Positions 1-64,000 of a DNA stretch of 64,000 nucleotides are shown here, in pieces. A program made the translations under genes and the position numbers. Source of the stretch: Selaginella moellendorffii. Its lineage: Eukaryota > Plantae > Lycopodiophyta. Position 1 is the first letter of the stretch, and each line of letters begins with the position of its first letter. The stretch spans positions 2,261,193-2,325,192 of the forward strand of contig NW_003314277.1 of the NCBI RefSeq assembly GCF_000143415.4, given 5' to 3'. A model generated the notes under the pieces. The model saw nothing but the letters and a program-made list of their open reading frames with translations. It was not told the origin of the DNA and ran no database searches.

Positions 1-71
1 GAAAAGGATGCAAAGAAAGAGATCTAAAGGATTGATTGAATAGATCTATGAATCGATCCCGAGTAACTTAC

Positions 72-405
72 CTCGGAGTTCTTCCAGCCATCGCTCCACA
101 TTCTCGAAAGTTTGCTTCTGGCTGATATCATAGACGATCATCGCTCCCACGGCGCCCCTGTAGTACGCCGAGGTCACAGCTCGAAACCTCTCCTGGCCGG
201 CGGTGTCCCAAATCTGGGCCTTGACCTCCTTGCCTTCGATCACCATGCTCTGCGTCTGGAACTCCACGCCGATGGTGGCGCGCGAGTTGAGATGGAATTC
301 ATTGCGCGAGTACCTGGAGAGGAGATTCGACTTGCCGACCGCGGAATCGCCGATGAGGACGATCTTGAAGAGGTAGTCGTCGCCATCGCTGCCGCCATGG
401 CCCAT
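72..405 (-). CDS. Rab11/RabA-family (RabA5-like) small GTPase, first exon; gene runs off the window start
   Basis: [17 protein letters not shown] (G1), TIGVEF (G2), [23 protein letters not shown] (G3); GTAAG donor at 71 on the minus strand. Confidence 0.92.
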
Positions 406-1945
406 GGCGCGGCGCGGAGCTTCGAGCTTGCTCGCTAGTCGCTGCCTAGAGAGAAGGGGAGGAGGGATTCGCCAAATGCGCCAATGCCATGGCAGGAGCT
501 CCGTGAGGGCTTTGCAAAGGCAATGTATGTAAATTAGAGTGGCCTGGCATCATTGAATACACTAGGAGGGGAACATACTTCCTTGCTCTCTGTGTATTAA
601 CAGTGTTGTGTCAGATGAGAATATACAAGAATCATCTTCGTTTTGAATTATGTATTATGATAACTATAATGATGTTAGCTTATATCTATAAAATAAATGA
701 AATCAAAAAACAATTCACTAATATTTTAAACATTATTTCTTTTAGACTTGGATATTCATGGTATATCCCTTTTAACATATAGAGATCTGGATAAGACCCT
801 TATATCGCGCCTTGAACTTTTGGGTGAGCAACAAGGCCGTCATCCTCCGAGTAAAAAGTGGATTAAAAAAATTAAGCAACTCTAGGCTGAACTTATGCAG
901 GTGTTGTTCAGTGAGTAAGACTTTTCGTGATTCTGGCAGGATTTGATTTGTTCTGACGCCTGTTTGTGGATTTCTAGACGCTGTGTCGCTGGCAGACGGA
1001 TTGGCGCTTGTCAAGATGGGAAACATGGTAAGGATGTGTGTGACGTTTCGACTGATTGATTGGAACTTTGGGATTTTGTGAGTTCGACAATGCTGGCCGT
1101 AGTAAAGCTAGAGACGATGGAGCCTGCTGCTGATACATCCAATCAAGGTTGCTTGAGTGAGTCTTTCTTGAGTAAAACACTATTCTTCTACACTTTACTG
1201 TGAATTTTCGTGATTTTTCGAGCAGCTGTAGATTATGCTCGAGTCAGTAGAGCGCTTTGTAAGTCTCTCCAAGCCAATTTTTGCTCTCTAGTTTTTGCTG
1301 AGATTTCTAGGAAATCTAAAGATTATCCAGTGTAAGGCTATTCAAAGTTGGATCTATTTACTTAAATCTCGTGTTTTTTTTCCAGGAGACTCAACGTGAA
1401 AAACGGTAAAGTTGCTCTCACCTGGGATCGAGGTCATGCGTTACAATTGAAAGGAAAAACTTTTCTGGTGTGTTTTTGAGAGCTTCACAGCTAGCTAGCA
1501 GTGCGCCACACCGCCATCGCAGCACACCCCTGCCCACACCGCTAAGCACGCCATCGCCACCATGCCACCATGCCACCCCACGCAACGGCCGCTCAGCCTA
1601 GCCCGCCACCACCATCCCTCCACTGCCCAGCCAATGTTAGTTAAATGTATTGTTGTTTTGAAAGGTAATATTGTACTTTTATATAAATATGATAAAATCA
1701 ATGTTCCTAATAAATAATATAATTGACTTATTAATTTACTTTATACTTTCTTCACATCTGGGATCATTTGCCACTTGCTGTTTGAGAACACACTATAAAT
1801 CTTCTCTTTTCACAATTCCCATCATTTGGCAGATTAATTGGATTTGGCTAAAGTGATATCTTTGTTCTTGTTGTTATTCCTAACTTAGCTAACCTAGGTG
1901 CGAATTAGAAGCTACTCTTGAATATTTCAATCTTAATGCTACATA

Positions 1946-2900
1946 CTAGCAAAAGTCCCAGCTACGCTGGGAGCATTGTGTTTATTTCTGATATTTTAAT
2001 AATTTCAAAGAGTTGTAAGCGTATTTATATTTTTTAACATAATCATAATTATAAGATATATAGTTAAACATTTTTATATTTAAATATAGAAGAGAGAGTA
2101 TCTGATTGATTTGATACTACATGTTTAAACATATTGAACATATTTTTTGTTTTAAAAATATCGTATATAGTAGACATAATAAAAAAATTCATCAATGAAT
2201 ACCATCTTTATACAACTAAATGTTTAAAATCATTTGAACCTAGTGCATTATATTATCTTGGATCAGTTGTCTAATTGCCTTTTATATGTATTACAATATC
2301 ACTTATGCCTCCTTGAATATTTGTTGAATTTAACACTTCATTCTCTATTTCTTACAATATTGTGAATGCATTAGCATAGGGATTTATCTCTTTTAATAAT
2401 TAATCAAGACCACCCATTAGTTGCTCATTGCATTTAGAATTGTGTTTGTTTTTTGATTTTTATCTCCGTTGGCATATTTTTCATTATTTGGTTTGAAACT
2501 TCCTAATATATATAAAATTAGGGCCACCACTGCAATGATCAATGAGGCTCTTTCGTTTAAATATATTGGATGGTTAGTGAAAGATCTCGATTGTATCTTA
2601 AAATCTTTGATCAAACTACCATTAAATTAAAATATTAAATTAGAGTTTGTGAAGAAGTTTTTGGTAGCAAGAGGAATTCCAGTTGCATATATGGCACTTG
2701 TATGGTAGGTTTGGAGGGTATGGCCTGGAAAAAAATGTAAAATAAAAATATATGTGTGCTTGAATTGTTGTATGTGATTGCATATTATTTTGCACCACCA
2801 CAAACAATGTCTGTATATAATTTTTTTTTCAAAGGTCATGCAAAATCCAAATAACCACTAGTTATTTATAGCCTAGCCTCTCTTAACTTTTGTTCTTGAT
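1946..2900 (-). mobile_element. Helitron remnant (3' terminus plus decayed Rep N-terminal sequence)
   Basis: Minus strand has hairpin TCCCAGC-GTA-GCTGGGA (1956-1972), then CTTTTG-CTAG (1946-1949) followed by T, a canonical Helitron 3' end. AT-rich interior has decayed motifs (GGPNFIY, LGSFKP, EINPYANAF). 5' boundary not located. Confidence 0.6.
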
Positions 2901-3109
2901 TAATAAAAACATCTAAGGGTTGGATAATCTTCTTGTTGCAGTTGTTAAAATCCTGTGTTTTACCGGTCCCATTAAATTAGTTAATTCCTTTTAATTGCAA
3001 TTCTAAAATATACTTAAATATTCTTAGTATCTTACTTCAGTATTAGGCCTTTGAGGCTTCTTCATGGCAGTAAGTTCTTTGATGAAAATCTCAACGTAGC
3101 TCATAAATT

Positions 3110-4850
3110 CACTGCAGTGGAAAGACGCCTTAAACAAGCTCGGGCTTTTCCTGTATGAACACGAGAGACGTGCGATAGAGGCCAACCTTACTACCTCTTC
3201 GCAGACTATGACGGAGGACGCGCTCGCCCGAGCAGGGGACGACCACCTCGAACAGGCCAAAGTGTTCGTGCCCTTCATACGAGCACCTCCAAACAGTCAG
3301 GCGGACTATAACCAGCAGACTGTGGAGCTTCACCGCGATCTGGTAAGAAGGTGGCAGGACATGGAAGGTGACAGCTTTCAAAACTTTTGGGCAAGCAAGA
3401 AGGCCGTCGTCCTGGACGCTCTTCCAAGGAATGCCTGGTTCAAGTAGTCACGGACGAATCTGACAAAAAAGTTAATGGGGTGGAGTCGTATTGACAGCAG
3501 CGTAGTCTGTTCGTGGTGCTTGCCAAAGCTATAGCTACTGCGCAAGGGGTGCTCGTTGACATTACATAGGGTTTGAAAGGGGCTGAGGACTCTATTTTTG
3601 AGGGAGGGTACTCCAGGAGGCCAGACAGCTTCTTCAAAATCGGCGATACATGGGTTGCTATGGAGCTGAGGACGAAGGGTGATGACCACAAGATCGCGGA
3701 GGCCAGGGGAGAGGTGGTGATTCTCGGCAACTTGTTGTGGAAGCAGAGAACGAAAACTAAGCCGTTCTACTCGTTCCAAAACGAAGTCTTTGGTCTTGTC
3801 GGGAACGGCATCGACGTGCAGTGCGTGAGGCAGATCCATGCATACGGGGCACGCGTGAAAGCTTACAATGGGCCGCTGCTTCCACTCGCCGGTGGGGATT
3901 TCAAACCAGGGGATAGCTACACAGTAGACCTCGAGTCGCCGGCTTTGATGTGGGTTGCCGGTGCTCTTCATCGGATTGTGGTGACCAATGCATCCAAGAT
4001 AAGTCCTTGTAGCGAAATGAACAAGGACGGCTACTATGGGTGCGTCAAACTCACGACCAGGGCTGGTTACTGGGTCAGCGACGAGTATTTCCCTGTAAGC
4101 CAGACTTCAAGGAAATCCTGGTAACTGTCGTGGGAGCTACCCGGAACAACAAAATATCTGTGGTTATGAAAGTCTTTTGGGAAGGCGAAGTGTGGTGGCT
4201 CAAAGTTGGCCCAGACGCTGAGGCACGTAGACAGGACCGGATGAGCTCCCTACTGGAGGCTGGGAAAGGTGGTTCCAGACGGAGAGAGACATGATATCCA
4301 GGGCATGCTGGGTGACGGTGGTGGCACTGCTTTCCCGGTGACAATCGAAGGTGCCAACAGGCCAGCGATGCTTGTCAAGGATGCCGGTGATTCCGTCTCC
4401 AAGCAATTGCTCTCGAGGGAGTTTGCACCGGCTGACGTTTATGAGATGAGCAAGCAGCTGTATGAGGCTCTAGAGGTCAGTGGAGTCATTCACGGGGACG
4501 TTTGTCTCTAAAACATCTGCTGCAAAAGTGGTGGCTACAGCGCCTGGCCTGCGGTCGTCCATTTTCGAGCCTGGTATCTGCAGTGGACAAGGCCTAGCCG
4601 GGCCTGGCCGTGATGCCCAAAATCCCAAGTGGGAGATGTCCCTGGATTGTTATTTTTGTGGGGGGAGGTCCAGCAACGTGGTGCGGGACCAGGAAAGCTT
4701 GCTTTATTGCTGCTGCCTCAAGATTCTGGGAGGCAGCCTTGGAGCAGTGCTGCTGACGAATTTGAGGTTCTTCAACTGAGGACTGCAAGCATGAGATCTC
4801 TCATCGAGGAGCACGGACGTCACCCTTACCCGCCACTATTGTGCAAGTAA
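3110..4850 (+). pseudogene. Decayed restriction-endonuclease-like + protein-kinase-like gene (Crinkler/fungal-type kinase architecture)
   Basis: RRPDSFF...AMELRTK resembles a PD-(D/E)xK motif; downstream WWLKVG and GVIHGDVCL*NI resemble kinase subdomains II and VIb; in-frame stops at ~3445, ~3568 and 4509 and frameshifts at ~4120 and ~4270. Confidence 0.5.
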
Positions 4851-6252
4851 GTGCTCTCTCTCTCTCCCCCTGATTCTATTGTTTGTGATGTGAACAGGCT
4901 CCGTGGGATTGTCCTCGGGGCTCACTGACTGAGATTTTTTATTCTGAATGATGTTAACAACATACACTTCGAGCTTCAACTTTGACCACTTTGGTCTCGA
5001 GTGACTCGTCTAACTATTGGAACGGACGATTAGGAGTGATGAAAACAAATCTTTAAGTAATATTTCTTGCGCTTAAAGTGTATTATCTTAGTTTAAAACG
5101 TAAACAAACAATAGCGATGATGATCTTGGGTCAAAGTGAAACTTGAGAACAAGAACAAAATTGACCCATTACTACTTTGGCCGCGAGCACCCCACAAACC
5201 ATCAAAGAATCTCAAAACCCACAATCCAACTGGAAACAAACAGCACACAATCCTAGAGTGACGCACCTTAAGTAGTACAAACTGTTGGCCCCTTCTCAAA
5301 TAACCTCTCTCAACACACTGCTCATCCCGCAAAGTGGCAAAGACGAAGCAGAAGAAGAAGAAGAATGAAACCTCCCCAATCCCCTCCAAAAGCTGCCACT
5401 CACTCCACTCCACCACATCAAACACACCGCTCAAGATCAAAACACTAGCAAGAGCATCCCGTGAGACGCAAAACGGGGCACTGAATAAGACGATCTCGCG
5501 GCCGGCAATTGTAGGACCCAAGATCCCACTCTCATAGCCAAACAACAAAAACAGTAGCCTTGGTACAGCCGACGGCCACGATTCGCCCGGACCATTCAAA
5601 TTCGAAATTTGAACTTTGGCGCGAGATCACGGTGGAATATCCCGGCTGGTCGCGCGAGAAAAGCCAAGCTTGTCAATGCTGTGTGCCAAAGGCCTCCCTC
5701 TTTTGCACGCTCGTGCCCTTCTCCTACCCCCTCGCTTATCAAATTACTAAACTATTGCCGTGTAGGTACCCAGCGGATTTGTATAAGTATTCATCTCCTC
5801 CTTGCTCGCTCCCCCCTTGTTTGGCTGCAGTGTTTTATAATCTTCCCGGTGCTTGCTCGTATAAACAATTCTCTCCTTTTTCCTTCCATCATCTTCTTCC
5901 CCCTTCCCTGTGAGCTTTTCTCCCCTGCTCGAGTGGTGTGGAGCAAACCATCTATCCTGCTTGTGATCTAGCCAGCAGCACTAAATCCATCCTGTCTGCG
6001 TGGTTTGCGATCGTAGCTAGCAGCACAGCTCCATTCTGTCTCGTGATCCATCCTGTCATGTGATCCGATCCTGTCCAGCGATCACTCCATTCTGTTTGTC
6101 AGAGTAGCGCTTCCATCCATCCTGTTCGTGATCCATTCCAGCGAGCAGGGAGCTCACACTTCGTCCTGTTTGTGATCCACTCCAGCAAGCGGGAGCTCTC
6201 ACTCCAGCAGCACCAAACTGGAACTTCCCCCAAGAGTTTCTCATCCGGGATC

Positions 6253-7161
6253 ATGGCCAACTGGAGAGCTTCTTCGGCGCGGCAGCAATGGAACTCGAGA
6301 GCTCCAACAGCAGCGGCGGCGGAGGACGATTCCTGGGAAGTGAGAGCTTTCGCCGAGGACGCCGCCAGCTGCAGCGGCCAGTGGCCTCCACGCTCCTACT
6401 CTTGCAGCTTCTGCGCCAGGGAGTTTCGGACGGCCCAAGCTCTCGGCGGCCACATGAACGTCCATCGTCGCGAGCGAGCATACGCCAACCAGCTCGGCTT
6501 GATCTCCAAGGCGGCCTCCAATTCCTCGTCCGCCGGCGTAGCTCCTGTTCCTGTTGTCCCTCTCGGTGGCGTTGGAGCCGGCAGCAATAACAATCCTGCC
6601 GGCAATGCTCCCAGCATTCCCAGCTCCAACGATCATTCGTCAGCTTCTGGAGCTCCTTCCACTCCACCAGCGCTTGGATTTTGCTGGGTGTATCCGTATC
6701 ACCATCCTCTAAACCGGCCACCTATGCATATGCATCCCGACCACGCTGCGAATTTCGTCTATCCACAACAAATGCCCGCTGCTGCTGCCGCCGCTGCTGC
6801 CATTTTTTCTCCTCATCCCGTCATTGCTGCGAGCACTGCTGCTGGTCCGGAATTGTCACTGTCTCCACCGAATGTGTCGTTGAGCACCACTAACAACAGC
6901 TCGTCGCTTTCGTCGTCGCCGTCCCACAACTTGGCCTCCCTGAATTCCAGCAGCGGCAGCGACTCTTCGACCGGTAGCCTCCGAAAGAAACTAGCTGTTG
7001 CTGTCAGCTTCAACCAGCCTTCACCGGACGAGAATGGAAATGTGATGATGAAGTGTCCTGATCTGTCCGGGATGAAACTGATCGTGGTCGACGGCGAGGC
7101 GAATGCGCTTGACTTGGAACTTCGGCTGGGACACTCGAAATCGATATCCGAGCCTTCTTAA
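6253..7161 (+). CDS. Single C2H2 zinc-finger transcriptional repressor (SUPERMAN/ZFP10-like) with EAR motif
   Basis: [43 protein letters not shown]; C-terminal LDLELRLG; intronless; first in-frame ATG at 6253. Confidence 0.93.
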
Positions 7162-7849
7162 GTTTTTTGCTCTAGTTTTGGAGGAACCATTATTTTGACA
7201 CCCAGAATTTTGCGTCCTGGAAGGAATAACAGAAAAGCTGAAAACGTTTAGAAATAACAAAAGGCAAAGGAAGAAGAAACAGGACCACCTTGCCGGCTTC
7301 CCATTCGTTGCCTCCAAGGAGAAAAGAAAATCGTTGTTGTATGTTCGGAATCTTGTAATCACTCCGGTTTCTTTCCCACTGAGAAGATATTGGTCGTCTG
7401 TGCCGTTGCTGACTTAAACAAGTCTTCTCACGCTTGGCAGCAAAACAGGAGCCTGTGCGATGTACTTTGATATCTTAAGCCTCTTCTTCGTTGCCACTGA
7501 TCGTTCCGTCTCCGAGCACCAGGACGCAAAGTACCGTCATACCGAAAGTGTGGGACTCGTGTGGTGTGGAAGTCAAAAGATGGTGCTGTCATCGTTTCTT
7601 TAGTTTATGTGTCGCGTTGGTGAGGGGGAGGTTAGCTAGTCCATGCGTTCCTTGCAGCAGTCGGGTGTACAAACCACCAGCCTTTTGACTTCGATTCACC
7701 TGAATTTCTTCGCCTTCCCCCTGTGCCCGTTACTTCACCCACCTGTGCCTCTACTAGTACTGAGAAGAATGATTTGGCCATCTTTCCCAGTCAAGGACTC
7801 GCAACTGGATTCAGCAAGCAGTAAGCATCCGGATGAAACACGATAACAC

Positions 7850-10046
7850 CTTCCCTGCCGTTTGAAGGTGCGCATCTCGGCTCTAGTGTCCTGTCCACAA
7901 CCTGGGGAAAATTCTCACCTCGCGGCTGGCTGTAACGTTCGACAGATTAAGAATGACGTCATACGCCGCGGAAGAGCGAAATTTGCTCACCTCTGTGAGC
8001 ATGAAAACCTCCCGTCGTGACGTTTATTTGTCAGTCCAACATTTTGGCGCCTTCGGGATCGGTTCAAACAATGGGAACTCTGACAAAGATTCATCAGTCA
8101 GACAAAAGAATGAAAAGAAAAAAACGTAATACAAAACTACAAGAATACGAACTTGAGTTCTAGCTGAGTCGTATCTCCTGGCGTTGTTAGAGCCTGTGCT
8201 ACCATTCCCGTGACTAATGACTGTTGGTGCGGACTGTACTGAGTAGTGACCATCAGATAGGCCGGAATCCCGGCATCTGGCGATTGCGGATGCGAGCTTC
8301 CAGTCAAGCCTTTCTATCGACGCAAGCACACTGGTCTCTGCTCTTGACAGCGCTGTCAGATCAGCTACACGGGCCCTGTGCTTGAATCCCCGGGAATCTA
8401 CAGTACCACTTGAGGAATGATAATTTCCATCTCTCGCTGGATACGAAGGCAAACTACTGCCACCGGTAGAACACTGCTTGCCCGAGGCAACCTCAGAAGT
8501 ACTATCCCCAAAGGTCGGAAATTCACTGTAAGTCGTTGGCTCTGGATCCTGCTGCGCAGGAACTGCGCACTGCTGCTCACTACAATTGTCGCAATCACTA
8601 AAACCGACTTCCCAAGCCTCAGACCTGTAAACTTTGCAGTCTCTACGTAGCATCGTCCTCTGTGACTCGTCCTCGTCCCTGCTACATGCCGAGGCCTCGG
8701 GAAATTGTATTGTGTCTTGTGAGACTCCTACTCCTAGCATGTCCTTCATGCTCGAGCACCTGTTCGTCTCGTCCTGCTCGTTTCCCAAACCGCATGCCCT
8801 TTGTGAGGTCATTGGTTGTAAGTCGTCCAGACGTGATTCAAGGCCGGTAACTTCAGCAATCATCCGATTCGTAGCATTTTCGTTCTCCAGTCGGAGCTTT
8901 AGTGCCTCTTCGAGAAATGCATTCAAGTCGTCTATGGAAGTCTTCTGTTCATCAGCAGCCAAAGCTTGAGGGATGGAAAACCTGCCTTCTGGCTTGGACA
9001 AAGTCTCTGCTGTAGTTTGAGCCAGAAACGAGCTGTTCGATGACGAATCAGGATCCGGGCCATCAAAAACTATAGTCGGTGATAGCGGTCTTACTACGTC
9101 TCCTTCCCTGGACTCGGCAAAACGGCCAAATTGCTCGCTGAAGAGCTGCCCTTCCGCTTCCGGACCATGACCCAGTGCATCTTCTTTAAGGACTGCAGCC
9201 GGATGGAACGTCACTCTCAGATTCTTCGCAGCTGCACATTTTCTAAGTGCATTGTCCGTTTCCTCGTCGAAGGAACCTAGCAAACTGTAAGGTGGTTAAT
9301 ATATCTAAAGCAGACAAAGCCAAAAGGAAAATTCTTACCGCGACTGATCCCAAGTCAAGTCTTCTGATGGAGTTCTGCTTGGGACGTGTGTGCCCATTCG
9401 AAAGAAAAGCTGCCGAGTCTCATCACGCAAGAAACTGTTTTGAGCAGCAGCTTTCATTGTCTCTCTGAGCCTTGCGGCAAAGTCTTGGTTTTGTACGATG
9501 CAAGGCTTGCTTGGTTTTGCTTTTACCGTGGAATTCTGACGCGTTCTCAATGGCTGCTGCGTTTTATCCTTCGGAATTGTTAGATACAAATATGCAGACA
9601 ACCGCGCTCTTTCTTTTTTCCTGCTCTCCAAGGCTTCTTTCACAAGCCTTTTATCCTCCTCTTCTTGCTGCCTTGCAAGTCGCTGAAATTTTCTGCAGTG
9701 TAAAAGTCATTAGCACTGAAGCTCGAGTAAAACTTTTCATAACATGCCAAAAGAGAAAAAATCAACACGACTATCCAATAAAAAAAGAGAACAACGAAGA
9801 ATTTATGGCAAGATCATTCTATATAAGACAAAACAAAGAAAAGGACTAAACCAGACTCAAGAATTTTAAAAACAATTCCGGAAAGCTCATAGAGCAGTTT
9901 AAGCAATATAACAACGATCAGCTGAGTCTTTTCTTTCGAAATTTTGGAAAAGAAAACGAATGTCCCCGAAATTTCACACTAGAGAAGGGCGCTTACCTCT
10001 GCCGCATTGCCGTCTGCCGCGCATTGGCGATCCGCTTGCGCTCCAT
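7850..10046 (-). CDS. Multi-exon protein of unknown function (basic coiled-coil N-terminus, long low-complexity Ser-rich exon); 3' end uncertain
   Basis: Exon 10046-9997 splices in frame (GT-AG) to 9692-9339 giving MERKRIANARQTAMRQRKFQRLARQQEEDKRLVKEALESRKKERAR; then a long open exon ~9284-8153. Confidence 0.6.
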
Positions 10047-10198
10047 GATGGCGCGCGGCCCAGTGCCATCGGCGCCATCGCAATCCAACCCCATCAGCCC
10101 TAACCCTAAAGCGACACCGTGCGCGCCGGCCTACATGGCTCCCTCCAACGCTCCTCCCTATGGCTTTCAAATTCAAACACTTGAAACCGGCCGGCGTA

Positions 10199-10253
10199 CA
10201 CGTGGCAACACGTGGCAAACGGCAGCCACGTGTACGCCTGGCAGTTCCACGTG
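10199..10253. promoter_or_regulatory. Cluster of four G-box/ABRE (CACGTG) sites in a divergent promoter
   Basis: CACGTG at 10199, 10209, 10227 and 10248; three are in the ACACGTGGC context; lies between divergent ATGs at 10046 and 10422. Confidence 0.6.
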
Positions 10254-10421
10254 GACATTTCGTACGGAAGCCCTTGATATTTGGTACCCTAAATCTAGGG
10301 TTTTTGTGGAAGGAAGCGTCAAGATTGTTTGCGGGGACGATCGAGCTCGATCGGGGCAGCTTGGCGCTCGAATGCAGCTTGAATCGCTGGAATTGTAAGC
10401 GGCGAGTGGAGCGCAGCAGTC

Positions 10422-11751
10422 ATGAACGCCGGGCCGTCGGGATTTCGTGAGTAATTTCCGTCTGGATTGATTGATTGAGCTGATTGCGTTCTCCCGATCT
10501 CCAGAGAATGCTCCAATCACGAAGGGCGTTGTGGTGGTGTGCGGATTGGCGACGTTGCTCGTCGGCACTTCGCGGAGGAGCATCATCAAGGCTTGTGGTC
10601 TTTCCTATCAGGTAAGCAGACTAGTAGCTGCGCCAAAAAAGAACTTTTTTTCCCTTGTGATGCTGACCTCTAGGATTTTTTGGTAGGCCGTAGTACAAAA
10701 TCTCCAGCTATGGCGTCTCGGGACGGCGACCTGCGTTTTCTCTTCGACTCCCGAGCTAGTTTTCGGTCTCTATTTAATTTATTTCTTCCGGGTGTTTGAA
10801 CGGCAGATCGGATCAAACAAGTACTCGGTATGAGCTGATAAGAAGATATAAATTCTTTTAGCTTGCTAACCATGGATTGATCACAGGTGTTCGTTCTTAC
10901 AACTACAATCATCTCGACACTGTTGGAACTTTCCGTCTTGTCATTTTTCAGAGGTAATCAGCTCTAGAAACTCCGCTTTTATAGAATCTAAGATGAGTTT
11001 CGGGTGCTCGCAGATCCCACAACTTCCGGTATCAGCCTAGCGCCGGGACCTTATGGATTGATCTTCGCTTCTTTTGTACCGTACTTCTTCGACATACCAA
11101 TCTCTACGCGCTTTCGAGTTTTTCGAATGCAGTTCTCGGACAAGACCTTCGTGTACCTGGCTGGCCTTCAGGTTCTCAGATCTTCTCTCTTGAATTGTAC
11201 CGCAACAATGCAAAGTTTCTTTGCGCAGCTGCTACTCTCCTCGTGGAGACAATCTCTGATACCAGGCTTGTGCGGGGTGCTGGCGGGATTTACATACAGA
11301 TCCAACATTTTTGGCATTAGAAGATTAAAGGTAAGCTCAAAATCCGGTTTTTACTGTTTCGCCTGACACAAATCGTCACCCAAACAGTTTCCAAAATGCG
11401 TGGCATCGTTCTTCTCTCGAATTTTCTCCCCCCTTCTCTTGAGCTGGCCATCGCCAGCCCCCAGAGGCTTGAGAGAGCCTTCGCGACGTTTAGTCGAGGT
11501 AAAAAAGAGCTTTTTGTTTTTGTTTCCAAAGGAAGAACACAAGTTCTAAGCGACCATAATCTTTGCAGGGACCATTCGTTCCTCCGCAAGCTCCCGCCCG
11601 TGCAGCCGCTCCTCCACCGCCTCCTCCGGAAGAATCCATCGCCACTCTTGTCTCAATGGGCTTCGATAGAGGCCTCGCCATCCAAGCTCTGAGCCAAGCT
11701 CGAAACGACATGGTTGCGGCTACCAACATCCTCTTGGAGCAATCCCACTAG
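10422..11751 (+). CDS. RBL20: Rhomboid-like pseudoprotease with C-terminal UBA domain (UBAC2/RBL20-like), multi-exon
   Basis: [57 protein letters not shown]; UBA: [37 protein letters not shown]. Confidence 0.88.
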
Positions 11752-11826
11752 AAACTCCTTCCACTGTATACATTCTTCTCCAAAAGGGGCCCAAAAATCC
11801 ACCGAGCACCAAAGTTTTGTTCTTCC

Positions 11827-11957
11827 CGGTTTGTCTTTGATCCTGGCTCTTGCGTTCCAACTCTCTGGCAGCAAAGCTTCGAGGATCGTCTACTCGGTTT
11901 GTCTTTGATCTTGGCTCTCGCGTTTTAACTCTGGGAGCAAGGCTTTGAGGATCGTCT
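11827..11957. repeat. Tandem ~65-bp duplication of the PPR gene's last codons
   Basis: 11827-11891 and 11895-11957 are near-identical (CGGTTTGTCTTTGATC...GAGGATCGTCT). Confidence 0.85.
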
Positions 11958-14127
11958 CGTTCACGAGCGTCTCGTCCTCGGACTTGACACGCTGCTGCTT
12001 CCAGAAATCGATGGTGGCCATCTTTTTCTCCACCTCCACCAGATCGTGGAGCATGTTTGCGCGCTTGAGCCCCTTGGACATGAGCGAGTACGTGATGGAG
12101 TTTGGCATCACCCCCTCGTCTTGCATCCTCTTGAACACCGCCAGCGCGTGGCTCACTCGCCCGTAGTGGATGAGCGAGTTGATGAGCGACGTGTAGTTGA
12201 CGACGTTGGGCTTGCAGCCATTGAGCGGCATCTTCTCCAGCAAGTGCTCCGCGGCATCGATCTTCCCCTCCCGTCCCAGCGACTGGATGAGCACTGTGTA
12301 GGTGTGAGCGTCGGGCTTGCAACCAGCGTCGAGCATCTCCTGGTAGATCGCCATGGCCCGGTCGAAGTGCCTCATCTTCACCAGCATGTCGATCACGGTC
12401 GTGTACGTCCGCGTGTTGGGCTTCACCTTCAAGTCCTTCATCCAGTAGAAGATCTTCATGGCCAGGTCCGGGTTGTGCGACACCGAGAGCGTGAAGATGA
12501 TGGAGTTCATCGTCACGATGCTCACCTCGATGTCGCTGCTCTGGAGCTTCATCAGGAGCTCCTCCACCTGCGAGAAGTGGTGGTGGCGGCCCAGCAGGCT
12601 GATCATCTTGGTGTAGACGAAGCTGTCGTGCTTGTATCCCGGCTGCTTCTCCACCCAGTAGAAGAAGCGGAGCGCCGCCGTCACGTCTCTCATTCCCATG
12701 AGCACCCGCAAGACCTTCCAGGGATCCCACCGGAAGTTTGCGGCTTCCAAAGCCGCGGCGGTCTCGGGCGTCCATCTGTAGATAATTGTCGAGAAGGCCT
12801 TCATGTCGACGAGAGGCCTGTCTAAGCCTTCCATCACCTCCATATCCTGTAACGGGACGCTCCGTTCCTTAGTTTCACCACCGCTAGAGCCGCGGCGATC
12901 ATCCTCTTCCTTGGTGGACTCTTGATCAGGAGTTTTAGCTTGAAAGTCTGCGTAAAGTTGGTCCGCCTCGATCATACTCTCCATGGCTTCGAGGAGAGGC
13001 GCTGCTTCGGTCAGCTTGCCAGCCTTCTTCAGTGAGTCCATCACCGTGAAGTACATTTTCCCGTTTGGCTTCTGATTCGCCTTCTTCATCCCTTCGAAGA
13101 GCCCCTTGAGTAGCTCCAAGTCGCCAGCACTGGCGGCGGAATCCATGAGCACTCTGAAAGTAGCAGCTGTTGGAGAAGCCTTCAAACTGTCCAGCTTTTC
13201 AAAAACCAAGAGAGCTGCGTCCAAGTTTCCTGACGAGGCCAAGCACTGAATGAGCACGGTGTAAGTTCTCACGTTGGGCCGGCAGCCAGCACTGACCATG
13301 TCTTTGAAAATTTCTCCAACTTGTCTAAACCTTTTGAGCTTCGTAAGCAGGCTCATGAGCATCGTGTAAGTCACCACGTTTGGCAGGCACCCCACTTTCA
13401 ACATCTGGTTCCACATTTCCACCGCTCTGTCGATATCATCGGCCCGGCTGTACCAATGTATGACTGTAGTGAACAAAACCACATTCATCCCACAGCCGTA
13501 AGCGGACATGTCGTCTAAAACCTTCTGTATACCCGTGACATCCTTGACTCTTCCGAAAACTTCGATCAAGCTGTTGTAAGTATGCTCTGTGTGCCTGTAT
13601 CCTTCAACTCCCTTCAACCACTGAAAGAATCCCCATGCAGCATCCGGTTCTAAAGGCTGCCTAAGCACCTGTAGGACGACCAGAGGATTCCACGGCACTT
13701 TCAGCTTCTCGACTTTCACCTGACTATCCTCGTTCCAGCCCATTTCCCGGAGAACGTTTCCCACCTCTATAGCTGCTTCCATCTTTGAAAAGAACGAGCC
13801 GATCGTGTCCCGGGACTTGAAGGGCTCCCACCGAGGAGGACGAGATGGTCGATACATGTGAAGATTTCCTGCTTGAATGTTGAGCGGCGTCTCCTCCTCT
13901 GCTGGACTTTCCGACGTACTGGGTTCTTCTTCCACTGCCCCGTTTCCATTTCGGTCTGCTGGAGCCAAGCCTCCGACCTGCGGGTGTTGCCGAAGAAATT
14001 GGAAGAACGATCCGTAGTGAGAGCCTTTGCCATTCTTCGCAGTGGTAGAGGGGGCTGCTGCTGCTGCCGCACTGGAATGAAACTCGCAGTACCTATGCCA
14101 TCGAGCTCTCCTCCAGCTAGGCCGCAT
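11890..14127 (-). CDS. P-class pentatricopeptide repeat protein, intronless (alternative in-frame start at 14196)
   Basis: Multiple 35-aa repeats (PNVVTYTMLM, PNVRTYTVLI, PDAHTYTVLI, PNVVNYTSLI) in two blocks, each preceded by an AxxFFxW motif; Arg-rich N-terminus resembling an organellar transit peptide. Confidence 0.93.
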   Translation of the reverse strand: MRPSWRRARWHRYCEFHSSAAAAAAPSTTAKNGKGSHYGSFFQFLRQHPQVGGLAPADRNGNGAVEEEPSTSESPAEEETPLNIQAGNLHMYRPSRPPRWEPFKSRDTIGSFFSKMEAAIEVGNVLREMGWNEDSQVKVEKLKVPWNPLVVLQVLRQPLEPDAAWGFFQWLKGVEGYRHTEHTYNSLIEVFGRVKDVTGIQKVLDDMSAYGCGMNVVLFTTVIHWYSRADDIDRAVEMWNQMLKVGCLPNVVTYTMLMSLLTKLKRFRQVGEIFKDMVSAGCRPNVRTYTVLIQCLASSGNLDAALLVFEKLDSLKASPTAATFRVLMDSAASAGDLELLKGLFEGMKKANQKPNGKMYFTVMDSLKKAGKLTEAAPLLEAMESMIEADQLYADFQAKTPDQESTKEEDDRRGSSGGETKERSVPLQDMEVMEGLDRPLVDMKAFSTIIYRWTPETAAALEAANFRWDPWKVLRVLMGMRDVTAALRFFYWVEKQPGYKHDSFVYTKMISLLGRHHHFSQVEELLMKLQSSDIEVSIVTMNSIIFTLSVSHNPDLAMKIFYWMKDLKVKPNTRTYTTVIDMLVKMRHFDRAMAIYQEMLDAGCKPDAHTYTVLIQSLGREGKIDAAEHLLEKMPLNGCKPNVVNYTSLINSLIHYGRVSHALAVFKRMQDEGVMPNSITYSLMSKGLKRANMLHDLVEVEKKMATIDFWKQQRVKSEDETLVNETILKALLPELKRESQDQRQTE

Positions 14128-14195
14128 TCCCCCAAAACCCTGAACCCTAAACACTTCAGTAAAATAGAAGGAAAGCAACACTAGAAACTTACACA

Positions 14196-16366
14196 TCAGT
14201 GCAGGAAGGACGCTTGATAAGCTGGGGGTGGCGGAGGAAGTCCACTTCCAAACTGGTAGCTGCTGTAAGAAGGATTCCCATAAGCTGCAGACCCGTAGAG
14301 CGACGAACCCAGCCCGTCAGCCGAATACAGATATGAGGTAGACATTGAAACTGGAGTTCGATTTCCAGTGTATGTCGTCGTTGCAAACCCCCCTTGGTTC
14401 CTCCTGTCATATCCTGTCTGGGGGGCCAAGCCGTAGGTAGAGAGGCCGACGCCACCGAACTGAGCTCTGTCCGATGGCCGATAGAAGCTCCTTTCACCGT
14501 TTCCATATACAGCTCCATTTCCATTGCAAGCTCGAGGACGCTTGGCTTGTGCTTTGACAGCGACTGCTGCTCGTTTCCTGTCGGCCTTGGCCCTCTCCAG
14601 CACATCGATCCTTTTCTGCAGCGACTGCGGAGGAAACTGAGCGTCCAGCTTGTATTCCTCGATGCACTTGATGACAGATTTCAAAGCTGACAGCTCCTTC
14701 ATCGACGAGTCGTTCTTTACAGGAACAAATACATTGTCAAAAGAAAAGTAGAGTAATATAAAAACTCTGTGGTACCTGTGCTGCAGCTGAGTTGTTGCCG
14801 CTCTTCAGGATCACTTGAGCTGACTTTCGAGCATCTTTGAGGTAGGCCTTGAGCAGCGGCACAGGTTCAACTCGATCCATAATCTCGAACGCATGAGCAA
14901 AAGCCAGTGCCTCAACTTGCTTTCCTTCCTTCGCAAGCTTGTCCACCACATCTGGAAGAACAAAGACATCAAGACGAAACGAACGTAATTCTCAGAAAGC
15001 TTTGAACAAACAAAAGCAAAAACTGAACCAACGCGGAGAACAACTCGCAAAGAACACAAGACGATTGAGGACACCGACCTGGTATCTTCGGGGCCAGTCC
15101 CAGGGCCCTGCAAAGCGCAGGAGACTGCCTGCGCCGTGCGACAGTGGTCACAAGCCTGCAAAGCTCTTCATCATCATACTCGGGGGAGTGGAGAATCAAG
15201 TGGGGGCTCGAGGGTGTTGCCACTAGCAACCATGATGCCATAGAGAGTCTAAAACATGGAATTGTCCAGGCAATCCCATAAGTTGCCAGGAGCTGCAAGA
15301 ACACCTGCGCGTCCAATGAATTCTCCGATGCCACAGCACCGCTAGAGTCCTTGAGGACATCCATCCTAGACTTCCATCTGCCAGCAAGCTCCTTGGCACG
15401 CTCCTTGATGTTAAACGGCACCACCGGATGCTCGACTCCTAGAACCGGGTCGGCCAAAGCCGAGCCAGCACTCTCTAAGATGAGCACACAAGCACGGCGA
15501 TTAGCCGAGACCCCTGACTCCTTTCTATCACCACCACCACCACCACCACCACCACCACCACTCTCACTATCAGACGGGATGCTATACCCCTCGAGGGCAT
15601 CCAGGACGAGACGAGCCGGATCAATGGCACACCGAATTGCGACCGGCAACTCCAACCTCAATGCACTCACATCCTTCCTATGCTCACTCACGTACCTTCT
15701 CAAGCCTTCCCCGTCCATGTTCTCACAGAGTGTTTTAAGCTCTGGACGAACTCTCACCTCCGCCACCACTGAGTTGACCGTCGGCTGCTTTGGGGCGGGC
15801 GATGGCACTGGCGTTGCTTCTTTCGTGGGTGTTCCACTGCTGCCTTGCCCGTTCGTGGGGGAATCGTTGCTCTCCTCGGAATGCTGCTGCTGGGCGGCGA
15901 GAGGATCGTGATCCGAGGCCGGGGATCCGCAATTCTCCTCCGGGTTGCAGATATTGCCAATCCCTGTCCCCGGGTTCTCCAGATAGATGGCCTGCCGCTC
16001 CTCGCTCAATCGCCGCTTCTCCTCCACAATGGCCGCGATCGCTGCCTCGCGCTGCTCCTGGACCCTGGCCAGCGATGCTTCCTCCCGCGCGGCGATCGCC
16101 TCCTCCCTCCGGCTCAGCCCTTCCTCCACATCGTCTAGGGCTTTCTCGCGATCGCTGAGCTCCTCGTACCTCTTCCGCAGCGCCGCTTCCACCTGAGCGA
16201 AGTGCTCCTCAAGCTGCTTCCACTCGATCGTGCAGCTCTCCAGCGCGGCCCGCCGGGACTCCAGCTCTTGAAATGCGCGCTCGATGCGCTCCCGCCGCGC
16301 AAGAACATCGTCCAATGCAAGCGCTACCGGGCTGAGATGAGAGATTCCAGCGTCTGATCCAGCCAT
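14196..16366 (-). CDS. FRIGIDA-like protein, multi-exon
   Basis: Coiled-coil N-terminus; LKTLCENMDGEGLRRY, DPARLVLDALEG, RRACVLILE, FLQLLATYGI, PVPLLKAYLK, ELSALKSVIKCIEEYKL; Tyr/Ser-rich tail; (CCA)n repeat at ~15529-15560 encodes poly-Gly. Confidence 0.92.
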
Positions 16367-16514
16367 CGCGAGGAGATACACGATAATATTTCACCCTAGA
16401 ACCAAGAACACCAAACAAAATGCTGGCCGTTGAGGCCCAGATTGATCCAACGGCCAGCAGCGAATTCCCGGGCCGCGGCACTTTGCAACCGCTTGCCACG
16501 TGGCAGCCTGGTTT

Positions 16515-17389
16515 CTAACAGACTGTCTCAGATTCGAAGTAAACGGCGGCGACTGCCGCCCCAAATTCGTGACGCGTGACAAAATCGTGGACGTCGAATC
16601 TCCCGCGATCCGGGGCGTCCGTTTCCCGCATCCATGCCTCCTTTGTGTCGAAGAGAAGGAAGACGTGCTTGTGCCTCCCTTTGGAGATGGACGGCATTTG
16701 ACGATACTCGAGGATTTCTTCGTGTCCAAAGCCTGGAAAGAAAATTCCAATGTGAGAACTCTGCGAAAGAGTTTTTGAAGTAGAGTATACCAGTTTGAAG
16801 AGATTTCAAGACCATCCACTGCAAGTAATCTTCTCCACCGGCTTCGAGCTCCACGAGTAGCAGCAAGAACAAGCTTCTCAGCCTGGAATTCGATCCACCA
16901 GATCTTTCTACCACTCTTACGGACGGTGGTCCGTGCATTACTTCTCGGTCGATGATAATTCCATTAAAAACCTGGAAGTTGCCGAAGGCTATCTCCAGAA
17001 AAAATCCATCCTCCTCCACACTGAATAAATAAAGTACGTAAAAAAGAGCACTAGCTTGAGCGTTTAACACAAAGAAAAGAACCTGTCTAGCAAGTCTGGG
17101 ATGATATGCGTCTTCTTTAACAATGTCGAGGTTGTGGGGAGCTCCGTTATATCGGCGCCAGGAACCATCCCGGAGTTGTTCGCTCGGCCTTTAAAAACCG
17201 ATGTGTGTCAGTTCTTAAAACGCACGAACTCACAAAGAATTTATTACCTGGAGTACAAGGAGGAAGAGTGCTTACGATCGCCTCCGTGTGGCTATCGACC
17301 ACTCCAAATGCGCAAGCAGCCATGTCCTTCAGCGAGAGATCGGCGGTTTCAGTGAGACCTGCTGTCACAACTCTCTGCAGCATGCTCAT
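16515..17389 (-). CDS. Highly divergent PEBP (FT/TFL1/MFT-superfamily) protein; start at 17168 or 17389
   Basis: Exons 17188-17083, 17020-16791 and 16732-16515 join through 58-62 bp GT-AG introns to give IIPDLLD..QVFNG..PPSVRV..LFLLLLVE..YLQWMV..GHEEILEY..P..GRHKHVFLLF..APDRGRFDVHDFVTRHEFGAAVAAVYFES. Confidence 0.75.
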
Positions 17390-17495
17390 TGTCGCTGCTG
17401 AGACTGGCAAAGATCTACAAAAAGAGAAAACAATGAAAGAAAGAAAAAAGAAAAAGTTAAGTAGAGGAACTCGGAAGCTTAGCCTTAAACTATAC

Positions 17496-18245
17496 CTGGA
17501 CGAGATTTGCAGCTTACATCAAGCACAGACTTGAAAATTCGAAAGAAAAAGCTTTCTTTTTTACACGAGAACATACCAGGCAACAAGAGCAGAACTAGAA
17601 AATACAGACACTGACAGCAAACACGAGAATGAAACATAACATCGTCACTGTGACCTTATATCAGTTGCGGGTTCCGATCCATCGTTTCGAGCTGAAGAAT
17701 TGTCAAAACACTTTAGAACAAGGTCGATCAATCGGTTTACGTTGTCCTTACCAGCAAACGGACTGGTCGCAAAGCCATGAACTTTAATCCGGGCGCTCAT
17801 TCTACTGTCATCGCAAGACGGATCTTCCAACTTCTCTAAGCGCTGCGCTGCTTTATCTGAACAAAGGCGGTTTTTCAAGATGTGGAGATAGAACAAAAAA
17901 TAATTACCACGCTGCTCTTTCTGTTTTGGATCGACTCCTTCGAGACTTTCATCTAGAGAAGTCACCATTCCAGCCTGAGAATCAACCAGCACTCCTGACA
18001 AGAGAAAAAAAATCCTTTTGCCCAAGTTAAACGCGCTTTCCTTTCCGAGAATGATGTATACCTGTGTATGGATCATATGCCTTGGACGAAGTTTTAAGAG
18101 CTTGCTGCTGACCCGAAAGCCCTCCCTCGGCAACATCGCGCAGCGCCGAGGGAGAATCTTGTTGCGCGCCTTCGTTCTTCTCGCCGATCATACTGGCGGC
18201 ATTGCTAGCCCCGCAAGAATTCACACCCACATTCTTATCCTCCAT
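17496..18245 (-). CDS. Short multi-exon coding region of unknown function upstream of the PEBP (separate gene or N-terminal extension)
   Basis: Exons 18245-18062 and 17994-17908 join in frame via a GT-AG intron; I could not resolve the downstream splicing. Confidence 0.4.
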
Positions 18246-20036
18246 CCCCAAAATCGAAGCGATTGAAGCGCAAGCAGCACAAACAGCAGCAGCTCCCTCT
18301 TCCCCTTCTCAAGGGCCCTAAAGTGCGATCAGTCCTCCAAGTGTGAAAAACTGGACGCGTGTCCCACCGACGTGGTGCGATCGTTTTAACGTGGGATCTA
18401 GCACGACACGTGGAAAGCCCTAAAATGTGAGGCTAGGATGAAACCTTAAGTGTGAAACCTTGGGTAAAGTAGACCACTAGTGTCTTACAAGCACATTGAC
18501 AAATGTGTCCCGCTGGGTAACACCAACTTTGTGTTGCAAACAAAAGAATCCACCAAATCCATCCAATACCCGTGCTACGTACGATGCTACGATTAAAAAT
18601 ACTATCTCGGTATATTCCGTGCTCCTCCTCACACACACACACAACACAAGGCTATCGGGCCAAACGACGCCATCAACCAGATATTCGGCGTGACATAAGC
18701 AGCACCACGCTATAAATAAAACCAAAGATCAAAGATCAAACAAAAGGTGGTGGGCAGCAGCAGCACAATAAAAAATCGATATAGCGTGAGCTCGATTGCC
18801 CTAAATTCCACAGCTTCACGTGTTGGGGACCTATGGTTCGTTGAAGCTGCAGCACACCGCCTTTCTTTTTGAATTAGGTGGAAATCGGCGATCCGTCCGA
18901 TCCTGGCGACGGGGTAACCCGCCACGTGGCGGCCTGGCGGGCGCTAGATCGCACCGTGACGATCACGCCACGTCATGCTCGGCTTCCCATGAGGATCCAC
19001 CCCGCGTGACATGACTGATGTTCCTTCGCCCTAAATTCCCTTTTTTACCCTTCCGTACCCCTCAATGACGCCCTTGCCCCTTGCATTTTAATTGCCGCAC
19101 CCGGGTTATTATTAGAGTTTCTTTGGGCTAAAGAAACTGGTAAATCGCCCATGTAAGAAAGCTTTTTGACGGGCTGTGAAGTGTGGACTCCCTTCTCTTT
19201 TTCCTCTAATCGCGAATCGCCTTCTCCATTCATTCATCCATTTTTTTTCTTCCCCCATTCATTCTTCGTTGTGTGTTAGTGTGTTTCGGCACAGCCGCCG
19301 CGGCTCAAGAACCAGCGGCAAAGATCGGCGCCTCCGACCTCGGCGATCTCGCGGCTCGTCTCCACCGATCGCCCGCCCGGCGCTGCGCGGCACGCAATGG
19401 ATCGCGTCGGGAGCTCCGAGGTGATGCGCGGCGCCGCCCGGATTGATCGATCCGGGGCGCCTTGAATCGCCGGCCCCATTTCCGTGATCGTGTACTGGTA
19501 ATATTGCCTCTTTTTCCCGATTCGATCTTTGGTGAATTCCGGCCAGGCGCCGCGCGGAGAGGGGAAATCGGCGCTCCTGATTCGCGATTCATCGCGTCGA
19601 GGTCGGTATTTCGGTAATGTGCAATCGATCGCGCTTCTTTGCCCTGTTTCGGTGCACGGATTGCTTGGCATATCGATCGATCCCCTTGCATTCCTGGATC
19701 CGTGCGGGAAAGAATTTGACTTTGTCATGGTTTGCCTGGAGAGATCGCAATTTTTCTTCTTTTTTGTCTCTCCAGGGTCATGTTCCAGAGAGCATAATGT
19801 TGGTACCTTACGCGTAATTTTGACGCTTGGTTTGCTACAGCTTTCGTGGTTATGCGGTTCCCTTCTATTGACAAGGAGGCTGACCTTGGAGCTGACTGGT
19901 CAGTAAAAAAATCCCTTCTCATTCCAATGTTTTGTTTCAATGATCAGGAGCGCCTTTGCTATGGCTTTCAGATGAAGTGCCATGTGTGTTGGAGCCAAGT
20001 TTTGTAGCAGTTTAGAGCAGTCGAGCGAGCAGCGCC

Positions 20037-22235
20037 ATGGGTCAGGACGACGAAGATATTGATCAACTCTTAGGTGAAATCCCTCGGGCTACCTCGGCGC
20101 CTCCGCATCTTGATGAATTCCGGCCGGGTCGGGACAGTACTATTGCTCAGCAGCAGGAGGATGGCTTGACCAGCTCGGAGACAGACAGCAATTCTTCTGG
20201 TATGTACCCGGAGGGATTCACAACGTTTACGCCCCCACGGGCCGCATTTGATGCGTTTGGTTTTGGGCTGAGCAACAGCAAGAGCGTTAACAGGGGCTCG
20301 TGTACAACAACCAGTCACGACAGCGCCTTTCCGCAAGACGAGACGGGAAACTTGGTCCAGCTGCCTTCGAATGATCCCACGAAGTTTACCGGTGGTTACT
20401 TGGAAAATGGCTTGTATCGCCACTCTCAGCGGTCTGCGACCGAGTACTACGACTATTTGCGATCTCTGCAGCAGGACAGGATACTGCAAGCGCAGAAGCA
20501 ACAGGTCTTTCTCTTCCAACGTGAGCTAGAGGAGGAGCGGCAGCGGAGGGTACAGCAACATATCTTGCAGCAGCAAATCCACGACCGAGCAGCTCAGCTC
20601 TATGGTTTGCAAACTCAGGCGTTGCTGGCTGCCGCGGTTGCTCCATATCGGGCTGGACGTCAACTTCAACCTTCGGCGGTTAACAGGGACGTGTACCATC
20701 GGCAGCCAACTTCTCAAGGTCATATAGACTCCATTTGCCGCTACTATGCTCAAGGTTATTGCAGCCGAGGAGATCAGTGCCCGTATTTGCACATTCAAGC
20801 GCCTGTAACGGGGAACCGAGCTGACAAGTATCCTTCGCGAGCAGGCAAGTCGTCGGTATCAAGAACAAGAAAAAAGCAGAGCAATGGCGGTTATGTTTAT
20901 GCCACTGGTTTAGAGAACGAGGACGCCGACGAGGACGGGTTTTACGGCTCGTCGAAAGCGTTATTGTATCATGATTTGCAGCAGCTGCAGCTAGGGAGCT
21001 CCAACGAGCAGGTGCTTAGATACTCGTCGCTGAAGGAGGTAGAGGGGCGTATTTATTCTATTGCCAAAGATCAGTACGGTTGTCGATTTCTCCAGCGGAG
21101 GTTTGACGAGGGCGTTGCAGAAGACTTGCAGAAGATCTTCGAGGAGATAATCGACCACATTGTCGATTTAATGACTGATCCATTCGGTAACTATCTCGTG
21201 CAGAAACTCCTGGAAGTTTGCACCGAGGACCAGCGACTCGAGATTTTACGTGTCGTGTGCTCTGGAGACGAGCTGATTTCGATCTCCTTGAACATGCACG
21301 GGTACGCTTGTTTTGTTTTTCTTATCGCTCACTAGAGGCTTTCTTCCTTGCAGCACCCGAGCTGTACAGAAGCTAATTGAGACGTTGAAGTCCCCTGAAC
21401 AGGTTTCTATGATCACCTCCTCGCTCGAGCAGGGGATAGTAATTCTTATCAAGGACTTGAATGGTAACCACGTAGTCCAGCGCTGCCTCCAGCGCCTTGG
21501 GAACGAGGAGAACCAGGTTAGAGCTTTTGGATTGTCTCGCCTCTAGCTTACTAACAAAGTGGCAACTCTGGCATGCAGTTCATTTTTGATGCCGCGGCGC
21601 AGCACTGTGTCGAAGTTGGAACCCACAGGCACGGGTGCTGTGTTCTTCAGCGGTGTGTGGATTTTTCAAAAGGTGTACAAAAGGAGCGCTTGGTTGGAGA
21701 AATAGCCGCCAACGCGCTAGTGCTTTCGCAGGATCAATACGGGTATGCAATGGCCTTCCTTTCTTTCGAGCCTCAGTGACGCTTTGTTGGTGCAGTAACT
21801 ATGTTGTGCAATACATCTTGGACGAGGCGCCGTGGATAGCTCCGGAGGTGATGGCCCAGCTGGAGGGGCACCACGCGCACCTCGCGATGCAAAAGTTTAG
21901 CAGTAACGTTGTAGAGAAGTGCCTGAAGCAAGGGGCGGATGACAAGCGTGCGCGAATCATACACGAGCTAACCAAGAGTGCGTTCCTGGGGCAGCTGCTG
22001 CAGGATCCCTTTGCAAACTACGTGATCCAGTGCGCGCTTACAGTCACGAAGGTAATCCAAAGTTTGAAAGTTTGTTCGATTTGTTCTAGCTCTGGGAACT
22101 TACACTTGTGGTATCCAAATCCAGGGAGCTTTGCACGCGAGCTTGGTGGAAGCTATACGTCCGCATCTACCAGCACTGCGCAGCAGCCCATACGGGAAGA
22201 GAATTTTGTGCCGGACAAACCTTAAGAAGGCGTGA
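20037..22235 (+). CDS. Pumilio/PUF RNA-binding protein with a CCCH zinc finger, multi-exon
   Basis: PUF repeats (AKDQYGCRFLQ, TDPFGNYLVQK, KDLNGNHVVQR, HRHGCCVLQR, QKFSSNVVEK, QDPFANYVIQ); CRYYAQGYCSRGDQCPYLH; ends SSPYGKRILCRTNLKKA*. Confidence 0.93.
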
Positions 22236-22440
22236 GTTAAGCGGCAAGAGGATTTTGTCTTTCCGGACAAAGCTTAAGAAGACGTGAGGAGCTCTCGATA
22301 GAGAACCATTGATCAAGCGTTTCGTACGGTAACTAGACGGGAAAATTTTCTCTCCATGTTTTTGATCATTTGCTCTTACTGATACTTGCGGCATGTACAT
22401 TTGGAAAATGTAAAACTTTTATAAAAATGGAGCCTTGTAC

Positions 22441-22483
22441 GGCTAGGGTCTAGGGTTTGGGGTTTTGGGGTTTAAGGTTTAGG
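22441..22483. promoter_or_regulatory. Degenerate telomere-like (telo-box) repeats upstream of the D-cysteine desulfhydrase gene
   Basis: CTAGGGT CTAGGGTTT GGGGTTT TGGGGTTT AAGGTTTAGGG. Confidence 0.45.
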
Positions 22484-22546
22484 GCCAAGTCATTCCTTCG
22501 TACACATGGCGCTTTGGGTGTCCACGTGGATGCTCTTCTAGGGTTT

Positions 22547-24254
22547 ATGGCCAGCGGCCTAGTTTTTTTCTCCTCGATCTCTCCGTGTACCGCCTCGCGT
22601 CCCATGGCGCGAGCTTCAATCGACGAGAAGACGAGGCCTCCGATGCTCTCGAAAGGCGCATTTTCTCCTCCGGATTGGGCCAAACACTTGAATCCAGCGC
22701 CGAGCAGCATCTACAGTCTCGCACAGGTATGCTCAATTCTCCATTCTTTCTTCCTACATTTTGCTCTTGCAGCTTCCATCGCCAATCCATCGCTGGGATT
22801 TGCCGAATTTGCCTGCTGATACCCAAGTTTGGATCAAGGTTGTGTGTGTGTGTGTGTTATTCTTCTTGTGTCTAAGATTTTTTTTTTTTCCATTCGATCG
22901 CAGAGAGATGATCTCACTGGAATGCAGCTGAGCGGGAACAAGGTGAGAAAGCTGGAATTTCTCCTGGCAGAAGCAAAGTTACAAGGTGCCGATTGCGTGG
23001 TAACCATCGGTGGAATCCAAAGCAACCATTGTAGAGCCACCGCTGTTGCTGCTCGCTATCTGGATCTCGACTGCTATCTCATCCTTAGAACAAGCAAGGT
23101 GTGTTCTTCTTCTTTTCTTTTCTTTTTTTCTTTTCAACCTTTCTTCTTTACTTTGGTGTAGAGTCTGGTGAATGAAGATCCTGGACTTGTTGGTAACTTA
23201 CTTGTAGAGCGACTCGTGGGAGCTCGTGTGGAGCTCGTATCGAAAGAAGAGTACACGAAGCACGGAAGTGAGGTATTGCTTCTTTTCCCAGAGTTCGATT
23301 GCGTTTTTTAATCAAGTTTCTCGCTTGTTTTGCAGGCGCTTGGAGACATGCTCGTAGAAAAACTAAGAGCCCAAGGAAGAAAGCCTTATCTCATCCCTGT
23401 TGGTGGCTCCAATTCTCTTGGAACCTGGTTAGTATCTCAGAGTTTCTTTCTTCTTTGTTTTCTGAGCTTGCTTGTAGGGGCTATATTTCCGCAGCACAGG
23501 AGATTGAGCAGCAAATAGAGGCTGGGACGTGTCCCCGTTTTGACGAGATTGTCATGGCATGCGGAAGGTTAGTTCATACTTTTCCTCTTTTCATGTAGCT
23601 GATGTAGTTGTTTATGGATTCTTTTATCGTAGTGGTGGAACTACAGCAGGACTGGCTCTAGGAAACCATCTCAGCATGATCAAGGCCAAGGTTTTGTTTT
23701 TGTTCTTTGTATCGGTATCTAAACAAGGAAGAGGTTTTGGACAGGTTCATGGTTACACAGTCTGTGACAGCCCGGACTATTTCTACGATTACATCCAGGG
23801 ACTTCTGGATGGTTTACATGCGCAAGTGGACTCTCGAGACATTGTCAGGCTGGTTGATGTAAGTTTGCTGCTTGTTGATGGAAGGATTGGAGGAGCTAAC
23901 ACTGTAAGAACTTGATCAGGCCAAAGGACTGGGATACGCACTGAGTAGTACAGGAGAGCTTGAGCTGGTGAAAGAGATCTCGGAGGCCACTGGCGTAATT
24001 CTGGATCCAGTTTATAGGTGAGGAGAGAAGTCTTCTCACCAAGTGTTCTCTAACTAGAAATCTCTTCGTTTCTTTGTGTGTTTGTCAGTGGGAAAGCATT
24101 GCATGGCATGGTGAAAGACATGGTGTGCGATGCCAAGTATTGGACAGGGAAGAAGGTGCTGTTCATTCACACTGGAGGCCTCCTTGGCATGTTTGATAAA
24201 CTCCAGCAGATCCAACCCCTCACTGGGAATTGGAGGAGAATGCAAATCATGTAA
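22547..24254 (+). CDS. DCD: D-cysteine desulfhydrase / ACC-deaminase family PLP enzyme, multi-exon
   Basis: [19 protein letters not shown] (PLP Lys), [49 protein letters not shown]. Confidence 0.93.
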
Positions 24255-25989
24255 ATCTAAATTCTTAGTCAGAGAAAGGAAATTCCTCCATTTGAAGGTC
24301 CCTTGGAATATCTTGCAACGATCAACAAATCAAAAACTCCTTCAATGCATTCTTGCAGTATTTCCCTCCCTTGACACGCAGCAGACTCCAATTCTCGTTG
24401 TCTCCCACACACATCTCACACAGACTCGAAAGAAATACGATACGCTGGAGCCGGAAGGATCTAGAAAGCGCTCATCACTGCCAATATAAGCCCAGCCCTA
24501 TGCTCTCTGAGCTTGTGTCCGTCCTACCTCGCTGAGTGCTCTCCTTTTCTCCCTGGTGGAGTGCTCTCGCTGGTTCCATATTTTTTTCCCCTGGTCTTGC
24601 TTTCTAGTGCTCGTTCCATGTCCATCTTGCTCGCCATTTCGTTTGTCTTGTTTGTTTACACTGGCGATGGCGGTGGTGTTCAAACACATGAACATCTGTG
24701 TTCAAAAACCTGAATGTCAGGTTTTTGAACAGCACTGCCATCGCCACCAACGCCACCAACGGTTTTCGACTGCCTGACCTCGTTGCATACGGAATTGTTA
24801 GACTTGCACGAGTTTTCTTTGGGAACCGGCGCTTCCCTCCACAAGGAAAATCAGGTTTTTGAACAGGTTACCATTTCCATCGCCAGTGTAAACAAGACAA
24901 ACGAAATGGCGGGCAAGACTTGTTGACACTGGCGATGGCGATGGCTAAAAAAACCTGAACATCTGTGTTCGCCATTTGGGTCTTTAAGTGCAGCTCCTCT
25001 AGTTTTCTTTGGGAAAAGGAGATCTTAAAAAATCAGCAGTGATTTTCTTTCTGTAGGGAAGATCTCCTCTTCCCAACAAAAAACAACGGTGATCAGATAG
25101 AGCATCTTGCTCTCATGATCATGATGGTTGCTACTGTTGGTGAACAGCCAAAGCAGCAGCCAAAGCGGCCAAGGCAGCGTGATATCACGCTGCCTTGGTT
25201 TCTTTGGCTCCGATGAAGCAGGATGGTCTCAAGATTCCTCTTCTCTTTTGGCTACTGAGAATGGATGTTTAAAAGGAAATCATGAGAGAAACGGGATAGA
25301 TTCTTGAAACTTCTGGTGTGCGAATTGCTCCAATGCGCGTGCAGAATAGCTTCATTCATTCCAACTATTCCTGCCGGGAGCGATTATCTAGCCAAGGGAG
25401 CGCAAACAAACTATTTATAGAGCTCTAACAAGGCCATGTTCGAAAGAAAAAGATTCATCCAATTTTGTGATTATTTTGGCACTATTTAGTGTTTAGAAAC
25501 AAGCTCTTGCAAAACCTCAATCGCAGCCAAAAGGTCTACTTTCAAAGCGAAAGGAAATCAACTGGCGCCCTTCGCCTTGACACGTGCTTAACTGATTGCA
25601 AGCGAGTGACGAGCCCTCCAAGAGTTACTGGTTTGTTTCTGGCAAACTCTCGCTCGCAAGGATTTGCCGGAGGTTTAGGTAAAGATGCATGCACCGATCC
25701 GAGGTCAGTAGCATATGTAACTAAGCAATGCCCAGTCTCTGAAAATGTGTAGCAGGAAAACTTTTCAGGGGCGAGGCCCAAACTCCAACTATATCATCAA
25801 CAAGGTAATTAAGTTTGAATTGCTGAAGAGAATTCTAAAGGCTTGTAAACTTCCCTGGCGGATTTCTTCCGAAGAGATCTAATGCTAATGGTACAGTATC
25901 CAGGACGCTTGGACCATTCATTTGTTGAAAGAAGGAAGGCTACATAGTTTGGGCTTCCGGTTTTGCAATCCCAGTTTGAGCTCGGTTAG

Positions 25990-28060
25990 CGCCATGGAAG
26001 GGAAGCCAGCCATTCGTGAGTTCGATGGAGTAGGTTTCGAAGGGTTCAGGATGCATCTTGAATCCTATCTCCTTTCCGCGGTTTGTTTGGCATTGTAGAT
26101 GGGACAGAGCCTACAATGGGACAGAGCCACTGCTAGCACTGAGTGCAAATGCTGCAGATATTCGTGATTGGACTCTTCGGGACTCCAAGGCTAGGGGCAG
26201 TATCACAATGTGTCTCTCCTCGAATGTGCTCCTTGCTGCCCATTCTTGGAATGGACGATGTCCAAAAGTAGATTTGGACATATAAATTACAAATCTCTCC
26301 AACATATAAAAGTTCATGCTATTGTTATTAGCTGAGTATTCTATTTATATTTTGTGAACTTTACATTTTAGGCAAACATCACCACTATAATTTTTCATTG
26401 AGCAAGCATTGTGTATTGCCAAAGGTCAATGTGAGTATTAGCTTCCATGGTTTGGAAAGCTTAAATTGAATCAGCAGTAGTGAGCTCATACAAATCCCTT
26501 GTGGCCCAAGTAACAACTACATATACAGAACGAAAAAGTCACTAGAGTCAATTCAGAAGACTCCCTTGGCATCTAAGACTACCATTGCACTTTCTCACAA
26601 CAAATATTAAGTTTATCAGTTTAATAGTTTAGCAGTTCATATTTTTTCATAGCAAGGTAGAGATAAAGAGGCCATGGTCCTCCCATGATCAAGTTAAAGC
26701 TGGAATTAATTAATGCCTTCCATAGGTATGGTTGTGTCATTGCCAAGTTAAACATTATGTTTGTTATTGTTCAACTGGTACCACTCAAAGACAGTCTTCT
26801 TATTGCCCATAAGAATAATACAACTAGAGTCTACTTAGTGCCACAACTGCCTTTGCATTGTGGAACTCCTCATCATGTTATGCCAAATCCATCACTCTTG
26901 AGAAAATTGGCTTGGAGATGAGGAATTAGGCTTGCAATTATATGGCCCCAAAGCCTGCTAGCTGTTGCTGCAAAAGCATACACTGATTCTTGGCAAGTCT
27001 GGGTTTGGCATACCTAGATGCCCTAGAAGTTTTCTCTTTCTGGATGAGACTTGCCTTGTTCTTTTGATCCCACTTGTGGGAGCAAACTTGGTTTTACCTC
27101 TGCCACTAGCTCCTATTCATGTTTTGCCACCAGCTCCATTAACTCCTCTGGGAAATCCTTTATAGATATCCTTGAACTAGTTAATGCTACTCTAGTCAAG
27201 GATAAGCCTCCAATGCTCATCAACGTCATGGCATGCCTAATTTGCTGCCATTATTCACCTACAGAAATGTTGGCCCTCATTGAAAGTCCAGGAAAATGCT
27301 AAAATATATGTTGTGGAGCTTGATGACTTTTGCAGCCTTGTTGATGCCAGCATCCCCATGACCTATGATGAGGCTGTCTCTGTTGTCTCTGGTAAGGCTC
27401 ACCTTGCTAGTGTGGAAGAAGTTGCTTCCATTTGGGTTAATGGCATGTGGATTCTACACCACTAGGATCAAAATAGATTTTTTCCAAAAAGTATGAGATT
27501 TAAGGCATGATTGCTTGTTCATGGCTTTTGCCAAGTTCATAGCGTCAACTACAATGAAACATTTTCCCAAGTTGCCAGCCTTCATTCTGTGTTTTGCACA
27601 TGCAGCTGCTATATGGATGTCAAGATGGCCTTCTTGAATGGGGATACCCAGAGGATATCAACATGCATATGATGTTGAGCTGTATGGCAATTGCAGAAAG
27701 CTTTGTATGGTTTGAAACAAAACTCTTGCATCTAGTATAAAAAATTTGATGCTAGAGGTCATGCAAGGAGCATGCTCATTATGGCTCTCTACATTGATGA
27801 TTTGCTCATCATGGGTGATGCTCCTGATGTCAAGGCAGCAATAGCATATGGGTGATGCTCCTGATGCCAAGGCAGAAATGGCATATAGGTGCTCTTCAGG
27901 TTTTCCTATTTTTTTCCTCAATATAATAATTGATGCACTCTTTTTGTTCAAAGCAGCTAGTTTGATGTTCAAACATATTGCCCTGGAGCTGCATATGAGA
28001 CGATGTCCTCTTCCCTATCAAGACTTCAATATGGCATCGACAGTGCTGTGGCCGTAGTTT
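25990..28060 (+). mobile_element. Degenerate Ty1/copia retrotransposon fragment
   Basis: gag-like EFDGVGFEGFRMHLESYL..IVDGTEP..DWTLRDSKARGSI; RT motifs GFCQVHSVNYNETFSQVA, MDVKMAFLNG, LQKALYGLKQ, LYIDDLLI; many stops. Confidence 0.8.
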
Positions 28061-28344
28061 ACCAATAAATTACGATCGGGAACTAATAGACACCTGAAGC
28101 ATTATTTGAGCCACCAGCATTAAATTAGTGTTATTAAATCATTGCAATGACTCAACGCAAATCCTACTATTCAGAGTCAGGGAAGCTAAGGAGCGCTTCC
28201 AGGTACTGCTGCTTCGCGAAGGAGGCTCTTGGTCCTTCTCAATCACATCGGAAAATCTCCTTCTCTTAGTAGGCCACAGATTTGCCCCATTGTGAAACGT
28301 GGATATGATTATACATTGAAGTTTTATTAGTATTTCAACGAGAT

Positions 28345-29577
28345 TGCTGGGATTTGCCGAGTTGGCACCCAAGTCTGGATCAAAGTTGTGTTTTCTTGTC
28401 TCTAAAATTTTTTCATCCGATCCTCTAAAATCTTTTCATTTCGATGAGCTCACTGGAATGCAGCTAAGCGGGAACAAGGTGAGAAAGCTGGAATTTCTCT
28501 TGGCGGAAGCAAAGGTACAAGGTGCCGATTGCGTGATAACCATCGGTGGAATCCCAAGCAACCATTGTAGAGCCACCGCTGTTGCTACTGTCTGCTCGAC
28601 TGCTATCTCATCCTTAGAACAAGCAAGCTTCTTCTTTTTTTTTTTTCAGCTTTTCTTCTCTACTTTGGTCGAAAGAAGACTACCGCTAGTGTTCGTTTTT
28701 CAGAGTTCGATAGCGTTTTTTCTCAAGTTTTCGCTTGTTTTGCAGGCCGTTGGAGACATGCTCGTAGAAAAACTAAGAGCCCAAGGAAGAACGCCTTATC
28801 TCATCCCTGTTGGTGGCTCCAATTCTCTTGGAGCCTGGTTAGTACCTCTTATCCTTCATAAGTTTTGTTCTTCGTTGTTTCTAAGCTTGCTTGCTAGGGG
28901 CTATATTTGCGCTGCACGGGAGATTGAGCAGCAAGTAGAGGCTGGGACGTGTCCCCGTTTAGACGAGATTGTCATGGCATGCGGAAGGTTAGTTCATACT
29001 TTTCCTCTTTTTATGTATGGATTCTCTTTTCGTAGCGGTGGAACTACATCAGGACTGGCATCTCAGCATGTTAAAGGCCAGGGTTTTGTTCTTGTTCTTT
29101 GTTTCGGTGTCTAAGCAATGAAGAGGTTTTGGACAGGTTCATGGTTAAAGAGTCTGTGACAGCCCGGACTATTTCTACGATTACATCCAGGGACTCGCAA
29201 GTGAACCCTCGAGACATTGTCAGGCTGGTTGATGTAAGTTTGCTGCTTATTGATGGGAAGATTGAAAGAGCTAACAAAACTTGATCAGGCCCAAGGACTG
29301 GGATACGCTACAGGAGAGTTTGAGCTGGTGAAAGAGATCTCGGAGGCCACTGGCGTAATTCTGGATCCAGTTTATAGGTGAGGAGAGAAGTCTTTCGAGT
29401 GTTCTCCAACTAAAATCTCTTTTCTTGTTTCTCAGTGGGAAAGCATTGCATGGCAGGTTAAGACATGGTGTGTGATGCCCAGTATTGGACAGGGAAGAAG
29501 GTGCTGTCTATTCACACTGGCCTCCTTGGCATGTCTGATAAACTCCAGCCCCTCACTGGGAATTGCAAATTATGTAA
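28345..29577 (+). pseudogene. 5'-truncated duplicate pseudogene of D-cysteine desulfhydrase
   Basis: Collinear with 22790-24254 including introns; frameshift after RATAVA; loss of the [15 protein letters not shown] exon; GGIQSNH changed to GGIPSNH; the 3' flank is also duplicated (to ~30480). Confidence 0.9.
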
Positions 29578-30556
29578 ATTGAAATTCTTAATGAAACTCC
29601 CGTCCATTTGAAGGATATCTCGCAACGATCACCAATTCAAAAACTCCTTGAATGGCGGCCTGGTTTCTTGTCACTCCATTTTCCATTAATTCCCTCCCTT
29701 GACACGCAGCAGACTCCTATTCTCGTCAACTCCCACACACATCTCACACAGACTCGAAAGGAATATGACACGCTGGAGCCATGGAAGGATCTAGAAAGCG
29801 CAAAATTCTTCTTCATCGCTACTCATATAAGCCGAGGCCCCAGCCCCTTGCTCTCCCAGCGCTCTCAGTGCTCTCGCTGGTTTCCTTTTCTCCCTGTTTT
29901 CGCTTTCTCCCTAGTGCTCTCTGCTTTCCTTTTTTTCCCTGGTCTTGCTTTCCATTGCTTTAAGTTGGGACTGAATCTTGCTCGCCCTGGCAATGGCGGT
30001 GGTGTGAACATCTTTCGTGTGTCTGTCGTGCGGGTGGCAGGACAGATGTTCAGGCTTTTGAATACCACGCCATTGCCACCACTGTCATCACCAACATGTG
30101 ATGAGTTTTCTTTGAGAAGAGGAGATCTTCCCTGCACAAACAGATCTCCTCTTCCCAAACTCTGGTCCAGCTGGTGACGGAGCAGAGCTCTACAAAAGGT
30201 ACGAACAAAAAACAAGAGCTTCTTGCATGCTGCCTTTGCCGCTTTGGCTCCTGCGAGCAGCCGGAGGATGTGCATATGGGGAATTTCTGAAGCAAAGTGG
30301 CAGCAAGAAACCTCCATGAGAGACTCTCATGGAGGTATTTTGCTGCCTCTTTGCTTCAGGAATTCTCTCCTTTGGCTACTGGTAATCGGTTCCGATTGTT
30401 TCATGTTGGAATAGAACTCCCTAGATTCCTCTTCTCCTCTTGGCTAGATAATCGCTCGCGGCAGGAATAGCTCTTTCCCCTTGGAACGAATGAAGCTATA
30501 TTGAAACTTTGGCGCGCGCATTGGAGCAATTCGCGCACCAGAAGTTTCAAGAACCG

Positions 30557-31860
30557 TTAGAAACCTTCCTGATTCTCTTGTAAACAACATTCCATTCTCT
30601 TCTTCCCGTCTTTAGCAAGCAACAAGCAAGCGAAAACAATCAAATCATCTCCAGCTCCAAGCAAAATTCTCCATGTCCCTGGCAGGGCCACGATCACTGC
30701 GTTTCGATCTTCGAAAGAACAAGATTCATCCAGGTGATTTTTCACATCAGTCACTTCATATGGCGGGATCCGGTAAAGGCCTCGATCATTGCTCACACCT
30801 GGGACGAGCATCGCGGTCATCGCTATTTGTGGTAAACGCTAAAGATCTAAGAGTTCATGATCATTCTGCTGGTGATGGATCAGATGCGCAGCTCGGCAAT
30901 CTCTTCCTTGATAAATCAAAGCTTTGCACCTCAGGATCGACAAAGGCGCCTTCGAAAAAGCCTTGCAGCAGCTGTCCCGGCTCCCGGAGAATTGGAGATG
31001 GTGGTTAAGCGTGGGATCATAGCATCTCTACGTTATCCATGGCAGCCGCGCGCAGCGTCCTGATGATCATCACATTGGCCTCCCAAACGCGAGGAAGACG
31101 TGGAGCGGCCAAAGATTCAAACAAGATACCGGATATGGGCATATGCAAAACGCACTGCATTCCATGGGAGGCTATCTTGCTTTAGGATCCTTTCAAGAAC
31201 CTCTTTTAATGTATTGATTTTGCCATGCATTGCATACATTTACGTTTAGAATGCAATGCTGCGCCGTGGCATCTATAGAAACAGTTCCTGGTATCGCTCT
31301 AGATTCCCTTTCATGGAGCATCTTGCAAATCTAGCGGCGGCATGGAGACTTGATCGCAGTTCTCTATGCTAAATCAGCCCAGAGATCGCTGAAAGTTGAT
31401 CTGAGCTAAAAAAACGTATTCTCTCTTCAATTCTGGTGGCCTGGAGCAAAGGAATGAGCTTTGGTTCTCACTCTGTTTCTCTTGCTCTCACCCCTTTCCC
31501 AAGTAGTCCTCACCCTTTTGCTACCAATGCTTGCATATTCTTGGTATGCTTCTGGGACTGATTGTTTGTTTGTGTAACAGGAGCCAATGTAGGCAAGAAG
31601 CTCTTGAATCCCTAGATGTCGAGGAGGGTGCTCCTGTCAGGAGCTCGTCGACGAAAGAAGGGAAGACTGGTGATGGCATGCGCACTCCCCAACCCAATAT
31701 CAGAGTCGTGAGAGGAAATAGGATCTTTTGCCATGACAGAAAAATGTTTGAAAGCAGCTCGGGTGACTCGGGCAACAAGCAAACAGTGCAGAATGCAAAA
31801 AGATTTTTTGGTAGCCTCTCCTGTTTTTCAGCCAAAACAGCAGTCGCCCAAGAGAGCATG
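30557..31860 (-). pseudogene. Possible decayed ankyrin-repeat-like gene
   Basis: Fragments SLHAAARF, TLRAAAMDNVEML and SCLHWLLL among stops and frameshifts. Confidence 0.3.
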
Positions 31861-33099
31861 AAGGAGATACTCTTTGGTTGAAATAAAATTCCTGGTCTCC
31901 TCTTCTTGATAATCTAACAATTGGAATGAATGAAACCTTGAAAGTTATAATTAAAAATAATATTTTATTTTATTTTTGCTAATAACAACACTTAGAATAA
32001 GAGATTCTTAAAAACTTATATTACTAATAAATAAAGAATTTATAACCAACCAAAAAATTCTATAGTGGTACAATAGATAATAAAACTTTTAAATTATTCT
32101 GTTAGTAAAAATAATCTAGTAAAACACAGTTTATTATCCAGTAATTTTCTGGATGAAAATAAAATTGAATATTTTATAAATAATTTTATATAATATATTT
32201 TAAAATTTAATATTTAGTATTTTTAAATTGAAGTAAAAAATTAACTAATATACACTTTTTATATAATAAAAGTTTTATATAACAATTAAATCTTAAATCT
32301 ATGCTATTTTTTATTTTTAATAAATTACAGTAACTATATACTCTTGAAATAACATAAAAAATTTATAGGTTTAAGGCTGGTAATGAATATGGGTTCTAAA
32401 AATTTAAATTTACATACTTTAAAGAATCTCAAAAGATAATATATAAATTTTAAAATAAATAAATATCCATTTAAATTTATATGAATTACATAGATGTGCT
32501 CACACTTTTAAGACTTATATCTCAAACACCAAAAAAAAAAAAAAAAACAAATCCTTCAATTTTGATTTGTTAATTTTATTATTGCCTTTTGCTGCATTTA
32601 AATGATTTTTATTAAGAAACAAATAGAAATATTATACCAGGTAAGGCATTTAAAATTTGTAAAATGAGTTGAAACTTTATACAATGGCTGCTATTGAGCT
32701 TTTGGCACCTCTACATCTATGGCTTTTCCATCGAAGCTGATCAAGAATTTGTCAAGGATGAGGACAGTGAGGTTAGCCATGAGTTCCCAGGCGACTTGTT
32801 CCAGCTTCAAGACGCGACTGGACACATGCTAAAGCGGAAGTTTGCAGAGGACGATTCCATGGACAGTGTCATGTGGCGAGGAGGCTACCATGGCAGTGAG
32901 TATGCAATGGTGAATCTCCAGAACGAGCTTGGAAGTCTTCTCTATGTCGTGGCTGAGACCTCTCATTCATGGTCGTATGCTCAACTTGTGCCGGAGGGAT
33001 TGTGCAAGTGGTGAATGGCAAGATCGACCCAGAATTCGCAAGTCTTAACGGGCTGTGGCTCGCTTGTTAACTTGATCCAACTGTTGGCAGCCGTCAAAT

Positions 33100-33212
33100 T
33101 GAATCAGGTTCTCTGCAAGAATGTGGCTAACAACTACCAGGTTCTCCAAAACCTAGCTGCCAGCTGCCAGGTTCTAGAGAACCAGGCTACCAGCTGCCAA
33201 TTCTAGAGAACC
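33100..33212. repeat. Imperfect ~30-bp tandem repeat (3-4 units)
   Basis: CAGGTTCT.....AACC.GCT.CCAGCTGC units recurring. Confidence 0.6.
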
Positions 33213-34028
33213 CTCTCATCCTCGAATAACATTATTCCACATGTCCGTTAACAGTCTCGCCACAGCCCGTTAAGGCTGTTCCCGGGCACAACCTCGCTCG
33301 TTCCCTCCAGAACGCGCTCGCCGGGCTAACACCCGGCTCACCCGTTCTGGGCGGGAACGTGCTCGCCCTACCCGGGAACTGCCTCATCCTCCATACTGAG
33401 TCCCCAAGGACATCGTTCCAGCTTCCAACGACTGGGAGCTATGGGTTTAGTCACGTTCTCTTTGACGGGCTTTTGCGATTGACACTCCTCATACAAGCTC
33501 TGGGCTTGTCTTGGAAGATCTTCCTATAGAACATGGTGCCAGTTGAGAGAGTCGCGAGTGAAACTCTTGTGACCCGACTCTTGGTGACGAGCGAACGCTA
33601 CCATCAGAATCTGAGAACAAGGATCAAGCTCAATGACGAGACGATGAATCGCTGAATAGTGAGATACTCCTCCACGTCCGTGTTGGTACTCCCACTGCCG
33701 GTTGTTACCGGAGGAGAGGCAGCCATTCAGCCGCTCGATCTCTCGAAAGGATGGCAGTGTGAACATCTCGCGAAAGGATGGTAGTGACGCCTTCTTCCTC
33801 TTTGACGATGGTCACGAGCGAGTGGGAAGCTGGCTCTGAAAACGTCCTCGTGGTGATTGCCGCGAGTGATCTCTGCTGCCATCGCGCACAACGTTGTGTG
33901 GACAACCTTGATGAGAATGAGTCCAACCGGTATATTCTATCTCCGGTAAAAGACAGAATATTCAATGGGTTTTGTGTACGGTAAGATACTAAACCCTCGG
34001 CCGTACATTAGGTTTATTTTCAAAGCCG

Positions 34029-36463
34029 ATGGCGGGCGAGGAGGTATCAGCGGTGAGCCCTTCCCACGGCGATTCGAGCGATGGGAGAATGGCGCCTCAA
34101 GCTCAGGATCGAGCGGGGAGCTCGTCGGAAGCGGCGGCGGAGGGAGATAAGCCCTGGCATTCTTACGACACGGTGTTCTTGAATGCCAAAGCAGGTCTGG
34201 ATTTGTGGTTATTTTCCACATTCTTCCTATGTTTGTGTGTGTGCGTGAGTCAGGAATGAGTGGAGTGGACAAGGAAAAAGTCCAGAAGGTTGTTTACGAG
34301 ATGAGCAAAGGATCCCGGTATTTCGAGAACGAGCAGCGCAAAGAAGCAATTCTCCAGCAGAGGATCGAGAAATTCAGAGAACAGGCTGCAAAAATCAGCA
34401 CGACTAAGCTCGCAGAGACGAAAGCGGTGAGATTTCTTTGTTTTCATTTTTTTTTCTTTTCCTTTCTCTTCCAGCTCTAACAGAGATGTATAGGCGGTTG
34501 ATAGAGGAATTCTCGAGCTAGAGGCGAGCCGAAATCTCGACAAAACTTGGATGCATGTTGATATGGATGCGTTTTACGCCGCCGTCGAGACAGTGGAGGA
34601 TGTTTCCTTGTCTTGCAAGCCTATGGCTGTTGGAGGCATGTCGATGATTTGCACTGCAAACTATGAGGTATGCCGTTTGTTGCACGAAGAATTTCAGTGC
34701 TCACTTCTCCACCGCAGGCTCGGAAGTTTGGAGTGCGTGCTGCAATGCCTGGTTTCATAGCCTGCAAGCTGTGTCCGGACTTGGTATTGATAAAGCCAAA
34801 CTTTGAAAAATACACGCATTACAGTGAACTCACACGTCAAGGTACTACCATATTCCGCTTTTCTTTTGGAGGCTTAGTAAACCTTTCTGTTCCAGTCTTT
34901 CGCTTATATGACAAAAATTTTATTGCAAGGAGCCTGGACGAAGCGTATCTTGATATTACAGAGTTTTGTAGAACGGAAAGCATTGCTCCGGCAGAGGTAG
35001 TCTGGACGCAGTATTATGTGGTTTATCTCATGTGGTTTACAGGTAGCTGAACGGCTTCGGAAAGACGTTTTTGAGAAAACTAAGCTTACTTGCAGTGCTG
35101 GTGTTGCAGCCAACCGTCTCCTAGCGAAGGTGCTTTCATTCCTAATGCTTCTGACCATCTTTGCTTTTTGCTTTTATGTAGGTGTGTTCTGACATTAATA
35201 AACCAAATGGCCAATTTGTGCTTGAAAGTGATCGCGAAAAGATTATGGAATTTGTGTCGAAGCTGCCTATTCGGAAGGTTTTGAGTTCCTGATTCCAATT
35301 TTTTGTTTTAAAACCTGATATTTTTGTTTTCAAGGTTTCTGGTATTGGAAAGGTTACGGAGAGACTGTTGAAAGACGTTCTTTCTATCAATATGTGCTCT
35401 GATTTGATAGAAAATAGATATTTGATTTCGGCTTTGTTTTCAACAATTTCCACAGGTATCGTATGTCTCATTCGACGATGGTGACATTATTTCAGGTTTT
35501 TGCAGATTTTTTCTTATCAGTTGGCCTGGGTATTGGTGCCTCCGAGGCTCCTCACGAAGAGCAAAGAAAAAGCATAAGCAATGAAAGAACGTTTTCACCG
35601 ACAAGTGACGCGAACATTCTTGGCAAAATCTTAGGTTCGTTTTGCACAATTGAGTGTAAAATTTGTGATAACTTTCGCATATCAGGTGACCTCGCTGAAA
35701 GTTTGTCCGAGGACATGATCAAGGAAAATTTGCAAGGCCGGACATTAACGCTAAAACTTAAGACGAGCACATTTGAGGTGCGTTCTAGTCATAGAGTTTT
35801 GTATAATAGCAAATGTTTTCTCTGGCAGGTACGTAGTCGGGCCGTATCAGTTCAGCATTTTATTAGTTCTAAGAAAGAAATCGAATCACTTGCTATAAAA
35901 CTACTTAAAGCGGAACTTCCTATTTCATTGCGCTTGCTGGGTAAGTACTTTATCTTACCTTCCTCCATTGCTAACTCAAACACCGCAGGAGTGAGAGTTT
36001 CCCAGTTCAAAGAAGACGATCCTTCCCAGAAGAGTATTGCAAGCTTTCTGAAAGACATCTCTGATGCCGCTGTCAAGGATGACGACTTGGAACACGATTA
36101 CGATGAACAGACACCATATTTATCAGACACTGACCGCGATACAAGTTGTAAACATACGGCAGACCAGTGGACGCAAGATGATCGATGTTCCTTGTGTGGC
36201 GAGAGAATATCTTCCGAGTATCCAACCCTCAGACAAGAGCACGAGGACTTTCACTTTGCTTTAAAGATCCAACAACAGGACTCTGTTAACCAGCTTGAGG
36301 TTTCGAAAAGAAGCATTGGCAAGAGGTATGTCGATAACTTTTATTTTGATTGCAAACTGATGTGGTCCACATTCTCAGACCAATAACTCAAAGCAGCGAT
36401 CGTGGTACGAAGAAGTCCGCAAAGAATAGAAACTCCATCGAATCATACTTCGCAAAGAACTAG
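34029..36463 (+). CDS. POLK: DNA polymerase kappa (Y-family, DinB), multi-exon
   Basis: [90 protein letters not shown]; [15 protein letters not shown]; PIP-like NSIESYF. Confidence 0.95.
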
Positions 36464-37528
36464 CCGTGCGACAGGGTTTGGACAATCGTGTTATGCCAAG
36501 GATCAGAAACGTGCGTCAGCAAGTTGTCTATGGGGCCTGTTTTCGTGAAGAAAGCTTGAACAAAAACACCAAGTATTGCTACCATGGCCAGCCTTCCTGC
36601 AACTCACATCAGGATCGGTATGAACAGCAAACCTTACTACCGTTTTTGAGTTCCTTCTCTTTCAACGTTCGTGCGTTGTTTATGTCCCTTCCTAGGCCAG
36701 CGGGATCGAAAAACGGACCTCCGGGATAGCTGCATATGGTAAAAAAATCCATTTTTCTTTCCTCAGTCATATCCAATATTCGTTTTCTTTTGGCCAGGAA
36801 TATACCCGCTTTGTAGTCCAGCAAGAGCATCCTCAAACCCCAAAAACGTATCTTGAGCCGCTTGCGAACCAGGACTGATATAATCGTAGTATCTCCTCGT
36901 TTCAGCATACCTGCAAGGTAACACAAGTGGAAGTTTTACATCTCTGTCAAGGGCTCATAAGATTTCTCCCACCCCATTAGAATCAGCTGGACTACAAACA
37001 AAGTTCGCGTGTCTGCGAACTCGAATTCTGTGGCACCGGCCTCGTACCAGACAGGCAGGTCCCTGCCTCCCACAGTCCTTAAAAGCTTCAAAAGAGCCAA
37101 GGTATTGTTTCTATAGTTGATAGAAGAGAGTGACTTACATCTGTGACGAGGATTCCAGCAATGCCAGCCATAGCAAAACGAGAATGGACGAGTTCCGCTT
37201 GCACGTACCATCGAAGGGTTTCGGGGTCTTTACCGAGCTCGAGGGGATCAAATCCAAAGTCGCCTGCGAGACTGGATGGTCGATCGATAGCAAATTTGCC
37301 ACAAAGGAGTCACACGGCCGAGAAAGCAAAGATAAGAAATGGTTGGACTTACGAGCCATCAAGATGTTGGGGTGGAGATAAGCCAGGTAGCCAGATGGGC
37401 CTTTCGTCACTGCCAGAAGATTGAGCTCGAATTGACAAGAACCGAGCACAATGTGCGTTTCGAATTCGAGGATAGCAGCTTGACGGCTGTGGAGTCCTCC
37501 ATACCATTGAAAGCCGGTTGCTATCCAT
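36460..37528 (-). CDS. LHCA5: Photosystem I light-harvesting protein Lhca5, multi-exon
   Basis: [85 protein letters not shown]. Confidence 0.9.
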
Positions 37529-38799
37529 TCCTTCCAAGAATGTTATATGCTTTTCCTATGGTCCAGATTTTAATTTGATTTTGTTTAGGTTTTGTATACA
37601 AAAAAAATTATCTACATAATTTAAGACGCAAATAGATTTCTTTGTCCCTGGAAAAAGATTAAAGATGAGTTTTTGCCTAGACTACTCGGCCCTTTGTTTT
37701 ACCTTTGTGTTGCTTTCAATGCTTTTGGTAGATACTAAAGTAATCGTCACAGGTGGATCCTCACTACAAATTGCAGGCCGTCTTAGCAACAAATTGTATC
37801 ACTCTAGCACTACTCCCAGCGTTGCGTGTGCTTTGAGGCTACAGCGCGGATGGATTATTTGGAGTGACTGTAGATGAGGCTAGTTCTCAAATATACACCG
37901 AACACGGCTGTTTCTAATTTTTTTAAAAATAATTTTAGGTTGATAGAAATTATAAAAGAATATTCATTTTTAATAAGCTTCTCTCTCACTCTTCAGCTCT
38001 CAAAAAACCTTAGGAATTCCATTTTTCAATAGAAGAGATCGTAAAGCGAGTTCCCAGTATTGCAGCAGACCAGTATCAAAATTATCAAAAGGTTTAGTTT
38101 TCAAGTAAACAGCTTACTCATGCCACATAGGGGCAAATTTGCTCGGTTCTATCGCATTTGCCTCGACGCGAGCTTTTCTAGAGATGACTCTTCTACTTCC
38201 CTCTTCTAGTTTTTTGCTTGATAATAGAGCGAGCCTGTGAAACATATCCACGATTAAATGCGAAGAAACCTTCGAGACAAGATTTACCATGTTTGGAGCT
38301 GTGTAGAAGGGATGGATTGAGAGATGAGATTTAAAATAACACATACAATGTATGTTTTTCACGAGTCTAAAAAATGATATGCTAACCCAGTAGTTTTTCT
38401 GCAATGGCCACGACCAAAGTAAAGCCTCCATAGGCCAAGCTATAACACAAAAAGGAAGACCTGGAGGTGAAGCAAACAATACATCTTCCAACTTCAGTTT
38501 CTTAGCGTCTTCATGACAGGTGCACCTCTTCAGTAACTTGCCAGAACTCGCACATAAGCTGGTGAGTGAGAAGGGACTCCCTTGGGACTATGGATGTTTG
38601 TGGGCATTTGAAACAAGCCTCATCCTGGACTTCTTTAACAGTGTGAGAGGTTTTGGTTTGGGGGCACAAGAACATTTTGGTGACAAGCAACAGGATGATG
38701 AATTTCCAAAATTGAAGGGGAGTTCCTTGATTCTTTTCCATCCCTTCTCATGGCCCCTGCTCATTCCGCAATACAGTCATAAAGGGCATTTGCAGTAAG

Positions 38800-40980
38800 T
38801 TGGAGACAAGTGTGGTGTTTAAAATATAAAATATATAAATATAAACATTATAATATAAATAGTGTAAAATATAAAATATTAATAAATACAAAATATTACA
38901 ATACAAGATGATTATCTTATGGAAAATAGTAAATATCACTAATTAATAAGAAATATAAATAAAAAGCAAAGAATAATACATGATGACTTCATATTAAAAT
39001 AAATAAATAACTTAACAAACAGTTGTGCTTATTTTTTAACAGGAGGAGCAGGAACTGAAAAATCAATGCTTTTAAATACATTTATAGAAACACTCAAATG
39101 ATATTATAAAAAAAACCAAGATATCAATAATCAACTAGGACAAACAGTATTAATAGCAGCACCTAGAGGAAAAGCAACTTATAATATAAATGGTTCAACA
39201 AAACATTCAATTTTTGCATTTCGATTAGAAGCATCAAAACAATGTCAAATAATATTAACAAATGACACATTAGATAAATATAAGAGAAAGCTTTCAACAA
39301 TAAAATCTTTAGTACCTTCACAAGGAATGATGGAAAACATTGATCACAGCAAGCAAACAGTCATTCTAAGACAAACTTGTGGAATCACAGTGCAAAGCAC
39401 AAAATCTTCTTTCAACAAAAGAAATGACAAAATTTTCATCAAGTTGGAATGAGTGTGAACTATCCAATATATAGTAGATGCCAAGTTTTGGAAAATGTAA
39501 TGCATAATCTCCACAATTGCCAATTACTCACACAATCTTAGAGTTGTGGCCTGCTCTCGGAATCATGGCCAGATTTTCCAATTACACTAACAACGCAGCC
39601 TTGACACCACCACCACCAACAATGTAAGCCACCACAAAAATACATATAACACAGAATATTAATCTATATTTGCAGCTAACAAATAAGTAAGAGAACATAA
39701 TGAAAAAAATAATACAACACATACAAGATAAAAATATAATTATAGAAGTACAAGACAAACATGGAAATTCTTGTCTTATTACCAAATGACATAAGAAAAA
39801 CACAAGAACTATATAAAATAATCTATAGCAACTATCAACAATAATCTATAGCAATAGAAGATAGATTAGTAAATAGAGCAGATGGAGTATTACAAGATGT
39901 AACTCAGATTGAAGAAGAACAAATAATATGGATAGAATTCCCAAATATAAAAATAGGTAAAAAAAACAAGAGCTAAAGAAAACATAATAATAAAGCAAAA
40001 TAATGAAAAACAAAACTGGACACCAATAAAAAAAAACAAGAATAACAAATATTACTAAAAATAAAAATTATGTTATAAGTAAAACCTAATTTCCAGTACA
40101 ACCATGCACAGGAAGAACAATACATAGAGCACAAAGACCAACAGTTATGCAATTAGGATATGACTCATATAAAACAAAATATCCAGGACAAGTATATACA
40201 ACATTATCAAGAGCATAAACACTAAAAGGTATACATTTATACAGACCAATTGAATATAAACATATTATAATCAATAAAGATGCAGCTAAAGAAATAATCA
40301 GAATGACAACAGAAGCACCATGGCAAATTGATTTGATAGATTTACCAATTATACAAGTTCTAAACACAACATCTATTATTGCTTATTGCTTATTACTGCA
40401 CATCAAGAAGATATAAAGAGTGATTCACAATTATTAACATCAGATATAATATGTATGCAAGAAGTAAGAACACAAAAACATGAGGATTTATATTTTAATA
40501 AATATAAATCATATATACATAAACAATATTGCATACAAATGGTTATAAATCAGAACAAATAGAACATTTAAAAACAGAAACAATGGCAATGTCGTATATA
40601 TCACTAGAAAAAAAAATTACAGATAATAAATTAACATAGAAAACCTGGAAAAATATACAAATATTCATAAAACAACTACAACAATATATACAGAAAATAG
40701 ATAATAAAAAACCAGTAATAATTACAGGAGATTTCAATATTGATTATCAAAAAGAAGAAGCAAAACCACTTCAAACAATAATAGAGAAAGAAGGATACAT
40801 ACAAATAATAAAAAACTAATAGATCTTATATGGATAAAAGATATAGTATATACAAAAGCAGGAGTAGTGCATACTGAACAGATCATAATAAATTATATAT
40901 CATAATAAAAAGTATTTAAAAACAAAAGCAAACCTAGCATTGCTGCATTGCAATACACAGCAATTTTATTATATACTTTT
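38800..40980 (+). mobile_element. Decayed Helentron-type rolling-circle transposon (Pif1 helicase + C-terminal APE/EEP endonuclease)
   Basis: FLTGGAGTEKS (~39035), IAAPRGKATYNINGSTKHS (~39150), FPVQPCTGRTIHRAQ and GQVYTTLSR (~40090-40215), then DIICMQE, IITGDFNID, IDLIW and TDH (40440-40890); 3' stem ATTGCTG/CAGCAAT at 40939-40964. Confidence 0.78.
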
Positions 40981-42038
40981 AAGATTAATTTGATTATTAC
41001 CAATCTATAATAATTAAATTAAAAATTAGGAATATTCATAAATATTCCTTTAAACCGATTTGCATATCTAGCTGTTGGAGTTATCAGCGTCAACTAGAAT
41101 CTCTTAATAAAAGGATCTATCAAGAGGATTGATGAATAAAACATCTTGCTATCTTGTTCTCGATTCTATCTTTCTTTCCAATACACTCTTTGAAGTCTTT
41201 ATCAAGCTTTAATTGCGTGGTACGTAGTGACCTTGCATGGCAAAGTGGGAGTTCATGGCTTCAAGAGAAGAAATGCGATCTCGTCACTACTCTTTCCCAA
41301 AGTCTGTATTGGCGAGAAAATTCTCACTGTAGAGTAAGAGTAGTGTTACTTGGTCGAGTATAAATACACAATGTGTACGCACTCGTTTAGTTCCATCTCC
41401 CATTTGTATTTCCTCCATGATGGCTTTTAAAAGCTTTGTTGCTCTTGCCATTGCCACTGTAGTCTTGATGGCGCCAAGCCTGGGAATTCTCAACACAGGT
41501 ATGCACCAAAAACAAAAAGAGCGTAAGAAGATAACTTTTCACTGTACCATTATGAGGATGACTTCTCTCCTTTGTCTCACAATCCAGAATTGGCTTTCCA
41601 TGATAACGGCGAGCTTCCACCTGATTTTATTGCAGTGGCATCGCCAGGGATCTATAACAATGGAGCACATTTACCGCCATTTACTGCACATTTCCTGTGC
41701 CGTAGTTGTGAAGCTCTGAGCAGGCATTGCAAGAATCAATAACATGAAAGTTCACTTAGCATTGTCAGCTGACCGGAGTCTTATGGGAGTCTCAAAACCA
41801 ACATGAGCTACACGATCAATTTACAAAAAAAAAAACCATCAACAAGTACAAAACTTACAGACGGAACCTCGGGTGCAGAATAAACTCCTAGAGTTTTCTG
41901 AGGGCATTTTCTTCCTGGAGGCCGTGTTGAATCATTGGCAACTGGTGAGTGGCGATCCATGCATGAAATAAATATGGTTGTGGAGCTAGCCTGGACCAGA
42001 TTACAGATCAGCCAGCTTGCTCATGGCATGGTTCTAGG

Positions 42039-42738
42039 CATAGTTGCCGGAAAACGTATGAAACTAAAAAAACGTAACGTTTTAAACGCGTTAAAAAACG
42101 CCGTTCTAAACTCCCAACGCGTTTGCACTATTTGCAAAAAGAGACAAAGGTTTCTTTAGGGTTTCTTCAGGGTTCATGTAGTCATGGCAGGAATTGGAGG
42201 ACGCCACGAATGCTGGAGCTGGAAGCATGTGATACGAGCAGAGCGGCACTGGACATGTAAGTATTGTCATGAGATTCACACTGGGGGAGCGGAGCGAGTG
42301 CGAGCACATCTTGCTGGAGTTCAGGCAAGAGGTGTGAAAACATGCAAGGCAATGAGGGAGATCCCTTATGAAGTTCTTAAAAAACCTCGCAGCAGTTTTT
42401 CCGATTTCGAGCTAGCAGACCCAGCAGATGCCGATGATGGGCATCTGCTGCAGCAAGCTGCACAGGGTTCAGGGGGGCAGCAGAATCTATGGTGGCAAGC
42501 ACAGAGAACTGGTCCAGTGCTGGGACAAGTAGAACAGCGAAATGGCTTTTTCTTTCATTTGTTTTAGTATGGGTTTTATAAACTTAATATCAGATTAAAG
42601 TGTCTTTAGTAAATATTAGTGTTTTCTTAATCATTTTAGGCTTTAACATGTAAACGTTTGATTGTCCTGAAAAAAACGTTTTAAACAGCATTTAAACATG
42701 GACGCATTTGAACGTTTGCATGTCTAGCTGCAACTATG
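42039..42738 (+). mobile_element. 700-bp non-autonomous hAT DNA transposon carrying a BED zinc-finger ORF
   Basis: 9-bp perfect TIRs CATAGTTGC/GCAACTATG; 8-bp TSD GTTCTAGG (42031-42038 and 42739-42746); ORF 42184-42567 WKH..WTCKYC..GGAERVRAHLAG..C. Confidence 0.9.
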
Positions 42739-43062
42739 GTTCTAGGGAAGCTGATGATTTGAATGAAGCTGCAAGCTTGGATCAGTGGCTGCCAGGCCTT
42801 AGAGGGTGCAATCCAAGCTTTGCAACTGGAATCCATGCAATGAAGCTTCCAAGGAAGCTCTTGCTGCAGTTTGAAAGGGCGAGTGTTAAGAGGGCTTGGG
42901 AGCATCTAGTTTGCTCCACTTGGCTACAGAGTTTCTCTTGCTTTCAATGCTTGTCCATACCAGCATTCCTATTATCCAGGAAAGGTAAAGAAATGATGAA
43001 GTGTTCCAAAATTAATAGTGGCAAGCTTATTTGAGAAATAAATATAAACAACAAATTTAAAC

Positions 43063-44913
43063 TATGAGTACATGGAATATGGAAATAAAATATAGAAATG
43101 TGCATATCAATTAGCCAAAAAATCCTAGCTTATTTACATGGTTCGAATTGAAACCAATTTTAATGGCTACCAAAATCTCATTACACTAATATTAGTATAC
43201 AGTATCATAGTTATACACTTAGACCTCACATCATCCCTTCTTTTCGGAATGATGGAAGGCTGTTAAAGTTTTTTTTATGGATAGGCCAAAATCTGAAAGA
43301 ACATCAAGAGGAGGCATCAATGGATTTATAGGTGGTGTTAGTCATTCTTGATCCCTTTGTAAAAAGTGTTTCAACTATTGCATATACACAATTTTTGCAA
43401 AATCAACTTGTTGGACGTCATGCTAAACCTTATAAATTTGTGGTTTAACTTGCCACAACACCAAATATAGTACTTTCCATTGAGTAAGGAGCCCTTTAGA
43501 TAAATCACATACCATAAGATTGAGAAAATCAACTAACATCAGGTCATCCACTTTGTACTTTACAGGTGGACGATGATGGGAGTTATAATGCTATTGTTGT
43601 CTCACTTGTACACAACTTAGGTGTTCAGCAAACTTTGCTCGGCTAAGTGGAAGAATGCTTGTTAAATATTGATCCCACAACATAGCATTATCAACTCATG
43701 GACCTTCATTTAAACATTCACCAACAGAACATTGTTGATGCCAAGGTCTCCACCTAGGAAATAGAACTAATCCAAAAAACACTAACAACTCCAATTAATG
43801 TGACCAACTTTATTATATGCCCAATAACAAATATCACAACCATGATCTTATCCTTGCCCTTATCCTTAAACTTGGGCAATAATAGCATTAACTTTCATTG
43901 AAATAGGATTATCTCCCACATATTGTGAAGGTAAAGGATGTGTAGTAAAAAGTGGAAAAGACAATGTCTTATAACGTTGTGTTGCCAAGTGAAGAGCATA
44001 ATCAAGGGTGGTTGGAGCAAGTGCATTCATAAGTTCTATAAAATTTTAACGAAATGCTAACTATTCTCAATTTGATTCATTTCGATATATTTAACTTCAC
44101 ATGAAGTAAAAAGCTTTAGAACCAAATGCCAAATTGCATCACAAACTCAAATGGCCCTTGATAAAAAGGATGCAATTGTTAAAAGGCACTGTCACAATTG
44201 TCAGCATGTCCAAATATTTATTTGAAGACATTTTGGAAAATGCTTCAATCCTCACGAGTGGCTGCGCTTAAACCATTATACCATTGAAACACTATCCCTT
44301 GGAGACACATGGGAAATTCACACAAACATTGAGTATCATCCCAAGAATAATATGTGGCAATCATCATGAAGTGATCAAACCAATGGTATACATTATCCCT
44401 AATATTCCCATGGAAGAACTCCAGTTGGACTTGAGGATTGGCAATAAGAGTATGAGGAGCTGTACCATGCGTCGTGAATGTTACTATCAATTGAGTTTGA
44501 TTGTTCAATTACAATTGCATAATATCAAACAATTACAACAACTACTGCTCGAGTCAAAAGAGGAGGAAACTACTACTTTACAATAAAGATGAATGAAAAG
44601 GAAAGAGTAGAAAAGAAGAAGGTGAAAAAAGCTATAAAAAAAAAAGAGATCTCAACAATACAAAAGCTAAATCTAAAGTAGAATCCTAAATTCAAATACT
44701 CCTCAAGGATAATTAAAGTTACCCTTTATCTCCACTAATGAGAATGCATAGAATATAGAAATAGAATATAAAAATGTGCATATCAATTAACACAAAACCC
44801 CTAATTTATATATAGGAGCGAAAGGTTTAGATTGAAACCAATCTGATAGTTATTAAAATTCTACTACGCTAATATTAATATATGGCATCATAGTCGTACA
44901 CTTGGACCTCATA
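43063..44913 (-). mobile_element. Short non-autonomous gypsy-type LTR element, copy 1
   Basis: ~170-bp LTRs at 43063-43230 and 44739-44913; gag remnant FHGNIRDNVYHWF..LQGIVFQWY (44245-44508); PBS-like and PPT-like tracts next to the LTRs. Confidence 0.75.
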
Positions 44914-45165
44914 AAAATATTTTTAATCTATTTTAATAAAAATGCTTTCCTCTTTAAATCTAATAGAATTTTGACAATATTTTTATTTTAGATATTATGC
45001 TCATATTAAGAAAGTTTCTCCATGCTTCTTTCTGGATAGTATTTAGGATCTCACCAAAATAGGTGAAAATGATAGTCTTAATTAGGACCACCATTCACTA
45101 GCTCCATGTGCACTATGTTTGAATTTTTGGTGGACGAAACCAAACATTAGATGCTTACATTGTGC

Positions 45166-45172
45166 TATAAAA
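45166..45172 (+). promoter_or_regulatory. TATA box of the Hint-domain gene
   Basis: CTATAAAA ~70 bp upstream of ATG 45240; AATAAA at 46272 after the stop. Confidence 0.55.
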
Positions 45173-45239
45173 TGGCTTGCTCTAGAGTGTTAGCAAGCAG
45201 CAGTTTTGGGCTAGCTAGATATATCATAATTCTGTTCTA

Positions 45240-46257
45240 ATGGCTTATACCAATGCTCTAATCTTCCTGACTTCTTTCATTGCCTTTGCTGCAAGCATTG
45301 CAGTGGCACAAACTTCAGCCCCTCCCACTCCACCCCCTGCCTCCCCTCCCGCTCCAGCCACTCCTCCAGGCACTGCACCCCCTCCAGGCACTCCCCCTCC
45401 CACTCCAGCAGCTCCTCCTCCAGGCACTCGACCCCCTCCACCCCTTCCAAAGGCAGGATGCTTCCCAGGTAGGGTTCATGTGAATTCACTTTTTGTCTTA
45501 CAATTTTCAAGCTATTATAGGAGATGCAACTGTTCAGATGTATAATGGAGAAATTAAGTTCGTGAGGGAGCTTAATGTCGGAGACAAGGTTGAATACTTT
45601 CACATAAATTTACAAATCTTGTCCAAGTATAACTTTTCCACAGGTTGCAGTAGGCAAGAATATCTATTCAGATGTGTATGCATTCGGCCACAAGGATGCT
45701 GATGTCATCTCCAAGTTTTTCCAAGTGCATAGCGCTTCAAACATGTTGGAACTCACTGCAGGCCACTTTGTTCCCATTGCTGTCAATGGGAAGCTCGTGT
45801 ACAAGAGAGCCGAGGACCTCAAGGTTGGAGATTCCCTGTGGGAATCATCTAAAATCACTGGTAAGGAAAGCAAAAAGCATATATATTGGTGGGATGTTTC
45901 TAACAATTCTGCGCTACTTCTCCAGAAATCTCAAAGGTTGAGAAGCTAGGCCTCTACAACCCACTCACTCTCTCTGGCAGTATCATGGTGAACAATGTTC
46001 TAGCATCCACTCACAGCGAGTGGTTCTTAGACTCCATCTTTGATGCTGTCGGTGCAACCGAGTACCTGCCATACGCATACCAGGCCGTGCTTGCTCCAGT
46101 TCGCGCCATCTACAACATCGTGGGCAAGGAAATTTATGCAAAGGGCTATGCTGCCATCGATTCCTTCACCAACATTGCTGAGTTTGGAACGAAGTATGGA
46201 GGAAGCGTTGCTCTCGCCCTTGGAATTGCTGGTCTTGTGCTGGCCTCCAAGGTGTAA
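45240..46257 (+). CDS. Secreted Pro-rich (AGP/extensin-like) peptide fused to a Hedgehog-type Hint/Hog autoprocessing domain, 281 aa, 4 exons
   Basis: Exons 45240-45468, 45521-45588, 45644-45860 and 45926-46257 (GT-AG introns of 52, 55 and 65 bp) give one open frame: signal peptide; Pro/Ala/Thr repeats; AG|CFPGDATV..VRELNVGDKV..YSDVYAFGHKD..LELTAGH..RAEDLKVGD..GLYNPLTLSGSIMVNNVLASTHS..YQAVLAPVR; hydrophobic C-tail. Confidence 0.92.
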
Positions 46258-46901
46258 ACAATTTTGGCAAGAATAAAATTTGGAAATACATACAAACGTA
46301 CAGTGCACAGACAATTATTGGGTACCTCTCACACCACCAGTAGACCAAATGTCCACTACACCGCGTTTGTTTTGTTTTGCTAACATAACTAAAACACTAA
46401 AGTTGGCATTTTATAGACATTGGCCAATTTAAATAAATTTATTATGATATTCTTTGAATTTTAGGCATTTATAATGATTAAGGAAAATATTATCATTTTA
46501 TTATTATTACGGGGTTATAGGAGCTGGATAATGGTAATCTGCCCTAGCCTCACTCCACTTAATCAGTCTTCTCTTGAGTTCCAGTCCCGAAATTCCTCCT
46601 GAAATTCATAAACTTTTAGTGGCACTATCACTTAGTAGTATCAAAAGGATGTTGATTAATCTAGTGGGCCATTTGAAGCTATTAGGTTTAAAATATATGT
46701 TTTAATTTACTTCCACCTCCAGCACATATAGTATATTTAAAAACCAGATTTTTTAAAGAAAACTAAAATTGTTGTGCATCTTATTTAACTAAATATTATT
46801 TATTATTACTTATCTCCTATTTTAGTGTTATTCCTGTTTTGGTATATATTGTACTTTATATCTATAGTTCCTTCTATTTTTTTAATACTTGATTTAAGTA
46901 T

Positions 46902-48164
46902 TGTGAGTGCATGGAATATAGAAATGAAATACAAAAATGTGCATATTAATTAGCCTAAAAACCATAGCTTATATATAGAAGTTAATGGTTCGAATTAAAA
47001 CCAAATTGACAACTACTAAAATCCCACTAAACTAATATTAATATATAGCATTGTAGCCTACATTTGGACTTCACATCCATCATAGCAATACATTTAAACC
47101 TCATATCATCCCCTCCTCTCAGAATGATGGAAGATTGTCAAAGTTTTCTCATGGATGGGTCGAGATCTAAAAAAACATCAAGAGGAGACATTGGTAGATC
47201 TATGAGTGATGCCAATTTTCCTTGATCTCTTTGTATGAAGTGTTTTAGCCACTGCATATATATAATTTCTAGATAATTAACTTGCTAGACATCATGCCAA
47301 ACCTTATAAACTTGCATTTCAACTTGCTATAACACTTAATACAGTCCTTTCCACTAAGCAAAGAGCCCTTTAGATAAACCATATATTATAAAATTAGGAA
47401 AACAGATTAACACTAAGTCATCCACTTTGCATTTTATAGATGGACGATGATGGGAGTTGTAGTGCCGTTATTGTCCCACTTGTATACGGCATAGATGTTT
47501 GGTAGACTTTGCTCAAACAAGTGGAAGAATGCTTGTTAAATACTGATCCCATGACTTAATATCAACAATTCATGGTAATTGCGAAGGTAAACCTAATTCC
47601 ATTGGTAGTATTAGATCATGATCATATAAGAGTTTATATAGTGAAACATTAACAGAATTCTACCCCTTTATGACATATGCATAATAAAGAGATGGAAAAT
47701 AACCATCTTAATCCAAATGCTGAAAGTTCATATACTTCATGATCATCTTTTTAAAAGTTCAAAAAAACTATTTTACTAAACCGTTTAATTGTGTTTTTTA
47801 ATTGTAACTACATAGTATCAAGTAATTGCACCAATTGGTGCTTCACAATCAACAGAGGAGGAGGCTACTGCTCTACCATAAAAATGAACAAAAAGGAAAG
47901 AGCAATAAAGAAGAAGGTGAGAAAAGCTATAAGAAAAAGAAGATTTAAATAATACAAGAGTTAAATTTAAACTAAAACCCCAAATCCTAGCACTCCTCAA
48001 AGATAATAAAATTGCCCTTCATCTCCACCAATGTTAGTGTATAGAATATAGAAATGTGAATATTAATTAACTTAGCTTATATATAAAAGCAAGTGATCTG
48101 AATTAAAATCAATCTAACTACCAAGATCCCACTACACTAATATGCTGTATACTTGGATCTCATA
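46902..48164 (-). mobile_element. Short non-autonomous LTR element, copy 2 (same family, internally deleted)
   Basis: LTRs at ~46902-47074 and ~48032-48164; PBS TGGTGGAGATG (matches a tRNA-Ala-type 3' end); PPT GAGAGGAGGGGATGA; possible GTAT TSD; interior homologous to 43230-43700 and 44540-44740. Confidence 0.75.
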
Positions 48165-49323
48165 GTATTAGTGTTATAGTTTATATATCATTTTTATTTG
48201 TTAATCTATAATTTAAAGAGAGTTCTAACCTTTAAAAAATAAACTTTAGAATTCCCAAATTAAATTTAATTTGGTGCCAAAACAAAACAATCAAGCTGCT
48301 TCCAACTTTACTCCTGCAGATCTTATGAAAGTACAATCCACAATCTTACATGATGCTTTCTCATGATTTGTGACACAGACAAGCCACAAAAGAGACTATA
48401 AGAGACTATACCTGTGAAAAAAATTTCAACACCACCTTCATTATACAGTAGACACTTTCATCACATTCACCTTGAGATTTTTGTGTTGTTTCCGTGACAC
48501 TCAGTGCGTCCTCTCCTGCAATGCATGAATGAGCCTCAGGATTGTCACAATCCCGTTGGTGAAGTACTTGAACAGTGACTAGACTTTGCTGATGAGTTTC
48601 AAGCTACCACCTTTCCTAGCTTGTGCAGTGCAGGGAAGAAAGACTATATCTCGAGCGAGATCCCTCTTCTTGTTCATGGAAAGGAGAGGATTTTCATTCA
48701 AATGAAAGCACCTAGAGTTTCATGTCATCCTCTCGTCCTCAACTCACAAAAAGAACTTAGAAGTGTCAGTTAAAGAATTTTAAATTTTAAACTGTTTTCA
48801 CATGTGATTGGTTTCCTAGCCCCAGGAAAACACCAAATTCCATGGTGAGGATATAGTCTCGTGAAACTTATGCTTGTTGCTTATGCACAAGCTCAAAAAG
48901 CTCTCGAGGTCATTGCTCTCATGCCATGGACAAGATCACACAGGCTCTAACTTCATGGGGCAGGGCAGCATGAAATCCTTCCAGCCGCTAAAAGAACAAG
49001 AACATGAAGATTATACAGAAAAGGTAATAGAAGATCTATAGATGAAACAAACAAGCGTAACAAAAATAATTAAATAAGAAGTGGATTGTCTGATTTTGAT
49101 CAACGTGTTCCACAAAAACTGACAACATGAATCTACACAAGCTAAATTCTATGTGACACTGAATCCTAGTGATTGAAAGAAAAACAGTGCATTGCGGCCA
49201 AAGCATGAGATTTTCCAACAATTACTAATATTCTAAGAATATTCTCAAAACAGAAGAATGTAGAGGTTTTAAATGCTAGAAAATTTAGGGCACTCTATCT
49301 TAGGGTTCTTGACAGGGGAAGAA

Positions 49324-52224
49324 ATGCAAGCCCCAGTGCAGCCGAGGAGCGGCCGCTTGGATTTCCTCAACGCCAAGCCGCCGCCCAACTATGTGGCCGG
49401 ATTGGGGCGCGGCGCCACCGGATTCACCACTCGATCCGACATCGGCCCCGCCAGGGCAGCGCCGGATCTCCCCGACAGGTCGGCCACCGCCATTGGCGGC
49501 GCTCCAGGGCCGGGCGGCGGCGCCGGGCGCGGCAGAGGCAAGGCGCCACCTCTTGGCGGAGGAGCGGCGGCAGCGGCGGCGGAAGACGACGACGACGATG
49601 CCGACGACAAGGGCTACGATGAGAACCAGAAATTCGATGAATTCGAGGGCAACGATGTGGGGCTCTTCGCGACGGGTGAGTATGACGAGGACGACAAGGA
49701 GGCCGACCAGATATGGGAGAGCGTGGACAAGAGGATGGATTCGCGGCGCAAGGACCGGCGGGAGGCGCGGCTCAAGCTGGTGATCGAGCAGTACCGAGCT
49801 TCCAATCCCAAGATCACGGAGCAGTTCGCGGACGTGAAGAGGACGCTGCTGGATCTTCCGGCGGAGGAGTGGGAAAACATCCCCGAGGTTGGCGACTACT
49901 CTTCCAGGAACAAGAAGAGGCGGTTTGAGAGCTTTGTGCCCGCGCCGGACACGCTGCTGGAAAAGGCTCGGCAGGAGAAGGAGCACGTCACTGCGCTGGA
50001 TCCTCGCAGCCGCGCCGCCGCTGGAGTTGGCGGCGCTGCTACTGCCGGCGGCGCGGAGACACCGTGGTCGCAGACGCCGGTGACGGATCTTACCGCGGTC
50101 GGGGAGGGGCGGGGGACTGTTCTGTCGCTCAAGCTGGATCGGCTGTCCGACTCGGTGAGTGGGCTCACGGTGGTGGATCCGAAAGGATACCTCACCGATC
50201 TCAAGAGTATGAAGATCACGAGCGACGCCGAGATCTCCGATATCAAGAAGGCGAGGTTGCTGCTCAAGTCGGTGATCCAGACCAATCCAAAGCATGCTCC
50301 CGGGTGGATCGCGGCCGCGCGGCTGGAAGAGGTGGCGGGGAAGATCGCTGCTGCGAGGAGTTTCATCCAGAAGGGATGCGAGGAGTGTCCCAAGAACGAG
50401 GACGTCTGGCTCGAGGCCTGCCGGCTGGCCAGCGGCGATGCGGCCAAAAAAGTGATCGCCATGGCGGTGAAGTCCATCCCGACGTCCGTGAAGCTGTGGA
50501 TGGCGGCTGCGCGGCTCGAGGTGGAAAACGCCGCCAAGAGCCGTGTTCTTCGCAAGGGACTCGAGTTTATACCCGACTCGGTCCGGCTGTGGAAGGCGGT
50601 GGTGGAGCTGGCGAACGAGGACGAAGCGAGGATCTTACTGGCTCGCGCTACCGAGTGCTGCCGTCTCCACGTCGAGCTCTGGCTAGCGCTTGCGCGGCTG
50701 GAAACTTACGACAAGGCGAGGGTGGTGCTCAACCGAGCTCGCGAGGCGCTGCCAACGGAGCCAACAATCTGGATCGCTGCGGCGAAGCTGGAGGAGGCAC
50801 AGGGGAACGTTTCGCGCGTGGAAGGCATCATCGACCGCGCGATACGATCTCTCCAGCGGGTCGGGGTGGTGATCGACCGCGAGTTTTGGATGAAGGAGGC
50901 GGAGGCGGCGGAGAGGGCCGGGTCGGCGGCGACGTGCGTGGCGATCGTGAGGAGCACCATCGGGATCGGTGTGGAGGAGGAGGACAAGAAGCGGACGTGG
51001 GTGGCGGACGCGGACGAGTGCCGGAAGCGGGGCTCGATCGAGACGGCGAGAGCTATCTACGCTCATGCTCTGGCTGCGTTTCCCGGGAAGAAGAGCATCT
51101 GGGTGAAGGCGGCGCAGCTTGAAAAGAGCCACGGAACGAGAGAATCGCTCGACTCGCTGCTGAAGCGAGCGGTGGGGTACTGTCCACAAGCGGAGGTCCT
51201 GTGGCTCATGGGAGCCAAGGAGAAGTGGCTAGCCGGGGACGTGGAGGGCGCTCGGGAGATCCTCACTGCCGCCTACGTCGCGATTCCAAACTCGGAGGAG
51301 ATATGGCTGGCGGCGTTCAAGCTCGAGTTTGAGAACCGGGAGCCGGAGAGAGCCAAGATCCTCCTGGCCAAGGCCAGGGACCGCGGATGCTCGGAGAGGG
51401 TGTGGATGAAGTCGGCGATCGTGGAACGAGAGCTGGGAAAGGTGGCGGAGGAGAGGAAGCTGCTCGAGGACGGGCTCAAGCTCTACCCGAGCTTCCACAA
51501 GCTGTGGCTGATGCTCGGCCAGCTCGAGGAGAGAGTTGGCAACTTTGAGGCGGCGAGGAGCGTGTACGAGAGAGCGCTGGAGAAATGCCCGGCTAGTACT
51601 CCGCTGTGGCTCTCGGCTGCGCAGCTGGAAGAGAAAGTCGGGGGGATCAGCAGGGCAAGAGCGATGCTGACGACGGCGAGGCTCAAGAACAGGGAGAACC
51701 CGGAGCTGTGGCTGGCGGCGATCCGGGCGGAGACGAGGGCCGGGAACTGGAAGGAGGCGGACGCGCTCATGGCGAAGGCGCTCCAGGAGTGCCGGCAGAG
51801 CGGGCTGCTGTGGGCCGCGAATGTGGAGATGGTGCCGCGGGCGCAGAGGAAGACCAAGAGCTTCGACGCGATCAAGAACAGCGAGCAGGATCCATACGTG
51901 ATCGCGGCGGTGGGGAAGTTTTTCTGGCAGGACAGGAAGGTGGAGAAGGCGAGGAACTGGATGAACAGGGCGGTGACGTTTGCTCCGGACGTGGGGGATT
52001 TCTGGGCGCTGCTGTACAAGTTTGAGCAGCAGCACGGGAGCGAGGCGCAGCTCCAGGAGGTGGTGGAGAGGTGCAAGGCGGCGGAGCCCAAGCACGGGGA
52101 GAGGTGGATCCGGGTGTCCAAGGCGGTGGAGAATGCGCACCAGACGACGGAGTTTATATTGAAGAAGGTGGTGGCGGGGTTTGGGAAGGACGAGGGGATT
52201 GTCATGACGGCTTGCAGGCCCTAG
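49324..52224 (+). CDS. STA1: Pre-mRNA splicing factor PRP6 (STABILIZED1), intronless; ORF is open from 49273
   Basis: FLNAKPPPNYVAGLGRGATGFTTRSDIGPAR, YDEDDKEADQIW, DPKGYLTDL, DIKKARLLLKSVIQTNPKHAPGWIAAARLEE, long HAT/TPR repeats, EPKHGERW. Confidence 0.97.
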   Translation: MQAPVQPRSGRLDFLNAKPPPNYVAGLGRGATGFTTRSDIGPARAAPDLPDRSATAIGGAPGPGGGAGRGRGKAPPLGGGAAAAAAEDDDDDADDKGYDENQKFDEFEGNDVGLFATGEYDEDDKEADQIWESVDKRMDSRRKDRREARLKLVIEQYRASNPKITEQFADVKRTLLDLPAEEWENIPEVGDYSSRNKKRRFESFVPAPDTLLEKARQEKEHVTALDPRSRAAAGVGGAATAGGAETPWSQTPVTDLTAVGEGRGTVLSLKLDRLSDSVSGLTVVDPKGYLTDLKSMKITSDAEISDIKKARLLLKSVIQTNPKHAPGWIAAARLEEVAGKIAAARSFIQKGCEECPKNEDVWLEACRLASGDAAKKVIAMAVKSIPTSVKLWMAAARLEVENAAKSRVLRKGLEFIPDSVRLWKAVVELANEDEARILLARATECCRLHVELWLALARLETYDKARVVLNRAREALPTEPTIWIAAAKLEEAQGNVSRVEGIIDRAIRSLQRVGVVIDREFWMKEAEAAERAGSAATCVAIVRSTIGIGVEEEDKKRTWVADADECRKRGSIETARAIYAHALAAFPGKKSIWVKAAQLEKSHGTRESLDSLLKRAVGYCPQAEVLWLMGAKEKWLAGDVEGAREILTAAYVAIPNSEEIWLAAFKLEFENREPERAKILLAKARDRGCSERVWMKSAIVERELGKVAEERKLLEDGLKLYPSFHKLWLMLGQLEERVGNFEAARSVYERALEKCPASTPLWLSAAQLEEKVGGISRARAMLTTARLKNRENPELWLAAIRAETRAGNWKEADALMAKALQECRQSGLLWAANVEMVPRAQRKTKSFDAIKNSEQDPYVIAAVGKFFWQDRKVEKARNWMNRAVTFAPDVGDFWALLYKFEQQHGSEAQLQEVVERCKAAEPKHGERWIRVSKAVENAHQTTEFILKKVVAGFGKDEGIVMTACRP

Positions 52225-52279
52225 GTGTGTTCTTGTAAATTCTTTTTGGTTGTAATTTTATCAAGTACTTTGCCTATTT

Positions 52280-52360
52280 TGTCAGGAATGGGATTCGAAC
52301 CCATGCCCTTGCGGACTAGTACCTGAAACTAGCTCCTTAGACCAGCTCGGCCATCCTGAC
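52280..52360 (-). tRNA. trnL-CAG: tRNA-Leu (CAG)
   Basis: GTCAGGA..TCCTGAC-A acceptor stem; D arm TGGCCGAGCTGGTCTAAGG; anticodon stem CTAGT/ACTAG with loop TTCAGGT; long variable arm; T loop GGTTCGAATCC. Confidence 0.95.
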
Positions 52361-52989
52361 TTAGTAGTCATTGATTATTAAACATATTTTAGCAGTAAGA
52401 GAAATGACCCCCAACCCAACACGTTATGCAACTAGATACTCATAAAAACATCTCAAAAGAAGATAAAGCATTCTGCATAATTTATCCAGTGTAGGTTGGT
52501 TACAGGAGATTTGTTATTTCTGTTTCAATACATACAATATGTGATAAACAATTTGATTATTGCATATGGATCAAGAATTATATGTGTATTTACATTTGAT
52601 TGTAAATTTGATAATTTATTATTAAAAGTATTTGTGTTTCTGTCTTTTGGTTTTTGTTTATAATTGTTTTTGTATTTATTAATGTGGATTTTATTGTAGT
52701 TTTATATTGCTCATATGTTATTCATATTATTGTTAAATATTCATCAAACTCTAAATTTTCTAGATTTACAGTTTTATCTTCTAGTATTGTTTTTATTTTT
52801 TTGTAAATTATTACATAAGAATTTTTTTCATGTTTTGTAATGACTTTGATAGGGTCTAAGATTTTTATTTGTGGCATTGGAGGGATTGGGTGATATACCT
52901 TCCACTAATTTAGTGAATACTACTAAAGCTCATATTATTAACCATGTAGTTGTACTCATTGCTACATCATTTGTCCAGCTAATATGAGA

Positions 52990-53220
52990 ATATTCAAGAT
53001 TCACTCAAAGCACCATGTTTGAGTTTATAAGACTTGTTGGAAAGATGTGTTTTTGGTTCATTGGCAAAAGAATAGTATTCCATATGCTCATGCAATTGCA
53101 ACTATCATATTTCATAGGGAATGAGTGCAATCCTACACTCATCCTTACTACTTACACAAGGCTTATTGTGGGGTATATATAAGTGTTATATATCCCTTTA
53201 ATTTAAAGGGCTTTTGCAAG
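52990..53220 (+). mobile_element. MULE transposase SWIM-domain remnant
   Basis: WQKNSIPYAHAIATI followed by YYLHKAY..Y..VIYP, decayed. Confidence 0.45.
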
Positions 53221-53664
53221 GATAATATTATAGCATACATGGTTTTCACTTTTTACTCTATGATGTTTACCATAGAATAACCATGAAATGGAACTTTAAC
53301 CCTTGGACACATGGGCCAATGGCAGCAAGGTAGAACTTAAATTCAGAGCCTTGGGCCACTGAATGAAGAGATGGAGCTAAATTCCTAAGCATATACTAAG
53401 GAGTATAAGAAACTAGAGCACAAAACATCTCCCAATCATATAGGTTAAGGAGCAAAGGGATAGGAGTCTGGAGTGATTCCTGAGTGTATAGCTTAAGGAG
53501 CGAAGGACATGATCATGGAGTGATGTTAGAGTAGTCCTAGAGCATCTAGCATCATAATACTAAGACTAATATGCAAAACAGAGTCAAACAAAGTCTAGTG
53601 CTATTTTAGTATACCAATAACCTAATGCAAGGATATAAGTACTACAAAGATAGACACACAAATA

Positions 53665-53870
53665 GGAGCTAGACTATGCCTCAAGTTAACTTATTCATTA
53701 TCCTTAGTATACATTTGAAACCCCCCATAAATAAGCGCTAGACTATGCCTTAGGTTAGCCATGCCTAACTTATTCACTATCCTTACTATACATTTGAAAC
53801 CCCCCATAAATGGGAGCTAGACTGGTTAGCCATGTTTGACTTATTCACTATCCCTATTATACATTTGGAG
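53665..53870. repeat. Three imperfect ~60-70 bp tandem repeats within retroelement-derived sequence
   Basis: GCTAGACT...TTATTCAyTATCCTTA.TATACATTTG unit occurs three times. Confidence 0.7.
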
Positions 53871-56140
53871 AACGAGAATGAAAGATATTGGTCATGAAAA
53901 GAGGGCTTTCCATTATGAATGATGTTATCAAATTGGCATAGCTATCATGAATGTGACTACAGGTATCAAAAATTATATGTTAGTGAGTCCTTTAAGATAT
54001 TCTTCTTTTACTATTACAATAGCAAAAGATTAATATTACTAGTTCCCTTTATCAATCTTTGCCCAAGCTAGTTGAGAAACTAGTTACCACATGTCTACTA
54101 GCACTAAGGAAATAGATTTTAAATTATCATTTAATCAAGTAATTTTGACACAATGATGAGAAATTGTTAGCTTACACTTATTAGTGTTGGGGAATATTGA
54201 GCTTAATCCTTCAATATTTGCTAAATGATATCTTATCATGTCCACTAAGACTCCCTCACTATCATACCCCATGTGTTAGTTTTGTTTGATCCTATTATTA
54301 TTTATGGAAAATGTCTAAATTTGCTGATGAGGCATATTTATAGAATGTAGAGATTGTTCTAAACATAATAATGTTATCCTTGCTGTTAAGGGAAAAAAGA
54401 AAACTCTAAATTTCATTTCTCCATGGTAAGACTTTAAATGATTTTCTCCATGAGTTATGCCTTGTACTCTACTGGGTGTTCTCTAGGATCCATTGGTTAA
54501 TCACTAAGTATTGTCCACTCATGAAATCTTTGCCATACGCTTCTTTAGAGGGATTTTGTGGAATATTGTAAAATTAGAAGATAAACCTTAGACTAGAATC
54601 ACTCCATCCATACTCTAATGCCTCATATTTTATGTTTTATTGTTGATATCATAGAATATTAGTGTATTGAAGGTGGTAGATTTAAATGACCATTGTTGAA
54701 TGCATATGTTGTACAAGAAAAAAAATTTAAATGGTGGCAGAAATTTTTGTAAGGTTGGAGGGTATACTTAAATGTAGAAGGTATATAACAAATCATTTTA
54801 TAAAGGTGGTGGAAAATAAGTTTTAGATAGAGTAAAATGGATGGATAATAGGACAAATATAAGATATAAAAATAAGAGAGTAGTTGTGAAAGGATTTGGT
54901 TTAACTTCAAATATCAGGTCATAGAGAAAAGGTGGTTATAGAATAGTAAAGTGGTAAGGGTAGAGGTATAGAGGAATGGTTTTGTATATACATATCTTGT
55001 ACATATATATACCTCAACTTTGAGTATGGCATTTTTTGTTGAAAATTTTTCTTGTCACATAATCCCATCCAAACAAGCCCTTTGGTTATAAGCCATGCAA
55101 GTTGTTTACAACCCAATGGTAGTGTTGTTTTATAGTTGAACATGGAACATTTTCAGTCTATATCCATTTAATTGGGTGTCATATTGTTCTCTATCAAAAT
55201 CTGCTAGCAAGTATAATCCATTATTGTGATCTGATATGGGCCACCCTATCGCGGAAGAAACTTTTTTGTGAATGTTTTATCAATCCTGCTATCATACTTC
55301 ATAACTAAATCACTAACTTGAAAAGCCTTTACACATTTCTTATCAAATTTGTGCTTTTGTTGCTACTAAACTGCTTCCATATGTTGACAAGCTTGACATT
55401 GATTCTTATCCATCCCCTTAAGTTGAATGAGCTTTAATTGCAAGTCCTCATTATCAATGCTTCAACATTAGTTGTAAAATTAGGATCTCCAACTCAATTA
55501 GAAATATAACTTCTATCCCATAAACTAGCTAGAAAAGAGTGAAGTTGTTGTTACCTTATGTGTAGTTTTATAAATTTATAATACTGTCATCAGTCATTTG
55601 TCCCAATTTTTCTTCTTCTCAATAGTTAGTTTTCCTAGAATGTTGCACAATACATTATTTATTCCCTCCACCAACTTGTTAGCTTGTGGATAGTATGATA
55701 TTGACTGTCAATATTTTATTGATAGCTTTTTCATTAGTGTTTTAACCACCTCATTGCAAATTGGTCAGTGACAATCTCTAACAAGCAACCAAACCTTGTG
55801 CATATAATTTGGACAAGAAAATTTACCAAAAAACTTCTTTTGTGTTAGTTTTAGTTGTTACTACTTCAGCCCACTCAGTAAGGTAGTCTATTGCCACCAA
55901 AATAAATATTTTTTAACTTAATGCCATCAGAACTGATCCTATAAAATCTATCCTCCATTTCTCAAATGGTTATGTCGACAAAATTGGATGAAGACTTCAT
56001 GGTTGAAGGATTCTTCTTTCAAAAGCTTGACAAATGTGATATGACTTGCACCATTCCTTCACATCCTAGAATATTGTTGGTCAGAAAATATCCTACATTC
56101 ACAATCTTCTTGGCCATATAATTATGGAAGAATTGTCCAA

Positions 56141-58200
56141 TGTTGTTTCATCTAATTCAATAAAGTTGATCACTTGTTAGTGAAACGAATAGGAGTGTGA
56201 ACCCTAGGCCAACCTCCCAAACCTTAAGGCGTTACGGCCTTAAATCCCACAGGCCATGGAATATTCTTGGAATATTCCTGTGGTTCATGTCATTCTCCCC
56301 TCCCTCATGACCCAGCTACATACGGCAGCCTCGAGAAGCTAAACAAGCCTCACATGAAGGGAGTCCAAGGCAATACAGCCATAGAGGAAAGATGTGCAAA
56401 CGGCAACATCAACATCGCGACAAACGGCCACGAAAGAAAGAAAGCAATATGGCTTTCTCACATGACAATACGGTCATGGAAACAAGAGAATGAGAATAGA
56501 ACAAACAACTCAAATCACATAGTAATATGGCTATAGAACTCAATTCTCCCCTTCTTCAGGAATGTCATCCAAGTCATAACCAAAACTCGGAAACACTCTC
56601 TTCATGTTATCCTCAGTTTCCCATGTAGCTTCGTCCATGGAATAACCATTCCACTGAACTAACAACTCCCTAGTTGTCTTTTTGCATGTTTTCACCAATC
56701 TTTGAGCAAGAATATTGGCCAGACTAGCTTTCTCTGCATCAATCTCTGGAACCTGGATGATGGACTGATTCATGATATCACTAGAGTGCAAACACACTTT
56801 AAGCTTGCTCACATGGAATATTTGATGAATCTTCAAACTAACTAGCAAGTCCAAAGTGTATGCAAGATCCCCCACACGCTATAAAATTGTCCAAGGCCCA
56901 CAATACTGTGGAGACAACTTAGCATTGCCACTTCCTTTTAGAGATTGTTGTGCATCCGACAACTTAAGGAAAACTTTGTCACCAACTTTGTACTCTTGAT
57001 GACAACGATGCTCATTAGCCAATCTTTTGTCTCGCTCTTGAGCTTGCGTCATGTTCAATTTTGCCAACTCAAGCTTGTCTTGCATATCCTCTAGGAAATC
57101 ACAAGCATGAGGAACCCGAACTAAAGCCAAATTTAAACTCATAGGAGACCTAGGCTCATAGCCATACATCGCCATAAAGGGAGACATGCCAATAGCCAAT
57201 TGATGAGCGCTATTGTGAGCAAACTAAAGCAAAGGCAAGTACTTCTCCCATACTCTCTGTCAAGTCAAATTTCCCACAAAAGACCTTAGCATATCTTCTA
57301 ATAGCTGATTCATGCGCTCTGTCTACCCATCAGATTGTGGATGCTCACCACTACTCATGCTCAGCTTAGTCTCTAGCTTCTCAAAAACTGTTTGCCAAAA
57401 TTTGGATGTAAACTTGGGATCCCGATCACTCACAATGTCACTCGGCAAACTAAATAACCAGTCTACAAACAACTAAGCAAGTTCATAAGCTTTTATCGTC
57501 ATTTTCATAGGGAAGAAGTGAGCCATCTTCGTCAAACGATCCACAACAACCCAAATAACATCATTTTCTTGAAAGGTTTTGGGCAAACCAGTGATAAAGT
57601 CCATCGAGATGTTATCCCACTTATTCTCGAGTACATATAAAAGATGATAGAGGCTAGCAAACTTCTGATGATCAACTTTGACTGCTTGGTAGGTCAAACA
57701 ACCACGTATGTACTTCTCAACATCTGACTTCATCCCAGGCCAAAAAAAATGCCTCTTCACCAACATATATGTTCTCAATACCCCCGGATGCCTAACACTT
57801 GGCACATCATGACACTTAACCAAAATCCATTTGATGAGTTTGTCAACACGAGGAACCACTAAACATCCCTTCTTCACTAGAATTCCATCTCGTATTTTGA
57901 ATAACGCAAACTTGTCACCCTTCAAATCTGTAAAGGCGTCCCTCAACAAAACCTTCGCGCGAATATTAGTGATAAAGGAGTCGAAGTCAACAAACTCCTT
58001 AAGCTCATCCAAGAAATCATTGGATAGCTTCACAAATGAGATAGAATTTACCATCCTAGATAATGCATCAGCCATCTTATTGTCATCTCCATGCTTGTAC
58101 CGGATCTTAACAAACATTTCCTATAAGAACTCTTGCCAACGAGCAAAGTAGCCTCGAAAATCCACATTTGGAGAGACTAATGATCTAAATCTACATAGAA
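56141..58200 (-). mobile_element. Nested 5'-truncated chromovirus (gypsy): integrase + chromodomain + 3' LTR
   Basis: CHDVPSVRHPG..FFWPGMK, ISMDFITGLPKT..VVVDRLTKMAHF, KLSPQYCGPW, LLVQWNGYSMDEATWE; PPT GAAGAAGGGGAGAAT then LTR ~56542-56141. Confidence 0.85.
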
Positions 58201-61200
58201 GTCCGATCCATAATGTTGCCATTCTTGAGTAGGTCAATTCCACTGTGTGGTATCAAACTTGTAGCTCATGAATGCGAGAGAATGCCTAACTTGAAGCAAT
58301 ACAGCCCCAAAAGCACTATCACTCACATCATTGCCTATAATTTCCACCACAATCATTATATCGTTTCCACCACAATTTCTCTGGATTTAGGCAACCTTTT
58401 GACATCTAGCCTTTCAAATGCTATTTGTACTTTTTCCAGATGAGTTGCTCAATTGTTGTATATACAAAAGTCATCAAGGTACACTCTGATAAATTTGCCA
58501 AGGTAGGGGTCAAAGATTTTGTTTATCAGTCATTGAATGTTGTTGGTGCATTTGTGAGCCTAAATGGCATCACTCTATATGCAAAAGTTCCTTAAGGAGT
58601 GGTGAATGTTGTTTTCAATTGATTCTCCTCCTTGATTTGAACTTGAAAATATCTAGAGTATCATCACAAAATGTGTACCACTCATGCTTTGGTACTTCAT
58701 CAAAGATCTCATTCATGAATGGGATGGGATGATAATCACGTTGTATAACATCATTCAACTTTTTATAGTTGATACATACTCTCCATTTCCTTCCTTGCTT
58801 TAGTGCAACAAATGACACCCAATCTGAATTCTCCACTTCAAATATGAAGTTAGCTTTGATCAACTTCATTGACAATATTAAATTTTAGAGGTCCTAACCT
58901 GTATAGCTTTTGAGCCACTAGCTTTGCTCCTTGCTTGATTAGAATCTCATGTTCCACTATATCCATTTGCCGTAGCTCCTCATAAGAGTTTATGAAAAGC
59001 TTTGGGAACTTCTTCAACATCACTATATAGCTTTTATGTTCACTCCTAGAAAGCTCTACTCCTGCAAGCATCTTTTCTAACTGAGCATAAGAGCTGTGTT
59101 TGTCTATATTTTCCTGCAAAAAGTGATCTCCTTTCTCAATGCTAGAAAAAAATTCTACGTTGACAAGAATATTTTAAGAATCTTCTGGCATACTAAGGAA
59201 TATTCTGTCAAGATTTTAGTGGCAATATTTTTCTTAAATAGGTATTTTAAAAAAATTATTAATTTTAATAATATTTAGTAAACTACCAGTATCTAATCTT
59301 AGGTGCTATTTAATTGAGGTTTTACCTTATCAACTTGTATTTTAATATTTGAATAATTAGTATTTATAAATACTAATTCAATCTTGTTAAAGTCTGTACT
59401 CTAGATTATCCTCAGAATATTCTATTTAGGGCAAGGTTGCAATGGTCGACATTGAAGTGAAGGCCGAAGGAGGAATTCAGTATGCCAGAGCAGAGAGGGA
59501 TCACTTGGAGCACGTAGCGTTCATTGTGAGCAAGTAAATCTGTGAACGTATTGGCCTGACTTTTTACTTTTCAGCACAAGATCAAGAGTTGTGAATTAGG
59601 CGAAGGGAAAGCGGTAACCGTTGTTCGCATGCACGAGGCACAGTGGAGTGTGCACAGAGGTGGGCGAAGACTAGTTTTTCTACTACAGTACAGATCAAGT
59701 TTAATCTCTGGCTTGCCTCAGAAACAATCCCTTTCATGGAGGAGAATTGCTACAGACTTGGAAAGCTCTTGGAGGAATCCTTGAAGCGCTATGGCTTTTC
59801 CAAGGAAGCGATCGAGGTGGCCTTTCAAATGCAAGTCGCCGGGTTATTTCTTATTTCATTTCGTTGGCGTCATAGGCAAAGTTGCTATCCAAGATTGAGG
59901 TTTTCTGTTTCCCAGTATCGCCTGTGCTGGCCTTTCCTTACAACTACGTTGGTTGTGATCAAGGGAGATGAGGCTTTGGTCGCTGGTGGAGGTGCGTTTT
60001 GCAAGCAAGAAAGAGGTGTGTACATGCCTTCTAGCTCAACATTGTAAAGGTGGTAATCTCTTGCTTGAAACAGGAATTCGTTGTCAACCAAAAGGGCCTA
60101 AACGTCAAGGACCAGCACACGATCATCGTGGACAAAGTATAACTGTACACTTATATCACATACCCTGGCTGACTGTGGCTTGTCTAGGTGGATCTTTCGA
60201 ATAAGCAGGTTATTCTGTTAGTGCCGCAAAAATTGCACAAGTAGGAAGCTTGGACCAGGTTTTTATTTTTTCTTTCTGATCTTTTCTCTTTCATTTCAGG
60301 AATGCCCTGAAGGGCTCATTTAGCAGGCTGACCACAAGACATGTAAGTTTTTTCTTTCTTCCTTCTTCATGACGCTATTTCTCTCGCAGCCAGCAAATTT
60401 ATCGGCAATAGCCAAGGGAGTAGTGGCCATGGATAGTCTGGCAAGGGAAAGCGTGGCCATGGCAATAAGCAAGTTGTCCTAGTACTTTGTTTCATTTGTG
60501 GTGGCCAAAACTCTAGGCTACGAGACCCTGGAAGTTTATTAAGGGGACCATGAGAGAGTGAGGTAGGTTAGGTCCCATGCTCAATCTTTGTGTGTTTAGT
60601 TCATATACCAATGTTTAGGTTAATTTCAATGTTGCTTCAGCTCTAAATCAACTTCCCATGATCGGTTCGACACTTTTTGAACATCATGGATATGCACCTC
60701 CCACATTCCCTTGGTGGCTGGCCACTAGGACTTCCCTCTTCCAATGGAAGTTCTGCTAATGTTTTGGCTCCACACCAGCCATTCTTTCAGACCTCATCAG
60801 AAGCTCCGCTCTTCACCAAGTCCTTGGCAGCCTGCAATCTCACTGATGGGAGGCTCCAAATGGTCACCAAACTTGGGTTGGCCCCAGGACCAATTTTTCA
60901 AGGAAGCTCAATCAATCCAGTGGCAAGGGAAGGATAGACTCACGATTGAAGAGTATCGAGGGGAAAACGATCAGCAAAAGCTACAAGAATGGCTATGAAA
61001 ACTTAGATCATTGGTTTGTGTATAGAGGCCACCGAATACTCACAAGGTGGCATTTTCAGTGCTAGACCTTAAAGGCCTGGCTTCAGAATAGTTTAGCTTG
61101 GAACAGAGGGGCAAGCTTCCAGGATGGGAGGAATTCAACATAGCAGTTCATCACCATGTCTGTTGGAGAGCTGCCATTGAACAAGTTGAAGGGCCAAATG

Positions 61201-61292
61201 CTGTAGGAATTCAATGAACAATGGCTGAAGGTAAGGTATGAAGTCACTGGAATTCCAAAGGGGGCTCTCCTTCAGCACTATCTGGCATTGCA

Positions 61293-61432
61293 NNNNNNNN
61301 NNNNNNNNNNNNNNNNNNNNNNNNNNNNNNNNNNNNNNNNNNNNNNNNNNNNNNNNNNNNNNNNNNNNNNNNNNNNNNNNNNNNNNNNNNNNNNNNNNNN
61401 NNNNNNNNNNNNNNNNNNNNNNNNNNNNNNNN
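61293..61432. other. Assembly gap (140 N)
   Basis: Run of N. Confidence 1.
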
Positions 61433-62189
61433 AAGCGACTTTGACACTGAAAGCTCATCATACTTTTCTTATCCTTTAAAGAGTATAGTCTTTCCAATTT
61501 AAAGACTCATTAAACTACTTTTGGTGGTTCTTTCCCTTTATTTGGTTTATTTTTCACTAAATTTGTTAAAGATGTCTTCTCTATCTCAATCTAACTATTC
61601 ATTCCTGAGTATCCTTAGTTTTTATCAACATAACCATCACACTTTGAAGCTTTTAGTTTTGACTTCTTGAAGTTAATTTCCTGGATATTTTCGACACCTT
61701 GTATTGCATACATTATGTAACTCCACTTTCCCATTCTAAATTTTTTTACTTGAATCCTCTATTTTATTTCGTGCCACTTTAAACACTAAGTTCCATTTAT
61801 CCATAGTTTGTGCTAGCATAGCTGCTCCCTCCCTTAGAACTTTCATTTTTGCCAAATTAAGCATTTGGGGAATCTATTTTTAGAAACATATTTCTTTTCT
61901 CATAATCTATTAATATCCAACACATAAGTGTTCCTCACTTAACATTGCTATTTGGATTCCTTCTAATGATTTCCATGGCCTATTCTTGGCCACTAATTTT
62001 TTGCTCTTACCTTTTAATTGTTGTATTAAGCAATATAGAATCATTATCTTCATTCTCGAGGCATCTTTTCAGTTCCATAACAAAAGCTCTTGCTTTACCA
62101 AATCCAAAGGGTGTTCACCCCTAATAAGTCTTTTACATTTTTTGCTTTGGGCTTTACTCACAGCCCAACTTTGTGACCCTCCCATGGGA

Positions 62190-62720
62190 TTGAATGAAAG
62201 TACGGAGCTAAATTCCTAAGCATAGAGCCAAGGAGTGACTAAATTAGACCATGGAGCAACTCCCGAGCATACAGCCCAAGGAGCAAAGGGATAGGAGCAC
62301 GGAGCGACTTGGAACAGTCTTAAATAAACACTTTTCATAAATATGAAATGAAATTAACACAAAGGGCATGATAGCGAAAGTGTTTAGCAAACACGGTAAA
62401 CTATTATTTAGCGAGTATTAAGGGACTAAGCTCAATATCATAGGAGTTCCCAACACTAGCAAGTGCAAGTCAACATCATGAGTTTCTCATCACTGTGTCA
62501 AGTCTATTTGACAAATGACAATTTAGAATTTCCTTCCTTAGTACCCTTTCAGTCTAAGTGCATATGTGATGAATAGTTTCTTAATTAGCTTAGGTAGAGA
62601 CTGATAAAGGATTTAGCAATACCGACCTCTTGCTGTCGTGGCAATAAAGAAAGAATATTTGAAAGGACTAGTCAATAGGTAACTTTCGATACCTGAAGTT
62701 ACATTCATGATAGCGATGAT
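62190..62720. repeat. Repeat related to 53350-54210 (part direct, part inverted), probably LTR-derived
   Basis: GGAGCTAAATTCCTAAGCATA..AAGGAG is shared directly with ~53372; 62420-62720 is the reverse-complement homolog of ~53940-54210. Confidence 0.6.
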
Positions 62721-64000
62721 AATATAGTGATCCTCCACAACACTATAATCAGTTCATATGGTTCTGTTCAACAGAAGTTATGCACATATGGTCTGTTGTA
62801 GCATAGATTATCCAAAAATTAGAACATGTACCATGTACTTGGCCAATTGAAAAAAGGGTGAACTTGATAAATTTGGAGCTTCAAGCTTTGGTTGAAACAA
62901 GCTTTAAATTTGAAGAGAACACTTTACACCCACAACCACAAGTTTAACCTTAACATTATTCTCAAGAAGTTCTAAAAACAAAAAATAACAAAAGTGTGAA
63001 GATTATAAATACTTGGTCAAAGGAAACAAAGACAACATACTCAAAAGCATTATAGTTGAAGGTGAAAGTTAAGAGTGTCAACATCAAGTAACAATATTAT
63101 CATCATGAGTATACAATTCTCAATTAAAGAACTAATAGTATAAACGAGAAGGTTTACAAGATCACAATCAACTAATTCCCAAATTGCATTTGCACATATG
63201 TCTTTCAATGTCAAGCTTTTGATAAATCTTTCATTCCTTGCAAGCACATATATTTTGTATATTGTATATTTCTTGGGATGGATCCAAATGTTAAACTTTG
63301 GCTTCATCGTCTTGCAATGTTTGAATATGAGGTGTTTATGACATTGAAAAAGAATTAGAAATTGGTATTGTATTTGATTTTAATAGAAGATAAAGAAATT
63401 TTTATTTATAAATTACATCTAAAAAAATATATAGCATTTCTTATAATAGGGATTTTATGTAATAATAATAAATTTAAAGTTTCCAAGATTATTGAGTAGA
63501 TCACTCGAAGGCAAATGCCCCAAAAGCAAACAAATTTACTCTTCAAGGACTTGATCTCATACCTGTTGAGCTCCATGATCACCCTGAGCAGCTGCTGCTG
63601 GGTCGAGAAGCTCAACAAATCTCATTTACCCCCTCAGTTTTGCCAAGAAGACAATGTCTTGTTCCTCCAAAGGACAAGTGCTGATTCTTGCAGCTTCTGC
63701 CACAAAGCTTGCTGCAACACAAACGCAGGGATCTGCATAGCAAGAAGACTGAGCACATCCAGGCCTGCATTTCCGCTCCTCAAGTGTTGTCCATGCACAG
63801 CGAATCTTGCCACATCCAGGAGCTCCACCATTAGCTCATAGTTACTGCCAAACTTCCTAACGTTGCATACATACGTGTTACAAACGGCATTATGAATGAC
63901 AAATTTTCATCTGAACGCAACGTGTGAACCGAATGTGAAAATTTCCCTAAAGAAAGTGGAAAGAAATCTTTAAAACTTGAAACTTGAACCTTCACCTTCA

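What the first reader, a model, noticed from the sequence alone, without database searches (positions are those of the whole stretch)
45240..46257. Hedgehog-type self-processing (Hog) domain fused to an arabinogalactan/extensin-like peptide: candidate self-cleaving, self-anchoring plant cell-surface glycopeptide
Seen: three short GT-AG introns join four ORF fragments into an intact 281-aa frame, with a TATA box and AATAAA. The order is a ~23-aa signal peptide; a ~50-aa Pro/Ala/Thr/Ser peptide starting with Gln (QTSAPPTPPPASPPAPATPP...); Gly|Cys74-Phe-Pro-Gly; the two ELxVGD/DLKVGD pseudo-repeats; block-B TAGH; GLYNPLTLSGSIMVNNVLAS; an SRR-like LAPVR helix; and a hydrophobic tail. Established: in Hedgehog, this module performs an N-S acyl shift at G|C using TxxH and transfers the N-fragment to cholesterol. 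Classical AG peptides have the same signal + Q + PAST-rich layout but are anchored by GPI. Inference: here the Hog module may replace the GPI signal and release a Hyp-glycopeptide that is lipidated or ligated to another nucleophile. As I recall, Hog genes have been noted in comparative surveys of some non-seed plants and are absent from angiosperm models; I know of no functional characterisation of this fusion.
Basis: partly seen in the sequence, partly recalled or inferred. Interest (0 to 1): 0.92.

Follow-up and report, generated by a model that had tools for sequence, protein, structure and literature searches.

The report
Spikemoss Hedgehog-type self-cleaving protein, proline-rich cargo
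This is a real, intact and already annotated spikemoss (Selaginella moellendorffii) gene that joins a short proline-rich secreted peptide to a Hedgehog-type self-cleaving domain; the domain family was reported in this plant in 2008, and the idea that it puts a sterol anchor on a sugar-coated wall peptide is plausible but untested.

Summary
Four exons (45240-45468, 45521-45588, 45644-45860, 45926-46257) joined by three GT-AG introns of 52, 55 and 65 nt give a 281-aa protein. It is identical to SELMODRAFT_412024 (XP_002971175.1, UniProt D8RJT5) of Selaginella moellendorffii.

The protein scores 91 bits (E 1e-25) on Pfam Hint. Its predicted fold is closest to Drosophila Hedgehog-C (6TYY, 1AT0). 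The Gly73|Cys74 junction and TxxH (T137, H140) are conserved. The Hedgehog general-base Asp46 is replaced by His115, which is invariant in 47 relatives; the engineered D46H Hedgehog is reported to be active.

A helical region similar to the Hedgehog sterol-recognition region (SRR) and a C-terminal hydrophobic anchor follow.

The 49-50-aa cargo is 51% Pro and passes published compositional criteria for arabinogalactan proteins (AGPs). It is neither an extensin nor AG-peptide sized. Its DNA is an imperfect 18-nt tandem array whose length varies (28-69 aa) among three recent paralogs. That clade is nested inside nearly cargo-less Selaginella Hog genes.

The Hog domain is under purifying selection (dN/dS 0.23), and a spliced transcript contig exists.

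Bürglin (2008) published the plant Hog family; the Pro-rich variant was not found in the literature searched. Cleavage, sterol ligation and glycosylation remain inference. This scan flagged sibling Hog genes of this genome before.

The parts
45166..45172 (+). TATAAAA, 68 nt upstream of the ATG (possible TATA box)
   Evidence: Read directly from the sequence. The flank is AT-rich, so the evidence is weak.
45240..45308 (+). Exon 1, part 1: signal peptide, residues 1-23 (MAYTNALIFLTSFIAFAASIAVA, predicted cleavage AVA|Q)
   Evidence: Kyte-Doolittle peak at residues 4-24. AlphaFold predicts a helix at 2-25. The segment is conserved in paralogs. SignalP was not available.
45309..45458 (+). Exon 1, part 2: Pro-rich cargo Q24-G73 (51% Pro, 86% PAST over Q24-A72). 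The DNA is an imperfect 18-nt tandem array encoding PPPGT(P/A/R).
   Evidence: Composition. Tandem repeats. Predicted disordered, pLDDT 56-71. Cargo length is 28, 47, 49 or 69 aa in paralogs and haplotypes.
45459..45461 (+). Codon of Cys74, the Hint position-1 nucleophile; the scissile bond is Gly73|Cys74
   Evidence: Aligned to Cys1 of 1AT0 and 6TYY. Invariant in 49 of 49 relatives.
45469..45520 (+). Intron 1 (52 nt, GT..AG)
   Evidence: Gene model. An intron lies at the same place in paralogs. There is no direct read support for this copy.
45521..45588 (+). Exon 2: start of the Hint domain (DATVQMYNGEIKFVRELNVGDK)
   Evidence: Matches Pfam Hint profile positions 17-38.
45589..45643 (+). Intron 2 (55 nt, GT..AG)
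   Evidence: Gene model. A loose end in run X5 at 45642 carries the end of exon 2.
45644..45860 (+). Exon 3: middle of the Hint domain. It holds His115 (45689-45691, at the Hedgehog Asp46/D303 position) and T137-A-G-H140 (45755-45766, block B TxxH).
   Evidence: Residue mapping from the alignment. His115 is conserved in 47 of 47 relatives, T/S137 in 48 and H140 in 48.
45861..45925 (+). Intron 3 (65 nt, GT..AG)
   Evidence: Removed exactly in a 333-nt contig of run X1 with no mismatches, and in run X5 (tables 5 and 8).
45926..46026 (+). Exon 4, part 1: end of the Hint domain (GLYNPLTLSGSIMVNNVLAS-T200-HSEW). Thr200 sits where Hedgehog has Cys143.
   Evidence: This piece alone scores 32.3 bits on Pfam Hint. 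Alignment. Position 200 varies (A/S/C/T/V) among relatives.
46027..46170 (+). Exon 4, part 2: helical extension similar to the sterol- or adduct-recognition region (SRR/ARR), residues about 206-253. It includes LPxxYQ..LAPVR (Bürglin's motif K).
   Evidence: Helices at 207-253 with pLDDT about 90. P229 and R231 are invariant. There is a weak alignment to SHH residues 338-394.
46195..46248 (+). Exon 4, part 3: C-terminal hydrophobic segment (about 262-279, SVALALGIAGLVLAS) followed by KV and the stop codon at 46255-46257
   Evidence: Kyte-Doolittle peak. Relatives have an apolar run followed by basic residues. A transmembrane anchor and a GPI signal could not be told apart here.
46272..46277 (+). 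AATAAA, 15 nt after the stop codon
   Evidence: Read directly from the sequence. No read data cover the 3' end.

Best explanation
The gene encodes a secretory-pathway precursor of Selaginella moellendorffii with four parts: a signal peptide; a disordered 50-residue Pro/Thr/Ala-rich cargo that starts with Gln; a Hedgehog-type Hog module (Hint domain 74-205 plus a helical extension 206-253); and a C-terminal hydrophobic anchor.

Shown here: the gene model, partial splicing evidence, family membership, fold, conserved catalytic residues, purifying selection on the Hog part, and the repeat nature and recent origin of the cargo.

Inferred mechanism: in the ER the Hint domain, held at the membrane by its tail, converts the Gly73-Cys74 peptide bond into a thioester, with help from T137 and H140. 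A nucleophile then resolves the thioester and frees the cargo. By analogy with Hedgehog, the nucleophile is most likely the 3-hydroxyl of a membrane sterol, activated by His115, which occupies the Hedgehog Asp46 general-base position. The Pro-rich peptide would then leave with a C-terminal sterol ester. It would be prolyl-hydroxylated and O-glycosylated in the Golgi and sit at the outer face of the plasma membrane.

My odds: self-cleavage at G73|C74 about 0.75; a sterol or other lipid adduct rather than plain hydrolysis about 0.35; Hyp-O-glycosylation of the cargo about 0.5. The stated confidence of 0.55 refers to the core reading, a functional self-cleaving Hog precursor that releases a Pro-rich peptide.
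For: The spliced model is identical to the annotated protein P0151.

Family membership and fold: Pfam Hint 91 bits, E 1e-25. phmmer hits SHH at 4.9e-11 and Drosophila HhC at 8.9e-9 (6TYY) and 1.8e-7 (1AT0), with C74 aligned to Cys1, H115 to D46, and T137/H140 to TxxH. The AlphaFold model has pLDDT above 95 over the Hint domain, and its best PDB matches are 6TYY (TM 0.82) and 1AT0 (0.80), ahead of BIL domains and inteins.

Conservation in 49 relatives: C74 49/49, H115 47/47, T/S137 48, H140 48, P229 and R231 49/49.

The review PMC9163320 reports that the D303H (D46H) Hedgehog keeps structure and cholesterolysis activity and accepts more sterols.

Selection and expression: dN/dS is 0.23 for the Hog part between paralogs, and alleles are intact on both haplotype scaffolds. 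A spliced, mismatch-free contig exists.

The cargo passes published AGP composition thresholds (criteria from PMC5266747). Relatives carry an apolar C-terminal run followed by basic residues.
Against: No biochemical data exist for any plant Hog in the library searched.

The sister and next-nearest Hog genes have almost no cargo (TNTTG or TNTNNS before Cys). The cargo is an unstable 18-nt array that differs by 19 residues between near-identical Hog copies. The cargo sequence may therefore matter little.

The second Hedgehog cysteine (C143, branched intermediate) is Thr here and varies in relatives.

The SRR similarity is weak, 13.9 bits for that stretch.

Most prolines are contiguous and there is no SP3-5 motif, so the type of glycosylation cannot be read from the sequence.

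Expression appears low: about 2 near-perfect reads in 12% of two RNA-seq runs.
Confidence: 0.55

Rival explanations
1. Self-cleaving pro-domain only. The Hog module cuts at G73|C74 and water (or a thiol) resolves the thioester. A soluble, possibly Hyp-glycosylated, Pro-rich peptide is released into the apoplast with no lipid, while the Hog domain stays in the membrane.
For: The thioester-forming residues are conserved. Spontaneous hydrolytic autoprocessing is reported even for vertebrate SHhC constructs (PMC13738340). The SRR similarity is weak. The C143 equivalent is absent.
Against: His115 at the general-base position is invariant in 47 of 47 relatives, and the helical extension with the invariant P229/R231 motif is conserved. 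That conservation is hard to explain if no second substrate is activated. The D46H Hedgehog is sterol-competent.
Confidence: 0.25
2. The function lies in the membrane-anchored Hog domain, or in the act of cleavage. The Pro-rich stretch is a recently expanded, loosely constrained low-complexity spacer (minisatellite slippage) with no AGP-like role.
For: The Pro-rich clade is nested within cargo-less Selaginella Hogs (support 99/98 and 87/88). The cargo DNA is an imperfect 18-nt tandem array. Cargo lengths are 28, 47, 49 and 69 aa, while the Hog domains are 95% identical to this protein for the two paralogs scored and dS is about 0.11. Run X5 shows a 48-nt repeat-number variant. No Pro-rich cargo appears among the other relatives examined.
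Against: All three loci and both haplotypes keep a Pro/Thr/Ala/Gly-only composition that starts with Gln and ends in Gly|Cys. The frame must be kept anyway to express the Hog domain, so this argument is weak. A secreted stretch with 51% Pro in a plant would almost certainly be a prolyl-hydroxylase substrate (established knowledge, not tested here).
Confidence: 0.15
3. Non-functional relic: a decaying extra copy of the Selaginella Hog family.
For: Decayed copies do exist in this genome (P0163 and P0164; earlier scan note s1-382088). Read support in two RNA-seq runs is low.
Against: The 281-aa frame is intact on both haplotype scaffolds, with 1 synonymous and 1 non-synonymous difference in the Hog part. 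dN/dS is 0.23 against a paralog. All catalytic residues are intact. A spliced contig has no mismatches.
Confidence: 0.03

Closest known systems
Plant and red-algal Hog proteins of Bürglin 2008 (pSm Hog, pSl Hog, pPp Hog; BMC Genomics 9:127, PMC2362128)
   Same: Same species and same Hog family. Both have a signal peptide, motifs J and K, and the motif-J cysteine replaced by Ser/Thr (Thr200 here).
   Different: The published plant sequences share a 'conserved upstream region'. The Cys-containing cargos seen here in P0157 and P0004 are the likely counterpart. This gene instead carries a Pro-rich repeat cargo, which I did not find described. The paper's text does not discuss the His at the Asp46 position or the C-terminal anchor.
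Metazoan Hedgehog C-terminal autoprocessing domain (HhC; PDB 1AT0, D46H mutant 6TYY)
   Same: The G|CF junction, TxxH, the Hint fold (TM 0.80-0.82) and a C-terminal extension after the Hint domain.
   Different: About 27% identity. The general base is His115 instead of Asp46. Thr replaces Cys143. There is a C-terminal hydrophobic anchor. The cargo is a disordered Pro-rich peptide rather than the folded Hedge signalling domain. The adduct is unknown.
Choanoflagellate Hoglet and nematode XC Thog (Hog proteins with Thr-rich low-complexity cargo), as discussed in PMC2362128
   Same: A low-complexity, probably O-glycosylated, slippage-derived stretch sits in front of a Hog domain.
   Different: These belong to different lineages and arose independently. 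Their cargo is Thr-rich rather than Pro-rich, and no link to plant Hyp glycosylation applies.
Classical and chimeric arabinogalactan proteins (AGPs)
   Same: A signal peptide followed by a PAST-rich region dense in AP/SP/TP glycomodules. The cargo passes the Finding-AGP thresholds.
   Different: No GPI signal follows the PAST region. Contiguous PPP runs dominate. The cargo is too long for an AG peptide. There is no homology to any AGP, only shared composition. Glycosylation is untested.
Cargo-less Selaginella Hog paralogs (P0153, P0154/P0155; 'warthog protein 6' in RefSeq)
   Same: 76-88% identical Hog domains, a related signal peptide in P0153 and a closely similar C-terminal tail.
   Different: They have only 5-6 residues (TNTTG or TNTNNS) between the signal peptide and Cys. 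This gene has 50.

Membership tests
Hedgehog-type Hog domain (Pfam PF01079 Hint module plus C-terminal SRR/ARR) | Profile match above the curated cut-off | tested here: met
   91 bits, E 1e-25, cut-off 29.7, residues 71-203. The exon pieces hit colinearly.
Hedgehog-type Hog domain (Pfam PF01079 Hint module plus C-terminal SRR/ARR) | Gly|Cys-Phe junction with the nucleophilic Cys at Hint position 1 | tested here: met
   G73|C74-F75-P76 aligns to Cys1 of 1AT0 and 6TYY. Cys and Phe are invariant in 49 relatives.
Hedgehog-type Hog domain (Pfam PF01079 Hint module plus C-terminal SRR/ARR) | Block B TxxH | tested here: met
   T137-A-G-H140. T/S is present in 48 and H in 48 of 49 relatives.
Hedgehog-type Hog domain (Pfam PF01079 Hint module plus C-terminal SRR/ARR) | Asp at Hint position 46 (D303), the general base that activates the sterol hydroxyl | tested here: not met
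   The residue is His115, invariant in 47 of 47 relatives. The engineered D303H Hedgehog is reported active with wider sterol tolerance (PMC9163320). The chemistry may therefore be kept with a different residue.
Hedgehog-type Hog domain (Pfam PF01079 Hint module plus C-terminal SRR/ARR) | Second conserved Cys (C143 in the SCYA motif) | tested here: not met
   The residue is Thr200, and the position varies (A/S/C/T/V) in relatives. This agrees with Bürglin's remark on motif J.
Hedgehog-type Hog domain (Pfam PF01079 Hint module plus C-terminal SRR/ARR) | Hint fold closest to HhC rather than to inteins or BIL domains | tested here: met
   Foldseek top hits are 6TYY (E 2e-10, TM 0.82) and 1AT0 (TM 0.80). 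BIL2 and inteins score at E 1e-6 or weaker.
Hedgehog-type Hog domain (Pfam PF01079 Hint module plus C-terminal SRR/ARR) | C-terminal sterol- or adduct-recognition region after the Hint domain | tested here: inconclusive
   A conserved helical region at 206-253 with an LAPxR motif is present. Its similarity to the SHH SRR is weak (13.9 bits), and no solved SRR structure is available for comparison.
Hedgehog-type Hog domain (Pfam PF01079 Hint module plus C-terminal SRR/ARR) | Autocatalytic cleavage with transfer of the N-fragment to a sterol | not testable with these tools
   This needs biochemistry. No report on any plant Hog was found.
Arabinogalactan proteins (classical, AG-peptide or chimeric) | N-terminal signal peptide | tested here: met
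   A hydrophobic h-region at residues 4-24 and AVA|Q. This is a heuristic only; SignalP was not available.
Arabinogalactan proteins (classical, AG-peptide or chimeric) | AGP-like region with at least 3-5 glycomodules, GlycoIndex at least 0.15-0.20 and PAST at least 55-60% (Finding-AGP, PMC5266747) | tested here: met
   Residues 27-59 hold 15 glycomodules in 33 aa, GlycoIndex 0.45, PAST 94% (criteria).
Arabinogalactan proteins (classical, AG-peptide or chimeric) | C-terminal GPI signal directly after the PAST region (classical AGPs and AG peptides) | tested here: not met
   The Hog domain follows the PAST region. The only hydrophobic tail lies 190 residues further on and belongs to the Hog module in all relatives.
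Arabinogalactan proteins (classical, AG-peptide or chimeric) | AG-peptide size (mature backbone 10-15 aa, precursor 55-90 aa) | tested here: not met
   The cargo is 49-50 aa and the precursor 281 aa (size definition).
Arabinogalactan proteins (classical, AG-peptide or chimeric) | Hyp-linked type II arabinogalactan and Yariv reactivity | not testable with these tools
   This needs glycan analysis.
Extensins | Repeated Ser-Pro3-5 motifs (and Tyr cross-link motifs) | tested here: not met
   There is no SP3-5, one SPP and no YxY. The definition is from the abstract of PMC4769139.
Inteins and bacterial intein-like domains | C-terminal His-Asn plus a downstream nucleophile for splicing or C-terminal cleavage | tested here: not met
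   The Hint domain ends in VLASTHSEWFLD with no HN[CST] and runs on into the helical extension (sequence). Structural hits to inteins are weaker than those to HhC.

The most novel reading that the evidence does not exclude
The Hog module esterifies a phytosterol to Gly73 of a Hyp-O-glycosylated Pro-rich peptide. This would give land plants a second, GPI-independent lipid anchor for cell-surface glycopeptides. It would also show that the whole His-type non-metazoan Hog clade carries out sterol ligation with a natural Asp-to-His general-base swap.
Probability: 0.15. Interest if true: 0.85.

Novelty: new variant of a known kind. Interest (0 to 1): 0.42.

Why it matters
No Hog protein outside animals has a known adduct or biological role in the literature I could search. 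Selaginella offers a compact natural series on nearly the same Hog scaffold: Cys-peptide cargo, almost no cargo, and Pro-rich cargo. This makes the question 'what does a plant Hog attach to what?' directly testable.

The invariant His at the Hedgehog general-base position is a natural counterpart of the engineered D46H enzyme, which tolerates more sterols. That would fit organisms whose membranes hold several phytosterols.

If sterol ligation occurs, it would be a new kind of lipid anchor for plant surface glycopeptides. If it does not, the gene is one more lineage-specific member of a family known since 2008.

Tried and rejected
1. The full spliced protein could not be given by reference. I searched the exons separately and recovered the identical database protein P0151, which was used from then on.
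2. The first homolog search with the whole P0001 was swamped by Pro-rich words (8000 candidates, 18 hits). It was repeated on the Hog part alone.
3. The look-up of encoding contigs found no record for P0152. The older model P0167 gave the locus instead.
4. The two raw RNA-seq runs gave only about 10 reads each, mostly 90-95% alike and therefore from paralogs. Expression level, transcript ends and intron 1 could not be established.
5. Literature searches for the gene's accessions, for 'Selaginella warthog', for plant Hog plus sterol or AGP, and the supplements of the AGP survey PMC5266747 returned nothing on this gene or on Pro-rich Hogs.
6. Extensin reading rejected: no SP3-5.
7. Intein/BIL reading rejected: no C-terminal HN, weaker structural matches.
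8. Pseudogene reading rejected: dN/dS 0.23 and intact alleles.
9. GPI signal versus transmembrane anchor for the tail could not be decided, because no predictor was available. Longer basic tails in moss relatives favour a transmembrane anchor for the family.
Full report
**What is there**

The plus strand between 45240 and 46257 holds four coding pieces. Joining 45240-45468, 45521-45588, 45644-45860 and 45926-46257 removes three GT..AG introns of 52, 55 and 65 nt and gives an open frame of 281 codons plus a stop. The window is identical over 21 kb to scaffold GL377581.1 of the Selaginella moellendorffii assembly GCA_000143415.2, gene at 2,306,432-2,307,449.

The spliced product equals, residue for residue, the public protein SELMODRAFT_412024 = EFJ27773.1 = XP_002971175.1 = UniProt D8RJT5. 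It is named 'Hint domain-containing protein' or 'warthog protein 6'.

**Transcript evidence**

A 333-nt contig of run X1 lies on 45831-45859 and 45925-46228 with no mismatch and skips exactly the 65-nt intron 3. Run X5 shows the same joint, and a loose end there carries the end of exon 2 in front of exon 3. A spliced contig implies RNA.

Two raw RNA-seq runs, each read to about 12%, gave only about ten reads apiece. Most were 90-95% alike and so come from paralogs. Expression in those samples is low, and intron 1 has no direct support for this copy. Intron 1 is supported indirectly: an allele and two paralogs share the same four-exon structure.

**The Hog module**

- The separate exons hit Pfam Hint (PF01079) colinearly. 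The whole protein scores 91 bits, E 1e-25, against a cut-off of 29.7.
- phmmer against PDB sequences finds human SHH (4.9e-11) and Drosophila Hedgehog-C (6TYY 8.9e-9, 1AT0 1.8e-7). The alignments place Cys74 on Hint position 1, Thr137 and His140 on the TxxH motif, Thr200 on Cys143, and His115 on Asp46/D303.
- An AlphaFold model built on a 34-sequence alignment (A1) has pLDDT above 95 across residues 74-205. Confident helices span 207-253, a terminal helix spans 255-280, and the cargo is disordered.
- Foldseek ranks 6TYY (TM 0.82) and 1AT0 (TM 0.80) first, ahead of BIL domains and inteins.
- In 49 relatives that retain the junction, Cys74 is invariant, His115 is present in all 47 with a residue there, T/S137 and His140 occur in 48, and P229 and R231 are invariant. 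Position 200 varies.

The first chemical step of Hedgehog processing is thus fully provided for. The residue that Hedgehog uses to activate cholesterol is systematically His in this clade. The review PMC9163320 reports that the engineered D303H Hedgehog keeps its structure (this is entry 6TYY) and its cholesterolysis activity, and that it accepts additional sterols. This makes sterol chemistry possible here but does not show it.

**The tail**

The last 20 or so residues form an apolar run followed by Lys-Val. Moss and other relatives have a comparable run followed by several basic residues. The tail is therefore part of the Hog module, not of the cargo. For the family it reads best as a membrane anchor. 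In the short Selaginella form a GPI signal cannot be excluded, and no predictor was available.

**The cargo**

- Residues 24-72 are 51% Pro and 86% Pro+Ala+Ser+Thr, with nine [AST]P dipeptides.
- Under the published Finding-AGP criteria (PMC5266747), residues 27-59 hold 15 glycomodules in 33 residues, giving GlycoIndex 0.45 and PAST 94%. This passes the thresholds for a non-classical or chimeric AGP candidate.
- There is no Ser-Pro3-5 and no Tyr motif, so it is not an extensin. At 49-50 residues it is not an AG peptide. Most prolines are in PPP runs.
- The resemblance to AGPs is compositional only.

**Origin of the cargo**

The DNA of the cargo is an imperfect 18-nt tandem array encoding PPPGT(P/A/R). 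S. moellendorffii has three such loci on this scaffold, each with counterparts on the second haplotype scaffold:

| Locus | Position relative to this gene | Proteins | Cargo length |
|---|---|---|---|
| This gene | – | P0151 / P0166 | 49 aa |
| Second locus | about 70 kb downstream, opposite strand | P0152 / P0168 | 69 or 49 aa |
| Third locus | about 400 kb upstream | P0171, and P0001 on the other scaffold | 28 and 47 aa |

The Hog parts of P0001 and P0152 are 95% identical to this protein. For this gene against the 400-kb paralog, dS is about 0.11 and dN/dS is 0.23.

A maximum-likelihood tree of Hog domains makes the Pro-rich genes a clade (support 99/98). Its sister is a gene with only TNTTG between the signal peptide and Cys (87/88). 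Next come two more nearly cargo-less genes, then genes with a four-Cys cargo, with moss sequences outside (midpoint root).

Among the other relatives examined, none has a Pro-rich cargo. The Pro-rich cargo is therefore a recent, Selaginella-specific and length-unstable addition to an almost cargo-less Hog gene. It is not an old AGP that exchanged its GPI signal.

**Most likely mechanism**

The precursor enters the ER and loses its signal peptide after AVA. The tail holds it at the membrane. The Hint domain forms a Gly73-Cys74 thioester, and a nucleophile releases the Pro-rich peptide.

I put self-cleavage at about 0.75. The reasons are that all required residues are conserved under purifying selection and that the fold is that of HhC.

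I put a sterol or other lipid adduct at about 0.35. In favour are the invariant His at the base position, the conserved helical extension and the membrane tether. Against are the weak SRR similarity, the missing second Cys and the absence of any experimental precedent outside animals.

Hydroxylation and O-glycosylation of a secreted plant stretch with 51% Pro are likely (about 0.5 for substantial glycosylation), but the glycan type cannot be read from the sequence.

**Rivals**

- Hydrolytic release of a soluble peptide (0.25).
- A functionally indifferent low-complexity spacer in a gene whose role lies in the Hog domain (0.15).
- A relic (0.03); the selection and allele data argue against it.

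**Comparison with what is known**

Bürglin (2008, PMC2362128) reported Hog genes in S. moellendorffii, S. lepidophylla and Physcomitrella, noted a conserved upstream region and the replaced motif-J cysteine, and found none in Arabidopsis and other higher plants. The same paper notes Thr-rich, slippage-derived cargos in choanoflagellate Hoglet and a nematode Hog.

I found no paper that names this gene, describes a Pro-rich plant Hog, or tests any plant Hog. Bürglin's text does not discuss the His at position 46 or the tail.

Earlier notes of this scan had already flagged the same stretch, the paralog 70 kb away and several sibling Hog genes of this genome. Follow-ups on three siblings judged them members of the family published in 2008. 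My results agree and add the cargo's origin.

**Verdict**

This is a new cargo variant of a known protein kind, in an already annotated gene. Interest is moderate. The sterol-anchored glycopeptide idea is testable and would be notable if true, but the young, unstable cargo and the cargo-less sisters lower its prior.

Noticed in passing
window 45923-45962 (reads of runs X1, X21, X22, X5): A 6253-nt contig in run X1 (depth about 123) and many raw RNA reads share only these 40 nt. They continue with sequence encoding GLYNPLTLSGDILVN. This points to an abundant long transcript carrying a related Hint motif that matches none of the proteins fetched here.
   Followed up: partly
window 45273-45308, and 45352-45399 (run X5, organism B): X5 holds a transcript in which the signal peptide is followed directly by ..TNTTGCFPGD, the cargo-less type. 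A separate contig 'goes back 48 nt' inside the Pro-rich array, which indicates a repeat-number variant.
   Followed up: partly
GL377581.1 1,907,362-1,908,317 (L003) and about 2,376,962-2,379,413 (L002, opposite strand); GL377566.1 (L004): Two further Pro-rich Hog loci lie on the same scaffold, with allelic copies on the second haplotype scaffold. RefSeq lists a 301-aa and a 281-aa isoform for the 70-kb neighbour that differ by 20 residues inside the repeat. This may be a modelling artefact within the tandem array.
   Followed up: partly
alignment A1 / 49 relatives: Besides the known motifs, the non-metazoan clade has a near-invariant A-S-x-H-S-(E/D)-W-(F)-L-D block (H201, S202, W204, D207) directly after the Hint domain. 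Its role is unknown.
   Followed up: no
window 35240-37528 and 49324-52224: The neighbouring called genes are a Y-family DNA polymerase (IMS domains), a chlorophyll a/b-binding protein on the minus strand that overlaps its end, and a PRP1/PRP6-like splicing factor. The last lies in a stretch of 64% G+C, much higher than the rest of the window. Between them lies AT-rich DNA (32% G+C at 38-42 kb).
   Followed up: no
P0008 (Ceratodon purpureus KC19_11G148500): A moss Hog carries a long Cys-rich cargo with weak, sub-threshold similarity to STIG1 and CPL1-like domains. This is another example of cargo turnover in plant Hogs.
   Followed up: no
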